A stretch of 64,000 nt of DNA. Origin: Curvularia clavata (Eukaryota). Each line of letters opens with the position of its first letter. Within the stretch, counting starts at the first letter, position 1. Location of the stretch: contig CP089281.1 of NCBI GenBank assembly GCA_023920165.1, forward strand, positions 868,001-932,000, in the 5' to 3' direction. The translations under genes were made by a program, and so were the position numbers. The notes beneath the pieces were generated by a model. It worked only from the letters and a program-made list of their open reading frames with translations, was not told the DNA's origin and searched no databases. Positions 1-64,000 of this stretch are shown piece after piece.

Positions 1-551
1 ACGGCGTAATTGGTTTCTCACAGGGCGCCGCGGCAGCAGCTATCGTTGCGTCGCTGCTCGAACCCAACCGCCGCGCTGCATTTGACGCACAGCATGCTGC
101 GGGCAAGGGCATAGCGTTCCCCGCCAGCTTCGAAGGCGGTATCCATCCACCGTTCAAGTTCGCGGTTTCGTATAGCGGGTTCGCGGCGATACCGCCGACG
201 GCGGCAGGAGCGGCGGCAGGCGAGTCGCCATATGGCGCCTTTTACGACCCGAAGATTGCGACGCCGATGCTGCATTTCATAGGCATGCAGGATGTTGTGA
301 TTGAGGAGGCGCGTAGTCTGGCGCTGGTGGAGAGGTGCGAGCGTAGGGAAGAGCGATACGTCGTATATCATCCTGGAGGCCACTTTTTGCCCAGTACGCA
401 GAAGGCGAGTGTGAATGCGCTGATTGGGTTTATCAGAGAGATCATTTGGGAACAAGAGGGCGGAAAGGAAAAAGAGGAAGACAGTCTGGATGATATGATG
501 GGCCATTTTGACAACCCGAGTACAACTCAGGAGGCTAAGCAGCACCTTTGA
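1..551 (+). CDS. FSH1/OVCA2-family serine hydrolase (5'-truncated by window edge)
   Basis: Frame from nt 3 reads GVIGFSQGAAAAAIVASLLE (GxSxG nucleophile elbow). It continues in frame into LHFIGMQDVVI and HPGGHFLP (catalytic Asp and His motifs), ending at TGA 549-551. Confidence 0.85.
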   Translation, partial: GVIGFSQGAAAAAIVASLLEPNRRAAFDAQHAAGKGIAFPASFEGGIHPPFKFAVSYSGFAAIPPTAAGAAAGESPYGAFYDPKIATPMLHFIGMQDVVIEEARSLALVERCERREERYVVYHPGGHFLPSTQKASVNALIGFIREIIWEQEGGKEKEEDSLDDMMGHFDNPSTTQEAKQHL

Positions 552-1228
552 AAGAGGTGGGTGACGGGAGTTCAACAGGAGGTGCCGCCTGGTGTAGATA
601 TCATTTGCAGATCATGCATATAGATAAGAGGAAGATGGGCTGTCTAGATTTCGTATATCGGTTAGACGCAGTACTCATAGATCACAACGATACACTATAG
701 AGCACGAGAACAGTAATGAAGAGTTCAAATGATCATTCTCTTATGCCGACATGACTAGAGTAGTTAAACAAGTAAAAACAGAGACAATTTCTAACCTCCA
801 TGGGAGTGAATGTGTGGAGAACGCCGTTATACCGGTCCCAATGCAATATCCCTTTCCGTATCCAGTACGCATACTGTTGATACACCCCAAACGCCCAAAA
901 AGAAACCGCATATCTCGAGTAGGTACCAAAGCATGCACATATACTACTGCTGCCTCTTTCTTTCTTTCTTTAACCGGCTGACCGAAAAGGCTTCCACGGG
1001 CGCCAGCTCTTGCGAGGAGGCTGCAACTCAGACTGGAAACCCTCAGCCGCCATGATAAAGCAGAGAAATACGCAGAAAGCAAAAGCACAACTCTGACATC
1101 CATTCGAGACGCTGCGGAACAAAACAAAAACATCTTTATCAAAATACAACGCCTCCCAATGCGTCCGTGAATGTTTGAAAACACCGCAGGTGACATAGCT
1201 TCGTACCATCAGCACCAAATATCGATAA

Positions 1229-4200
1229 CTAGAACAGACGCAGCTTCCTAGGCGGGCCCAGAGAGCTGTTGAAGAGAGAAGATGTTGGACGCTTCTTGAC
1301 CGTAGAGAAAGCCTGAGGAGCAGGCTTTACCGCAGAAAAGCTGAGTTTCGAGGGGGTGGTCAGGTGGAAGAGTGGTCTGGACGGAGTCTTGATGGCTGAC
1401 TGGCCGAACAAGAAAGTCGACTTCTTGTTAGGAACGGTACGAGGAGCAAGAGGACTCTTGTCGAAGAATGCGCCAACCTCGCAGTTCTCTTTGTCGGCGT
1501 CGAAGGAACGGTCAAACTCAGAGCTGGTAGGAGTGCTGGGTGTCTTGCATTGGGAAGACGGAGGAAGAGCGTACTTGGAAGGCGTCTTGGCAGGTGTAAA
1601 CGGCTTCATGGTGGCAGTAGGGAGAGGGGATGCAGGCCTAGCGACGGAGAGATCAACCAAATAGGAATCTTCATCCATACGCTTCTTGTTCGCCTCGCTG
1701 TCCAAGACCCAACCTACATTGACACACTTGATAGCTCCCTTACTAGCAAAACACTTCTCCAATGTGGACATGCTTCCATCCTTGAACAAGACGTGTGTCA
1801 CGGAAGAATGCGAGATGTCAGTGACGACCTTAGCGCCAAGATCCTCTAGCAGACCGCGGAACAAGAAGTTCTGCTCCTTTCCATTGCGTGTAACATCGAC
1901 ATAAAAGACCATGCCTTGAAGGATGCCGTCGTAAAAATTCAATTCGCTCTCGTCAGCTTGGATATCGGTCCAGGCGACAGACTTCTTCGGGGTCTTTGCA
2001 TCTGTGACCTTCAGTGGTGACCTGAGAGCGGACTTCGTAGGCGATGCTGGCTGAGGAGCTGCGAATGTAGGAGCAAGCTGCAAGGGCTTGATTGGCATGC
2101 TTGCCTTCAAGTCACCAAAAGACGCAGCCTTAGGAGTGCTGACCACATGAACCTCGCTGAACTCGCTAGCTTCAGTGATCTCGCTCATGTCGGCAATCTC
2201 GCTAGGCTCATCCAGCCCGAAAGAAACAGTCCGGTTGACGCTAGGATAGCGTACAGGCGAAGGCGTCTGCTTCTTGACGGATGCGGTGATCTCTTCCTGA
2301 ATGGCAGCCTCGAGCGCAAGGCTTGGTGTGGTTGGGTAATCAGGTAGTTCAGCAAATGCCCGTCGTGGAGTAATTGGTGCTCGAATATGAGCTGGTGTCT
2401 TTGGGTAATCGGGAAGCTCCGCCATCGCCGCCTTTGATGTAACTGGAGCGGTGATATGAGATGGTGTAGTCGGATACTCAGCGGGAAGTTCTTCGAAGGC
2501 TTCCTGATCAGTGACACCCCAGACGATCTGTGTAGGAGGCGTGCCAGGGACAACAACAGAAGTCTCTTGAAGAGGAGTTGTAGCATGATAGGGCGTCTGG
2601 GCTTGGACAGGAACCGGTGACTTGGCTGCTGGCGTGGCGGCGGTCTCAACAGAATCGATGATGTCTTCGACCTCTTCTTGGTCGACAGCAACAGGGGTTG
2701 CAGTTTCTTGAAGTTCTTCTTGTGCGCTGGTTGTAATGAGAGACTCAGGTTCGTCATTGTGCGAAACCTCGTCGTCCTGATGTGATGAGGATTCCTCTAC
2801 GTCTGACATCTCAATGTCGCCGTCATGGTCAACAACTTGCGTATCCTTCTGCTCCTTGGGAGATGCAACAGGTGCAACAATGCGAGCTGGCGTTGTGGGG
2901 TAGTTGGGCATCTCAGCCATTGCGTCTGTGTTAGAAATCGGGGCCTTGATGTGAGCTGGTGTCTTGGGATAGCCTGGCATCTGAGTCAAAGCATCCTTGT
3001 TGCTGATGGGTGCGCTGATGTGTGCGGGTGTCTTTGGGTATTCTGGCATCTCCGCCAGGGCTTCCACGGAGCTGATCGGTGCTTTGATATGTGCAGGCGT
3101 TTTAGGGTAACTAGGCATCTCCGCCAGCGCAGCTTCATTGCTTATCGGAGCTTTGATATGAGCAGGTGTCTTGGGGTAGCCAGGCATTTGCGCCAGAGCA
3201 TCCTTGGAGCTTATGGGTGCAACGATGTGCGCTGGTGTGTTCGGATATTCAGCAAGCTCCGCGAGAGCAGCCTTGTTAGAAAGAGGCGCGACGATGTGGG
3301 ATGGAGTGTTAGGGTAGTTGGGAAGCTCAGCCAAGGCCTTTCTCGAGTTGATTGGTGCTGTAATGTGTGCGGGTGTAGAAGGGTATTCAGGATACTCCGC
3401 CATAGGCTCTTCAACGGGCTCCGGCTCTACCACTGGCTCGACCGTCTTATCACAGAGATCCTTGCCTGGTGTCTTGACTGTCTCTTCTGCTGCTTGTTCG
3501 ATTTGCTGAGGTTCGACCTTCGCAACCGCTTTGGAAGCAACCTTCTTGATAGGCTTACGGGGTAGAGTTTTGATAACTGGCTCTTGTGTGACTGTGGGTG
3601 CATCGCGGCCACGCGTGGCTCTCGACGCTGCAGCTGGAGCTTTCGGTACCGGAGGCTTGCGTGCGCGTGTCGCCGGCTTAGCTGTCTCGACTGCGACGTT
3701 CTCCTTGACGACTGCGGCATCAGTCTTTTTGGTGACTGGTGCCTTTTTGACGATGGCTTTGCGCGGCCGTGATGTTGGCTTGGGATCCTCTTCGATGGAA
3801 AGCTCGTCGATGAAAGATTCTTCAGGAGCAGCTGGCTCTTCCACCTTTGGCGCAGACGCCTTCTTCACTGGGGCGATCTTGCGCGCCCGAGTAGTTGCTG
3901 GCTTAGGCGCCTCCTCAGCTGGTTCAACCTCATCAGCTTTGCGACCGCGCGTCGCTCTCTTTGGTGCAGCAGGAGTTGGCTCTGCTTTTGTCTGAATCTT
4001 TGTTGTTCGGGTTGTCTTTGTCGCGGCAGTCTTCTTGGCCGCTGGGAGCTCAGCGTCTTCGGGCTCATCCTTGGCTTTTCGTTTTGTAGCAGTCGTCTTT
4101 GTGATCTTTGCAGGAGCAGACTCTGTAGCTGGTTCGTCGACAGCCTTGGTCCTGGCACCGCGTTTGGGAGCGGCCTTGAGGGTGTTGGAGGGTGCGGATG

Positions 4201-4243
4201 AGGCCGCTGGTGCCTCTTTCGCACCGCGACGTGTAGCGACCAT
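1229..4243 (-). CDS. 1004-aa protein with basic low-complexity N-terminus, 23-aa tandem repeats and a C-terminal BRCT domain
   Basis: Single long ORF. ILQGMVFYVDV...LLEDLGAKVV...VTHVLFKDGS...KCVNVGWVLDSEANKKRMDEDSYLV fits a BRCT fold resembling microcephalin BRCT1. Many S/T-P sites. Confidence 0.85.
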   Translation of the reverse strand: MVATRRGAKEAPAASSAPSNTLKAAPKRGARTKAVDEPATESAPAKITKTTATKRKAKDEPEDAELPAAKKTAATKTTRTTKIQTKAEPTPAAPKRATRGRKADEVEPAEEAPKPATTRARKIAPVKKASAPKVEEPAAPEESFIDELSIEEDPKPTSRPRKAIVKKAPVTKKTDAAVVKENVAVETAKPATRARKPPVPKAPAAASRATRGRDAPTVTQEPVIKTLPRKPIKKVASKAVAKVEPQQIEQAAEETVKTPGKDLCDKTVEPVVEPEPVEEPMAEYPEYPSTPAHITAPINSRKALAELPNYPNTPSHIVAPLSNKAALAELAEYPNTPAHIVAPISSKDALAQMPGYPKTPAHIKAPISNEAALAEMPSYPKTPAHIKAPISSVEALAEMPEYPKTPAHISAPISNKDALTQMPGYPKTPAHIKAPISNTDAMAEMPNYPTTPARIVAPVASPKEQKDTQVVDHDGDIEMSDVEESSSHQDDEVSHNDEPESLITTSAQEELQETATPVAVDQEEVEDIIDSVETAATPAAKSPVPVQAQTPYHATTPLQETSVVVPGTPPTQIVWGVTDQEAFEELPAEYPTTPSHITAPVTSKAAMAELPDYPKTPAHIRAPITPRRAFAELPDYPTTPSLALEAAIQEEITASVKKQTPSPVRYPSVNRTVSFGLDEPSEIADMSEITEASEFSEVHVVSTPKAASFGDLKASMPIKPLQLAPTFAAPQPASPTKSALRSPLKVTDAKTPKKSVAWTDIQADESELNFYDGILQGMVFYVDVTRNGKEQNFLFRGLLEDLGAKVVTDISHSSVTHVLFKDGSMSTLEKCFASKGAIKCVNVGWVLDSEANKKRMDEDSYLVDLSVARPASPLPTATMKPFTPAKTPSKYALPPSSQCKTPSTPTSSEFDRSFDADKENCEVGAFFDKSPLAPRTVPNKKSTFLFGQSAIKTPSRPLFHLTTPSKLSFSAVKPAPQAFSTVKKRPTSSLFNSSLGPPRKLRLF
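2870..3403 (-). repeat. Coding tandem repeat, 69-bp/23-aa unit, about 8 copies (3 more degenerate copies at about 2325-2500)
   Basis: Consensus (L/M)AE(M/L)PxYPxTPAHIxAPISxxxA repeats in the 1004-aa ORF. Confidence 0.9.
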
Positions 4244-4546
4244 GATGGATATCTATGTTCGCTATCTTTCGATGTGCGTGTAGTTGCCGGGTTGTGGTTG
4301 TGGAAGAGATAAGTTGAGGATGTGTGGGCGTGCTTGCCGTGTTGTGTTGTCAAAGCGCAAACCACCACTAGCCATTTTCGGACGGGCGTTGTCCCGGCAA
4401 CACCATTGCCGTCGCGTGCCGGAACCAAAGACGGGCAGATCCACAAGGCCACCGTTATCATGCACATCGTCTGAGGAGTTTAGCGCTGTTTTGGGTCCAA
4501 CCCATCACCACTAGCAGCCTCATTTCTTGGTAACAATGTCGATTAT

Positions 4547-7500
4547 TCACTCTACGCGTATGACTTCCATTCCAACACCACATATTAGAATCTTTGCACA
4601 CGCTGTACCCTCATCTACGTCCAAAACAGCCATACTCGACACATCCGCAACGCTTGTCTTGATCTTGTTTAGCCTTCGGATCTTCAAGGGGTCTTCCCCG
4701 CCTTTCTGATCTAGATCTCCTAAAGTGATCCCCCATTGTCTAATCCACTCGTCATTCCCGGATGTGAGGAGCGTAAATTGAGATCCTTGTTGGTACATCG
4801 CGCATGCAGTGACAGCTGAAGCGTGTACACGGCTTACGAGTATTGGGGGGCAGACGTATGATGTAGCAGCCGAAGGGGTGGAGCGTGCGAGCAAGAATGC
4901 CAGACTGCCATCGTCGCCGCCAGATACAATAAGCGTAGTTTCTTTGTTCAGGGCATGTGAGACCATGACCTTCGAAGCGTTTTGATGTATCTTCGCTGGG
5001 TGCTGCCAGGTCAATTTGGAGACTTCATTAGAAGGTTCGGTGGAGGATCCCGCTTCCTTTCCAGGGAGGGACCATGTGACAGCGTGACCATCCGTACCAG
5101 CTGTCAGAACTTGAGCTGCAGATAAGTGTACGCATTGGGTGAGGCATGATGTGAAATAAATGCCCCTAGCAAGAGCTGTCCACTTTGTAGCAGCTATTGG
5201 ATCGTAACGATAAGCCTGGCATGTATTAGTACAGCTACCATAGTGTACGTTAATAGACAGGAGAAACTTATACCTTGATGCTAGAATCGGAGAAAACCAT
5301 GGTGAGGAGATGCACAGCGCCTACAGTGGTCACGTCAAAAGACATAATTCTTAAATCTGCATGTTCGCTTTCTGGTGCGTATACGCTCTCACAAACGACT
5401 CCAATGTCAAGCGGCGACGATGGCAAATTCCGAATCCGCCATATATAAACTATCGAAATCGTCAGTAAAGCATACTACGGTCCGCTTGGGTTGGAAAAGG
5501 GGACTTTGAACATACATTCTTCGCATCCGCCGCTACTGAAGAGATAATCGCCATTATCTGACCATTGGAGGTGTTGAATACCGGTTGTGTGTTTTCGCAG
5601 CGTCCTTTGGCAAACCAAATCCCCGTTAATGTATTGAAACAGTTTGATATCGGTGTCCTCTGCGCCTGTAGCGATCAGATGATGAGGGGATTTAGCATTC
5701 CCCTTTGATGATACTGAAACAGCTTTGATCTCGCGTCCGTGGCCACCGGACCTGACAACTTGATGGTTCATGCCATGCTGGCTGTAGACATGCATACTAG
5801 AGGCTCGATTCCATACAAGTGTACCTCCCAGCGATGAGTGTGGACGAAATGTCCAGCTTCTATGCGCGCCTCCTGTATCGATGCTCATCACCTCCTCTTC
5901 CGTCGTGACATCATAGAGATACCATTTCTTACTGGAGAAGCCATGGACAAGCAAGCGATCCTGTTGCAAGTAGAGGCCTTCTATGTTGGGCCCGAACGAC
6001 AGCGCGAGATCGTGAATCAATCTGACTGAGCCTGCAGATAGATCTATGTCATGCACAGTGAGATGCCCATCTCGTCCAGTCGTGTACAAATGAGCTTGTG
6101 ATGAATCTCCAAGCGCATTGGTCCATTTGAGAGAGGTGACTGCCTCACTCCCATGTACCTTTTCAATAACCTTGAGCAGTTTGGCTTGGCTTTCACTCTC
6201 CTCGATGGTGTATAAAGCAACAGATCCACGTCGAAATCCAATTGCCATGAACTTCTTTCCGGAGGCCTCTAGATGAGCCATGCTGGTAACGACGGAGCCT
6301 GTCAAAGGCGCTGAGATGGGTATCTCTACTTGTTTCGATATTTCCGTATCATTCAAAGGGTCCACGTATAACAATTCAGCTTTACCTTGCCCGACAAGCG
6401 TCACAAGTAAAGCCGTTGCACACTGGGAGGAAGGCTTTGACACATCTGCGGCGAATATATCCCCAACCTTGCTTGCCATTGCGTGCAATTTTGCTAATGT
6501 CGCATCACTTCTGCGGTAAACATAAATGCTGCCGTTGGCGCCTGCAATAAATGCAATACCAGGATGAGAGCTGCTTGCACATACAGAGTAGCCAGCGAGA
6601 TCTTCCGGCTGTCCAAGTAGGGTAGCGTTTGAGAGAAGGCTCTTCCTGTGTTCATCCAAACTTGAGGACAACGATGCAACCAATACTTTGCCAGAGTTGG
6701 TTGTAAGTAGGAAGGTGGTTTCATCGACAAAGCAGTAGCTTCTGAAGAATTCGGCTTTCTTTGAAGATTTCTGCGTGGCAACCGACGCAGCGCTAGGCTT
6801 TTCGGAAATAGATGGCTGAGCCCAGCTGAGTATATCAGTTACGGTATATTCTGCTTGACTACCAAAGACACTTTCTTTGGTCTGTAAAATCCAAGGAAGC
6901 GGCGTGGATGTGATCTTGCTGTCGGCCCCTCCAGTCGTTACTCGTTGGATTCCTGTAGAATCATGTGAAGTGACTGAAGACCACACATTCTTGCCGCTGT
7001 GATGTCCAGCGCAACCCAGCTCTTGCAATTTGTACGGAAGATTTTGATTGTTTCCGGAATTCTGTGTAAGCTCCCAAGTCCTCGCAGTAGCATCCTCCCC
7101 GGCAGATTGAAGTAAAAGTGACCCATTACATGGCGAAGCCTCAAGGAACCGTACGGACCAAACACGTGAAAGATGGCCCCAACCGATTGCTAGGCAATCA
7201 GAGCTACTGAATTCATGAGTGTCGAAAGCTTCGTTGCTGAAGCCTGTGTGACGCGTTCGCGATATTTCAACGTCATCACCTTGAACTGTCAAGCCGGTAG
7301 CATTCGTGTCTACGTCTGAAACATCCCATATGCGGATGGTTCGGTCATCGCTGCAACTTGCTACTACTCGCTTCAGTTTCTGGCAGCACCCGCTCGGAAG
7401 CTCCTCCGAAATCTGGACTCCGAAGATGGATCCTTCATGGCCAAGAAATACGCGATGGACACAAGAGGTTGGGCCGTTAACACTCTCGTCGCACCATGAC

Positions 7501-8222
7501 CAATAGATTATTTCGCCAAACGCAGTGCCAGCAGCGATGAGAACTCGGTTCAAATCCTCCCAGAACAGATGGGCCGAATAGAGAATGGATCGGGAACTTG
7601 AGGTCAGTTCCGAAATGTTTACTGAGATTGACCTGAGAAGACATGTCAGTGAACCTGTATGACTTGAGCAGGGAGTTATTGGGTATGCGCACTCCTTTTC
7701 CAAACTGGTCCCTATTTCGTGTTGGCAAGTCACTTGCAGCAAGGCATTATGCGCGGTAACAGCAACAGACATTCCTCTGTGATACTGCATATCATCACCC
7801 AAGCTTTTCGGTCTAGGAGCAAGATCAAAAATCCAATCCGGGGCTTTAGCAACATTGGATGTACAAAACTTCAAGCTTTCTCCGCCATCCGCCATAAGGT
7901 TGATCGCAAAGGCACGAACTAGTCGGCCTCCCCAGACGACGAGCTTAACAACATGGGCATGCTCTTGAGAACAGATACGTATTCCATGTACTGCCTGCGC
8001 CTTGAATACACGCTGCGATGTGATATATCGTGAGTCCTTTGCACGATAGAAGCGTAGAAATGGGCCCTCTGCGGCAATGAGCAGAGAGCCACAAGAGGCG
8101 AGTGCTGTCACGGGTACTCGAGTGCATTCATGCTAGGACAATCAGTGGCAATTCATGTTTGCTGAATGCACGCTCACATGTAGAGTTGGCGACAAAGTGT
8201 CGCCCGTGAGGTCTGCGTGCAT
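4547..8222 (-). CDS. WD40-repeat protein of the WDR6/Trm734 (Rtt10) family; multi-exon
   Basis: Motifs AAGTAFGEI, FLGHEGSIFGV, VASCSDDRTIRIWD, GWGHLSRVW, TGGAHRSW, GGHGREIKAV, ATGAEDTDIK, SGGDDGS. Exon 1 (ATG 8222, MHADLTGDTLSPTLH) splices to HECTRVPVTAL. Further introns near 7635-7690, 5450-5515 and 5215-5270. Confidence 0.85.
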
Positions 8223-8408
8223 GGTGTGTGGAAATTTGGGGTTGAGTCAGCCCCGCGCCTGCTGCGAATGCAGGCGGGGCAATGACGAAGCCGTCGCTGC
8301 GATTTTTTGTCGGCCATGCTATGCGCCTGAGTGGAAACCCAACCACACCACAACCCAGTCTTGTCACTTTGAACTACTAGCATAAGAAATCTTATATATA
8401 ACGCCAAA

Positions 8409-9027
8409 ATGTCTCTAGCAGGTCCAGCAGGCACAACCATTAACCCGGAGGAGACTGAGAACTTCGAGGAGGTACGTGGGGTGTTCAAGCACGGCGGCTG
8501 GCGCAAGCCGACTAACAGTGCCATAGATTGAGAAGCAGTTCGCCGTCAAAGGTACAGACGATTGTGCGCATTTAATGCGACTATATCTAACCCGAATGCG
8601 CAGTTGTGCAACACATGGAGACATACTGGAAGATTCTCGAGAAGGTCCCCGGCTCTAAACTGCGACTCACCAAGATCGACGATGAGATCTACGAACATCT
8701 CAAGAAGGACTTTCCCGAATTCGATGCCGCAGCCACATTGAACGAGGACGAAATGAAGAGCAAGGAAGGCAAGGAGCGATGGCGCAAGTTCATCAGCGAG
8801 TACGAGAACAAGGTGGAGGACTACAACTTTGGCACTATGCTCCGCGCGAGCCCCAAGAGCGAGTACAGCCAAGAGGGCACCATATTCGCTGTTCGCATGC
8901 AATTCTACGCCATTGAAATTGCACGGTCCGTTTGCACATTCCCCCAAGAACCCTTCCCAATACTAATTTGAACAGCAACCGTGAGGGATTGAATGATTGG
9001 ATCTACGAGAAGGCACAGGGCAAATAA
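8409..9027 (+). CDS. PBDC1/Ypl225w-family protein; 4 exons
   Basis: Exons about 8409-8471, 8527-8551, 8604-8925, 8976-9027 give ENFEEIEKQFAVKVVQHMETYWKILEKVPGSKLRLTKIDDEIY...KERWRKF...DYNFGTMLR...RMQFYAIEIARNREGLNDWIY, typical of this family. Confidence 0.9.
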
Positions 9028-10188
9028 GTGGCGAATATCGGCCTGCAAAATCTGCAATGCCCAATCTGGTCTGCAGGGAATATCGACACGGCCCTACACG
9101 ATCGAGATGCGTCGCGCAACTGGTATAATCTTTGGTTCATTCCATTTGAAAGTTTGTTCTTTCTTTGGCTCCACCAGTTCGTGAACAAGCCGCCGCACAA
9201 GCCAGCAAGCCGCCACCGGAGTTTGGCAGATCGTGCTGAGATTGACAATGCACAGAGCCCATCACACGCGTAGGCTATTGACTCTAGTAACTCACTCCGC
9301 AAGGACGTACCGTTGGGTCCATTGTACCCGATTGTTCAGATTAGTATACTTTTGTTAATGACGAACCTGCGTGCTCGGAAACAAACTTAGTCGTTCCCAT
9401 ACTGTTGATGACATGGATGCTAGTCTCATAATTGGACTTAAGCACAATACTAAGGAGAAGCAATGTCCTCTTTGAAAACCATTACTCCAACACACCCGCA
9501 TACCCAATCACCAAAATGACGCTAACTCAGATTCGGTAATCCCATGGGTCCGGAGGAGCGCTTTGTATATGGGTCCAAATACCGAGCATTCCTCATGGAC
9601 TTCAGCTTGTTTGCTAAAGACCCGACATGTTTGCCACCTTTGTTCTGAAATAGAAGAGTTGGGCTTTGAGTATTCGCCTAAGAAAACAAGTATGCTAGCC
9701 GCAGTATAGGAAACTCTCTTCCTGAAGTCATGCAAGGTCACGGTCGTTTACCAGCTACCACGCATCATATTTGGGAGATAGTTGATGACAACAAATCATT
9801 TTGGATAACACCCTTGTGAGAAGCTTTGTCGGGAATAAATCGTCACGGATATAACTAGCAGCTTGCAGCTTTCCAAAGTGGGATATCGGTCTAACCTTTT
9901 ATAACGGGCTGCTTTGTTAGCCTAGAGTACGGATTACTATTTTTGCCACCGTAAACTACGTTACCGTAGGGGTATAGACAATATGATGCCCAAAATGGAG
10001 TAGTTTGCGCAAGCCACAATACCAAAGGAGCATTGTCGCAGTCGTCTATGCAGGTCCCGAAAGAAATGTTGTGGACTTTACATTCACTCTGGATTGCGGC
10101 GGCAACGTTATGTGACCCGACGCGTTGACTCGCCGGTAACCTCCACCCCCAACCTTTTGTCTACAGTGGCAGCATTCGAACAGCCAAT

Positions 10189-13100
10189 ATGATGACCACT
10201 CCTCCATCAAACGGGACCAGCGAAAACGAGTCGGCGACTGCACAGACAGATGAAGAGCAAAGATATATATCAAAGGTTGGCTGGAAAGGTTTGTTTGCAT
10301 TCACTACAAGACAGCATATACCGGTAGTAATAGGCGGCATCGTGTCAACAACGGTCGCCGCGCTCACAATGCCCACATTTGCCATCGTCTACGGGTTCAT
10401 TTTCGAACAGTATACACTGTACGGTGCCGGATCAGTCGACAACCACACGCTCATGAGCAATATGTCGCGGTACTGCGTAGTACTTGCGGCCATCTGCGCG
10501 CTTAACTGGGCTTCAAATAGTTTCCATTATTTCTGCTTCCTTACGTTCAGCGAGCTCCAGGCGCGAAGCGCTCGCAACAAGATCTTTAATGCACTCATCG
10601 AGAAAGATATGGCGTGGTTTGACACACGAAGCATTGGCATGGCTGCATTCCTACCGACAGTTCGAGCGTAAGTGGCTCAACGAAAAGCAAACGGCACTCA
10701 TACCGAGCTGACAAAGCCCAGATACATCGATGAACTGCAGCTCTCGGTATCAGCACCCCTAGGTGAAACATTCCAAGCATCGATAGAGATCCTCGCATCA
10801 CTCGTAGTTGCTTTCTACTTGTCTTGGAAGTTAACTCTGGTCCTCATCAGTGGCTTCCCAATTCTCTACTTGATTGCGGCATTGATTGAGAATCGACAAT
10901 CGCTTTGCGCACACCAGCAATCCGAAAAGCTTCACTCCGCACTCAAGTACATCACGACGGCAATCTCCAGCATTGAGACGGTTAAATGTTTCAACGGAGA
11001 ACAATATGAGCTCCGCAACTTCAAAACCGCCGCTGGTCTTGCAGCACGTTTGTACAGGAGCGTAGCCAACTTTCGTTCCATGCAGATTGGCCTCATGCAA
11101 TTTTTCACCATCAGCATATTTGTCCAGGGCTTTTGGTATGGCAAGCGCCTAGTTGACACGGGAGAAGGTAGCGCCGCAGATATCCTGACAACATTCTGGG
11201 CAGTCCTCATGGCCATGTCCGGCTTGTCAGCAGCGATGCCACAGTTGATAGTTTTGACCAAGGGTCGGGTAGCAGGTGCAAACTTGGCTATGCTTGTGAA
11301 GCAGATACCCGCGTGTGACCAGCAGCTAGAGTTGCAAGGTCAGACTAAACCTAAGCGGTGTATTGGTGATATTGAGTTCAAGAAGGTATGAGCTTCTTCA
11401 CCACATGGTAGAAAACCGCTGACGGAACAGGTGACCTTTTCGTACCCTTCTCGAACCAAAGATGTAGCAATCCGCGATGTTTCGATATTCATACCAGCGG
11501 GAGAGACGACTTTTGTAATCGGTAAAAGCGGTTCCGGAAAGAGCACCCTTGGTCAGCTTCTTGTACGATTCTACCAGCCTTCTTCAGGTGAAATTATCCT
11601 TGATGGTACCTCACTTGAACAATTGGATGTTCAATGGCTAAGAAGCAATATTACACTTGTAGAGCAGCACAGTGTGCTCTTTAACGACACCATTTGCAAC
11701 AACATTGCTATGGGAAAGCCAGACGAGACACTCCATATGTGGGACATTCTGGATACTATCAAATTCTCCATGTTGGAAGAGGTCATGCGAGGGCTTCCCG
11801 ATGGGCTTGATACTAAACTTGGTGCCAATGGCGGTTCCTTGAGCGGCGGCCAAAGGCAAAGGCTGGCATTGGCACGAGCAAAGATTCGGGATACACCTGT
11901 CCTTATCCTCGACGAGTCTACAAGTGCGCTCGACTGTTTTACGAGAGCGGAGATATTTGAGTCGATACGATCATGGAGAAAGGGAAAAACTACACTCGTA
12001 ATCACTCACGACATCTCACAGATCGAGTTCACGGATTTTGTTTACCTGCTAAGTAATGGTGAAGTGGTACAGGAGGGGTATAGAAAGGATCTCGAGACTC
12101 AAAATGGGTTTTTCCAGGATTTTCTTAACTCGCTTAAAGAGGAGAACGAAGATGAACTGAAGGAATATGCTCATGATGTGCATAGCTGGAGCTCATATCT
12201 CGAAGAGAATCGTCTATCTCGAGCATCGAATCGACACTCATTCGTTACGAGACGTAGGTCGATCAAAAGGCCTCAAGGATATGAAGTAGATCAAGCCGAT
12301 ATCTGGTCAAAGGAATTTCGCCTCAGTTTAGATTCTCTGGGTTGGCAGCGAATGTCACAGTGCGAATCAGATCAACGCGACATTTCGCTCTCAAAAGAAG
12401 TTGGCTGGCGACCAAAATCCATACTATCGGTGCAATCCCCATCCAGTAGTCGTCCGTACTCGCAGGCATTTCCGACACCCAACTCTCTTCCCCCAAGACC
12501 AGAGTCACGCAAAGGACATCAGAGGCATGATCAGATTCTCTCCAAAATCCGACACAAAGCTGTATCGGACGAAGACGACAATTCAACAGACTCACTTTCC
12601 ATCCAGGAGATCCTGTTGTCAGTCTGGCCCGCGGTGAATTGGCGCTCCCGCGCAATGATATGCGGAGCTTTCATTTGCACCGTCATCCATTCCGTCTGCA
12701 CGCCTCTCTTCGCATGGGTGTTTGCACAGCTCCTGGGTACATTCCAGGAGCCAGCTTCACAGGGGAATAACAAAGCACGCAACTTTGCCCTCGCAATCCT
12801 AGCCGTCGCCACCGCCGACGGTCTCTCAAAATACCTCATGTTCTTCCTCTCCGACTCAGTCGCACAAGCATGGAGTCTATCGCTCAAAACAGAAGCTATG
12901 CGGCGCATTCTCATGCAGCCACGTGAGTTCTTCGACAAAGAAGAGAACAGTACCTTGCGGCTTGCCGAGACACTGGACCACTTTGCTGAAGAAGCGAGAA
13001 ATCTACCCGGGCGCTTCGCTTGCATTGTTTCGGCCATTATGCTCATGATCGCCATCTCTATAGTGTGGAGCATGGTTATCTCATGGAAACTGGCGCTTGT

Positions 13101-14394
13101 GGCACTTGCCATGGGCCCGATTCTCTTCGCAATCACAAAGTGCAACAATATGATCAGTAACCGGTGGGAGAAGCTGTCAAGCGAAGCTGACGACAAGGTT
13201 GGCGAGATACTGAATGAGACATTCATCAATATCAGAACAGTCCGATGTCTGGGGTTGGAAAACCACTTTCGGACAAAGTATAAAGATGCGACGACCACAT
13301 CAGTCAGAGTGGGCATCAAGCGTGCCATCTATTGTGGTTCTACCTACGGCCTGGCCTTCACCAGTGTCATCTTCCTTGCTATCCTCATGTACTGGTATGG
13401 CGCACTACTCATGTCCCGAGGAGAGCATACCGCAAACACAGTCCAAGCATGCTTCTTGATCCTCATGATGAGCGTCAACTACGTCAGCTCCCTTGCCCAA
13501 TGGATCACACAAATCAACATCTCTCGTAACGCCGGTACACGGCTGCTCCGCCTGGCACGCCTTCCTACCAACTCGCATGAACTAGTTGGCCACGTCCCCA
13601 TTCAGTCCGTCGGCACCATCAGTTTCAAAAACGTCACCTTCACATACCCAACCCGCAAGGATGTCCCTGTCCTCAAAAATGTATCCTTCACCATCCCCCA
13701 AGGAAGCTGCACCGCCATCGTCGGCTCCTCTGGCTCAGGGAAATCCACAATCGCTTCTCTCCTTCTCAAACTCTACCAAACAGATCAACCTTATCTCTCC
13801 TGGTGCACCAGCAGACTAAGCATATCCAATCACGAGATCAAGAGTCTTCACACACCCTCGCTACGCTCCCGCATAGCACTCGTGTCACAAACTCCCGTGA
13901 TCTTCCCTGGAACCATTGCTCAAAACATTGTGTACGGACTCTCTCCTTCCTCACCTGAAGCCAGCATTGATAGCATACGCGCTGCAGCTGACGCAGCAGG
14001 TATATCCGACTTCATCGACAGCCTGTCCCAAGGATACAATACACTCATTGGCGACGGTGGTACCGGCCTCTCAGGAGGCCAAGCCCAGCGCCTAGCTATT
14101 GCACGAGCACTTGTCCGAAAGCCCGATGTTCTCGTCTTGGACGAGGCGACAAGTGCGCTGGATGTGACGTCTGCGAACGTGATTCGAGAGACGGTGCTGA
14201 GACTTGTTGGACGAGCGCGTCAGGGACGTGGGATTACGGTTGTTGTTATCACGCATGCGAGGGAGATGATGGCGATTGCGGAGCATGTTGTTGTGCTGGA
14301 TCAGGGAAGGGTGGTGGAGCAGGGGAGTTTTCAGGAATTGAGAAATAGACGAGGTGGGGCTTTTGGGAAGATGCTGAGAGGGGAGATGATGTAG
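10189..14394 (+). CDS. STE6: Full-size ABCB transporter, Ste6/Hst6-like lipopeptide (a-factor type) pheromone exporter
   Basis: TMD-NBD-TMD-NBD layout. Walker A GKSGSGKST and GSSGSGKST, two LSGGQ signatures, Walker B ILDES and VLDEA. N-terminal VGWKGLFAFTT motif as in fungal Ste6 homologues. Introns 10668-10721 and 11386-11430 restore the frame. The Ste6 call over generic MDR is from family recognition. Confidence 0.8.
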
Positions 14395-15172
14395 TTAATT
14401 GCCGTGGTAGAGTTATTGCGAAATGATGCGATTTTTGCTTAATGAATCTAATATTCGTAAGCTTTAAAGACTTGCTTGAGTGGTTTGCTGAACTGCTTTG
14501 ATCTGCCAAGCATGCCTCACTGAATAAAGGGTATACGGTTTTCACGAAGAGACTAAGTTCAAAAAGCAGGTCGTATACATTCTGTGGACTGTGGCTATAG
14601 AAAATCCGAAAATACCTCGTAGAACTATTGACTTCGTAAATGCCATGTAAACAGCATCCTAGAAGGGCTGAAAACTCATCAGGAAGGCATTCAAAGGACA
14701 TATACAAAAGTCTTTCTAGCTCTCCCGCCTCGTATAATAAACATTGGTTGTTGCAATTTGATTGGAGATCAGTGCGGAAAGGAAAAGACACAGAGATAAA
14801 AGCAAGCTTTCCCGCAAAGGTGCGCACTTGGATCAGTGTGATAGGGTCGCGAGAAAATTTTTGACAACCCTGAATTAGTCGTTAGGCGTAGCGACAGTTG
14901 TGAGGATGACCCGAAGTAGGTCTGAATAAACAGTCGTGCTCCGTAAGAACAAGAGGTCCGAGGCTGCGATTGAGTATGTCAGTCGACTATGACACGCTTC
15001 ATGTCAGGGGAAGCTTCTCAAATCGCTGCATAAACAACGTCTGCTCTGCTCAAGCCCTTGCATGTGCTAGTGCCTCGTTTTTTCGGTTGCATTTAGCCTT
15101 CCGGTTCAAACGCTCATGATGGTGATGGGAGTTGTGACTAATGCGTCTCTGTTGACGCTTGTTGGCCAACGT

Positions 15173-16582
15173 CTAGTTTGGCTCCCACAGTTTTCGCCTG
15201 TTACCGCCCCGAGCCGGACCCGTCTTTGGAGCTGGACGAGAGAAGGAGTTTGGATCGAGTGGTGCATTGGGGTCGTGACGAGGAGCTGGCGGGGCTCGGA
15301 AGGTCGGGCCTGGGGGGACGTATGCGCCGCGCGGCGCAAAGTTACCACGGCCTCGGAAGGGCGGCGCGCCGCGACCACGAGGCGGTGCATGGCCGCCGCG
15401 TCCACCGCGTGGAGATTGCTGTTGGTTTGTGCGTGCAAAATCGTTGGGATCGAAAACACGTTGGTTGGTGTTGGTAGTTGCTGATGGCCCCCGAGGGGCG
15501 CGCTTGAAGAGCACTTCATCCTCATCGTCGGACATTTCCTCGGCTCTGGTCTCGTTTGCGGGGCTGGATTTGGGTCGCTCCGCTGCTTTGGTAGCGGTCG
15601 GAGCGCTGCTCTTGGCCGCAGATGCCTCGACTTCAAGCTTGTGAATAGTCAAATGGTTTTTGTATTCACGGTCTTCGCGAGCGACGGCGTCTCGCAACTG
15701 TTCGAGGCGCTTAGCGCGAATGCCGAATTTCTGGGCGATAGTCTGCTTGGCAGGATCATTCGTGAGAAGAATGAAGGATTCGAGGGCGGCATCCGGATTG
15801 CCCTCCTGGTTGATGCGCCATAAGATATGGTTGAAGAGGGGTTGGAGGTAGACCGGCACAGGGCCCTTGCTCGTCTTTCCAGAGCGAGGTGCACCAGCGC
15901 TGCTACGAGCGGCACGGTCGGGAGAGTTGCCAATCAAAGCGGCTGCCTTGTTGGCGTGTGCAACTCGGTGGGCATGCTTGGTGCTTTTCGTAGGGGATGA
16001 GGCTGGTGATTCTGGTGTCTTTGACATGTCGTCGAAGCTGTGGGTTGAGCTCATCGAGGTCTCGTCGGACATGTCGAGGGCGTTGAAGGAACTTTCGAGG
16101 TCTTCGTGGTAATCATCGTCGTCGGACTCGCTGTCTTCCATGGAGAGCAGGGTCTCTGGGAGTAGGAATTGCTCCACTTCCGCCCATGTGGGGTATGCCT
16201 CGTCGACGCCTTCGAGCTGGACGCGGGCTGCGGTGTCGTTGGACGTGACCTCGTCGAGCCACTTGACGGCTTCGCGTGCGTCTGCGTTGATGCGCTCGGC
16301 GCCATTCTTGAGGCGATGGAGTTGGGTGAGAGCTTGTTCTCGTGTTAGCGCGGGAGCAAGGAAGCGGCAATGCTGTTATCGCCTACTGTGCAGCGGGACA
16401 AAGAGGCGGATGGCGTCCTGGGAAATCCACTTGCGGATACCGTCGCGCGTGCTCTTCTTGACGCCGGCGATGAGGGCAGTGTCGTCGACGATACAGTTGA
16501 ATACTTTGCGCTTGGGCGGCTCGGGGGCGCGCATGGCCAAGTCAGGCTTACTGGGCCGCGAGGGAAAGGTGCTGCGACGCAT
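15173..16582 (-). CDS. PIN-like domain protein with acidic insertion and RGG-rich C-terminus (possible Nmd4/SMG-type RNA-decay factor)
   Basis: FNCIVDDTALIAG...IRLFVPLH, intron 16333-16386, TLTQLHRLK...AREAVKWLD, later FILLTND...KFGI. These are PIN-type strands with conserved Asp. Tail has RGGRGG and RGRG repeats. Start uncertain (16582 or the next Met near 16533). Confidence 0.7.
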
Positions 16583-17067
16583 GTTGGGGGGGCGCCCTGT
16601 TGGCGATGGTGTGTTTGGTCGCAGCGATGGGGGATTGGGTGGAGTGCGGGCGAAGGCGAGGCGGGATATTGTTGCTTCTGGGTAAGAACCACGGGTCCGG
16701 CTTGCGCTGGTATTATGGGCGGCTTTGTTGGGTGTCGCAACAATCCATTCGTAGCGGCGCAATGTTTCAAGGCGAGCGCATGGTATTTGCGCTGGGTTGT
16801 GGCGGCGCAGAAGCGAGTGAGTCAGGCTGGGTCATGACGCTGCGCATCATGAATGGTTTGGTGTGACTGTCGCGGTTGGGCAGGTGAGGTTCGGGCCCGC
16901 AGCACCCAGTGATGATGAGGTGCTCGCGCCAAGTGGGGATGCGCCACACAGCCACATTCATATCGACTCTACAACATCAAGGCAGCCATATTTCACGCTC
17001 AAGACCGCACAATGAATTATATTTGTGGCTTGTCTGGAGGCTTACAGAGGCAGAGGACACGGATAAC

Positions 17068-18072
17068 TCAGTAGCTCTCCACCTCATTGCCGCGAGCACT
17101 GCTCATGTCTGGCATCCACCCCTTGGGACGCTCGTTTCCACGCACAGTGAGACCGTACAGCCCCTTCTCAACCTTGTCGACACACTCCCGCATCACAGGC
17201 ATCTTCTTGGTCTCGAGCTCAGCCGCAAACTTGGACCCGCCAGGTACCTCAAACATCTCAAGCTGCAGCCGGACCGCCCTCAAGTCATCCAAGACATTTC
17301 TTGGTTTTTGCATCTCGCTTGGAGCTGGCGTCTGTTCATCAATATCCATCTTGTCGCCACCATCCTCCTGTTCATGGCCTTGCTTCTGTCTCTTGTTTGA
17401 GTCTGCCTGTTTGCCGCATGGCAGTTTTCCGTTAGTGGCCATGCTTGTGACGGCGAATCGCATGAGCTCGCCAGTCATGTCACAGACACCTAAGATGTAG
17501 TCCTCAGGCGTAAAGGAAATGGTTCCCGCTTCGCCGCTCATGGCTGCGATTCGTGACTTTGCCTCGTCATACGAGATGAGCGACTGGGTTTCCAGGTAAT
17601 GTTGAAAGCTGAGCGCCTCCATGAACTCTTGATTTCCGCCTGTAATGTTATGGGAGTACCGATAAGCATTGAGACCTTGGAGATCGGCAGCGATAGTCTT
17701 GTATCGATCCTTAATTGTCTCCCAGTACTCGGCATTCTTCTTGGTGACCCAGGGCGGTAGTGCTTGGCCGACAGCCCGGACTCTAATCAGGTCAGATGAT
17801 TACATGGATGCTATTATGTGGTAAATCCCACCTCTGAAGGGTGAAGATGCTATCGGAATGTTAGTAGTTAATCAAACTTGTTTTGAAAATATTCAATACA
17901 TCTTCTTGCTTGACGCGGTGATGTCGCGCGATGCCTTGATGATCCTTTCTCGGCGATCGTGATGCTCGTCCAGCTCTGCACGAAATCCCTCGAACATGCC
18001 CACGAAAGGCGACGACGACTGTTCTGGCTTTTCGTCGGCCATGTTTCCTTCTCTTGGTCGTTTGAGCCCCAT
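17068..18072 (-). CDS. Translin-associated factor X (TRAX), translin family
   Basis: Spliced product FRAELDEHHDRRERIIKASRDITASSKKI-IFTLQR-VR...GNQEFMEALSF...DYILGVCDMTGELMRFA...KKMPVMRECVDKVE. Includes an 18-nt micro-exon at 17832-17849. Confidence 0.9.
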
Positions 18073-18330
18073 TGGTCTGCCTGGTAATGCCTTGTAGACG
18101 TTAAGCAGATGCTGCGACTATCCGCTAGCGCACGCTATCACGTGTGAGCTAGCTAGAGCGCATCTGGACTAGCTCCAGTCGGCTGCCCTTGCATGTTGCG
18201 GAAGCCAACGTCTCCTATCCAGTTGGCCTTGACTGATCCACCAACCGTTCCAGTGTTGTCCCGTACTTCATTTTCTTTTCCGCTGTTTTCTCTCTGAGCC
18301 ACTGTAGGGTTTCTGCCCTTCAATGACGCA

Positions 18331-19683
18331 ATGGCTCTTTCCTCTTTTTTCCGCAGTCCAATCTTGGTTTTCACGACATCCATCATCTTGCGTGCCGTCT
18401 TCCTCATTTATGGGCTCTGGCAAGATGCCAATTCTCCAATGAAGTACACAGATATCGACTACTACGTCTTCACTGATGCAGCACGTTATATCTCACGTGG
18501 ACAACCGCCCTATGCACGGGACACGTATCGATATACGCCCCTTTTAGCATGGCTCATCTATCCTACCGTATGGTCTGGGAAGTTCTGGTTTTCTTTCGGA
18601 AAGGTTCTTTTCGCTGTTGGAGATGTAGCTACCGGATGGATGATGTTCCGCATTCTGAAAGAATATAAGAAGATGGGAGATGAACGGGCCCTGAAATTTG
18701 CGAGCATCTGGCTGCTGAATCCAATGGTAGCTACCATCAGCACAAGGGGTAGCTCTGAGGGATTATTGGGTGTCTTTGTCACAGCACTCTTGTGGGCAGT
18801 ACTGGCAAAGCAGATACCCCTGGCTGGCTTTCTACTAGGATTTGCCGTCCATTTCAAGATTTACCCATTCATCTACGCCGTCTCCATGGTTTGGTTCCTC
18901 GATGAGACTCAATTCGGTACCCCAAAAGCGGCCGGGTCGCAACAGTCACGGTCACTCTTTGGTTTGGTCCGAGGCTTCATCAATGCGTCCAGATTATCAC
19001 TGGCCTTTTACAGTCTCCTCACATTCACGCTTTTAAACCTTGTCATGTACCAGATGTACGGGTGGCCATTCCTCGAGCATAGCTACTTCTATCACTTGAT
19101 TCGCAGTGATCATCGGCACAACTTCTCGCCTTACAACACCTTGTTGTATCTCAATTCTTCGCCAAAAGCATCAGATTTCGAGTCAAGCTCAACATCATTC
19201 GAGCTCGAGCGACTTGCATTTCTTCCGCAGCTACTACTTAGCGCCGTATTCATACCACTAGCGCTGGCAAAAAGGGACTTACCAAACACAATGCTAGCGC
19301 AGACCTTTGCGTTTGTCACCTTCAACAAGGTGTGCACAAGTCAGGTAAGTCAAGCGACGCACTTCTGGTACAGCGTAGACTAATTGTACTAGTACTTTCT
19401 CTGGTACATGATGTTCCTTCCATACTATTTACCACAGTCGACCTTGCTGCAATCAGCCCCTATTGGTCTTTCTGCCCTTATTTTCTGGATTCTAGGCCAA
19501 GCTGCCTGGCTCCAGCAAGGTTTCCAGCTCGAGTTCAACGGACACTCGACGTTCGTCCCAGGGCTTTGGATCTCTAGTATGCTGTTCTTCCTCGTCAACA
19601 CTGGCATATTGAGTATCATCATCTATGATACAAAACAGAAAGCGATTCACGACGGTATTACACGCGAGAAAAAAAGGTCATAG
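18331..19683 (+). CDS. GPI14: GPI mannosyltransferase I (PIG-M/Gpi14)
   Basis: KYTDIDYYVFTDAAR, PYARDTYRYTPLLAW, ISTRGSSE, VHFKIYP, DHRHNFS and FVTFNKVCTSQ-YFLWY across intron 19345-19392. Confidence 0.95.
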
Positions 19684-19870
19684 TCATACTGGGTGACGCA
19701 TCCTTACATATTTTCAAAAGCATATTATATTCTTTTCACCTAATTATTACTTTGGTGTTGTGGTGGTAATTCATGACGCAGTGCATCTCCAACCTCTTAT
19801 TTATGCCCCCAGTTCCACCTCTATCCTATACAGACATTTCAAGGCAAACAGAAACCATCCCCTTCACCTG

Positions 19871-20308
19871 CTAGCTTTTCCTCTGTAACCACGGAATTTC
19901 CTCCTCGCACCAATCGCAGCGCGGCCACGGAGGCGGCAGCCCAGCATCCAGATACTCTTTACTCGCCAACCCATACGGATCTCTTCCGATGTGCAGCCCA
20001 TTCCAGTGGTCACGACGCTGCTGCAACAGCGTCGGACTTGCAGGCTCCATCTTTGTGTCTTTCTCCGTCTCTGTAGGCATCTCAAAACTCCTATCAGTGT
20101 TGGCATCAGAATCAACAGCGATTGCTCTAGACAAGGGAGTCTGGCGTGAAGACGCTTTTTTAGTTGGCGTGATTGGCGCTTTTTTCTGTCCATTCTGCCC
20201 TTGATACTGTTTTCGAAGGCTGGATATGCTGATCTCGTCCCCACTGCCTACGCTCACAGCATCCGACTTTCCACGGGTGCCCTGTTTCGTCGAGATCGGA
20301 AAAGGCAT
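19871..20308 (-). CDS. Small hypothetical protein (about 145 aa)
   Basis: ORF from ATG 20308 (MPFPISTKQG...) is hydrophilic and ends in a structured-looking GRDPYGLASKEYLDAGLPPPWPRCDWCEEEIPW. No family recognised. Confidence 0.4.
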   Translation of the reverse strand: MPFPISTKQGTRGKSDAVSVGSGDEISISSLRKQYQGQNGQKKAPITPTKKASSRQTPLSRAIAVDSDANTDRSFEMPTETEKDTKMEPASPTLLQQRRDHWNGLHIGRDPYGLASKEYLDAGLPPPWPRCDWCEEEIPWLQRKS

Positions 20309-20881
20309 AGTGCTGTTGGCGTTTTGCTGGGTGGAAGTATATCTTTTTTGTTGACGGCGAGGAGGCAGGTGATACGTCTTTGATATGGGACCTGATTTGG
20401 GCATCAAACAAGCCTTACTGTTATCAACAAGTACATCGGTTGTGGCTGTTTGTGTTGGGCACTCATGGGAGGCCGGCAAAGGCGGCGGTTGGGCCTTGAG
20501 CGTTTGCAACATGCTTGCTAATATTGTTCTGTGTCCAGAACAACGTACAATAAGTTTCCCCTTGCAAACGAGAGAGATTTTTTTTATCATTCTTCTTCAT
20601 TCAAAACATAACCGCTTCTTATGACTGAACCACGGTTCAAACGCATAAATCCGACTGTCTCTCTCACCATATCCCCTACTTTCCTATTTCGACATCTTGT
20701 GTCGTTCGAATGACTGTATCTCCATTTCGCCCACCCAGCACCTATCCCCAGGAGAAGAAATTCCCTCCACGACTCTCCCCCTTCCAGCTTGTTAAAATTA
20801 CAGCGACGAAGTTCCAACGCGTTACCAGTTCGCCGTTCCAATCGCCACCCCAATCACCACCTTCGCCATGATACTGAAAAC

Positions 20882-21181
20882 CTACCACCGCCCCTCCTTC
20901 TTCCACCACACCCCAAGTCCGCTCTGACGCAGCTCAGCGCGAGGAAGATGCACCATGCGCATCGCGCCTGGATCAAAGGCGGGGAAGACAGGAATCCAAA
21001 TCTCGTCTTCACCGCCGTCCTCTTGTGGTTTTGGGCGCTGCAGCTGGACTTGGTGGCGGGGAATGCGTGTTTTGAGTGGGCTGAGAAAGAGGGGAGGAGT
21101 GTAACGGTGGCGGAGAGCGAGGGCGAGAGGCGTGATGCGGTGGGGAGTGGTGTAGAGTGTGCGAAGAGGGAGTGAATACAT
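20882..21181 (-). CDS. Possible small hypothetical protein (99 aa)
   Basis: ATG-initiated ORF in a GC-richer island beside AT-rich DNA. N-terminus is Arg/Leu-rich and acid-free. No family recognised. Confidence 0.25.
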   Translation of the reverse strand: MYSLPLRTLYTTPHRITPLALALRHRYTPPLFLSPLKTRIPRHQVQLQRPKPQEDGGEDEIWIPVFPAFDPGAMRMVHLPRAELRQSGLGVWWKKEGRW

Positions 21182-21919
21182 ACTCGTAGGCTATATTGTG
21201 TTGGAATTTTAGATGATGGTATATGTGTGTGAATAGAAGGTTGCTTGAAGTTTTGTTCGAATCTGAGATATGAGAGAAGTGCGTTTGGTGAGGTGATGGT
21301 TTTTCAAGCGAGATATGTGCGTTTGGAGATGTGGATGTGGATGTGAAGGGTGAAAGTGAGATAGCTTGATTTAAATGGGCGTTTGCGGTTTTTTTTAAAA
21401 AAAAGCCAAATGGGAAAAGAGATAAAATATCTGATATTTGAAATATAGCAAAACTCGATTTGCTCGTTGTTTTATTGTACGAGTAGTACCTAGGATGAAC
21501 CGTGGTTGGCGGAAGTACTCGACTATGGCAAATACATGCTTGCCATAACATGCCCAACAGCAGCACTTCAACACTATGTAGTTGCCCAAAATACTCACAG
21601 CAATTTACGACTCCAACCAAATTAGCAATTTTCGTCAACTGAAGATTGAACATAATAAAAAGCCCTGTAGTTGCCACACATCACTAGTTTCCATCAAAGC
21701 CAGCAGTATACAAAAACAGAACAAGGTGTCGCTATTACTCGCGTACACTATATATCAAAATAGGTATCTAACAGTCCAATCCCATCCAGTAAGAGAAGAG
21801 AAAGAAAAAAAAAGAGAGAAAAAGCTCGCAACATATTTTGTACATATGACCCACTCCTTCTCAAAATTATATAAATAAACATCCCAACAATACAAGAAAA
21901 AAAAGAAAGAATGTGACTC

Positions 21920-24900
21920 CTACACATCCCAAACGGGCGGCACCCACTCCTGTCCCGGATAACTCGTCGCCTTCATGACCGGCTCATCATCTTCTAGCGC
22001 CGAAAGCTCAAACACCTGCCTACCATTCTGACCCCCTCTCTGCTGCTGGTCCCAACTCGCAGCACTACTGCTATTGAAACTCCCCCTCACACTGTGCAAA
22101 CTACTCACCTGCCCTCCGCTGGAGACACTGCGTTCTAGTTCTCGGGCTCTCGCACGCGCGGCCTCTCGCTCCTGGCGCTCGCGGATCATGGCTTCGCGAC
22201 GCGTTTGTTCGCGCTGGAGGCGCTCCATGTGCAGGATGTTTTCTTGCTGGAGGAGTTGGCGGCGGAGGGATTCGGCACCCATATCGGAAAGAGTCCGTTG
22301 AGGGGAGGCGGCCATGGAGGCGGGTTGAGGATGTTGCAGCATGCCGATGGAGGGTTGGCGAGGGCGGGAGTTGGGACGTTGTTGGCTGGGCTCTTCACGG
22401 TCGATTTCATGGTTGATTTCGCGGTCGACGTCGGTGTTGATGTTGGGGGGTCGGACGGCGTCAGGGCGGCTTTTGTTCATGCCTTCATTGGGGACGCCGA
22501 TACCGTCGTAGGATGGGGGTGCTTCTTCAGGTACTTGGGCGTCATATTGTGGTGCCCTGTCTTGTGGATCCTGATGCGCGTGGTCTGTTGGAGTGGGGTT
22601 TCGGTAGTGTTGATGTCCGTTGGTTTGGTACGTTTGCGTATCATGGAAACTAGTTCCTGATGGAGAGTGCGGTGTTTTGGGCGGTGGATCCGATGGACTA
22701 GTCACTCTCATAGAGTTACGCGAGGGAGGCAGAGGGTATGCTGCGGGTTGTGGTGATGATTCAGGGCGGACCGGGATTTGTTGCTCGTAAGCTGGGTGAC
22801 GGCGAGTTGGTAATGGCTGTTCATAGTAAGGTGGCCCAGACCGTGGATTTGCGTAAGCCTGCGAAGAGCTTGTAGGCAAGATCTCTCGAAATCCACCATG
22901 TGCGTGGTCATGTGGCGCAGTGTTATTGGGCATTTGCTGCTGAGGAGCTGTATGTGGTGAAGGTGATCTGGCAGCCCGTTCAGCTTGTTGCTGTTGTTGA
23001 GCATTGAATAGATCTTGCATGTACTGTCCTTGTCGCGCTCGAACAATCTCTTGTTCAGTAGCTCCAGCCGGCAAGTTGAGATGCCATGGACGATCTTGCT
23101 GTTGCACCTCTGAAATGCTGCTCATTCTTGGTCTGTGGGCCCGGTGAATGTTCGGGTGAGGCATAGGATTGGGCGGTGGAGCAGACTGTACTAGGGGCGA
23201 TACCAGATGCATGGTGTTGGCGTCTGAGTATGTAAAGTGACTAGGATGCATGTGGGATTGCGGGGACATTAAGGGCGAAACGATTGGTGTCCAAGGGTCT
23301 GAAAACTGAGTCCTAGTATGACTGGGTAAGGCATGCGATTGGTGTACATGTTGAGGTGGGTACATGGGTTGCTCTTGTCGGGCGGACGGAGCTGTATAAG
23401 CTCCAGATACATGACTGTACGCGGCAGGTATCGGAGGTGCTTCGTACCTGGGCTCTGGAGGAGCAGCATACTGGATGTTGTAGCCATACTCTGGCCTCGA
23501 AGGGCTGTTTGGCCCTAACCAAGGCTGCTGTGCTGGGTGACCTGATTGCGGCTGCTGTATTGAATGACTTGGCAATGGTTGCGGCTGCTGCTCGTAGCGA
23601 GGATCTCTAGGATGGCCTTGCACATACGGGGCCTGCTCCCTTTGGCGCTGCGCTTGAAGCTGCTCATGTTGTTGTCGTGCCACTAAAGTGGCGATATAAG
23701 CTCCTCGCTCGTCATGGGGTTGCTCAGCATTAGGGCGGTAGTACTCTCGGGGAGGATCCGATGGTGCTCGATGCATGAGATCTGGCCGTGGAGCTTGCTG
23801 TTGCCCAAGAGAACTCGTACGAATATGTTGATTGCCAGCCTGTGGAGCGTGCTGACTCCGTTGCTGAGCCTGGTGTTCCTGTGCTAATTGCTTCGTGCTC
23901 AGAAATGCAGATCTCTCTGAACGGGTCTCAGCCACCGACTGTCGAGGCGACTCCACTTGTTGCGGCTTTCGCTCCTGCAGCGGCCTATACATTTCCTGTA
24001 CGGGATCCCGTTCATGAGAGATTCGAGGTTGTGCGGCGCGTTTTTGGGCTTTGAGTGCTTTCTTGTCCTCTTTTGGCGATGACAGTTTGGTCGCGCTGTC
24101 AGCGCTTGGGCCATCTTTACCAAAAATTAAACCTAGACCAGAAAACCTTTTCTTACTCGCTGACATTGCATCGGGCTGAGGTGGTTGAATAGGCGGGTTT
24201 TGGACGTTGGCTGTCGATTGGAATTGATGGTAAGGAATGCTGTAGATGGGCGCAGGCTCCTTGTGTTTCCTTCGGTCGAAAAAGGATCTTTGACTGCTCT
24301 GCGACACCTGATCGGAGCCTTGGCGGCTCTTTGATGAAAAGAATTTCGAGTGTTCTTGCTTTTCAGCAGAAACATTTGAATCGATCGTCTTGTTGTCTTC
24401 ACTAGACCGATGCTGTGAACTGGGGTGGCTGCTTCCCCCAAACATCTTGAACTTCGTCGACATCTTGGTTCTCGAAGAACTCTTCTCACGTGCCTTTGAC
24501 GTTTCATGAACAGATGATTGGGCCGATATTGTCGATTGCCAATCCTGCTGCTGAAACCCTAGTTGGTTCTCTGATCCCTGTTCTGCGTTCTGACGTTCAG
24601 AGGGATGTCTTGGGGTTGGTTCCTGCGCATGGTCCGGTATAATCTGAGGGATTTGCGGGACTCTTTTGGCCTGAGGTTGGTATAAAGCTAGATCCGAGAC
24701 GTGAGTATTCTGAGGTGGTTGGCCGTGTATACCCTGTGTCTGTGACAGTAGTTCTCGAGAGTTTGCTTCACCAGAAAATTGAGATTGGTCAGTGTCTTCA
24801 TGCCTCGCTGGTAATGTCGGATCTGGAGATTTGAGAGCCCGAAGCGCATTTTTCGGTGGAGGAGTACCAGGCGTAGCTGGCGATGAAACAGGACTCCGTG

Positions 24901-25699
24901 GCGGGTCCAGGTGAGGTGCAGGAAGATCAGAGTACACCGTGCCTTGCTGCGATGAGTGGCGCTGGTCGACATGATTTCCGTGCTGTCCTGACGCCCGGAA
25001 AACTCGTACATCGTCTGGAATGGTAGGTTGGTTAATTTGATCCTGAGGCTTTCCATCCTGGTCCGTGGATCCGGCGATGAAGCTCATTGGACGTTCGGTG
25101 CTGTACCTTGGCTGCTCAGCGTCCTGGGATTCGCGTGCAGCCTCAACATTTGCGGCCTCGGACTTTGTGGATTCATGTTGCGGCGCTGGACCGGCTTCTG
25201 CAAGCCGCAAAGGTTTGCCAGTCTCGTCGCACAAGTCTTTTACAATCCCGTCGCCGTCCGCGTAAAGGTCGAGGTCATTGCCTTGGCCATTAGGGGCGCG
25301 ATGGCGGTGCGACGCGGGATTCTCCTCTTGAATCTGTGCCGGAGCTCTTGAGCGCCTGGATGAAAAAGCAGGCCGCATGCGACGGGTTGTCGACGGGGTT
25401 GATCGTCTGATAGAATTTCGAGAGACTGGGACGCTGCCTTCATCGGAGACCATGGCCGATATCTGCGAAAGGAGAGAGCCTGACTTTGCTGGAACGGCCA
25501 TGGTAGGGTTTGACGGCGGCAACGTGGATGGGTTGGTTTTGGATTCCAGGGCTTTATTTTCAACGTGCGCATGTCTATCTGGTGTTGCGCTCTGCGAATC
25601 GTCGTCACGCCATGCTGGAGCCTCTGGCGTCTCGGACTGGCTCGGGGCGATGGGCGGAGCCTGGGTACGAGGCGTGACGAGGCCACTCTCACCGTTCAT
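21920..25699 (-). CDS. Large Q/P/S-rich intrinsically disordered protein (1259 aa)
   Basis: 3.8-kb uninterrupted ORF with a short coiled coil near the C-terminus, ending EDDEPVMKATSYPGQEWVPPVWDV. The 5' end may instead use ATG-CAG plus an intron from the GTAAGC donor at 25712. Confidence 0.8.
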   Translation of the reverse strand: MNGESGLVTPRTQAPPIAPSQSETPEAPAWRDDDSQSATPDRHAHVENKALESKTNPSTLPPSNPTMAVPAKSGSLLSQISAMVSDEGSVPVSRNSIRRSTPSTTRRMRPAFSSRRSRAPAQIQEENPASHRHRAPNGQGNDLDLYADGDGIVKDLCDETGKPLRLAEAGPAPQHESTKSEAANVEAARESQDAEQPRYSTERPMSFIAGSTDQDGKPQDQINQPTIPDDVRVFRASGQHGNHVDQRHSSQQGTVYSDLPAPHLDPPRSPVSSPATPGTPPPKNALRALKSPDPTLPARHEDTDQSQFSGEANSRELLSQTQGIHGQPPQNTHVSDLALYQPQAKRVPQIPQIIPDHAQEPTPRHPSERQNAEQGSENQLGFQQQDWQSTISAQSSVHETSKAREKSSSRTKMSTKFKMFGGSSHPSSQHRSSEDNKTIDSNVSAEKQEHSKFFSSKSRQGSDQVSQSSQRSFFDRRKHKEPAPIYSIPYHQFQSTANVQNPPIQPPQPDAMSASKKRFSGLGLIFGKDGPSADSATKLSSPKEDKKALKAQKRAAQPRISHERDPVQEMYRPLQERKPQQVESPRQSVAETRSERSAFLSTKQLAQEHQAQQRSQHAPQAGNQHIRTSSLGQQQAPRPDLMHRAPSDPPREYYRPNAEQPHDERGAYIATLVARQQHEQLQAQRQREQAPYVQGHPRDPRYEQQPQPLPSHSIQQPQSGHPAQQPWLGPNSPSRPEYGYNIQYAAPPEPRYEAPPIPAAYSHVSGAYTAPSARQEQPMYPPQHVHQSHALPSHTRTQFSDPWTPIVSPLMSPQSHMHPSHFTYSDANTMHLVSPLVQSAPPPNPMPHPNIHRAHRPRMSSISEVQQQDRPWHLNLPAGATEQEIVRARQGQYMQDLFNAQQQQQAERAARSPSPHTAPQQQMPNNTAPHDHAHGGFREILPTSSSQAYANPRSGPPYYEQPLPTRRHPAYEQQIPVRPESSPQPAAYPLPPSRNSMRVTSPSDPPPKTPHSPSGTSFHDTQTYQTNGHQHYRNPTPTDHAHQDPQDRAPQYDAQVPEEAPPSYDGIGVPNEGMNKSRPDAVRPPNINTDVDREINHEIDREEPSQQRPNSRPRQPSIGMLQHPQPASMAASPQRTLSDMGAESLRRQLLQQENILHMERLQREQTRREAMIRERQEREAARARARELERSVSSGGQVSSLHSVRGSFNSSSAASWDQQQRGGQNGRQVFELSALEDDEPVMKATSYPGQEWVPPVWDV

Positions 25700-26462
25700 C
25701 GCGCCAGCTTACCTGCATCGGACAGCAGTAGTAGAGGTGTCTCACAGCGATGCCATGGTGCAGTGGATAGATCAGTAGTCGCTCGCACAGCGTGAGAAGG
25801 CAACTGGGCAACATGGCGCGTCTGCGAGGTGTCAGCGTCGACCCCCGCCAGATTGGGGCTTAGCCAAGTTTCCCCCGGGATTCGTGTTGCCCCAAGCTGC
25901 GCGCCTGAAGCCGTCGCAGTAGCAGCAATCTCCCCAACATCTCTCGAGTCAGGCCCTTGGGTTCCTGCGCACAGTCGATGAAAAACCTGTTGGCATTGGC
26001 GCCATGCTCATCCTCCGTAGCCCCAGGCCTTGCTTGGTAAACTACCCAAAACTGGGCCAGCCTTCAACTACTAGTTGCTCCCGTCTGACTGTGCGGTCGT
26101 CATCATCGCTGCTACGAAGCATTAGGCCGCCTTATGGCTATATACAACGAGTGGTTAACTTCTTATTCCACATGTCTTTTTTTTTTCAGTCATACATTCA
26201 TGGACGATACCTTGGCTGAGACTTCACCATCAAAACCAAGAACGATGGCTGGTGTAGTAGCAGTACTGGAAATTATATTCAAACATATACGCAAGGCTAC
26301 AACCTATACAATAGAAAAGGTACATGCAATCGCACAAGCATCAAAGCGCCGTATTGAGATTCCATACGGTCCATCCAGTTACGTCCCATAGCCCCTCCAT
26401 TAGAGAAGCCAGCCCTGGTATTATCCTGTTCATGCGTCCAACGCCAAACATAATAAAGGCGA

Positions 26463-29400
26463 CTATTTCTCCGCCTTTTCACGCCCAAAACGACTCTTGC
26501 CTTTAGCGAACAGACCCTTAGCACTCGTCATGCCCTTTCCGCCTAATACGTTGGCGGTATGCAAGAGATCTTTGCCCTTGAGCTGCACTTGCTGATTGAC
26601 AATGCGACCACTGAACCCTGATCCAGAAGGTGCACTGGCAGTGGGGGAGGTCGTGTTGTTGGGCACTGGCACACTGGCGTTGTTCTGTTCAGCACTAGGC
26701 TCATGGCTACTTGATCCACCCAGCTTTCCAAACAGTAAAGACCCAGTATGCCGATGGCGGGCAGATCCCGTAGGCATTCGTTGTACGGGGAATGTCTGCG
26801 TTGCCAACTCGGGTTTTGCCTCCAGGGTAGCTGTCAGCCAATCGCTCAGTCCGTGATCTACCGTGGCCCAGTATTCTCGGGATTTGTTATATGTTTCGAT
26901 CCTTTCTGTCGCCGAGTTGAGTGTCGCAATCTCTCGAGCACCCAAGGGCTTATCTGTAGTTGGTGACTTGACAGTAGACTCCTGGGTCGAAGTCACCGGA
27001 GGAGGAGTCTTAGGCTCCTCGTTCTGTACTTCTTTTGTCGGTTGTGACTCCGCTGGTTCCAATGTCGTTGTCTTTTCGGGCAACTCTGGTTCTTTAGATA
27101 TAGGTGGAGGTGGCTCTCGATCGGCGCTCAAGCGTGGAGGAAGATCTACAGCTTCAGGATTGGTTTCTGTATTGACAACGTGAAGACCGGGTGAACGTGT
27201 CGTCTCCCGGTTGAGACTGGACATGGAATGCACAGGATTCAGAGGCGCGGGAAGCTCCACTGGCTTGTCAAGGTCACTGACGGGATCAGGCTCAACGATA
27301 GTCAAGGAAGTGTCGGGCCCAATAGTGGAAACCGATAGACCCTCAGAAGACGGCAGCTTTTTCGGTTCTGCAGTTTGCTCGGCAATTGCGGGAGCTTCTG
27401 TAGGTTCCTGTGAGGCTTTGGTAGGCTCTGATGTAGAGACTTCCTTTGCCAATTCACCCGGTAGTTGTAATGGTGAGTTGTTTGCCTCCCAACTGAACCG
27501 CTTGATGACAGGTTTGGTTGGGTCTTCAGATTGTGGAAGAAACGTGACAGTCGCAGCTGAAGGTGGCTCTTGAACTTTAATCTCGCTGCCGTGCGAAGAC
27601 CGACGGTCCTCGTCAGCCCAGTAACTCCTGTACTCACTCGGCAGAATAGAGCTGGCACGGTTTGTGCCCGGGCTGCCTGGTTGAAGCGGTGCTACACTTG
27701 GCTCATCAGCTGGTGACTCTGGAAGTTTCAGCGGGCTCAAACTCGCAACAATCTCCTTTCTCAAGCGATCACTTTCTTGGTCCTCACCCGAGGCATCAGT
27801 ACTCAATTGATGGTCGAGACTTGGGCGATCTTGGAGATCTTCCAACGGTTGGGGCAGCTCGGTTTCTTGAGTATCTTTTGCAGGGGGGGTGGGCGGCACG
27901 CTTGAACCAGATGATATGGTACGATCAAGTTGCAATGGCCTAGGCAGAAAGGCGTTGCCATGCTCGGTAGGTGTCTTCTGGTCATGCTGGTCATGCTGGT
28001 TCTCTGGTGAGTTGTCATCCGCGCCAATAGTCGTACGGAAGGATTCGACCATTGCGGCTCCAGCTTTCTTGAGTGCAGCCATAGGGTCGGTGTTATCCGC
28101 ATCCGTCGAGCCAACATCAGTAACCGGATGCTTAGCAGTGGTGGGCGTCAGATCGACCTTCTCCAGGGATGTCTCGTTATTATTCTCAGTACTTAATCCT
28201 CGATCCTGTTCTCCGTGTTCTGAAGGCGTCATCGCTGTGGTAGTGTATGACTCCCATTGCCCAGGCAGGTGAGGACGGAACTCTTTAACAGGACTGCTAG
28301 GCTTCGATGGACTGGCTTTTGTTGGAGATGCTGCACGTGAGTTGTCACGGCTTCGCTCCCACGACTGGATGCTGTTTCTTGAGTGATTTGATTGTGTCGA
28401 CCCCCGTCTTGAAGAGGATACATCGCCAAACTTGCCAGCCAGCGCCTGCACACGGCCTTTACTGGGCGATTCAGAACGGTCTCGTGGCAGTACGTCTTCG
28501 ATGGGAGATTGCGTCTTGTGAGATTCTAGGAACATGTTCTGTGACTGACGTTGCGCTGCTCCCAAGTCGGGGATTCCACTGTTTGGACGGCTATTGGTCG
28601 AAGTGGCAAGGTCCGCTTCGCGCGAAGCGTATGCGAGCGAGGGTCCTTGAAGCCCACCCTCCATATCTTTGGGGCTTGGGTCGTCTTCAGTCGAGAAAAG
28701 AGCTGATTTGGGCTCTGGGATGTCTCTGCTGGGCGCCAGCACCGGCGAACGAGCAGGGCTATCGCCATGTGTCGGCGTGGCAAGGCCGCTGCGTGGAGTG
28801 GATGAGCTTGAAAGATTACGGGAATGACTCGGGGAGTGTTTTCGTGGAACGTGATGCAGTGGCTCAATGTTGTTCTCTTGTGCTGGCTGGGCAACGGGTG
28901 TGGTGGTTTCACCAGGCTCTTCTTTGATGACGGGTGTGCTCCCTTCTGCTTGGTTACGCGTCTTCAGCGCTGAAGCTGCAGAGCTAGGAACGCGGCTCAT
29001 AATTGGACTAATACCAGAAGTACTTCCAGTATTACTTCTCAGGAGATCTGAACTCGTGTCATTTGATGTTGGTGTCGGCGGAACCGAACGCGAGTCATCA
29101 GTACGGGTAAACGCCTGGTCTACAACGGAGCGCAGGCCCTGGTCATCCGGTGGTGACACAGCGGGTTGTTCTTGGTGAGATGGCCGCGGGTCATTCTGGA
29201 TAGCTGTAGAATCGAATTCGGGTGGATACTCGCTCTTGCGCTCGGCAACTGTCTCCATGGGCTTGAGCGACTTGCCGCCTTCATGAGCTGCGTTTTCTTG
29301 GGTGGGCGATGAAAGGGAGTCTAGGCTGGGCCGTAATGACTCTAGTGAGCGGCGCTCCTGTTCCTCTTGGTGACGCTTGTATATGTCTGCTGGTCGTATA

Positions 29401-30101
29401 AAAGGCAGTGGTTTGTCAGATCCGCTACCAGTACGCTGTCGCGGAGAGGTCGCTATCGGTGAGCTTGCCTGGCCTATACTGCTTTTCCGTGGAGGGAACT
29501 GGGGGTTTGAAGGTGGGGTGAAATTGGCCGGGACCTGGGATATCCGCGTTTGCAGTGGCGCGGGTACCGCAGAAGGGCTGAAGTCTCCTCTCCCTCCTGT
29601 GTCGTAGCCATGACCAAAGCCCTGAGGATCCGAAGGTCTCCGGGGTTCTCGATTTGGTTGTCCATGGACTTGTTGGGAGGAGGGTATACTGGAAGAAAAT
29701 GCGCGCTGTTCCTCTCCTTTCTCGAACGAGTTCCTGCGGCCTTTGGGTAGTGGTGCCTGCAGGGAGGGGTCGGTGAAGCTTCGTGAGGGCTGCTCTAGAT
29801 TTTGGGCATAGTAGCGCTGGGCAGCAGGCTGGGCAGGATGAGGATCTTGGTTGACACCGTACTCGTCATATTCGTCGTACTCGCCCCAGTCATCGCCATC
29901 GTAGGCATTCTTCTTAGCCTGTACCCACTTCTTCGTCTTTGCGCGATTGACATTGGTCTTGAAGGACACGGGCTGGCCGGCAGAGAAAGGGGAGGCGCTT
30001 CGGTCGCTGGTTGGAGTAAGTCTCTGTAATAGGGCTGCACGGAGAGGTAGAACCTACAGCGGCGACCTGGCCTCTTCCTGGAAGCGGAAAGGGCCAGCCA
30101 T
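26463..30101 (-). CDS. Large S/P/E-rich intrinsically disordered protein (about 1190 aa)
   Basis: Exon 1 (ATG 30101, MAGPFRFQEEARSPL) and intron 30007-30057 join in frame to SFKTNVNRAKTKKWVQAKKNAYDGDDWGE. Motif islands include LPFIRPADIYKR, RPHLPGQWESY, ESDRLRKEIVASL and GKDLLHTA...KGLFAKGKSRF. Confidence 0.8.
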
Positions 30102-30923
30102 GGTGGATATCAAGTTGGGTGGATTGGGTAACTTCTCAGACCACAGACTGCAGCAGCATAGGGCTCCGCCGGGCTTAGCCCAAAGCCAGCTTTGTCCTAT
30201 AGCACATACAAAGGGGAGAGGGCGAGTGGGAGGCGGCGACGAGCGACGACGGACTCTACAGCGATAGTGCTCTCTGGCGGCGGCGCGAATGCAGGCTTTG
30301 GGTGGGTAGGGCTGCAAGACAGAGAAGTGGCTGGAGCAGGTTGGGAGGGGACTGGATGAGGGCGCGACCGAGCTTCCGTGGGGATACGTCACCTGGTGCG
30401 CACGACCAAGATTTAATCTCACCCTACACGGGAATCGGACCAGGCACGAATGGCCGATGGTGCGGGCAGTATGAGTGTACTGTGTATATGTGCATGTATA
30501 ATATAGGGAGACGGGGGCTGACGTGGTTGATTTTGTCGTCTTTGAACGCCTGCACATATGTACAAGCAAGTACGTACAACAGTGGGGGGCGCAGGGCCCA
30601 GCGCCACGAGGGCAGGCACGTTCCCCAGCCCGTGTGGCGCAGCCTGCCCTAAACGGAACCATCCGGACATGGGCCCCCTCTACGATCTAACCACGTTCCC
30701 CCAATCGTCCTCAACCATCCTTCACAATTTCCCACCGTTGCCGCCGTCTTTTCTTCCCCACGAACAAGCCCGACTTGTGCCGCCAACTTGTGCATATCCA
30801 GCAGCACGATCCACCTTGCCGTCAGAGTCGATACACACACACACCCGCTGCCCTGGCGCCGTTTCTGCATTGCCTGCGCCTAGCCACACTGCCCATCCGC
30901 GGCGCGCTGCCCCTTTCCGCCTC

Positions 30924-30941
30924 GACGACGACGACGACGAC
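30924..30941 (+). repeat. (GAC)6 microsatellite just upstream of SED5
   Basis: gacgacgacgacgacgac read directly. Confidence 0.8.
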
Positions 30942-31002
30942 TGGGCGTCTCGACGTCTCGACGCTTCTTCGATTCGTTCCTGCGCTGTAATCTGCCGGCG
31001 TC

Positions 31003-32089
31003 ATGGCCGTCTCCATCCAAGATCGCACAGAGGAGTTCCGCTCCATCCTCGCACATGCCCAGCGGGAACAGGCGCGGTCCAAGACGGGCGCCCAGAGGCA
31101 GTCGCTCTTGACAGCACAAGAGAAGGCACAGGCAAACCCTAGTCCGCGGCGTCAACGCTCCGAGTTTGCGCGCAATGCTGCAGAGGTGGCGCGAGGCGTC
31201 GCGAGCACAATGCAGAAGCTGGAGCGGCTCTCGCAACTGGCCAAGCGCAAGACGCTCTTTGACGACCGCCCGGTCGAGTTTGACGAGCTCACGTTTGTCA
31301 TCAAACAGGACATGGCTGCATTGTCCGGACAGGTGCAGGCGCTGCAGCAGATGAACGCAAAGTTGCACCCCAAGTCGAAGCCAGGCCTGGACCAAGAAGG
31401 CGAGCACAACAGCAATGTCGTCATACTTCTCAAGGACAAACTGCAGAACGTGGGCACAAACTTCAAGGACGTGCTCGAGGTGCGAACAAAGAACATGCAG
31501 GCGTCGCGCTCGCGGACTGAGCAGTTCCTCTCTTCGGCTGCACAGCAATCCCACAGCAGCCTCGACCCCGGCAGGACCGACTCACCACTCTACCAGACCC
31601 CGCAGCGAGGACGATCACCGGGAGGATTTGGCAGAAACACCAATGCAGTGCAGCAAGATTTGCTTTCGCTTGAGCCTTCGGGTTCTTCTGCCTTGACGCG
31701 CGGAGGGGCGCAATCGGATGCCCAGCTGATGCTCATGGAAGAGGCACAGCCGCAGAATGCCTACATCCAAGAGCGGGGGCGGGCTATTGAGTCGATTGAA
31801 TCCACCATTCAAGAACTTGGCGGTATCTTCAGCCAGCTTGCGCAGATGGTGTCGGAACAGGGCGAGCAGATCCAGCGAATTGACGCCAACACCGAGGACA
31901 TTGTGGACAATGTCGAGGGTGCGCAGCGAGAACTGATGAAGTACTGGAGCCGGGTCCAAGGCAACCGATGGCTTGTGGCTAAGATGTTTGGCGTGCTAAT
32001 GATCTGTACGTGTGGGCCCATATTTGATTCATCTGTCAATCAGCTAACAGGCAGCAGTCTTCCTACTTTGGGTACTCATTTCTGGGTAG
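31003..32089 (+). CDS. SED5: cis-Golgi t-SNARE syntaxin Sed5
   Basis: N-peptide SIQDRTEEF, LAKRKTLFDDRPVE and SNARE motif IESTIQELGGIFSQLAQMVSEQGEQIQRIDANTEDIVDNVEGAQRELMKY. Intron 32006-32057 completes the TM anchor MFGVLMIFFLLWVLISG*. Confidence 0.95.
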
Positions 32090-33435
32090 ACGCATGTATG
32101 TTTTCCCATGTCTGTGCATGACTGGCGTTGGGGAAGACAAGAAGCAATGGTGCCAGGTCGGCCTGGCACGGCTCGGGTAGAGCTCCTTGTCATACGAGGC
32201 GTTGGGCATGTTTTGGTTGGCTTTGTATTCTTCTCATCTTCTTTGTGTTGACTAAACTTTTTATCTCATTCACATGAGCATCAACGAGTCCACGCCGCGG
32301 CATGAGTGGACTCTCTAGACCTTGTAATAGAACGCAGCTTTTTCCTTTGTTGCCATGTACGAGGACATGTTATACATTGAGTGGTCAGGACATGGTTTTG
32401 CTAGCCGGAGATATGTAGTAGTCTGTCTGTCTGTGCTCAGCGATTTAGCTGCATATGTATGTGCGACGTGCGGGCCGGTACAAGTACAGATTTAGTCGCC
32501 TAAATGGGCAGTAACACCATGACGCTTGAATCAGACGTGAGCCGCGTGCATGTCGTGCTCGCATTCGAGGTGGAGCATGCCATGACGGGCAGCATTCAGC
32601 CTTGGCCGTGACTGCCGGACAAGGGGCTTGATTGGCCGTGGCCAAGGACATGGTGCTCAAGCTGGATTGGCGGTTGTATCACCAACGTCGCGACGAAATA
32701 TCGAGGTGAGTAAGCCGCTAGGCCCAATGGGCATTGCCGGCGATACAAGCCGTCGACAGGTGGAGGCCATGATACGGCCGTGGTCCAAGAGGGAAATGGA
32801 TAGGCACTGATAGCGGGGACTGGCAAGCTGACGGTTTGACAGACGCCACGGCACGGCTCACAGTTCGAGGTTGACCATGATGGCGTAGCCCTATGCCGCA
32901 GACGTGACGACAAGAGCCGGCGCCACGTCGGCGGGACTCGCATGGCGTCGAGAGAGAGGTAGCCATGGTTTACCACTGCATCAACCACACCGTTTCGGAA
33001 ACATGATGGCAAGCCAGCCATGGACGCCGCAAAAAACAAAGAAACAATACGGGCAACACGGCCGTCCTGGTACCTGGGCTGGGGCCCGTCGCCCGCCCCC
33101 TGTCTGCTTGACCTTGACCTGACCATGGCCGATGCCCACCACATGATCACGAGTTGCCTTTTCTCCCTCTGCTCCCCCCCACACTAGGAGTAGCGCCCAT
33201 CTCTCCACCGTCCACTGGCCGTCGAGTCCTCTCACCGACTCGAATCGACTGAACTTTGTGACGCCTGACCCGGCTTGCCGTGTGCTGGCCGCGCCTGCGC
33301 CTGCTCGACTACATACTAGCCAGCGCCAACGTCGCTTCCGCTGCCTGCATGAAGACGGCCGCCGCCTCCTCCTCTTCTTCCTGACATCACCAACGACCGC
33401 CCACCTCTCTCTGCATGCATGCGCGCTCCGGCGCA

Positions 33436-35122
33436 ATGGCGGACCGCATATGGGACCAACCTGCTCTCCTCACCACGGCACCCATATTCGACGATGCTGT
33501 CTACTCCTCAGAGGCCTTGGCCCTGCCCGTCAATCAATCCGAGGACGACCTGGACGCTGAACTAGTCCTGCAGGCTCGCCAATCTGGTATCCATGACCCG
33601 TATCGCTTCGTGCCCTCGCCAGCAGTCGTCTCCCGCGCCATGTCCACCATGACTTTGGACAGTGACCAGACGAGCTCGAGATCGATGCACTCCCAGGAAA
33701 CTCAGTCTACGGGCTTCACTGCGCCTTCCCACGCCTCACGGGACCATGTCTACTCGACCGACTACATGTCTGCCAAGAGGGCGCCTCCACTTCTTGCACA
33801 CGTCTCACCCTCGCTCGAGAATCACCAGCTGTCGGTTGAGCGTACAGAGTGTTTCCTCCAGTCAACAAGATCCTCCGACTTGTCCAATAGGTCCTCTGTC
33901 TCTTCCAACCTATCATCCTCGCACCAAGAGCAGTCCCGTAAAAAGCGAGGCTCAGCCCTCTTCTCTATGTTGCGGAAAGAAGCAAAGCAATTTGCCACTA
34001 CCGGTCTGCATTCTCGTGTTGCCACGTCTTACAGTTATAGCTGCCCTTCACCCTTGCACCATAACCCTCACGGCAAGTCACCGTCGACAGAGTCAGTGTG
34101 TGGCCACTGTGGAAACACGCTTGGACGCTCGTTGCCCAAGAATGCGGCCACAAAGGCAGAGAAGAAGTCCCATTCGAAAAGCAACAGCCAAGTGTCAGTT
34201 GTGTCGCCAGACAGACCATCGCCTCCCAAGACTCCTGACCTCTCTGAGACATCTCTTGCTCAGGCAGATGTGCCTGCTCGACGAGCCAGGCATGAACCAA
34301 TCAACATCGACTCAGCCTTGGCACAAGAAGCCTTCAAGAGCTTCAAGGTCCAGCAGAAGGAACAGTGGGAAAGAGTTTCGACGTTCGAATGCGTCCAGAG
34401 AAAAGCACTCGCAGCACACTACCGAAACGAACTGGAACGGCTTCAGGTGCAATATGAAGCCCGCCAGAGCGAGCGAATCAAACAGGTCAGTGCAACACGT
34501 ACGCCTTGTACATTAACTTACTCACAAGCTGCAGCATGCGAGTGATCTGGACCGGCTAGAAGAGCGCCAAGTGCTCGCAGAACACGACCTCCTAGAAACA
34601 CAGGCGCAGGAGGCACAGAATGTCGCTACCGCGCTAAAATACATCGAGGCCTATTGTCTCGGGAACAGCACTTCACAGGAGCGAACCCATAACGTGACCG
34701 AAGAAGACTTCAAAAAGCTCTACCGCCAAAAGATGCTTCAACAGGACCTACCGCGGAAACATGCTAGTGCCATTAGCGTACTTCGAGCACGACAGGAAGT
34801 AGACTACAAGCGGAGACTAGAGACGCACGAGGCCGAACTAAGGCAGCTAGAGGCCGACCTCAAGAAAGCAGAGTCGACCAAAGAAGCCGAATACAAGAAA
34901 GAGCAAGAGCAATTAGAGGCCTTGATTGAAACACGAAGAAAGCGGCTACAACAAAGATGGGACCTTAGATTCGAAATGTGGCGCCTGGATTGGGAGACGC
35001 AGCACAACACGTCGCTCACTGACAAGCTGGAACACGAAGAGTGGCCGCCAAGAAAGGCAGACCATGTCATTGTCATCCCCGATGCGAGTGCTTTGGCTCA
35101 GTACATCAAGGCTGCTGCATAA
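33436..35122 (+). CDS. Hypothetical protein with Ser-rich middle and C-terminal coiled coil
   Basis: ORF from MADRIWDQP. Intron 34486-34534 joins to HASDLDRLEERQVLAEHDL...LKYIEAYC...SVLRARQE...RWDLRFEMWR, ending at TAA 35122. Confidence 0.75.
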
Positions 35123-36305
35123 GGAGGAGCAAAAATAGTTTCGTTTTTCTTTGCTTTTGTACTCGGTTCCATCCTGGAGGCATTTCCTGCTTCAGCAACC
35201 AAATCCAGGCACCCGGAGGTTTTTCTGTTGCTTTTTTGCTTTTTCTACATGAATACCCACGCATGCGAGCTAATTTGCTTTTTCTCATCCTTCCGAACAT
35301 GAATTTGACTAAGCGTGGCATTCTTTTTCTGGGACCCACCTAACTTGGGTTACGTAAACCTCCATGGCAGTTCACGGGTGTTCCCTGTCTTTTTCTCTGT
35401 CATTTCCATGGCTGTGCAAAGTTATCGACAGGAAGCAGTTAAGGATACCCATACACATCTCTTCTTTTCTTTTTCCTTTACTGTTTTCTTGCTCTATACG
35501 ACCAAACGACTACAATATACCCCTCCCTTCTTTTTCCTTTTTGCTCTCGTTCCTTCCTACATACATCTACGTTCTTTCTCTCTTTTCTTCTGTTGCTTCG
35601 GCGCCGTATTAGATGGAAGGAATCAACGCTACTCAGCTCTCTTTTGCTTTTGGGAACCACGAGAACAAGAATAAAGAGTACGCCTGTATACACGCGACTT
35701 GGAAGTATGTATACTATTTACATAGTTGCAATGAGGAAATGTCTAATTCAAGCAATGTTGCTGATGCGTGCGCTGAGTTAAACTCGTACTCTCGTATTGG
35801 TTGGAAGGAGTGGCTTAAGGTCTTCTTTCTCCTTTTTAAGCGGAGTTTATTCTTCGGGGAAGAAGAAAGCACATAGCTAAAAGAGCCAAGACTACCGCCT
35901 AGAGCAGCAAAGGAAAAGAGACGTTCGGGGCGTTTCTCCGGCGCAGGGTCTGACGCAGCTGTTCAAAGAAAAGAAAACAGTAGTAAATGACCGTTCCTTT
36001 CTCCTCGGCATTGCTTGGTACAAAGTTTCGTTTCTTCTTTTATTTGCACACTAAGTGAATCCATGGGAAAGAATAGACGAGATAAGAGTTACCATGTTCA
36101 TGCATACGAACCACTTCCTTTCTTTTAGCTATCTTTGTGACAGGACAATAGCGGAAAATATACACTCTCTACGTTTCTACCATCTAGCATGAGTTGGTTG
36201 GGGGGTATATCTCTACCTATCATAAACACATCATCAATCATTTTCATCGTTCCAGGAAGAAGAAGAAAAAGCATGGAAAGACCCAAGCCACTCTACTACC
36301 CGGGG

Positions 36306-38032
36306 TCAAACATCGCCATTATACTGCTCCACTGGCGCCAGCATATCCCACTGCAAGTCCGTCTGGGCATCTAGCGCAGGCGGCAGCCCGCTCAGACCCA
36401 TCTGCGCATCCATTTCCGCCTCCTCAGCCAGCAACGAAAGATGATCGAACTGGTGCGTAGGTGTAAGCATTCCCGCGCCACCCTTTGCATCATGACACGG
36501 CAGTGCCGCCGCGCCATCCGTAAAATACGGTCCGGGCGTCTGCGGCATACTAGGTGTAGCCGAGTCCAAAAACGCCTGATTGAGCGATTCGTCGTAGCCT
36601 CCGATCCAGAACTGGCCACCGGTCATGGCATCGCGTTCCAGAATGCGCTCTTCGATCTGGTCCTCGGGCAGATTGTGCTCGGCGCGCAGGTGGCGGCGAA
36701 GGTCGCGATCGAGGTAGAAGCGATACGCACACGATGGCATCAGACAGGCTACCTCGCGGGTTTCGTTGTAGCCGACGCCGGTGAGCAGCGTCAGCATCGA
36801 GGGCTCGGGCTTCTTTTGGGATTTTTTGGCCGCTTGTCGGCGTTGTTTGCGGGTGCCCAGGTTGAGGTGGTGCGTTCGGACGTGTTGGTCGAGAGAGGAT
36901 TTCGCTTTGAACATGGCGCCGCAGGCGTTTGAGCCGTTCCAGGCTTGCAGATCGGCGTGCTTGGAGGTTTTCACGGCGGTGGGGGTACAAGTATATTTGG
37001 CTTGATTGTCGTGGACGGCCTGGATGTGTACGGTTAGGTTGTGCTTGCGGTTGAAGATACTGTCGCAACCTTCCCGAGGGCAGGGGAACTGTGGTTGGGT
37101 TTGGGGGTCGCCGTGTATGGTTTCAAAGTGTGTCTTGAGTGTGGATGCGTTCTTGAATTGCTGGCCACACTCTGTGCATACTGGTGGGTGGAACTCAAGA
37201 GTATGTGCCTCCAGCTCTGCTTTTGTTGCAAATGATGGTAGTGGTGCTGGGCTTCCAGACTCGGTCTTCGACTCGGCGTCGCTGGCGGTGCTCACGCAGA
37301 GCATACAGAAATAGCCTTGCTCTTGTGCCTCATCATGTGCCCGATGTATATGTCGATTCAATGCACCCTCCGTCTGATACCCACTTGTGCACTTCTCGCC
37401 CGTCTCGCTGTTCACATGCGTACACACATATGGCTTGACTTCCAAATGCTGAGTCTTGACATGTGCCTCGAGAGCTTTGGCCTTTCTAAAGGCCTGATTG
37501 CATGGCGGATATGCGGTGCAATAAAACTTGGATTCATGTACGTCCTTGTGCCTCTGCAGCCTCCCATTGGATGTGAAGCTCTTCCCGCATCCATTCCAGT
37601 CGCATACATATGTTCGCTCAGTTGCCGGATCATTGTGGGCATTCTTGACATGCCGCTGTAGGTGGTCTTTTCGAGGAAACGTTTTTCCACATCCAACTTC
37701 GGTGCAGGCAAATGGGCGCTCGTTGTTGTGGCTTCGCATGTGTGTCTCGAGGCGGCATGGTCGGTTGAATCGCTGGGAACACGTGGGACAGACATAATTC
37801 CACTGGCGGCGAGCTTCACTTTCTGCCCTCAGCTTCCCATCGCCGGTGTAGGTTGCCATCCAGTCGACTGAACCATCTGAGGCATAGTCCTCTTCAATGA
37901 CCTCCACCGCATCACCTCCGAAATGTTAGCTTTTGATATCGACGTCATGGCAGTCTGCGGAGTTGTACCTGTCCGAGGCCTCTTGAGAAGCGCACAGTCG
38001 GCCTCATCTGGGAACTGGCGCTTTACAGCCAT
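36306..38032 (-). CDS. Transcription factor IIIA (10 C2H2 zinc fingers)
   Basis: Nine tandem C2H2 fingers, a basic spacer with LTLLTGVGY, then a tenth finger. Exon 1 starts at ATG 38032, intron 37916-37968. Position divergent from RPB6 matches yeast PZF1/TFC2. Confidence 0.85.
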
Positions 38033-38289
38033 AGTTGTGTCAAAAGTACACAAACAAATGGCAGAAAGCGGCTCGCTGATGCGGAGAACCTGGATCAAAA
38101 TTCGGGGTCCACTGTATTTTCGACGCGCCAAGATTTCGCGGGCTAGTGCCTGCGCCGATCGGCAACAAAGTCCAGAGCTTTCTTCTTTGACCGTCGCATC
38201 AGGCACACCGCATTGCTGCAACATCGCACACGCCCAAAACCACACTCTCTCGATAAAGCAAACGCCCTCTTACAGATCCCATCGCGACC

Positions 38290-38903
38290 ATGTCTGACAA
38301 CGGTGACGACTACGATGGCGCCGGTGACATGTATGTGCATCCGCTTCCCTAGCCGCAGAGTCTTTAGACTTGAATGGCGCAAATGAGCACGGCTAACATG
38401 AACAGCGATGAGCCTCTCATCGATTTCGATGAGGAAGCCGAGCCCGATCTCATGGATGACGAGGACGACCAGATGGGCGGCGGCGGCGAGGACCCAGACA
38501 ACGCCGACCCCAACGACGACAACGTAGTAGTATCTGGCGACGCCAACGCAGCAGCAGCAGCCAGAGAAGCGGCAAAGAATACTGTTACGAGCGAGAAGGA
38601 CAAGAAGGTCCCCAACGACAAGCGCACGACCACTCCATACATGACCAAGTACGAAAAGGCACGCGTGCTTGGCACAAGGGCGCTCCAGATTAGGTATGCG
38701 CAGTATTCTGGACATACCAAGCACAGCTAGATTAACCAATTTGCAGTGGTAACGCTCCAGTTTTGATTGATGTCGAAGGCATGACGGACCCCCTTCAGAT
38801 TGCTGCCAAGGAACTGCAAGAGAAGAAGATTCCTCTGGTTGTACGGAGATATCTGCCTGACGGCTTCTACGAGGACTGGACTTGTGAAGAACTCCTGATC
38901 TAG
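38290..38903 (+). CDS. RPB6: RNA polymerase I/II/III shared subunit Rpb6 (Rpo26)
   Basis: Exons 38290-38330, 38406-38693, 38747-38903: acidic N-terminus, [32 protein letters not shown]...[38 protein letters not shown]. Confidence 0.97.
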
Positions 38904-39171
38904 AGGCTATCTGTTGGGTTGCATTGGTATGGAGTTTGATTTGCTAGTGGATTGTCGGACATTTCGGCGAATGGAGTCTTATCTGAGTGGTTGCGCAATT
39001 ATATCCCGAATCTCATCCGATTCCCGTTAACTCCAAGCCTTCTCCGTTGCATGTGCGGACCCGCGGATCTGATTCCTATAACGAGCCAAAAGACTAGAGC
39101 AAGGTGGGGTAGCTAACGTAGCTATTCATTCCCCCCCCCCCCCGCACTAATTCCAGGCACAACGTCACTCT

Positions 39172-40289
39172 ATGCGGCAGTTCACAAAACTTCTAAAGGC
39201 CCCTCGTCTTGCATCTGCATTCCAACCTTCTGCACCGCGTTTTCTCTCCTACACTGCACGATCCGCCATGTCGTTCGAAACCACAGCAACCATTGCCTCC
39301 TTTGGAGGCAAGCTTCTCAAGCTCAAGCACAAGTCTGCCAGCACAAACACAGACATGGAATTGAACATGTTCCTACCCCCACAAGCACTCAAGTCCGGCG
39401 CAAAGGTGCCTGTACTTTTCTACCTTTCTGGCCTCACATGCACTGGCAACAACTGCTCAGAAAAGGGCTTCTTCCAGCATGGCGCCGCCCAGCATGGCAT
39501 TGCCATTGTATATCCCGACACTTCGCCGCGTATGTTGTTGTTACTGGAGAGAATGCCTTGAGCACCCAACTAACCCCCTCCTAGGAGGCCTCCAGATCGA
39601 AGGCGAGGACGAAGCATACGACTTTGGCTCTGGCGCAGGCTTCTACGTAGATGCCACCAAGGAGCCATGGACCAAAGGCTACAACATGTACTCATACATC
39701 ACCAAGGAACTTCCCGATGCGCTCTTTTCATCCTTTAAGGAGCTGGACTCTAGCAGAGTTAGCATCACGGGTCACAGCATGGGAGGCCACGGCGCATTGA
39801 CTCTGGTATGTTGGATGTGACGGTCATGCAGTCACCGATACTGACGCATGTGTCTAGTTCCTCAAGAACCCTGGAAAGTACAAGTCCGTTTCTGCATTTG
39901 CGCCCATTGCCAACCCAATCAACTGCCCATGGGGCCAGAAGGCATTCAAGGGATACTTTGGTGAAGACCAACAACAAAAGTGGAAGGAGCATGATGCTAC
40001 AGAGCTAGTAAAGCAGTGGAAGGGCCCTCTGGAGATGCTCATCGACGTTGTACGTATTTCGAGCCACCGAATATTCTGCTGCTTTTACTAAGAATACCAG
40101 GGAACCGGAGACAACTTTTACAAGCAAGGGCAACTGTTGCCTGAGAATTTTATGCAGGCGGCCAAGGAAGCTGGTAATGATAAGGGTATCCAACTCCGTA
40201 TGCAGCCCGACTACGATCACAGCTACTACTTTATGGCAACATTTGCGGACGATCACGTCGCATGGGCGGCAAAACACTTGGGAGCATAG
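39172..40289 (+). CDS. S-formylglutathione hydrolase (esterase D)
   Basis: [64 protein letters not shown]. Introns 39530-39584, 39806-39857, 40050-40100. Core starts at ATG 39268 with an in-frame upstream ATG at 39172. Alternative 3' end extends to 40368 (see findings). Confidence 0.95.
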
Positions 40290-41121
40290 TAAGTACGTGC
40301 GACTTTTGTCCCAACGATAGCTTGCTAACGACGACAGAAGCGGGTCAGGTCTGAAAGGAAAGCTATAGACTGGAGATGGCATTTGTTCGAGATTGGCATG
40401 AGCTGGCGGCTCCGTGTGCTTGTCATGACACAACAGGCCCCACATTTCAGCATAGAGCATGGTGCTGGGTTCGCAGGAAGCTGCAGCTCCTCCATTACAA
40501 ATTTACAATTCTAAACTTTTGATTCTATCAGTGTAGAAACTTGCCTAGTGACTTCTTGTAAAATCGTCTGTTCAGAATAATTTCCCCCAAACCCGAATCT
40601 TTATGATACACCTAGTCAAGTGAAAGTCAAGTAAAGGACCCGCCACTTAAATGTAAAAGTGATCGGGTAGCTACGTCGCCGACTATTTTTTGTGCGCACG
40701 TGTCACTCGGTGGAAATTGGGCGTACCTAAGCATCCCACCATGAAAAGCAGCCTTGGCACTCACACTCCAGTCATTCCTCAGCTCTTTTCGTCGCAACAC
40801 TGCAACCAAGATTGAAGCTCACGCTTGTTGTTTACTCTGGAGCTACTGTTGTCTTCTGTACCTGCAACAAAGCTCGTCTGTCAACTTTATTACAAATTTC
40901 CCTTTGCACACGCCGTACGTTAGCCCCTCGTGCCCCGCCTCTCTGCCTACACCGCTGAACGCTTTCACGATGCAGACTTCACGTCCCACTCCATGACCCA
41001 ATAGCGCTCAAATCGACCGAGTACCCTTAAATAACTCCGATGCGCACCATATAGCCCGGAACACACCCGCTCCTGACTTGTGATCCAAACCTATCCGCCC
41101 GGAATCGAGCCAGTGGAGGAA

Positions 41122-44100
41122 ATGGAGGAACAGGTAGGCACGCCCGATTGCCTCGCTACACCACAGTCCCTACAATGATGCTTATTCGGAAACTCTCAAG
41201 GTCGAAAATGCCATCCAAATCGCCGCCGATCCTACGTCGAGCCAGGAGGTGCGCGGTCAAGCGATTGGATACCTAGAACAGCTGCGGTCGGAAGGCTCCG
41301 CATGGCAAGCAGCCCTTGCACTCTTCACACGCAACCCTCGTGCTACCGATTTCGTCCGGCATACCTCGCTCGACCTCGTCAACAATGCCATCCAGGAGCA
41401 CCGCTTGGATGAGCAGGGCACTACCTATATCAAGGACACGCTCATGAACCATATCCGCCAGTGCTATGTGCCTGGTGCAACCCCGGACACGAATCACATT
41501 CAGAACAAGCTGATGCAAACTATCACATACCTTTTTGTCGCCTTATACCCGTCTTCATGGCAATCTTTCTTTGACGATTTCCGCGCTCTGGCGGGCGACC
41601 AATCAACCATTGGCAGCGTCAACACTGCTACAACATTCCTATACCTTCGTATGCTCGCTCAAGTCCACGACGAAATAGCAGATCAATTGGTCGCGCGCTC
41701 CGAATATGAAAAGAAGCGGAACACGGAATTGAAGGACCTCATTCGACAGCGGGATGTGCAAAAGATCGCACTGTCATGGCAAGAGATCCTTGCCAAATGG
41801 CGGGACGTGGATCTTGGACTCGTGGAAATGTTGTTGAGGACTATTGGGCGGTGGGTTAGCTGGATCGATATTAACTTGGTGGTCAACCAAGCCATGATCA
41901 CCACTTTCCTGGAAATGGCTGGCCAGCAAGGTATCGCGGATCCCGAGAGTGCTGCCGGAAAGGTGCGCGATGCCGCTATCGACACTTTTTCGGAGATTGT
42001 TGGCAAGAAGATGAGCCCTTCAGACAAGATTGAGCTGATTACTTTTTTGAACCTCGCTGAAGTCGTTGGCCAACTTATCAACAGTCCAGCTTTGGCTGAG
42101 TTCCACAGCCCCAACTACGACAATGATCTCGCAGAGACGGTTGCGAAGCTGGTCAACAACATTGTGTTCGACATTGTCAAGATTCTAGACAACGAAGCAG
42201 TCGACGAGCATGTTCGGCAACGCGCTGATGACCTCATCCGAATCTTCACGCCGTACCTCTTGCGTTTCTTCGCCGACCAATATGACGAAGTCTGTTCCAC
42301 TGTCATTCCATCGCTCACCGATCTCCTGACCTTTCTACGCAAACTGCAACAAAAACATAAATCCGTTCCCCCACAGTATGCAGCTGTGCTGCCACCCGTC
42401 CTGGATGCGATCATTGTAAAGATGAAATATGATGACACTGCATCTTGGGGTGAAGAAGGCGAGCAGACAGACGAGGCCGAATTCCTAGATCTCCGACGGC
42501 GCCTCCATGTCCTGCAACAGACAGTGACCGCTATCGACGAACCTTATTACATCGAGACGCTCAGCCGCCTAGTCAACGGAACATTCGGCCGCCTGTCGCA
42601 AGGTGATCAGTCATTGAGCTGGCGTGATCTCGAATTGGCCCTGTACGAAATGTTCCTATTTGGAGAGCTTGCCATTCGAAACCAAGGACTGTATGCGAAG
42701 CGCGAGCCTTCTTCTGTGGCCGCACAGCAGCTCGTGGTCATGATGAACAGCATGGTAGAGTCTGGCCTTGCGAATCACCCACATCCTGCCGTCCAGTTGC
42801 AATACATGGAGATTTGTGTTCGCTATTACCAGTTCTTCGAGCAGAATCCGGGACTGATTCCCAAGGTCCTCGAGAACTTTGTCAATCTTACACACAGCGA
42901 ACATGTCAAGGTTCGCTCAAGATCCTGGTATCTTTTCCAGCGCTTGGTCAAGCACCTGCGAGCGCAACTGGGCAATGTGTCTTACGATATCATCCAAGCG
43001 GTCGGTGACCTGCTCACAATCAAGGCCGAACTGCCTGATAGTTCGGAAGACGAAATGTCTTCTGATGAAGAAGATCAATCCGCAGATGCGCTCTTCAATT
43101 CTCAGCTGTATCTGTTCGAGGCTATCGGCTGCATTGCCTCTTCAAGCACCGTCTCAGTGGAAAACAAAAAGCTGTACGCACAAACCATTATGAGCCCGCT
43201 GTTCGAGGACATGGAGAAAACTCTTCCTCAAGCCAGAAACGGCGACGAGCGGGCTATACTACAAATTCACCATATCATCATGGCTTTGGGAACGCTGGCA
43301 CGTGGATACTCCGACTGGGTACCTGCAAACAACAGCAGTGCTGTGCCTCACAGTGAGGTTGCAGATGAGTTCTACAAAGCCTCCGAAGCTATTCTTGTCG
43401 CCGTAGAGTCACTGAACTCGTCCAGCTCCATTCGACACGCAGCACGCTTTGCCTTCTCTCGAATGATTGCTGTTCTTGGCTCGCGATTGCTACAGCAGCT
43501 ACCGTCATGGATTGAAGGATTGCTATCACTGAGTTCATCTATGGATGAGATTAGCACCTTCCTCAAAGTTCTGGGCCAAGTCATTTACACCTTCAAGTCA
43601 GAAATCGCGGGTATCTTGGATACAGTGATGAGTCCAGTCCTACAGCGCATCTTCACAGCCTTGGCTATCGTTCCTTCGGGTACAGATGATGAGATTCAGC
43701 TTGCTGAACTTCGCCGGGAGTACCTGAATTTCATTGCTGTGATTCTCGGCAACGGCCTGGGGTCTGTGCTCGTCAGTAACGGTAAGTCGAGGAAATCACA
43801 TTCTTTTTATCATTGCTAATATTATCTAGCAAACCAAGGCACTTTTGAACCTATCATTTCTTCAATCGAAACATTTTCACGCGACACACAAGACTACCAG
43901 ACCGCACGCGTTGCCATCTTCGTATTGACTCGCATGGTTGCTGTGTGGGGCGGACCTGACAAGGTAGGACCTGGCGCGAATGCCACACCTGCTTCGCCCG
44001 ATGCCACCCAGGCACCCCTGCCAGGTTTCGAGAACTACGTAGTAGAGAAGTTCGCTCCCTTGACATGGTCAGTCCCAGGATCACCTGGTTTCAACGCCAA

Positions 44101-44344
44101 GGATGCGCAAGCCAGACTAGTTCTGAAGGAGACGGCGAACCTCCAGCATGAGATCATCAAGAAAGTTGGTGAATCCTACATTGAGCGTCTCAAGAGCGAC
44201 CTTAGTGGCATGGGAGTCGGCGAAGAAGGTCAAGACCAGTATCTGCGTACGCTCGCAGCTTCGTTCGAAGGACCCAAGCAGGAGAAGGAATGGCGCAACT
44301 TCTATGCCCAGTTTGTAGAACGCATGCTTGCGAGCAGGGCTTAG
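41122..44344 (+). CDS. LOS1: Exportin-T (tRNA exportin, Los1)
   Basis: 12-nt first exon MEEQ, introns 41134-41200 and 43782-43829. HEAT-type helical protein with HIQNKLMQ, YLRMLAQVHDEIAD, RNTELKDLIR, IGRWVSWIDINLV, VRSRSWYLFQR, FNSQLYLFEAIG and SGTDDEIQLAELRREYL. Confidence 0.9.
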
Positions 44345-44711
44345 GCTGTTTTCCTAAGGCTCGCATGGAAAAGAAGAGACTGTCGATGTCGAGATGGAGA
44401 CGATTCATCCAATGGGTATATGGCGTCAATCAGCTATTAAAGGCCGGCTTAACTAGGGTATCGGAGGAAAATCATTCTGCATGGTAGCGGGCGCCAGAGG
44501 GAAGCTGGCTCTTTGTTAGGGCATCATAGTGTAATTTTTGTGATAACCCTTTTTTTTCAAATACATCTCCAAACTTGAGCTGGTTTTTTGCTTCGTCTTT
44601 GGAAATGACATCGTGCGCAAACGTGAATGAAATTATACTCATCTAACTTGTCTAAGTGTCTTGATGAAGGGCTTAATTCACAAAACGATGCATTGTACAG
44701 CTAGACATTGT

Positions 44712-45878
44712 TCAAATATTAGAGGTACTCGTCTTAGCTGTGGCTTTGGGAATGCCGATTCCCTCGAGAATGGAGTCAAGCAGCTCGGGCTGGCTGCGCA
44801 GCATATCCCACTCGCCCTGGTTCTTCACCATCATGGTACCAGCGAGTGCGGTACCGTTGAGTGCGACGAAGCCGACCTCTGAGCCGTCGTCACGGCGTAG
44901 CATGGTGCCTTCTGCGCGGCGCGGCAAAATGACCATGCCTGCTGTAGTCATGGCGAGATTGTAACTAATGGGCAGATCGCCGTTTTCGACAGAATTCAAA
45001 GCCAGCTGGTCTGGATGCGACGCAATGAAAGCGTCTACAGAGGCTTTTGCTGCTTTGTACAGTCGGTTGTACATGTCGAGAAGCTGGGAGCCTGAGGGCT
45101 CAGAGTCGAAGGGCTGCGCAAAGTGCGTGAATGGAAGCCGGGGATTTTGGAGCATCCCAGATGGAGTATCTGCGGTAGAGACGTCTTAGCTGTTTCGAAA
45201 AGTCGTGGGGTGGTTGTAGTTGCCATGGGCTTACCAGGTGGACTTGATTCCTGACGCGAGAGAATGAGGTCAATGAGTATGTCCCAGCCAGCTGTCTTTT
45301 CGCTATCGCGCATGCTTTCGACTGGTAGGAATTGAAGGTGTCGGTGGGGCTGAGAAGCGCCGCTGTGCGAGCCTGAATTGAAGAAGGCTAGGAGACGCTT
45401 TTGTGAGTTATTTCCGCTATCGTGCCATGCTTTCAAGCAGGCGTAGGTCGCCTCGAGATCGTCTTGTTCGAGCGCGTGTGTCTGGGCCTTGTTTGGCTTC
45501 GTAGCGAGAATGAAGTGCTGGGATATTATAGGGAACTTATTAAGGACGAGGAAGTGGGTGGGATTCGTAGCCGGGATATCAACGAGGTGTAGCGCTTCTG
45601 GCGGATTTTCAAAAGGATCAATCTTCTGCTTGGGTGTAGCACCCGCGAGGTTTGGGAGAGGCTTCTTAGCAAGTGATGGGCAATAGCGCAATTGGAACTG
45701 TGTCTTTGTAAGTAGGTTGTTATGGGCTCGCGTGGGTACTTACAGGAATGCCGCTCGAGGTACGAATGATTGCCAAATCTGTTGGCGAGAAGACCAATTC
45801 TGACGAGGCTTTCGCTGCCTCGAATTTGCGCTTCACAATGCCCGGTAGAGCTTCCGCCAATTCGAGCGCCATTCTCAT
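44712..45878 (-). CDS. Ap4A phosphorylase / ATP adenylyltransferase (Apa1/Apa2 family)
   Basis: FQLRYCPSLAKKP, DPFENP, LVLNKFPI...HFILAT, FFNSGSHSGASQPHRHLQF (HxHxQ), SYNLAMT...ILPR, LNGTALAGTMMVK. Introns 45698-45743 and 45170-45234. Start at 45878 or 45872. Confidence 0.92.
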
Positions 45879-46446
45879 GAGTGCGGTTGGAGAGGTGTGT
45901 CGTGGGCATGTTGTTGGTAGCTGCAGCTAAGCTTCAGGTTCCGAGTTATCGATAACGCCCAAGTCAACGTCATACATCAAACCGCAACCTCACAACTCCA
46001 TCATCACGACGATATGGTCAGAGGGCTTCAGAAACAAGACTGGTTTACTAACTAATGACTTTTTATTGCACTCCAGCAGAGATGAAGTGCATAAAACCCC
46101 CCACCATCCGAGGCCAACCCTCCCTCCATGGTGATGAAGACCTGTTGACAAACTCCATAAAATCATGTTGATATACCCGATCATAAAGACTTAAGAAAAA
46201 ACCTACGAGCTCAAAAACAGTCTCCGACAGAGTCGCCCAAGAAGCTTCACAAGTTTGAAGCTAGGCAAAGCCACTACAAAGAAATATCAAAGCAAAAAAA
46301 AAAGATCAAGTACCCAGATATCACGACAAGAAAATAAAACGCCCAGATGAAAAAAAGAAAGCAAAACACCTAGATACAAAAACAAGATGATGAAAAAACG
46401 CCCAGATATGAAAGCAAGGAAAAAAAGAAGAGAAAAAATACAGCAC

Positions 46447-47729
46447 TCAGGCATACCTCTGGCTGCGGGTTGCCGATTTGGCATTGACGGCCGCCTTTGG
46501 CGCGCTCGAGAGGGCATTGAGTTCTATCCACTTTTTTTTGCAAGTGGTTACGCCAAACTGATACGTTCCGCCATTGGCCTTGATACAGTCGGCCACCCTC
46601 TTCCAGGAGATCTTGGCGAGCTTCTGCGAGATGGACAAGCTCTCTGCATGCTGGAATTGAGCATTGATTCGCTCAAACTCCTCGCTCACATGCCTTCTCA
46701 GTAAGATGACCTGGTAAGATGTCAGCTGAATTCTTAGGGATTGTTTAGGGATTATTCACGTCTGTCTTGGTCCAGACGGGCTTGCGGACACGGTCGTTGA
46801 TGGCCTTGGTGAGAACACGATATCGGCCTCGGAGGGTAGATTCCGCTGGGCATTCTCCGATGAACTTTGCGCGGATCTCTTTATATGTCTCACCGCGCTG
46901 CTTTCCTTCAACGAGGACTCTGTCGTTATAATCACGCTCCTCCTTAGTAGGGGGGACGCGAGTGACTGGCTGCACCACAATCTTGGTCTGAGTGTACGAA
47001 GTCGGTCCTCCGTTCTGATTATCGCCATCACTTGGACGCTGAGTAGGCTCCACGCCGTACCATTGGAAATTTTCGGTGGTGTGGTCCTGGGCGCCAGACA
47101 ACGAGGTCTTCTTAGAAAGTTAGTTAATCTTGTTCATCACGACGTGTAGAAGAGAGGAAAGACATTACCTTATCATTTATGAGGGGTAGAGCAGCAAGTC
47201 CGACGGCAGCAAGGTAACGGTCCTTATCGGTCGATGGCAGGATGGTTTCTGAAGGCGGCGATGGGGTTTTATCCAGAGTGGTACATGGCGAGGTACCGGT
47301 TGGCGTTTCCATAGAGCCTGGGGTGTAGTACTGGTCGAACACAGAGCTTTCGGGGGATGAGTTGCCAGTTGCTGTTACGCTCGGCAGGACAGCACTTGTG
47401 GTGGGTGGCGTGGAATTGGACTTCAGTGTCGGCCACGCGTCTGAGTTTGGAACGTAGGAAAAGCTGTCCACAGCAGCGCTCTGGTTGGCAAAGTCGTGAA
47501 ATGGGAACGCGTTGCTCTGGCCATACTCAGGACCATATCGACCCATGATGGAAAACTCCGACTGGTGGATAGGACCATACTGGCTTCCGATGGACGACTT
47601 CGGCTGTTGAATAGGAGGCTGCCATTCACCAGGGGTCAAGTCTTGCAGCAGCCAGGCAGTCAGCTCTGAAGTTTGGAAGGTCTGATCGACAGGCGTAGCA
47701 CCTGATGGCTGGGGACCATAGCTGGCCAT
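46447..47729 (-). CDS. Fungal Myb/SANT-like DNA-binding protein
   Basis: Exons 47729-47169, 47110-46760, 46710-46447 give TYKEIRAKF...AESTLRGRYRVLTK...RVRKPVWTKTDVILL...KISWKRVADCI...GGTYQFGVTTCKKKW after an S/P/T-rich N-terminus. Confidence 0.75.
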
Positions 47730-50200
47730 GTTGTGAGGAATGGTATGCGGATCGTTCTACAGAATCGTCAGTCACTAGGTTGTTTCGATCCGGCAGCGAC
47801 TTACCAGAGCTGAGTCTACCCTGGCAATACTGACAAGGGCTTCTTCAGCCCAGGCCAAGTTGTTCTGAGGCTGCCGACGGGGATATCGCTCAACGTCGCT
47901 GTTGGAGGTGTGAGACTGCATGGCGGCGTGTACGACTGTGTCTCTTATGAATAACGGATAGGAAGACAACCTTCAACGCGTGACAAAGCTACTGTGAATG
48001 TCCAAATGATATCAAAGGTTTGTTGTGATGGAGTCAGTGTGATCGTGAGCGTGACTGCGAGGTTGTGGAGGGCCAAAGCTGCGTCGAGGTCCACGGGCTC
48101 TTTTGGCATTCACTACATGCTATACGTTGATTGGCCAAGCGCCGAGCAGGTTCGAGCGGTGTGATTGCGGCTCTTGAACGTGTGGGTAGTTTTGCCAAGG
48201 CCTGCGATAGGCAGAACTGATGATGTAATTGCGGCTTTGCTATTGTGAATGGCAGACGGCAAGTCAGCAGACGATAAGTCGATAGCTGGCAGGTCAATGG
48301 CCTGGGAAGCTGGCGTGAATACTGAATGTCAAGTACAAAGGAGGCGACTGATCTGTTATGGTACAATACCAGGGCCACGCGAGGCACCTAGTGCCATGTG
48401 GCATTAGCTTGCTGACGTGAACGTGGATGCGTGAACAGTGAATTGTGAAAGGTGGATACCCACCGGAGACGGCCACGCGATGACAGCGAAATCGGAGTAT
48501 GCGCAGATAGGGCGCATGAACACAGGCAAACACCTCAGGGTATGTACTGGCGCGCTGCGATTCGTAGAATGAGTTTCTCGGGCAGCAAGCAAAAGATAAC
48601 ACATACAAGAGCAGCTAAACCATGAATTATCAGGACGACGAGCAGAGACGAAGCCGAAGCCAACCGCTGAAACAATTCCAATTATGTGAACGCTCAGGTA
48701 TAGCGGCAAAATGGTAGTCGGCACATTTATACTATGAGACAAGCCCAACTGGCCATGGCTGAAGGGATGGGACTCGCGTTTGGAATAGCTGGAACCCAGT
48801 CTTCAGGTTCAATTCCCATGACCTCGTTATCCTGGTGTGAGCGGAAAGACAGAACCTGGGCTCCCGGGTAGATTCACCACGACATGGCGCTACAGAGCCA
48901 TAGAGCCTACACAACATTATCGCCGGAAGTCTGCAGCTGGCATTCAGGCTGTCAAATGAGCTGTACATATCTGACCAGCACACAGAGGCAGTATTTGGAA
49001 GCAAGCGCAGTCTCGCTCAGAAAGTGGCACTGCCGTCCCAATACAATGAGTGATCTCCAACGTGGCTAGCTCTGCGCAGGCAAATACTAATAGTATTACA
49101 GAGATGGCGGCCCAAACACTTTCGGCACACGCTAGCTGAACCGACGAGTACGACGGCTCGAACGTTGGATTGAGTCGAGATCCGATTGCTTGGAGACTGA
49201 GCTGGCGGCAAATGTTCTAAGTCGTCTTGTTTGGCTCATGCGTAGAAGCGAACGGTTCACTGCATGGCATGGCTTGGCAACAAGCCATACTGCTGACCAC
49301 ACCACTGAGAAGGCAGATGAGATGTCATGGCGCCTGGGGATCCAGGTACGTAGGCCTTCTGATGCGATGATGTACGCCGGGCTAGCGGGAGACTTTCACA
49401 TGCAGGTCAGGGCTATTGTCAACTCTACCATGTGGTTACACAATGAGGATCGCAATCGTTACTGGATCGGCACAGTGGTTCCCACGGCAGCGGAAACTAG
49501 CCTTGATGATGACAGTTTCATGATTCGAGCTCTGGTTGGCCACAGGCACGGAGGCCTGTATGTTTTTCTATCAATACTCAGCACTCAGCCGGCGCCGTGC
49601 CCTCAACCTTAGGCGACCGCTACCAGAAGACCGCACATGTGGACACCCCCGACTTCCCGCCTCATCTGAAACCTCCATCCCATCGGCATATTGCAGCTTT
49701 GTGATTGTCAGTACACAACGCGACAGTGGTTGTACAGAACGCGTGAGACACGGCCATGACATGCCTGGCGTACTATGTCGGGCAGCAGGCGGCGCCACCT
49801 ACACAGGTCGCGGAGACTTTATCTTGCATACGCTTGCATGAGTCTGGGGAAGCCTATACCCGCCTCCGGCGGCGACATGATCTATTTTTCAGCAGGGGTG
49901 GCGCGCAATACCGGTATTGCAGCATGCATACGCTGTGCGAGGGCACAGAACTCAAAGAGAAGTCGCATACACACGGGCGAGATGAAAAGAATCTCTGAAT
50001 GAAATTGAAAGATAGGAAAGGTATCTGAACAGTATTCAACATACTTGATGTGGCGAAAGATTTTGAAACTAATGTCACAGGATTGTCTGGCTGCATATCA
50101 ATCACGGCCCCCAATCCCATCTCGAACCTCTAGCACCAGCACCCTACCGTGAATCCACGACGCACCGACCCATCCGCAAGTCTGCCATTGTATACTTTTA

Positions 50201-51360
50201 TTACATCTTTGCCTTCGTACTGCCCGGCGGCAACAGCTCGACATCCTTCCACTGTAGTCCAAGAAACTCCCATAAATAGAGGAACCTACGTTGTGTATCA
50301 GTCAGCACACTCCGCACTACTCGACGGTTTATTTGCCACATTGCCTAATTCACGAGTTCGTGGATCCGCACTATACTATCCGTTCCTGGAGCGGGAGCCA
50401 TGCTAGATGCGGGTGTACCCGTTGCTGTCCAGCTCTCCCGTCTTCCAACCATGGAGCATGCGAGACGCTGTAGGGAGCCGAAACAATGAGGGGGCGGGTA
50501 AGCCACTCACCTGTCACTGCCAAAGAAAGGCTCCTCTTTTCCTTGCGAGTTTCGTACAAAGAACCACGGACAGCCGAATGCGCCTCGGTCGAGCGCCTCC
50601 TTAGTGTTGTCGTTGAGGCGCTGCTTGTATGGTGCACTGCCTGCCTTTGCCATAACGTCCTGAACTTGGTCGCCGTTCAGCCGTTGCTGGAGCACTTCTG
50701 CCAGTATCTCTGGCTTGCTGACATCCTTCTGATGCTTCCACATTGCAGTGAAGATGTCGAGGAAGATGTTCACGAAATGCTCTGGATGTGCTTCCTTCAC
50801 ATAGCATAGAGCTCGCTGTGGCAGCAACGACAGGATTGGGAAAAATGAAGGAACTCTGATCTCAGGCACGCCAAAGTATTGCTTCGCTCGCTTGGTTTCA
50901 TAATTGCCGTACTTTGCCTTTGCCTCGAGGGTCCAGGGGGGCTTATTGCCTGTGTCGCAGTGTCAGGATATATTTGGTAAGTATGCACCGGGCCTTGCAG
51001 GTGATAACACAGTGGGGAAAAGGGAACAGTACCGCTGCCAACATTGATTCCGCCTAGGAAGACGGGTACTATACTATCAAGAGCTAGTCAGCCATGCGCT
51101 CGCTGTGGGTAAGAGACACGATGTTGTTGGCCATGTTTGAGGCAATCAAAACAAGGGCGTGGATTTGACACTGCAGGAAACCGCCCACTCACTCGATCTC
51201 AACATTGTATGCTTCGAGGATGGCTCTATTTCTTTCAAGATGCAGCAGAGCAAAGTACGAGTATGGAGACACTAATGCCGTTAGCATGTGACATTGTATA
51301 CTAACAATAGGAGGGACAAGGCATACCGCAGTCCAGATAGCACGTAATCTTTCCTGACAT
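50201..51360 (-). CDS. Kappa-class glutathione S-transferase / DsbA-like (HCCA isomerase family), C-terminal AKM
   Basis: Five exons (51360-51327, 51271-51193, 51073-51033, 50949-50511, 50285-50201): YLDCVSPYSYF, PVFLGGINVGSGNKPPW, GAFGCPWF, EPFFGSDRF...STKAKM*. Confidence 0.9.
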
Positions 51361-51485
51361 CTTCGTGATTTCTGCGCCTCCTAGTATCAACGAATCAAAC
51401 AAACTCACTATGAGGTGTCTTCTGTCACGAACCTTATGAGCGTCGTCGGTTGCTTGCTGTGAAGTGACCCTGGCAGTCTTGGCTG

Positions 51486-51628
51486 CCGAGGTCCACCAGA
51501 GCTTGGTATCAGTAATCACAACCACACTCTCCACCTTTCTCCACTCAACCAAACAATGCGGATGCCCCGGATATATGCACGACGTGCAGCTAGCGTAGCA
51601 GTTAATTAGTGCTATGTAGGCACCGAGG
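51486..51628. promoter_or_regulatory. Two CCGAGG (= CCTCGG) FarA/FarB/Ctf1-type sites in a divergent promoter
   Basis: CCGAGG at 51486-51491 and 51623-51628, between two genes whose products end in PTS1-like tripeptides. Confidence 0.55.
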
Positions 51629-51747
51629 TTGCTTTGGATGTGAATTCTGATTACTATTAGCATGCTTAAAACCTATATGCTTAATATCTTGCTGATGACA
51701 CGAGCTTCTCTACATCTTCAGTGATGAGCACCTGAGGTGACATAACA

Positions 51748-52824
51748 ATGTCTGGACAAACCAAACAAGTTGCACTCGTTGTCGGCGCCTCTCGAGGTAT
51801 CGGCCGCCAGATTGCTCTTGATCTTGCAAAAGATGGCTACGCAGGTAAGGAAAAAGATACATAGAATTCCCTCCAACACTAGAGCAGCGATCAAGCTGGA
51901 AATATGACCCAAAACACCAACTAACGAAGATGCAAACATTCAGTTGTCGTAGCCGCAAAATCTACCTCAGACGCATCCACCACCTCTCCCTTCCCACCAG
52001 ACCCCAACTCGCCCGCCTCGACCATCTCCACCGTCACGCGCGAGATCCGCGAGGGGGGCGGCGAAGCCACAGCCATACCGGTCGACACACGGGACTACGC
52101 CAGCATCCAAGCGCTGGTATCCTCCACCATCGCTACCTATGGGCGCCTCGACGTGGTCGTCTACAACAGCGGCGCAATATGGTGGGCATCGGTTGCCAAA
52201 ACGCCCATGTCGCGTTTCCAACTAATGCAGCGCGTCAACGTCGAGGGCTTGTATGGTGTCGTACAAGCCTGTCTGCCTCATTTCCAGCCGAAGCCCAACG
52301 ACCCCAACCAGTCCAGCAGTAAAGAAAACCCAGCAGAGTATAAAGGCCGCATCATCGTCATCAGTCCCCCCATCTACTCGCGCTTCTTCCGCGGCAAAAC
52401 TGCCTACGCAATTGGGAAAATCGGCATGTCTGTTCTCACCGTCGGACTCTCCATGGACTTTATCCGAGAAGGTAAATCCAACATGGCTGTCACCAGTCTC
52501 TGGCCCGCAACCGCTATTCAGAGCGCCGCGACGCAGAATCTTGCGCGTGACGACGCAAAGGATTTACGCACCGCGCATATCTTCTCTGATGCGGTGCGCG
52601 AGATCATCAAAGCGCCGGCGGAAGACGTGAATGGGAGATTGTTGCTAGATGAGGACTTTTTGAGGGAGAGGGGGAAAACAGAGTTTGACGGGTATAGTTT
52701 GGTCAAGGGGACGACGCCGAGGAGGATTATGCCGATGAAATTCCCGGATTTGAGGGTAGAGGAGCAGGACGACGAGGGGAAGAGAATGGATAGCACGGTT
52801 TTGAGAGCGAAGGCGAAGCTGTGA
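51748..52824 (+). CDS. HSDL2-like short-chain dehydrogenase/reductase with C-terminal PTS1 (AKL)
   Basis: Exon 1 VALVVGASRGIGRQIA, intron 51845-51943, VVVAAKS, LDVVVYNSGAIWW, VISPPIYSRFFRGKTAYAIGK (YxxxK), SLWPATAI, ending RAKAKL*. Confidence 0.9.
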
Positions 52825-54063
52825 GGGGAGGCTGGAGTGGAATAGTACTGTTGATTTCCCGGTTCATTCTCGATTGAGAAGATGGAGGCTCGAGTACTAT
52901 CTTGTATTCTATACAGTTCCTAAGGGTCATTTGTTTCCTAAAGGACTAGTTTCTCTTCTACCTTGCATATACACGGTATGAAACTATGCTAGCCCAACTC
53001 CATCGTAATTTCAACCCCTCCCTGTTTCTTCAAAAACCAAAGCTATCAAGCAGTATCCAAATACAGACTCAAAACCATATTCTCCTACGGCCCAACAACG
53101 AGCACACATACATAGAAAGGATGAAGATAGCCCGATGATAACAAAACAAAAGGGTTGGGAAGTAAATCAAGTCAGAGAACACTGTATTAACCTCACTACC
53201 ATCATTAACATTTCACTTCGGCCACACTTTGAAACATTGTAGTTATCAAACACACAGAATTCCCATTTCATTACTCAAAACCGAACGCCCTATCACATTC
53301 CCCTCCCCTGTTATCCAGTCCAAGCATTCCATTGCCACCTCTCCACACCTCACCTCACCTCTACCAATCCCACCACCCATATTACTTCGTCATAACCCCC
53401 GCATGCCGAATAAAGCCTCAATGAGTCGAAAACACCATGCCTGCTTGCTCACTTCCTCGCTATACACATCCACGAAAAAAGAGACTGGAAGGAAAAACGT
53501 TACTAATACAGGGAATTCGATTCAATCAAAAAAAAAAAAAGATACGCATGCGCATATGCAAGAAAACCATTCGCCAATATCAAGTACAGAAAAGACTCAC
53601 ACCACCCAGAGGAGAGAGAGATACAGAGAAACATGCTCAATTAGCGAGAATCCTTTTTTTCTTTCGATGTGCGTATGCGTGACAATAACTTCCTTCGTTG
53701 TAGAGAAGAGAAGAAAAAAGGGGTATATTTGTAACGCGAGCGAAGAGTAGGACAAGGAGAGAGGCGGGGGGAACAGAGCATGTTGTTGTGGTCGGTGAGA
53801 TGATGGATCTGGATGTAGAAAAAACGTCTAATGTGTGGGGGAATGCTTCGCTGTGTAACACATGCATGCTAATATGATGATTAATGTGCAATGTGTGTGC
53901 CCAAAACACGAAAGAAAAGACCAAAGTTCCAAATGAAAACGGACGGGAAAAATCCTTCCAGTGGGTAAAATGATTACGCAATTCGCTCGTGTTACAAAGG
54001 AGGACTTGGTTTGCTGGTCGAGGGAAGAGGAAAAAACGCGCTCCATGGATCTCAGTCTTCATT

Positions 54064-56532
54064 CTAGTATAGACGTCCTCGGCTGGCCTGGCTCGCTCGG
54101 CTGGGCGACGTCCGGCTTCTCTCGTCTTCCTCGGGCACATCGCTCAATCTCGTCGGATGGTGATGCCTCATACCGACCCACTCATCGCCATAACCATCCC
54201 CGCTGTAGTCTGGCTGCTCACCCGAAGTGGCATAGCCATGGGAATGCGATGCTCCACTTGAAGTCGTCGCATAGCCGCCCTGGGATGTGGCAGCTGTGCC
54301 GTAGTGCTGCAGATGCTCAAGCTCGCGCCGACGAGCGTCTTCTACATCATAGTCATCCGACTCGGGCGACTGAAGCGATCGGTACGGAATGCGGCGACCG
54401 GAATCATCGCGGATGTAGTTGCCTCTCTCATCAAGAGCGAACTCTACCTCCGACTCTTCGGCCTGAGACGTGACATAAGATTGTTCATCCTCTGGAACTC
54501 CGGTTTCCGACTCCTGGTGCAGGTACGAGCCTGGCTGCTGGTAAAAGGCCTCAGGTTGCGACATGGCAGTTTGGGTGGGTGTTGTCTGGCCTTCCGAAGT
54601 ATAATAAGGGTATTGCAGAGGCGCTGGGGCTAGAGTTGGGTCTGTGGCAGAGCTGGTACCACCAGGTCGAGAAGACGATGTTGAAGCCGCGCCCGAAGGG
54701 ACATAAGTCCCTTGAGACAAAGGCGCAGGCATATCGTGCTCCCGCTGGCCATGGCGACCGCCTTCGGTGAAGGGATCAGTGTCAGTCGGGGACTGAGGAC
54801 CCTCTTCATACGAATAATGCTGCTCGATGCCAGACCCACCGCTCTGTGTACCACCGTAGGAGTCATCATGTCCCCTTCCGCGGCCCATGTTCTGTGCCAT
54901 TGGAACGACCTGCACTCCACCGACCAGAGTGGGCTGACCCTCTCTCAGCGAAAACGTGCGATCGCGTTCCTCTTGCTCCCGTCTCCCAAGCTCTTCCCAG
55001 GCTCGGCGAGCTTCTTCTTTGGAGATTTGCAGTTCGCGCTTCATCTCTGTTACGGCTCGCTCGGCATTCTTCTTCTCAGTGGTTACACGCTCAAGATTTG
55101 CTTCAGCTTCAAGACGTAACTCGCGCTCCGCATTGATCTGATCCTGCAACTGCGCTTCCCTCTCCTGCGCCCTTTCCTGTTCCTGGCGATGCTCAAAGAA
55201 CCACCTCTGGAACTTACGCTCTGAGGAAGCGCGTAGTCGCTGTAACTCAACAACAGCATGGAAGAGGTTGGCGCCCGCAGCCGAAAGATCGGTAATCTGT
55301 CGTGACAATTGCTGGGCCAACGGCTCCCTGCGAACTTCATCGGTATTCTGTTCAAGTCGCCGTATCCAATATGAGGTAAGCCCCTCCCAATGCGAAGACA
55401 GAGTCTCCCAGCGCTCGAAAGCATGCGGGAAATTCGACGTTGTTGACTCGCGAGCTTGTCCAGTAGTCGAACCTGACGCAGGTTGCGGGCGCGCTTGTGC
55501 AGTCGCTGACGGTCCTGCCTGCGATGTGCCTGGGGGAGCAGAAGGCCGTCGTGCATGACCCGAGCCAGCTGGTCTTCTGCCCGGTTCCGCAGTCGCTGGT
55601 ACGCTAAGATTCGCCTGAGTAGGTCGAGAAGACTGCTGACTCTGTGTAGCAGCCCTAGGCCTAGATTGTGACGCGCCTGTGGGAACATCTTGCGGATCAC
55701 TCATGGTGTTTTGGGCCGGAATAGGCCTTTCGGGCTGACGTGGCACGCCCCCCGACGATGCCGGATATTGGACGTACTGGTCACCAGGTCTTGGAGCTGC
55801 TTGCGGCTGCCTCTGGGTTCCGGGATCTGTTGTTGGTGCTCCAGCTACACCAGAAACAGCTTGCGCTCTTCTTTCCGCGCTGGCTCTCCTGCGCTCCTCC
55901 TCGGCGGCTTTCCTCTGTTCCTCGACTTCAGCCCTTTGGCGCCTAGCGTTCATGATCTGCGTAGGGGTGCGTATATTGGAGCGATCGACAGGCACGGGGC
56001 CACCAGTCGTACGGGCCCCGCCATTGGCAGCGCGCCCACTTGTCAAGTCGGACATTGGGGCGTTCTCTTCAATTAGATCCGGGGTGAAAGGATGGGGGAC
56101 GCGAAGGGCCTCTTCGAGCACGAAGCGTATTGCCGAAGCAGTACGTCGACTGATGCGAAGGGCCGGGTGAGGTTCTGTAGAGTAAGGGCGAGGTGTTTGG
56201 AACCGGACACGCTGTTGTTGCTGGCTCGGTTCGGCCGACCTGGCGCGCTCAAAGTTGGGTGTGCGGCGGAGGCTGTTTGCGACACTGCCGGTCGAGCTTG
56301 AGGCTCTCGAGCGATTGTGCTGCGTGCGATAGAAGGCTTCAGCTTGTTCCTGGCGTAGCTGTAGCGAGGTACGGTATTCGGGGAAAGCTATTGGCGCGTT
56401 TCGGTCGTGGTCTCGTGAAGATGGGTCGTGAGAGGTGAATATGTTTGCGGAGGAAGGATGGCTGGACGTCAGGGTGAAGCCAGGAACGTGCAGGCAGGGC
56501 TCAATTGCCCTTGCAGCGTCGAAGGGAGGCAC
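54064..56532 (-). CDS. Fungal coiled-coil protein with disordered flanks; start codon uncertain
   Basis: 822-codon open frame with core FPHAFERWETLSSHWEGLTSYWIRRLE...DLSAAGANLFHAVVELQRLRASSERKFQRWF...ISKEEARRAWEELGRREQEERDR. First in-frame ATG is only at 56055. Confidence 0.8.
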   Translation of the reverse strand: MPPFDAARAIEPCLHVPGFTLTSSHPSSANIFTSHDPSSRDHDRNAPIAFPEYRTSLQLRQEQAEAFYRTQHNRSRASSSTGSVANSLRRTPNFERARSAEPSQQQQRVRFQTPRPYSTEPHPALRISRRTASAIRFVLEEALRVPHPFTPDLIEENAPMSDLTSGRAANGGARTTGGPVPVDRSNIRTPTQIMNARRQRAEVEEQRKAAEEERRRASAERRAQAVSGVAGAPTTDPGTQRQPQAAPRPGDQYVQYPASSGGVPRQPERPIPAQNTMSDPQDVPTGASQSRPRAATQSQQSSRPTQANLSVPATAEPGRRPAGSGHARRPSAPPGTSQAGPSATAQARPQPASGSTTGQARESTTSNFPHAFERWETLSSHWEGLTSYWIRRLEQNTDEVRREPLAQQLSRQITDLSAAGANLFHAVVELQRLRASSERKFQRWFFEHRQEQERAQEREAQLQDQINAERELRLEAEANLERVTTEKKNAERAVTEMKRELQISKEEARRAWEELGRREQEERDRTFSLREGQPTLVGGVQVVPMAQNMGRGRGHDDSYGGTQSGGSGIEQHYSYEEGPQSPTDTDPFTEGGRHGQREHDMPAPLSQGTYVPSGAASTSSSRPGGTSSATDPTLAPAPLQYPYYTSEGQTTPTQTAMSQPEAFYQQPGSYLHQESETGVPEDEQSYVTSQAEESEVEFALDERGNYIRDDSGRRIPYRSLQSPESDDYDVEDARRRELEHLQHYGTAATSQGGYATTSSGASHSHGYATSGEQPDYSGDGYGDEWVGMRHHHPTRLSDVPEEDERSRTSPSRASQASRGRLY

Positions 56533-57145
56533 CCGCCGGGTTGGAGCAGAGAGCTAACGGCGGGCACTCGAGGGGGCACAAACTAAGCGGCGCAGAAGGG
56601 CAGCTTATAGTGGGAATGCACGAGGAGCTGGCTGCAGAGTATGGGATTAGACACAAGGACTGGGGGGATTGCTAAGAGGAGCCATTGCTGGTACGCGGCC
56701 GGGATGACTGCACGCGCGAGTGCAGGGTGGTTGGGGGCAGGTGAAGGGCTGGGAGGTGGCTGGGAAGCATCAAGAATGTCGAACTTACACCTCTCACCGA
56801 CACTTGGACAAGACAGCGAATGTGCGCGAATGGACATGCACGAATCGCAATGCGGCGCGCGCCTGTTTGCTGTCCCAATCAATATCTCAGGGTTTCTGGT
56901 GTCAATGGGCGATGCCAACGTCACCGGGTTGGAAGCAAGACGTTCAGCCGCAGCGCCCGGAAGCGCGGCGCGCGGAGAGAGGGATTCGAATAAACGAGTG
57001 ACTGGAGAGACAGCAGCGCGAGTTCAAGTATGCATCGGATTCGGGCGGGCGAGGGAATCGCGGGCCTTTTGGAGCGTGCAGTGGCTCGTGGCGGGCGCGA
57101 AGTGTCACCGGGGCGTGCAGTAGGCAGTATGTAGGAATAGTAGAA

Positions 57146-57183
57146 CAGCGGCAGCGGCAGCGGCAGAAGCAGCAGCAGAAGCA
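57146..57183 (+). repeat. Imperfect GCA/GCG microsatellite
   Basis: cagcggcagcggcagcggcagaagcagcagcagaagca. Confidence 0.7.
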
Positions 57184-57678
57184 AATGCAGGCGGCGACGG
57201 CGGTGGAGAGTGGAGTCGCACAGAGGGGCGGGCATGCGAGGCGACTCGACTGCTACTCGAGGCCCTGCCAGGCGTCGTGGAGCGTGGTGACGGCAACGAT
57301 GGATTGCCAACTCATCGTGCTTTGGTGTGCCAAACCTGGCACGGGGGCATGGGGCGGTTCAGCCAAGCTTCGTAAAGAACAGCGCGGAACGGAAGGCGGA
57401 ACAACTAGCAGAGCGGCCGGCGCCCGGCTTACGTACTCGGACAGGGGCTGGTCGCATTTCTCTTTTTCTTTCCAGGTTGTGTTCTTCGTTGTCGCTATCA
57501 TTACTGAGAGAATTGTCGTTGTTGTCAACTACGTAGTTTTTCGCTGTCGTCGCTACTACGCACTCCACCGCGCCTGCCCCCACGCTCCCAGACGCGCCTG
57601 CCAATTGGTGGCCCTCGACCTGAGAAGGAAGGAGCGGCCCGCACCTACCGGCTCCAAACGAAACGTCACAACAATTTG

Positions 57679-57702
57679 CCTGTGCCTGTGCCTGTGCCTG
57701 TG
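57679..57702 (+). repeat. (CCTGTG)4 hexanucleotide repeat
   Basis: cctgtgcctgtgcctgtgcctgtg read directly. Confidence 0.8.
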
Positions 57703-58345
57703 CTTCACTGTCTTGTAGCTACTATACTGTATGCATCTAATGGCGACTACACTTCGGTACAGTACCTGCAACCATGCCATGTCGGCTCCTGTAGCTTGCA
57801 TGTGTACCTGTCCTAGTGCCGGCCCACCATAGCTAGCTACCTAGCTCCAACACAGTAAAGTGGGCTTCTCTAGAAACTTCAACCCGTCTCTGTGAATGCG
57901 CCAATCAACTCAACTACATCACGCATGAGGGGCATGTGTGCGCAATTTCTTAGGTACAAGGCTGTGTTCCACGCATCTCGAAGAACTTTTGTCCATTCTT
58001 TGAGTTATCCATTCGCCTCAGGCCTCGATACATCCCAGCAAAGCCTCTCATGCCATGATGCCATTTTCCGGTTTCCACTTGCAAAGCACCCGTTCCTTCT
58101 GAAAATCCCGCATAACTATACGTCGTGATATCATCAATCCTCCACCCTCTCACAAAGACCAGAGTCCGCCCCCCACCAGTCCATAGCTGGTCCTAGCAAA
58201 GTAGACTGAAAGTCAAGGAAAGGGCATCCATTGCCGTTGTCAGCAAGGCCCGTTCATGTCTCCTCACTCCCTGGTGTTAGCTCTATAGGCGAAATCATGT
58301 ATGAATGCGAGCAAAGAAACTCGAAATGAAGCAACACGGTCAAAG

Positions 58346-60301
58346 TCAATCAGCATCTCCAGAATCAGAACGCGAACCAGAAAGCCAATCCAGTGACCGC
58401 CGTACCTTGTGCTTGAAGCTATCGCTCTTGGACGAAGTGTTGCCGACGGTCGCACTGCCCTTGGATCCCTCAGTTGCGTTGTCCGCGCCTGCGTCAATGT
58501 CGACAGGGCTCACATTGTCGAAGCTGCTGTCATTAGACACCCTTGACTCCATCGTGCTCGCCGTGTTGACTAGGATCAAGCTTGCCGTCATCGAATAAGG
58601 ACTGCCATAGGCAGCAGAGCCGTCAACCGTAGCCAGTTCAGGGTACTCCGAAGGTGCTGCGTCGTCGGCTGGCTCAGTGTGATCGGAGCCGTCGCCTGAA
58701 GCCATCTCAGCAAAGTCCGCAGATGTCGCATCTGCAGCCGCCTCAGTGACATCCGAGCCACAGACAGAAACATTCGAAGCCATGCTCATTGCCCTCTCGA
58801 TAGGTTCCATCTTCTCAAGAGCAGTCTTTAGCTCTTTCAACTCCAGTGACTCCTTGGTCAAAGGCATCCTATCAGGCGACACTGGTTCGTCGACTGGGGT
58901 CGAGACGCCACTCTCCTGAGGGACAATATCTCCGTGATTGTCACGCTGGTCGCCATTGTCGTCAAAGACTCCAGTCCAATTGGGCCACTGAATGAGGCAG
59001 TGCGAGGGGGCGTAGTTGACGATCTGGCTCCAGCGATTGTGAGGAGTCAGCAGAGTCCGTGGGGCGCGCAGGCCGCTGTCGATACAGTCGTCGCCACACG
59101 TCAGCAGGACGATGCGGGAAAGCTCGTGCTCGAAAGGGAGGTAGTCAACAACGAAGCCGTTAAGCTTTAGGGACCTAGTAAGCATATTTAGCTGTAGCTC
59201 ATATAACTTCTATAGACAAGAAGGTAACTTACCAGAGCGGAAGTGGCCTTGACTCCTCCAGACCTGCAGAAATGCGTGCCTTGCGCATGCAGAAAGCGTC
59301 AAGATATTCGCCCGTGCCAAAGGAATGGTGCAAGACACCCTTGCCCTCGATGCCCCTAGTATATATTGCGTCAGCCTTTGGCCAAACCACAACTCAAAGC
59401 AGTGCTTGGGAATGTATACTTACTTGTACTCGCTCTCGTTGGAATCCTGCTTCGGCACCGTCAAGCCTACGACATCCATAGCCTTACGCCAGTGATCCAT
59501 GCGAACAATCGGTTCGGCAGCCATCTGCAGGTCAACAACGCGCATGCCGCCCTCGGAAACGTTTCTGTAGGCAGTCTCCCAGACAACGGCCTGCATGGAG
59601 TCATGCATACCAAACATGCGAAGCTCCTCGAGCTGGGTTTGCTGAACAAGAGGCTTCATATCCTTCGGAGCAATGTACGACTTGTACTCGATGTCGCCGT
59701 CACGCTCAATGCGAATTGGCTGGCTAAGGTCGAGGACTAGCTTCGTCATGTTGGTGGGAAGTGTATCCCAGATCTTGCCCATGAAAGGAATTGCCGAGAT
59801 CCAGCTGCATCTCCTGTTAGAAGAAAATGCTTCAGCAAAGGGATAAATAAGTACTTACGTCAATTCCTTCAGCGCAGGCATCAGCTTGATCAGATTCGCG
59901 ATCTTGTCGACTGCTTCGCACCACTCCTGCTCCAACTCGGTCTTACCACCGGGCTTCTTCACAGTCAGTTCCCAGTTACTTCCATACCTCCTAAAGATAG
60001 AACAAGAGCATATACTCGCCTTGCACATAGACTGGCTCATGGCTACAGAGTCCTCGACCTCAGTGTTGTTATCGCACGAAGTGTTCCAGTCGCCGATGAC
60101 GTAGAGCTTGATAAAGGGCTCAGGAAACTCGTCGCCATGGACGAGGTGCTCATATAGGACCTCGGTGATATGTTTGTGGGACTTGATGGGGTTGCCTATC
60201 TGGTCGTGGCCGACGTCGAGGACAAAGCAACCGCTGGGTCGGTCGGCTTCGAGAGCCTTGCGGAGTGAATACGCACCTAGGTATTCCTTGAGATCTGCCA
60301 T
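58346..60301 (-). CDS. Multi-exon hypothetical protein
   Basis: ORFs 59855-60301, 59420-59782 and 58346-59185 plus a short exon (GIEGKGVLHHSFGTGEYLDAFCMRKARI) join in frame through GTAAGT...YAG introns. A probable GC-AG intron lies at 59957-60019. Acidic low-complexity C-terminus. Confidence 0.75.
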
Positions 60302-60944
60302 GGTTGTGGCCGAGCTCAGTGTTCCTACTTCGTTGTTTTTTTGATACAGTAGGATGCGGTGTTGGTAGACAAGAGGTGATTAGATCGAGGTAGAGACTAG
60401 TGGGATTGTAAGGGACGCTGGATTCGATTGCGGGATCGGTGATGGGTGACCGAGGAGTTATGCGTATTTGCTTTGCTGCTGGGAAGGCGCTCACCGTGAG
60501 CCGCAGCACAAACAATGACGTGAGCGCGGTTTGCAAAACGTGCACCTTCGCTGCTTCGGGCTTGCCACGTCCAGCAAACGAAGGTACACCAATTGGCTTC
60601 AGTTTGATGAAACTACATTGCAGCGTCAAAAGGGTGTACAAAATGCGTGGTATGGGTGAAAGGCCGAGTACTTGGTGGCCCCGATGAGTAATTGAGTGCC
60701 ATGCCAATTAAGACCTTGGCCGTTTGCAACAAGAAAACATCAAGAGACTATGTTTATTTGAGTATACAGCTTTACATTCATGCATATGATGCTCTTTTTC
60801 TCCGAAGCCCGTTTTCGCTCAATTTCGCCTCACACGTAATATAATACACAAATACTACTAGCTAAATAACAAGTCCGACTAAAAATGCGCAACCTAAACT
60901 AACTAGTACAGACTTGTCGCCGTCATTAGTATGCAGAAATCACA

Positions 60945-63509
60945 CTACGAGTCCCTCCTCCTCCTCGGTGGCGAGCTGGAATCTCTCCTACGTCTCGGTG
61001 GTGGACTCCTACTGTCTTCCCTGGGCCTGCCCTTACCCTTTGACGGTGGTGGGCTGGCTGACGCATGCCTGCGCCTAGGAGGCGGTGTGCTAGAATCTCT
61101 CCTACGCCTTGGGGGCGGACTCGCGCTGTCGTCTCTGGCTTTGCCTTTACCCTTGGATGGCGGGGGGCTGCTTGAGTCGCGTCTGCGTCTTGAGACCGGA
61201 GATGGCGATCGTGAAGGGGACGTGGAATATCTTCGACGGCGCGGAGGCGGAGAGCGAGATGGGGAATATGAAGGACTTCGCCCACCGCGCGCAGATTTGG
61301 ATTTCGGTGGTGGGGAACGTGATACTGAGTATGAAGGGCTGCGACCACGACGACGCGGTGCTGGTGAACGGGAGCGGGAGCGGGAAAGGGAGGATGAGTA
61401 GGAGCGCCTGCTCTTGAGTTTACGTGGCGTTGGGGAGCGAGAGCGCGAGCGGGATGCAGAACTGTAGCTGGCGCTTCGACCACGGCCGCCACGCTTGCGG
61501 TCAGGTGTGGGGCTACGTGTGTAAGATCGGCCCCGTGAACTGGACCTTGAATCTCGCCTCCTGCGGACAGGGCTTCTTGATCGTGAGTAACTGCTCGAGG
61601 TGTAGCTTGACCGCGATGAGATACTGCGGCCGTCGTCCGAATCACTCTCCGGCTCGGGCAGTGGTTTCGGCTTAGGCGCGTTGTTCTTGAGCCAGTCGCG
61701 CATACCCTCTGTGAGAACACCCATACCAATGGCAGTGAAGAAGTTAATAGAGAACCGTGTCTTGCTCTGATCGTCCGCATCTGTTGGGAAAATGCCGGTG
61801 AGGCTGTCCTGGAGCATAGGGTCCTTGAAGCGTTCAACCACCGCTTTCTGACCGAGGGAGGCCAGAAGCTCCTCAAACAGAATCTTGACAAAGATACGCG
61901 AACTAGAGGTGGTATCTTCTTCCGTCATCTTCACTACTTGGAAAACATGCCAGCCGATACCGTCGGTTGCTAACAGATGGGCGAAAAACTGGGCAATGAT
62001 GCGCAGGCGGTTCGTCTCAAAGCGATGGATCGTCTCGTAGTAGTGTGCAAACGCATCCTCGAACAGATCTGTCCACATCCTGTTAAGCTTGCAGAACCGC
62101 TCTCCGATCATGCCGTAGAACTTCTCGTACGTCCTTTCCTGGCTAGCGCACTCCACAATCATGGTAGTGAGCTCGTTCTCCAAACCCTGTGGTAAGTTGA
62201 TTCGCATGAGTTTGTGCACACACTCCTCGAAACCACCACTGCTCTTGATGGTCAAGTAGATTGTTCGGCGCAGGTTGACAAGATCCGCATTCGTCTGATC
62301 CTTGACGTCCATTGCCTTGACCTCTTCGTCCTCCTCATCTTCTGAAGATGCATCCGTATATCCGTCGTCATCGCTGCCCTCCTCTTCACCCAGGATTTCT
62401 GCCTTGATCTTTGCATACTCCGCCTCATGAGCTTCGTAGTCAGGATCGAACTTGAAAATGTTCAAGCCATCCTCAACCTTGACGTCATCCTCAAGCGTGT
62501 GATTGTGCGTAATTTGATCCTCCTCTTCAATGAGATCCAGCTCTTCCCTTACAACCGGGTTATCCTTGTACTTTGTGCGCCGAACCTCGAAAAGAACCTC
62601 AATCATGTATTGTGTGCGCTTGTCAATGTCGGCTTCGTGCAGGATGTTGCGCATCTGATCGAAGATGGCGTTGGCAATCGCCGGTTTCATCTCGTCGAGG
62701 AAAGCGCCGACCTCTTTCATAATGCCGACTGCAATCTCAACCGAATCGTCCGAGGGCTTGTTGAGCAGGAGCAGTAGAATTTCGGCGATCAAGATCTCGT
62801 GGACGACCTGCGTGTTGACGAGATGCGAAAGAAACATGGTACTCGATAGCGCCACAGCCTTGTCATTCCTCCTGAATCCCTTCCTGAACTGTACAATCAA
62901 GCGGCGGACCAGCAAATCGCCAACCTGAGGTAGCTTCGTATTCACGATAGCTACCATGGTTGCGTAGATGGGGGTAAAGGGCAAACTCGCAGCTTGCGCC
63001 TTCATGATGGCTCGGCAAAACAGACCACGTCCACGCACTAGGTTCTCAGAAAATAGCTCGGGAACTATCATCTTGATATTGGCCGTGTTCGTCTTGTTGA
63101 TCAGACCCTGGATCGACTTCTTCAGCGCCTCCCATGCCATGCGCTGGAACTCTGCGCTCTTCTTATCGGTGATGGATTTCTGCATCTCGCGCAGTCGGGC
63201 AGGTGGAATGTACGCGCCTCCAGCACGTGTCTTGGAGTCGTCAATAGGCAGCTTCCTGTTCGCGCTGAATGCATTCTGGAAGAGCTTCAATCGCGAATCA
63301 TCCTCGGGAAGGTCATCGGCAGTAGGTTTCGGTGCTGGGCGACGGCTGGCTCCTCCACTGTGATGGTCATCCTCCTCGTCTCTCCGGCTTCTCTTGGATG
63401 GCCCAGAACTCGGCCCATCGTACGGCGAGCGCTCGCGTTTGCGCGGAACATCATGCCCATCGACCTCGGGCTCTGGGGAAGGCAGTCGAACGGCAGATGC
63501 GACCTCCAT
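60945..63509 (-). CDS. CWC22: Pre-mRNA splicing factor Cwc22 (MIF4G + MI domains, RS-rich tail)
   Basis: TRAGGAYIPPARLR, FQRMAWEALKKSIQGLINK, ENLVRGRGLFCRAIMKAQAASLPFTP, LRRTIYLTI, EEDTTSSSRIFVKILF, RFSINFFTAIGMG. Confidence 0.97.
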   Translation of the reverse strand: MEVASAVRLPSPEPEVDGHDVPRKRERSPYDGPSSGPSKRSRRDEEDDHHSGGASRRPAPKPTADDLPEDDSRLKLFQNAFSANRKLPIDDSKTRAGGAYIPPARLREMQKSITDKKSAEFQRMAWEALKKSIQGLINKTNTANIKMIVPELFSENLVRGRGLFCRAIMKAQAASLPFTPIYATMVAIVNTKLPQVGDLLVRRLIVQFRKGFRRNDKAVALSSTMFLSHLVNTQVVHEILIAEILLLLLNKPSDDSVEIAVGIMKEVGAFLDEMKPAIANAIFDQMRNILHEADIDKRTQYMIEVLFEVRRTKYKDNPVVREELDLIEEEDQITHNHTLEDDVKVEDGLNIFKFDPDYEAHEAEYAKIKAEILGEEEGSDDDGYTDASSEDEEDEEVKAMDVKDQTNADLVNLRRTIYLTIKSSGGFEECVHKLMRINLPQGLENELTTMIVECASQERTYEKFYGMIGERFCKLNRMWTDLFEDAFAHYYETIHRFETNRLRIIAQFFAHLLATDGIGWHVFQVVKMTEEDTTSSSRIFVKILFEELLASLGQKAVVERFKDPMLQDSLTGIFPTDADDQSKTRFSINFFTAIGMGVLTEGMRDWLKNNAPKPKPLPEPESDSDDGRSISSRSSYTSSSYSRSRSPVRRRRDSRSSSRGRSYTRSPTPDRKRGGRGRSASYSSASRSRSRSPTPRKLKSRRSYSSSLSRSRSRSPAPRRRGRSPSYSVSRSPPPKSKSARGGRSPSYSPSRSPPPRRRRYSTSPSRSPSPVSRRRRDSSSPPPSKGKGKARDDSASPPPRRRRDSSTPPPRRRHASASPPPSKGKGRPREDSRSPPPRRRRDSSSPPRRRRDS

Positions 63510-63774
63510 ATTCGCTTACTGAGAAGGTCGCGAGTACGAGGCAGCAAAAGGAAGATAGGAAAGGTGTCCGGTGGAGGCGTGTAAAGTGACGCGCTTCGCA
63601 AAAGTTTAGTGTCCCAGACAGCTGCGGCGGCCAACGGACCGCGGTTTCGCCGACAGGGGTCTGGGCTTGGCGCGTCTCTCAGAGAGGGAGCGAAGAAGGG
63701 GACAGCGAGAGGGTTGTCACTACCAAGTCACCCTTAACTAATTCACTCGTTTCTTACTTCCACAAAACTTCGCA

Positions 63775-64000
63775 ATGGTATGGATTCAGATAAATATATA
63801 GGGATGGGAACTAACACCGTAAAGGCCGATCGTCTCGTAGGTTTCAGCATGCTCGTCGCAGCGACAGTCGTCTTCGTCTACTACACCGTCTGGACACTGT
63901 TCATGGTATGACGATCACTTGAAAACCCCCCTGCTTTGTGATTGGTACTAAACAGTCGCAGCCTTTTGTTGACGACGACCACATCCTCCATTCTCTCTTC
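63775..64000 (+). CDS. DPM2: Dolichol-phosphate mannose synthase regulatory subunit Dpm2 (3'-truncated)
   Basis: ATG-only first coding exon, introns 63778-63824 and 63906-63961: M-ADRLVGFSMLVAATVVFVYYTVWTLFM-PFVDDDHILHSLF. Confidence 0.9.

Follow-up and report, generated by a model that had tools for sequence, protein, structure and literature searches.

The gene for S-formylglutathione hydrolase (esterase D) in the window, a 64,000-nucleotide stretch of contig CP089281.1 from Curvularia clavata, ends with an intron whose donor lies inside the stop codon and whose acceptor consists of two AG sites in tandem. The proximal acceptor re-creates the stop codon, and the distal acceptor would convert it to a tyrosine codon followed by a short coding tail. 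The explanation that we favor, and that we regard as probable though short of secure, is that a minority of the transcripts is spliced at the distal site and that the tail serves as a weak, non-canonical peroxisomal signal (PTS1) for a small share of the enzyme.

Gene Structure and the Stop-Codon Intron

A family search conducted with the last exon returned 741 proteins at E ≤ 0.001. The matches listed have PF00756 and are 73–95% identical, and many of them are named S-formylglutathione hydrolase. All four exons are covered by one full-length homologue in the alignment, and the product belongs to the PF00756 family. The translation of exon 2 contains a nucleophile elbow, GHSMGG, and that of exon 4 a histidine region, DHSYYF; we take these regions to be serine-hydrolase motifs with a catalytic role. 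The main ATG is found at 39268–39270, a small correction that falls outside the span of the original prediction, and the intron between exons 2 and 3 occupies 39806–39857 (joint 39804 to 39857, with the cut moved by +1). The features of the gene are collected in Table 1, in which the RNA evidence consists of Logan contigs (assemblies) from four runs (X1, X2, X9, and X12) of four studies.

Table 1. Features of the S-formylglutathione hydrolase gene in the window (joints are given as the two RNA-joined positions)
Feature	Position	Strand	Basis
Exon 1, from the main ATG	39268..39529	+	joint 39529 to 39585 in 4/4 runs
Exon 2, with GHSMGG	39585..39805	+	joints 39529 to 39585 and 39804 to 39857
Exon 3	39858..40049	+	RNA joints at both ends; ORF ...LIDV
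Exon 4, GTGDNFYK...AAKHLGA, closing with TA (bases 1 and 2 of the stop)	40101..40288	+	joints 40049 to 40101 and 40288 to 40338
TAG stop of the unspliced message	40287..40289	+	sequence; G at 40289 is intron base 1
Stop-codon intron, 49 nt, GTAAGT donor, proximal CAG	40289..40337	+	40288 to 40338 in 4/4 runs
Second (distal) NAGNAG acceptor, AAG	40338..40340	+	sequence; YAG-AAG-C/T in relatives
Hidden coding tail, Y + GSGLKGKL + TAG (40366–40368)	40341..40368	+	translation; conservation
3' UTR, minimum extent	40369..40575	+	X2 contig (spliced RNA), reaching 40575

The original prediction described a stop codon split by an intron with a tandem acceptor, and every element of it was found where it had been placed: the coding end TTG GGA GCA TAG, the donor GTAAGT (40289–40294), a branch-like GCTAAC (40324–40329) inside the intron, and the acceptors CAG (40335–40337) and AAG (40338–40340). 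The two AGs of CAG AAG (40335–40340) are exactly 3 nt apart and neither is GAG, which makes this a NAGNAG site. Translation of 40101–40289 ends with AAKHLGA and the stop. Splicing at the proximal CAG joins TA to the A at 40338 and rebuilds the stop as TAA, and the same short protein ending in HLGA is produced from this message as from the one that retains the intron (TAG), as had been predicted. Splicing at the distal AAG would remove a 52-nt intron and join TA to the C at 40341 to give TAC (Tyr); since 40342–40368 translates as GSGLKGKL and a stop, the protein would then end in YGSGLKGKL. The branch A is separated from the proximal AG by 9 nt. This spacing was considered as a special feature and was rejected because the spacing in intron 3 of the gene is equal.

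The joint from 40288 to 40338 is present in 4/4 runs, where 49 nucleotides bounded by GT and AG are skipped unambiguously alongside the three upstream introns. The claim that the stop is split by an intron that is indeed removed is thereby borne out in the RNA, with the proximal CAG as the acceptor used in most transcripts. The X1 contig continues beyond 40700. The distal junction, 40288 to 40341, appears in 0/4 assemblies, contigs of a kind that cannot show minor forms; because assemblies drop such forms, its absence is no evidence against distal use. In animals, acceptors are preferred in the order CAG > TAG > AAG > GAG and the upstream site is favored, according to PMC2699507; on this ranking from animal data, the distal form is therefore predicted to be minor.

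In public models, the gene either loses the tail or is fused with the adjacent exportin gene (P0023, P0125). Gene predictors are misled because the donor sits inside the stop codon, and annotation pipelines could screen for this stop-in-donor layout.

Conservation and Translation of the Tail

The window was compared with 80 related loci, which after the removal of 16 duplicates gave 65 distinct sequences. In 55 of these, the intron begins with the G of TAG. The complete layout, namely TA/GT, YAG-AAG-pyrimidine acceptors, and an in-frame tail that ends in [K/R]-L-stop, is shared by 35/65, and conservation of the tail in frame, which the original prediction had proposed as its own test, is therefore present. 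Within this tandem class, the proximal acceptor is CAG in 28 sequences and TAG in 7; the distal acceptor is AAG in all 35, a triplet that was built into the search pattern. The base that follows AAG is C in 31 and T in 4. The tail is 9 residues long in 31/35, and among these 31 tails R or K is found at −4 in 24, and 31/31 end in [K/R] (−2) followed by L (−1). The C-terminal Leu is encoded by all six codons (CTG 9, TTG 6, CTA 5, TTA 5, CTT 4, CTC 2), the K/R by 5 different codons, and the stop by all three codons (TAG 19, TGA 6, TAA 6). Past the stop of the tail, the column entropy climbs to 1.6–1.96 bits and the conservation among the relatives is lost. Six Leu codons, three stops, and an end of conservation at the stop indicate a tail that is translated and under selection. 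What the comparison shows is thus a translated tail in which selection maintains a basic −4 residue and a C-terminal [K/R]-L.

The same observations bear on an alternative in which this is an ordinary intron of the 3' end or UTR, its tandem acceptor is of no consequence, and the tail is an open frame that arose by chance and is never produced. NAGNAG sites are frequently noise, and at this intron the four assemblies from the organism contain the proximal junction alone. However, the probability of a 9-codon frame that ends in [K/R]-L-stop is approximately 4 × 10⁻⁴ (our own arithmetic, with uniform codons), and in the relatives the frame, the length, and the [K/R]-L-stop have been kept with synonymous codon turnover while introns and downstream regions diverged freely. 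The 80 loci are unlikely to be near-identical strains, given that they are 73–95% identical and that their flanks diverge, and tail-bearing transcripts are found among the relatives. With the layout recurring in 35/65 distinct sequences, the arrangement of the tail is, on comparative grounds, more than chance. The chance-frame explanation is contradicted already by the conservation pattern, and we hold it to be very improbable.

In fourteen more distinct loci, a tail of the x[K/R]L or PNL type is obtained through a single acceptor or otherwise placed splice sites (L025, L027, L039, L042, L043, L045, L046, L066, L067, L078, L044, L049, L053, and L059; assigned partly by hand). At least 49/65 distinct sequences thus gain an x[K/R]L-type end via splicing at or beside the stop, and the hidden signal is conserved to that extent. 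A tail of this type is not discernible in 7/65 (L041, L054, L057, L074, L076, L077, and L080). The stop-codon intron is retained in five mRNA-like metagenome contigs (L014, L032, L044, L052, and L073), of which L014 also retains intron 2, in frame. The five might show intron retention; L032, L044, L052, and L073 could instead derive from intron-poor genomes.

Use of the distal site is visible in transcripts of the relatives. A 330-aa ORF that fills a 1118-nt contig (P0133) ends in KHLGA-YGSEFKERL and is gapless against a full-length homologue over all three intron positions, and a transcript-derived protein of a close relative (P0016) ends in YDPSGRPKL. Because these transcript-derived proteins carry a tail that starts with Tyr, the distal site is used in the two relatives. 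Two further proteins (P0135 and P0136) end in KHLGAY at the contig edge. Annotated proteins with Y and 8 more residues end in QKL in Clathrospora and Decorospora, EKL in Pyrenophora teres, and PKL in Exophiala dermatitidis; another annotated relative (P0126) ends in QML. The proximal form is represented by L016, a spliced contig that reads TAA AGC GGT ... AAG TTA TAG. Both forms are therefore seen among the relatives, and the proximal form only in the assemblies from this organism. From the transcript-derived ORFs of the relatives, we infer that minor distal splicing also occurs in C. clavata.

The tail could also arise mainly by read-through of the rebuilt TAA in the proximally spliced message rather than from the distal acceptor. 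The frame in the window would be TAA AGC GGG ... CTA TAG, or X-S-GSGLKGKL. With 3 nt between the acceptors, TAA is followed by the tail in the same frame, both in the window and throughout the 35 sequences of the tandem class; the L016 contig contains exactly such a message, and PTS1 isoforms made by read-through are known in fungi (PMC4207609). However, UGA CU is the context that this source gives for fungal read-through, and the contexts found here are UAA AG in the spliced and UAG UAA in the unspliced message. AAG is followed by a pyrimidine in 35/35, as is needed for Tyr, since TA plus a purine is a stop codon; a donor-linked NAG-AAG with a purine behind it occurs in 0 of the other 30 distinct loci. 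The tail opens with Y, not X-S, in the transcripts and gene models of the relatives. In L078, the acceptors are 2 nt apart, which places read-through in a different frame, so that it cannot yield the tail. Single-acceptor lineages reach the tail without read-through; L027 and the L039–L046 group have no proximal acceptor, and therefore any splicing yields the tail. L066 and L067, whose acceptors are 6 nt apart, were dropped as evidence of this kind because that spacing keeps read-through in frame. We consider read-through improbable as the main source of the tail.

The Tail as a Candidate Peroxisomal Signal

Distal splicing would leave the long form alone with an end that matches a PTS1 pattern (GKL), the short form ending in HLGA; this is a pattern match only. 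The search pattern [SATPCVNG]KL given in PMC4207609 includes GKL, and G at −3 is permitted by the plant formula of Reumann as quoted in PMC12316961. GKL, with K at −4 in the window, therefore lies within relaxed PTS1 patterns, and its description as a non-canonical PTS1 in the original prediction is upheld as a pattern match to PMC4207609. The canonical [S/A/C][K/R/H][L/M] does not accommodate the GKL of the window, and among the 35 tandem-class tails only the single AKL is canonical. The tripeptides in this class are EKL (11), QKL (10), GRL (4), HKL (2), PRL (2), YKL (2), and one each of GKL, PKL, LRL, and AKL. Just 6/35 match the PMC4207609 pattern and 20/35 fit the quoted formula of Reumann (our own count); EKL and YKL (13/35) fit none of the published PTS1 patterns compared.

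These tripeptides leave room for a long isoform that is real and selected but whose [R/K]-x-[K/R]-L terminus has a function other than peroxisomal targeting, for example in stability, in degradation or interaction as a C-terminal motif, or in some other sorting step. The residue at −3 is mostly E or Q (EKL 11/35, QKL 10/35), and E at −3 with KL is in none of the three PTS1 patterns compared. Among the 83 readable C-termini of the best 150 family representatives, 1/83 directly encoded ends matches the pattern and 0/83 match [SAC][KRH][LMI]; peroxisomal targeting is thus not a general trait of the family. To our knowledge, no other signal has a matching layout, which we count against a non-peroxisomal role. 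An invariant C-terminal Leu after K/R, a basic residue at −4, and a Gly/Ser/Asp-rich linker make up the layout of a weak PTS1 as set out in PMC12316961, and the GKL of the window and the PKL, PRL, ERL, and AKL of relatives lie inside the published pattern (PMC4207609). The enzyme of Candida boidinii is partly peroxisomal through a PTS1 (PMC1781073). A non-peroxisomal role for the tail is, in our estimation, unlikely, although it merits serious consideration.

In the peroxisomal explanation that we prefer, the unspliced TAG and the proximally spliced TAA messages both give one short protein, presumably cytosolic. A minority of the transcripts would be spliced three bases further on at AAG, so that the stop becomes Tyr and GSGLKGKL is added, and the tail, as a weak non-canonical PTS1, would direct a minor part of the enzyme pool to peroxisomes. 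Import of the long form is a prediction from its C-terminus. The peroxisomal form would hydrolyze S-formylglutathione and regenerate glutathione. The choice between the acceptors would set a fixed ratio and is not a proven regulated switch. The original prediction therefore stands with respect to the split stop, the splicing, and the conserved tail, and is further supported by the Tyr-tail ORFs of the relatives; its term "switch" is too strong, as a fixed minor leak fits equally.

A broader proposal is that one gene serves three compartments and that conditions under which peroxisomal formaldehyde rises tune or regulate the proximal/distal ratio at the stop-splitting NAGNAG. An in-frame upstream ATG (39172) would add a 32-residue presequence that is basic, acid-free, and mitochondrial-like, the ATG at 39268 would give the cytosolic enzyme, and the distal AAG would give the peroxisomal form. 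Formaldehyde-raising conditions could include methanol from pectin and methylated amines. If true, a three-base splice choice would act as a metabolic rheostat that Dothideomycetes and Chaetothyriales alike have conserved, but we regard this proposal as doubtful.

If the tail is a working peroxisomal signal, many plant-associated and black-yeast ascomycetes would put part of their glutathione-dependent formaldehyde detoxification in peroxisomes, and a peroxisomal isoform would have been missed by most gene models and proteomes.

Comparison with Known Systems

No description of this arrangement was found among the published texts compared, and the supplements of Freitag 2012 may list further candidates. 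A close parallel is MDH2 of Yarrowia lipolytica, whose last intron offers two 3' splice sites, one for the cytosolic and one for the peroxisomal malate dehydrogenase (Kabran et al. 2012, PMC3372373). There, as proposed here, the downstream acceptor leads to a C-terminal PTS1-type end and the upstream acceptor to the cytosolic form. The sites of MDH2 are 4 nt apart and shift the frame (P-A-N versus A-K-I), whereas the acceptors described here lie 3 nt apart at an intron that splits the stop, proximal splicing re-creates the stop, and distal splicing would lead to a non-canonical signal. The two forms of MDH2 were counted in cDNA and localized by tagging; the present case draws on sequence and RNA contigs. 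Cryptic PTS1 ends formed by alternative splicing are also known for GAPDH of Ustilago maydis and PGK of Aspergillus nidulans (Freitag, Ast and Bolker 2012, via the review PMC3798809). In the account given in that review, these too are mainly cytosolic housekeeping enzymes with a minor spliced PTS1 isoform conserved across fungi, although they belong to glycolysis rather than to the formaldehyde/glutathione pathway.

The same enzyme as that studied here, FGH1 of Candida boidinii, has a PTS1-type end and is shared between the cytosol and peroxisomes (Yurimoto et al. 2003, via PMC1781073). Its location is split by partial import of the C. boidinii protein, whose typical PTS1 is directly encoded without a splicing choice, unlike the tail described here. 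In human genes, NAGNAG acceptors can make or bypass a stop, and the case cited in PMC2951375 is a disease allele. A three-base acceptor choice decides the presence of a stop in both settings, but here the choice falls at the regular stop codon of the gene, which provides a conserved natural example of such a choice turning a stop into a sense codon. The UGA CU read-through isoforms (Stiebler et al. 2014, PMC4207609) likewise carry a hidden PTS1-type end directly behind the annotated stop; the UAA AG of this gene is a different context, and the evidence favors splicing. The gene described here would thus combine a known mechanism, a cryptic PTS1 reached by alternative 3' splice sites, with a new client enzyme and a stop-splitting twist.

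Structure and splicing of the S-formylglutathione hydrolase gene

The S-formylglutathione hydrolase gene was found to end in TTG GGA GCA TAG, and the G of this stop codon is also the first base of a GTAAGT donor. The positions originally predicted for the donor, branch sequence, acceptors, and tail all agree with the window sequence and its translations. Splicing to CAG joins TA to A and restores a stop codon (TAA), splicing to AAG joins TA to C and creates a tyrosine codon (TAC) that is followed by GSGLKGKL and a stop, and in the unspliced message the sequence is TAG TAA. The four exons sum to 287 codons. A protein search with the last exon matched 741 proteins at E <= 0.001. The matches listed contain the PF00756 domain, with S-formylglutathione hydrolase or esterase D as the name of many; the closest named matches among them, at 85-95% identity, belong to the Pleosporales and other Dothideomycetes.

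Features of the hydrolase locus and its surroundings
Feature	Position	Strand	Basis
Upstream neighbor	38374-38903	+	
Run of C residues	39135-39147	+	
Upstream in-frame ATG	39172	+	
N-terminal extension (32 residues)	39172-39267	+	
Main ATG	39268	+	
Exon 1	39268-39529	+	borders set by RNA contigs
Exon 2	39585-39805	+	borders set by RNA contigs
Exon 3	39858-40049	+	borders set by RNA contigs
Exon 4	40101-40288	+	borders set by RNA contigs
Last exon with stop, GTGDNFYK...AAKHLGA*	40101-40289	+	translation
Stop codon TAG	40287-40289	+	window sequence
Donor GTAAGT	40289-40294	+	window sequence
Branch sequence GCTAAC	40324-40329	+	window sequence
Proximal acceptor CAG	40335-40337	+	window sequence
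Distal acceptor AAG	40338-40340	+	window sequence
GSGLKGKL*	40342-40368	+	translation
Exportin-T-like gene	41138-43819	+	

Four sequencing runs from four studies, all as assembled contigs, were compared with the window over positions 39200-40700. Runs X9 and X12 are metatranscriptomes, and the RNA status of X1 and X2 is only a recorded guess. Each of the four runs provided one contig that lacks the three upstream introns and joins 40288 to 40338, a GT..AG excision of 49 nt without positional ambiguity that corresponds to the proximal CAG. The main message therefore ends in GCA TAA and its product is the short protein, which bears out the prediction that the intron is spliced and that the proximal AG rebuilds the stop. 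The joint of 40288 to 40341 was absent from all contigs of the four runs, where minor variants get lost in assembly. All that the contigs establish is that the distal form does not predominate.

The contigs of X1, X2, and X9 are from another strain. Relative to the window they have one coding difference (40181, T>C) and many in the 3'-UTR (40393, 40467, and 40533-40611), but zero over 40338-40368, a stretch too short to indicate constraint.

The extension that starts at the upstream in-frame ATG is basic and hydroxylated, has no acidic residues, and resembles a mitochondrial presequence. Roughly a dozen of the closest loci carry it in frame, as MRQLTKLL.xPR..., and models of 328-330 aa begin with it, as does a relative's transcript-derived ORF, P0133. 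The C-residue run lies ~25-35 nt upstream of this ATG. The RNA contigs of X9 and X12 begin at 39238 and 39235, respectively, and those of X1 and X2 extend further upstream; the X2 contig runs from the upstream neighbor into the hydrolase gene. This neighbor, whose translation has an acidic N-terminal part, may be RNA polymerase subunit Rpb6. Public Pyrenophora models fuse the esterase to the downstream exportin-T-like gene (P0023, 1224 aa, with PF00756, PF19282, and PF08389; P0125, 1555 aa, named tRNA exportin), probably because predictors splice the stop-codon donor to a far acceptor.

Conservation of the split stop codon and the tail

The last exon was scanned against metagenome contigs, and this yielded 80 loci of 73-95% identity. 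For each locus the stop codon was located, the downstream sequence was printed, and the donor/acceptor combinations were enumerated and tallied by a script. The window and these loci make 81 sequences, which were reduced to 65 distinct sequences by removal of 16 exact duplicates. In 55 of the 65 the stop is TAG with its G opening a GT donor (TA/GT). The split stop, the NAGNAG acceptors, and an in-frame tail, whose conservation in orthologs the original prediction had proposed to check, are kept together in 35 of the 65, window included. In this tandem class the YAG-AAG pair (CAG in 28, TAG in 7) lies 44-94 nt past a donor that is GTAAGT in 20 sequences, GTATGT in 8, GTAGGT in 4, and one of three others once each. 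AAG is followed by C in 31 sequences and by T in 4. Use of the proximal site restores TAA in every case, and use of the distal site leads into a tail that ends in [K/R]L and has exactly nine residues in 31 of the 35.

Among the 20 other TA/GT loci, four end within ~50 nt (L015, L062, L064, and L075) and six are unclear (L041, L054, L057, L074, L076, and L080). In the remaining ten (L025, L027, L039, L042, L043, L045, L046, L066, L067, and L078; partly hand-read), a tail of the type Y...[K/R]L or PNL is accessible through a single acceptor or acceptors 6 or 2 nt apart. Ten distinct sequences are without TA/GT. L016 is an already spliced contig of the proximal form (TAA AGC GGT ... AAG TTA TAG). 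L044 and L049 have CA/GTGAGT, so that retention gives Gln and then TGA, and splicing gives His plus RRPLKQKL; L053 and L059 have GC/GTGAGT, with Ala and then TGA upon retention and AGRPMSRERL or AGRPMSRVRL upon splicing. L031, L033, L035, and L037 lack an intron, and their ...GKI or ...VRI end is encoded directly. In L077 no such layout or tail was found by parsing of the stop region. The layout reaches at least the Dothideomycetes and Chaetothyriales.

In the intron-free lineage (duplicates L038 and L040 included) the stop is preceded by 298-375 open codons, and the tails, ...FGGSSGKI or ...FGSGAVRI, end in [K/R]I, not [K/R]L. The mRNA-like contig L014 (109-1020) has lost introns 1 and 3, keeps the stop-codon intron, and retains intron 2 as a 17-codon in-frame insert after ...GALTL; it represents either an incompletely processed transcript or an isoform that retains introns.

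The 31 nine-residue tails were aligned from the acceptor onward. The final residue is Leu in all 31, using six codons (CTG 9, TTG 6, CTA 5, TTA 5, CTT 4, and CTC 2). At position -2, 25 tails have K and 6 have R, from five codons in all, and a basic residue (R or K) occupies position -4 in 24 of the tails. G/D/E predominate at position -8 and S/P/A/T at -7. The tail stop codons are TAG (19), TGA (6), and TAA (6). Just past them, with a column entropy of 1.6-1.96 bits, there is essentially no constraint, and the last six intron bases vary too. A conserved amino-acid end with free codons, always equally far from the acceptor, points to a translated segment rather than an RNA element, and on these alignments a translated tail under protein-level selection is well founded.

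Distal acceptor or read-through

With acceptors 3 nt apart, the tail is also in frame behind the rebuilt TAA and could be reached by read-through of that codon rather than by the distal acceptor. The evidence favors the distal acceptor. A pyrimidine follows AAG in 35 of 35 tandem-class sequences, as Tyr needs, with a filter that is partly circular, and a donor-linked NAG-AAG followed by a purine occurs in 0 of the 30 other distinct loci. In L027, where the proximal AG is lost, and in the L039-L046 group, which has a single acceptor, the tail is possible by splicing only; the 2-nt spacing of the acceptors in L078 would put read-through in a different frame. The context here is UAA AG, whereas the fungal read-through context described in PMC4207609 is UGA CU.

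The transcript-derived ORFs of relatives also open the tail with Tyr. P0133, a 330-aa ORF on a 1118-nt contig, ends in KHLGA-YGSEFKERL, aligns without gaps to the full-length homologue P0013 over all three intron positions, and is 98.6% identical to the window in the exon 2 region. P0016 (174 aa, 1060-nt contig) is contiguous over introns 2 and 3 and ends in KHLNA-YDPSGRPKL, and P0135 and P0136 reach KHLGAY at the contig edge. The Tyr splice was likewise chosen by the genome annotations of Clathrospora elynae (YNSGFSQKL), Pyrenophora teres (YRAEPREKL), Decorospora gaudefroyi (YGSGFRQKL), Cucurbitaria berberidis (YSSGIKQML), and Exophiala dermatitidis (YGAQKHPKL/YGPQKHPKL). Use of the distal site is shown, in relatives only. 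The acceptor preference summarized from animal data in PMC2699507 is CAG > TAG > AAG > GAG with a bias for the upstream site; this fits a strong proximal and a weak distal site, in agreement with the RNA contigs. For the predicted switch between stop and Tyr, then, the intron, the stop-restoring splice, and a selected, translated tail held up, but the distal junction did not appear in the contigs from this organism.

Possible peroxisomal targeting and known systems

The tail is a reasonable candidate for a peroxisomal import signal. GKL falls within the PTS1 search pattern [SATPCVNG]KL of Stiebler et al. (PMC4207609), and the plant formula of Reumann, as quoted in PMC12316961, permits G, Q, P, L, and V at -3 as non-canonical; the same source describes weak PTS1 signals as strengthened by upstream basic residues. 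Other counts speak against such a signal. The tandem-class tripeptides are EKL (11), QKL (10), GRL (4), HKL, PRL, and YKL (2 each), and GKL, PKL, LRL, and AKL (1 each). Only 6 of the 35 match the Stiebler pattern and 20 fit Reumann's formula by manual count; EKL and YKL fit none of the PTS1 patterns compared, these two among them. Within the best 150 family representatives, 83 have a readable C-terminus, of which one matches the pattern and none is a canonical PTS1. A weak signal would suit partial, "cryptic" targeting. A further point in favor is that the enzyme from Candida boidinii is described in PMC1781073 as having a typical PTS1 and a bimodal location.

For fungi, Freitag et al. (2012), as covered in the review PMC3798809, established that alternative splicing or read-through can produce cryptic PTS1 isoforms. 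For a splice-made PTS1 on S-formylglutathione hydrolase, a literature search limited to open-access papers found no description. The closest known case is MDH2 of Yarrowia lipolytica, whose last intron has two 3' splice sites 4 nt apart that give P-A-N or the PTS1 A-K-I, and for which PMC3372373 reports that both forms were counted and localized. In the present gene the distance between the acceptors is 3 nt, the stop codon itself is interrupted by the intron, and splicing to the proximal site restores a stop. The kind of mechanism is already known; this case adds a new client enzyme and a neat structural variation.
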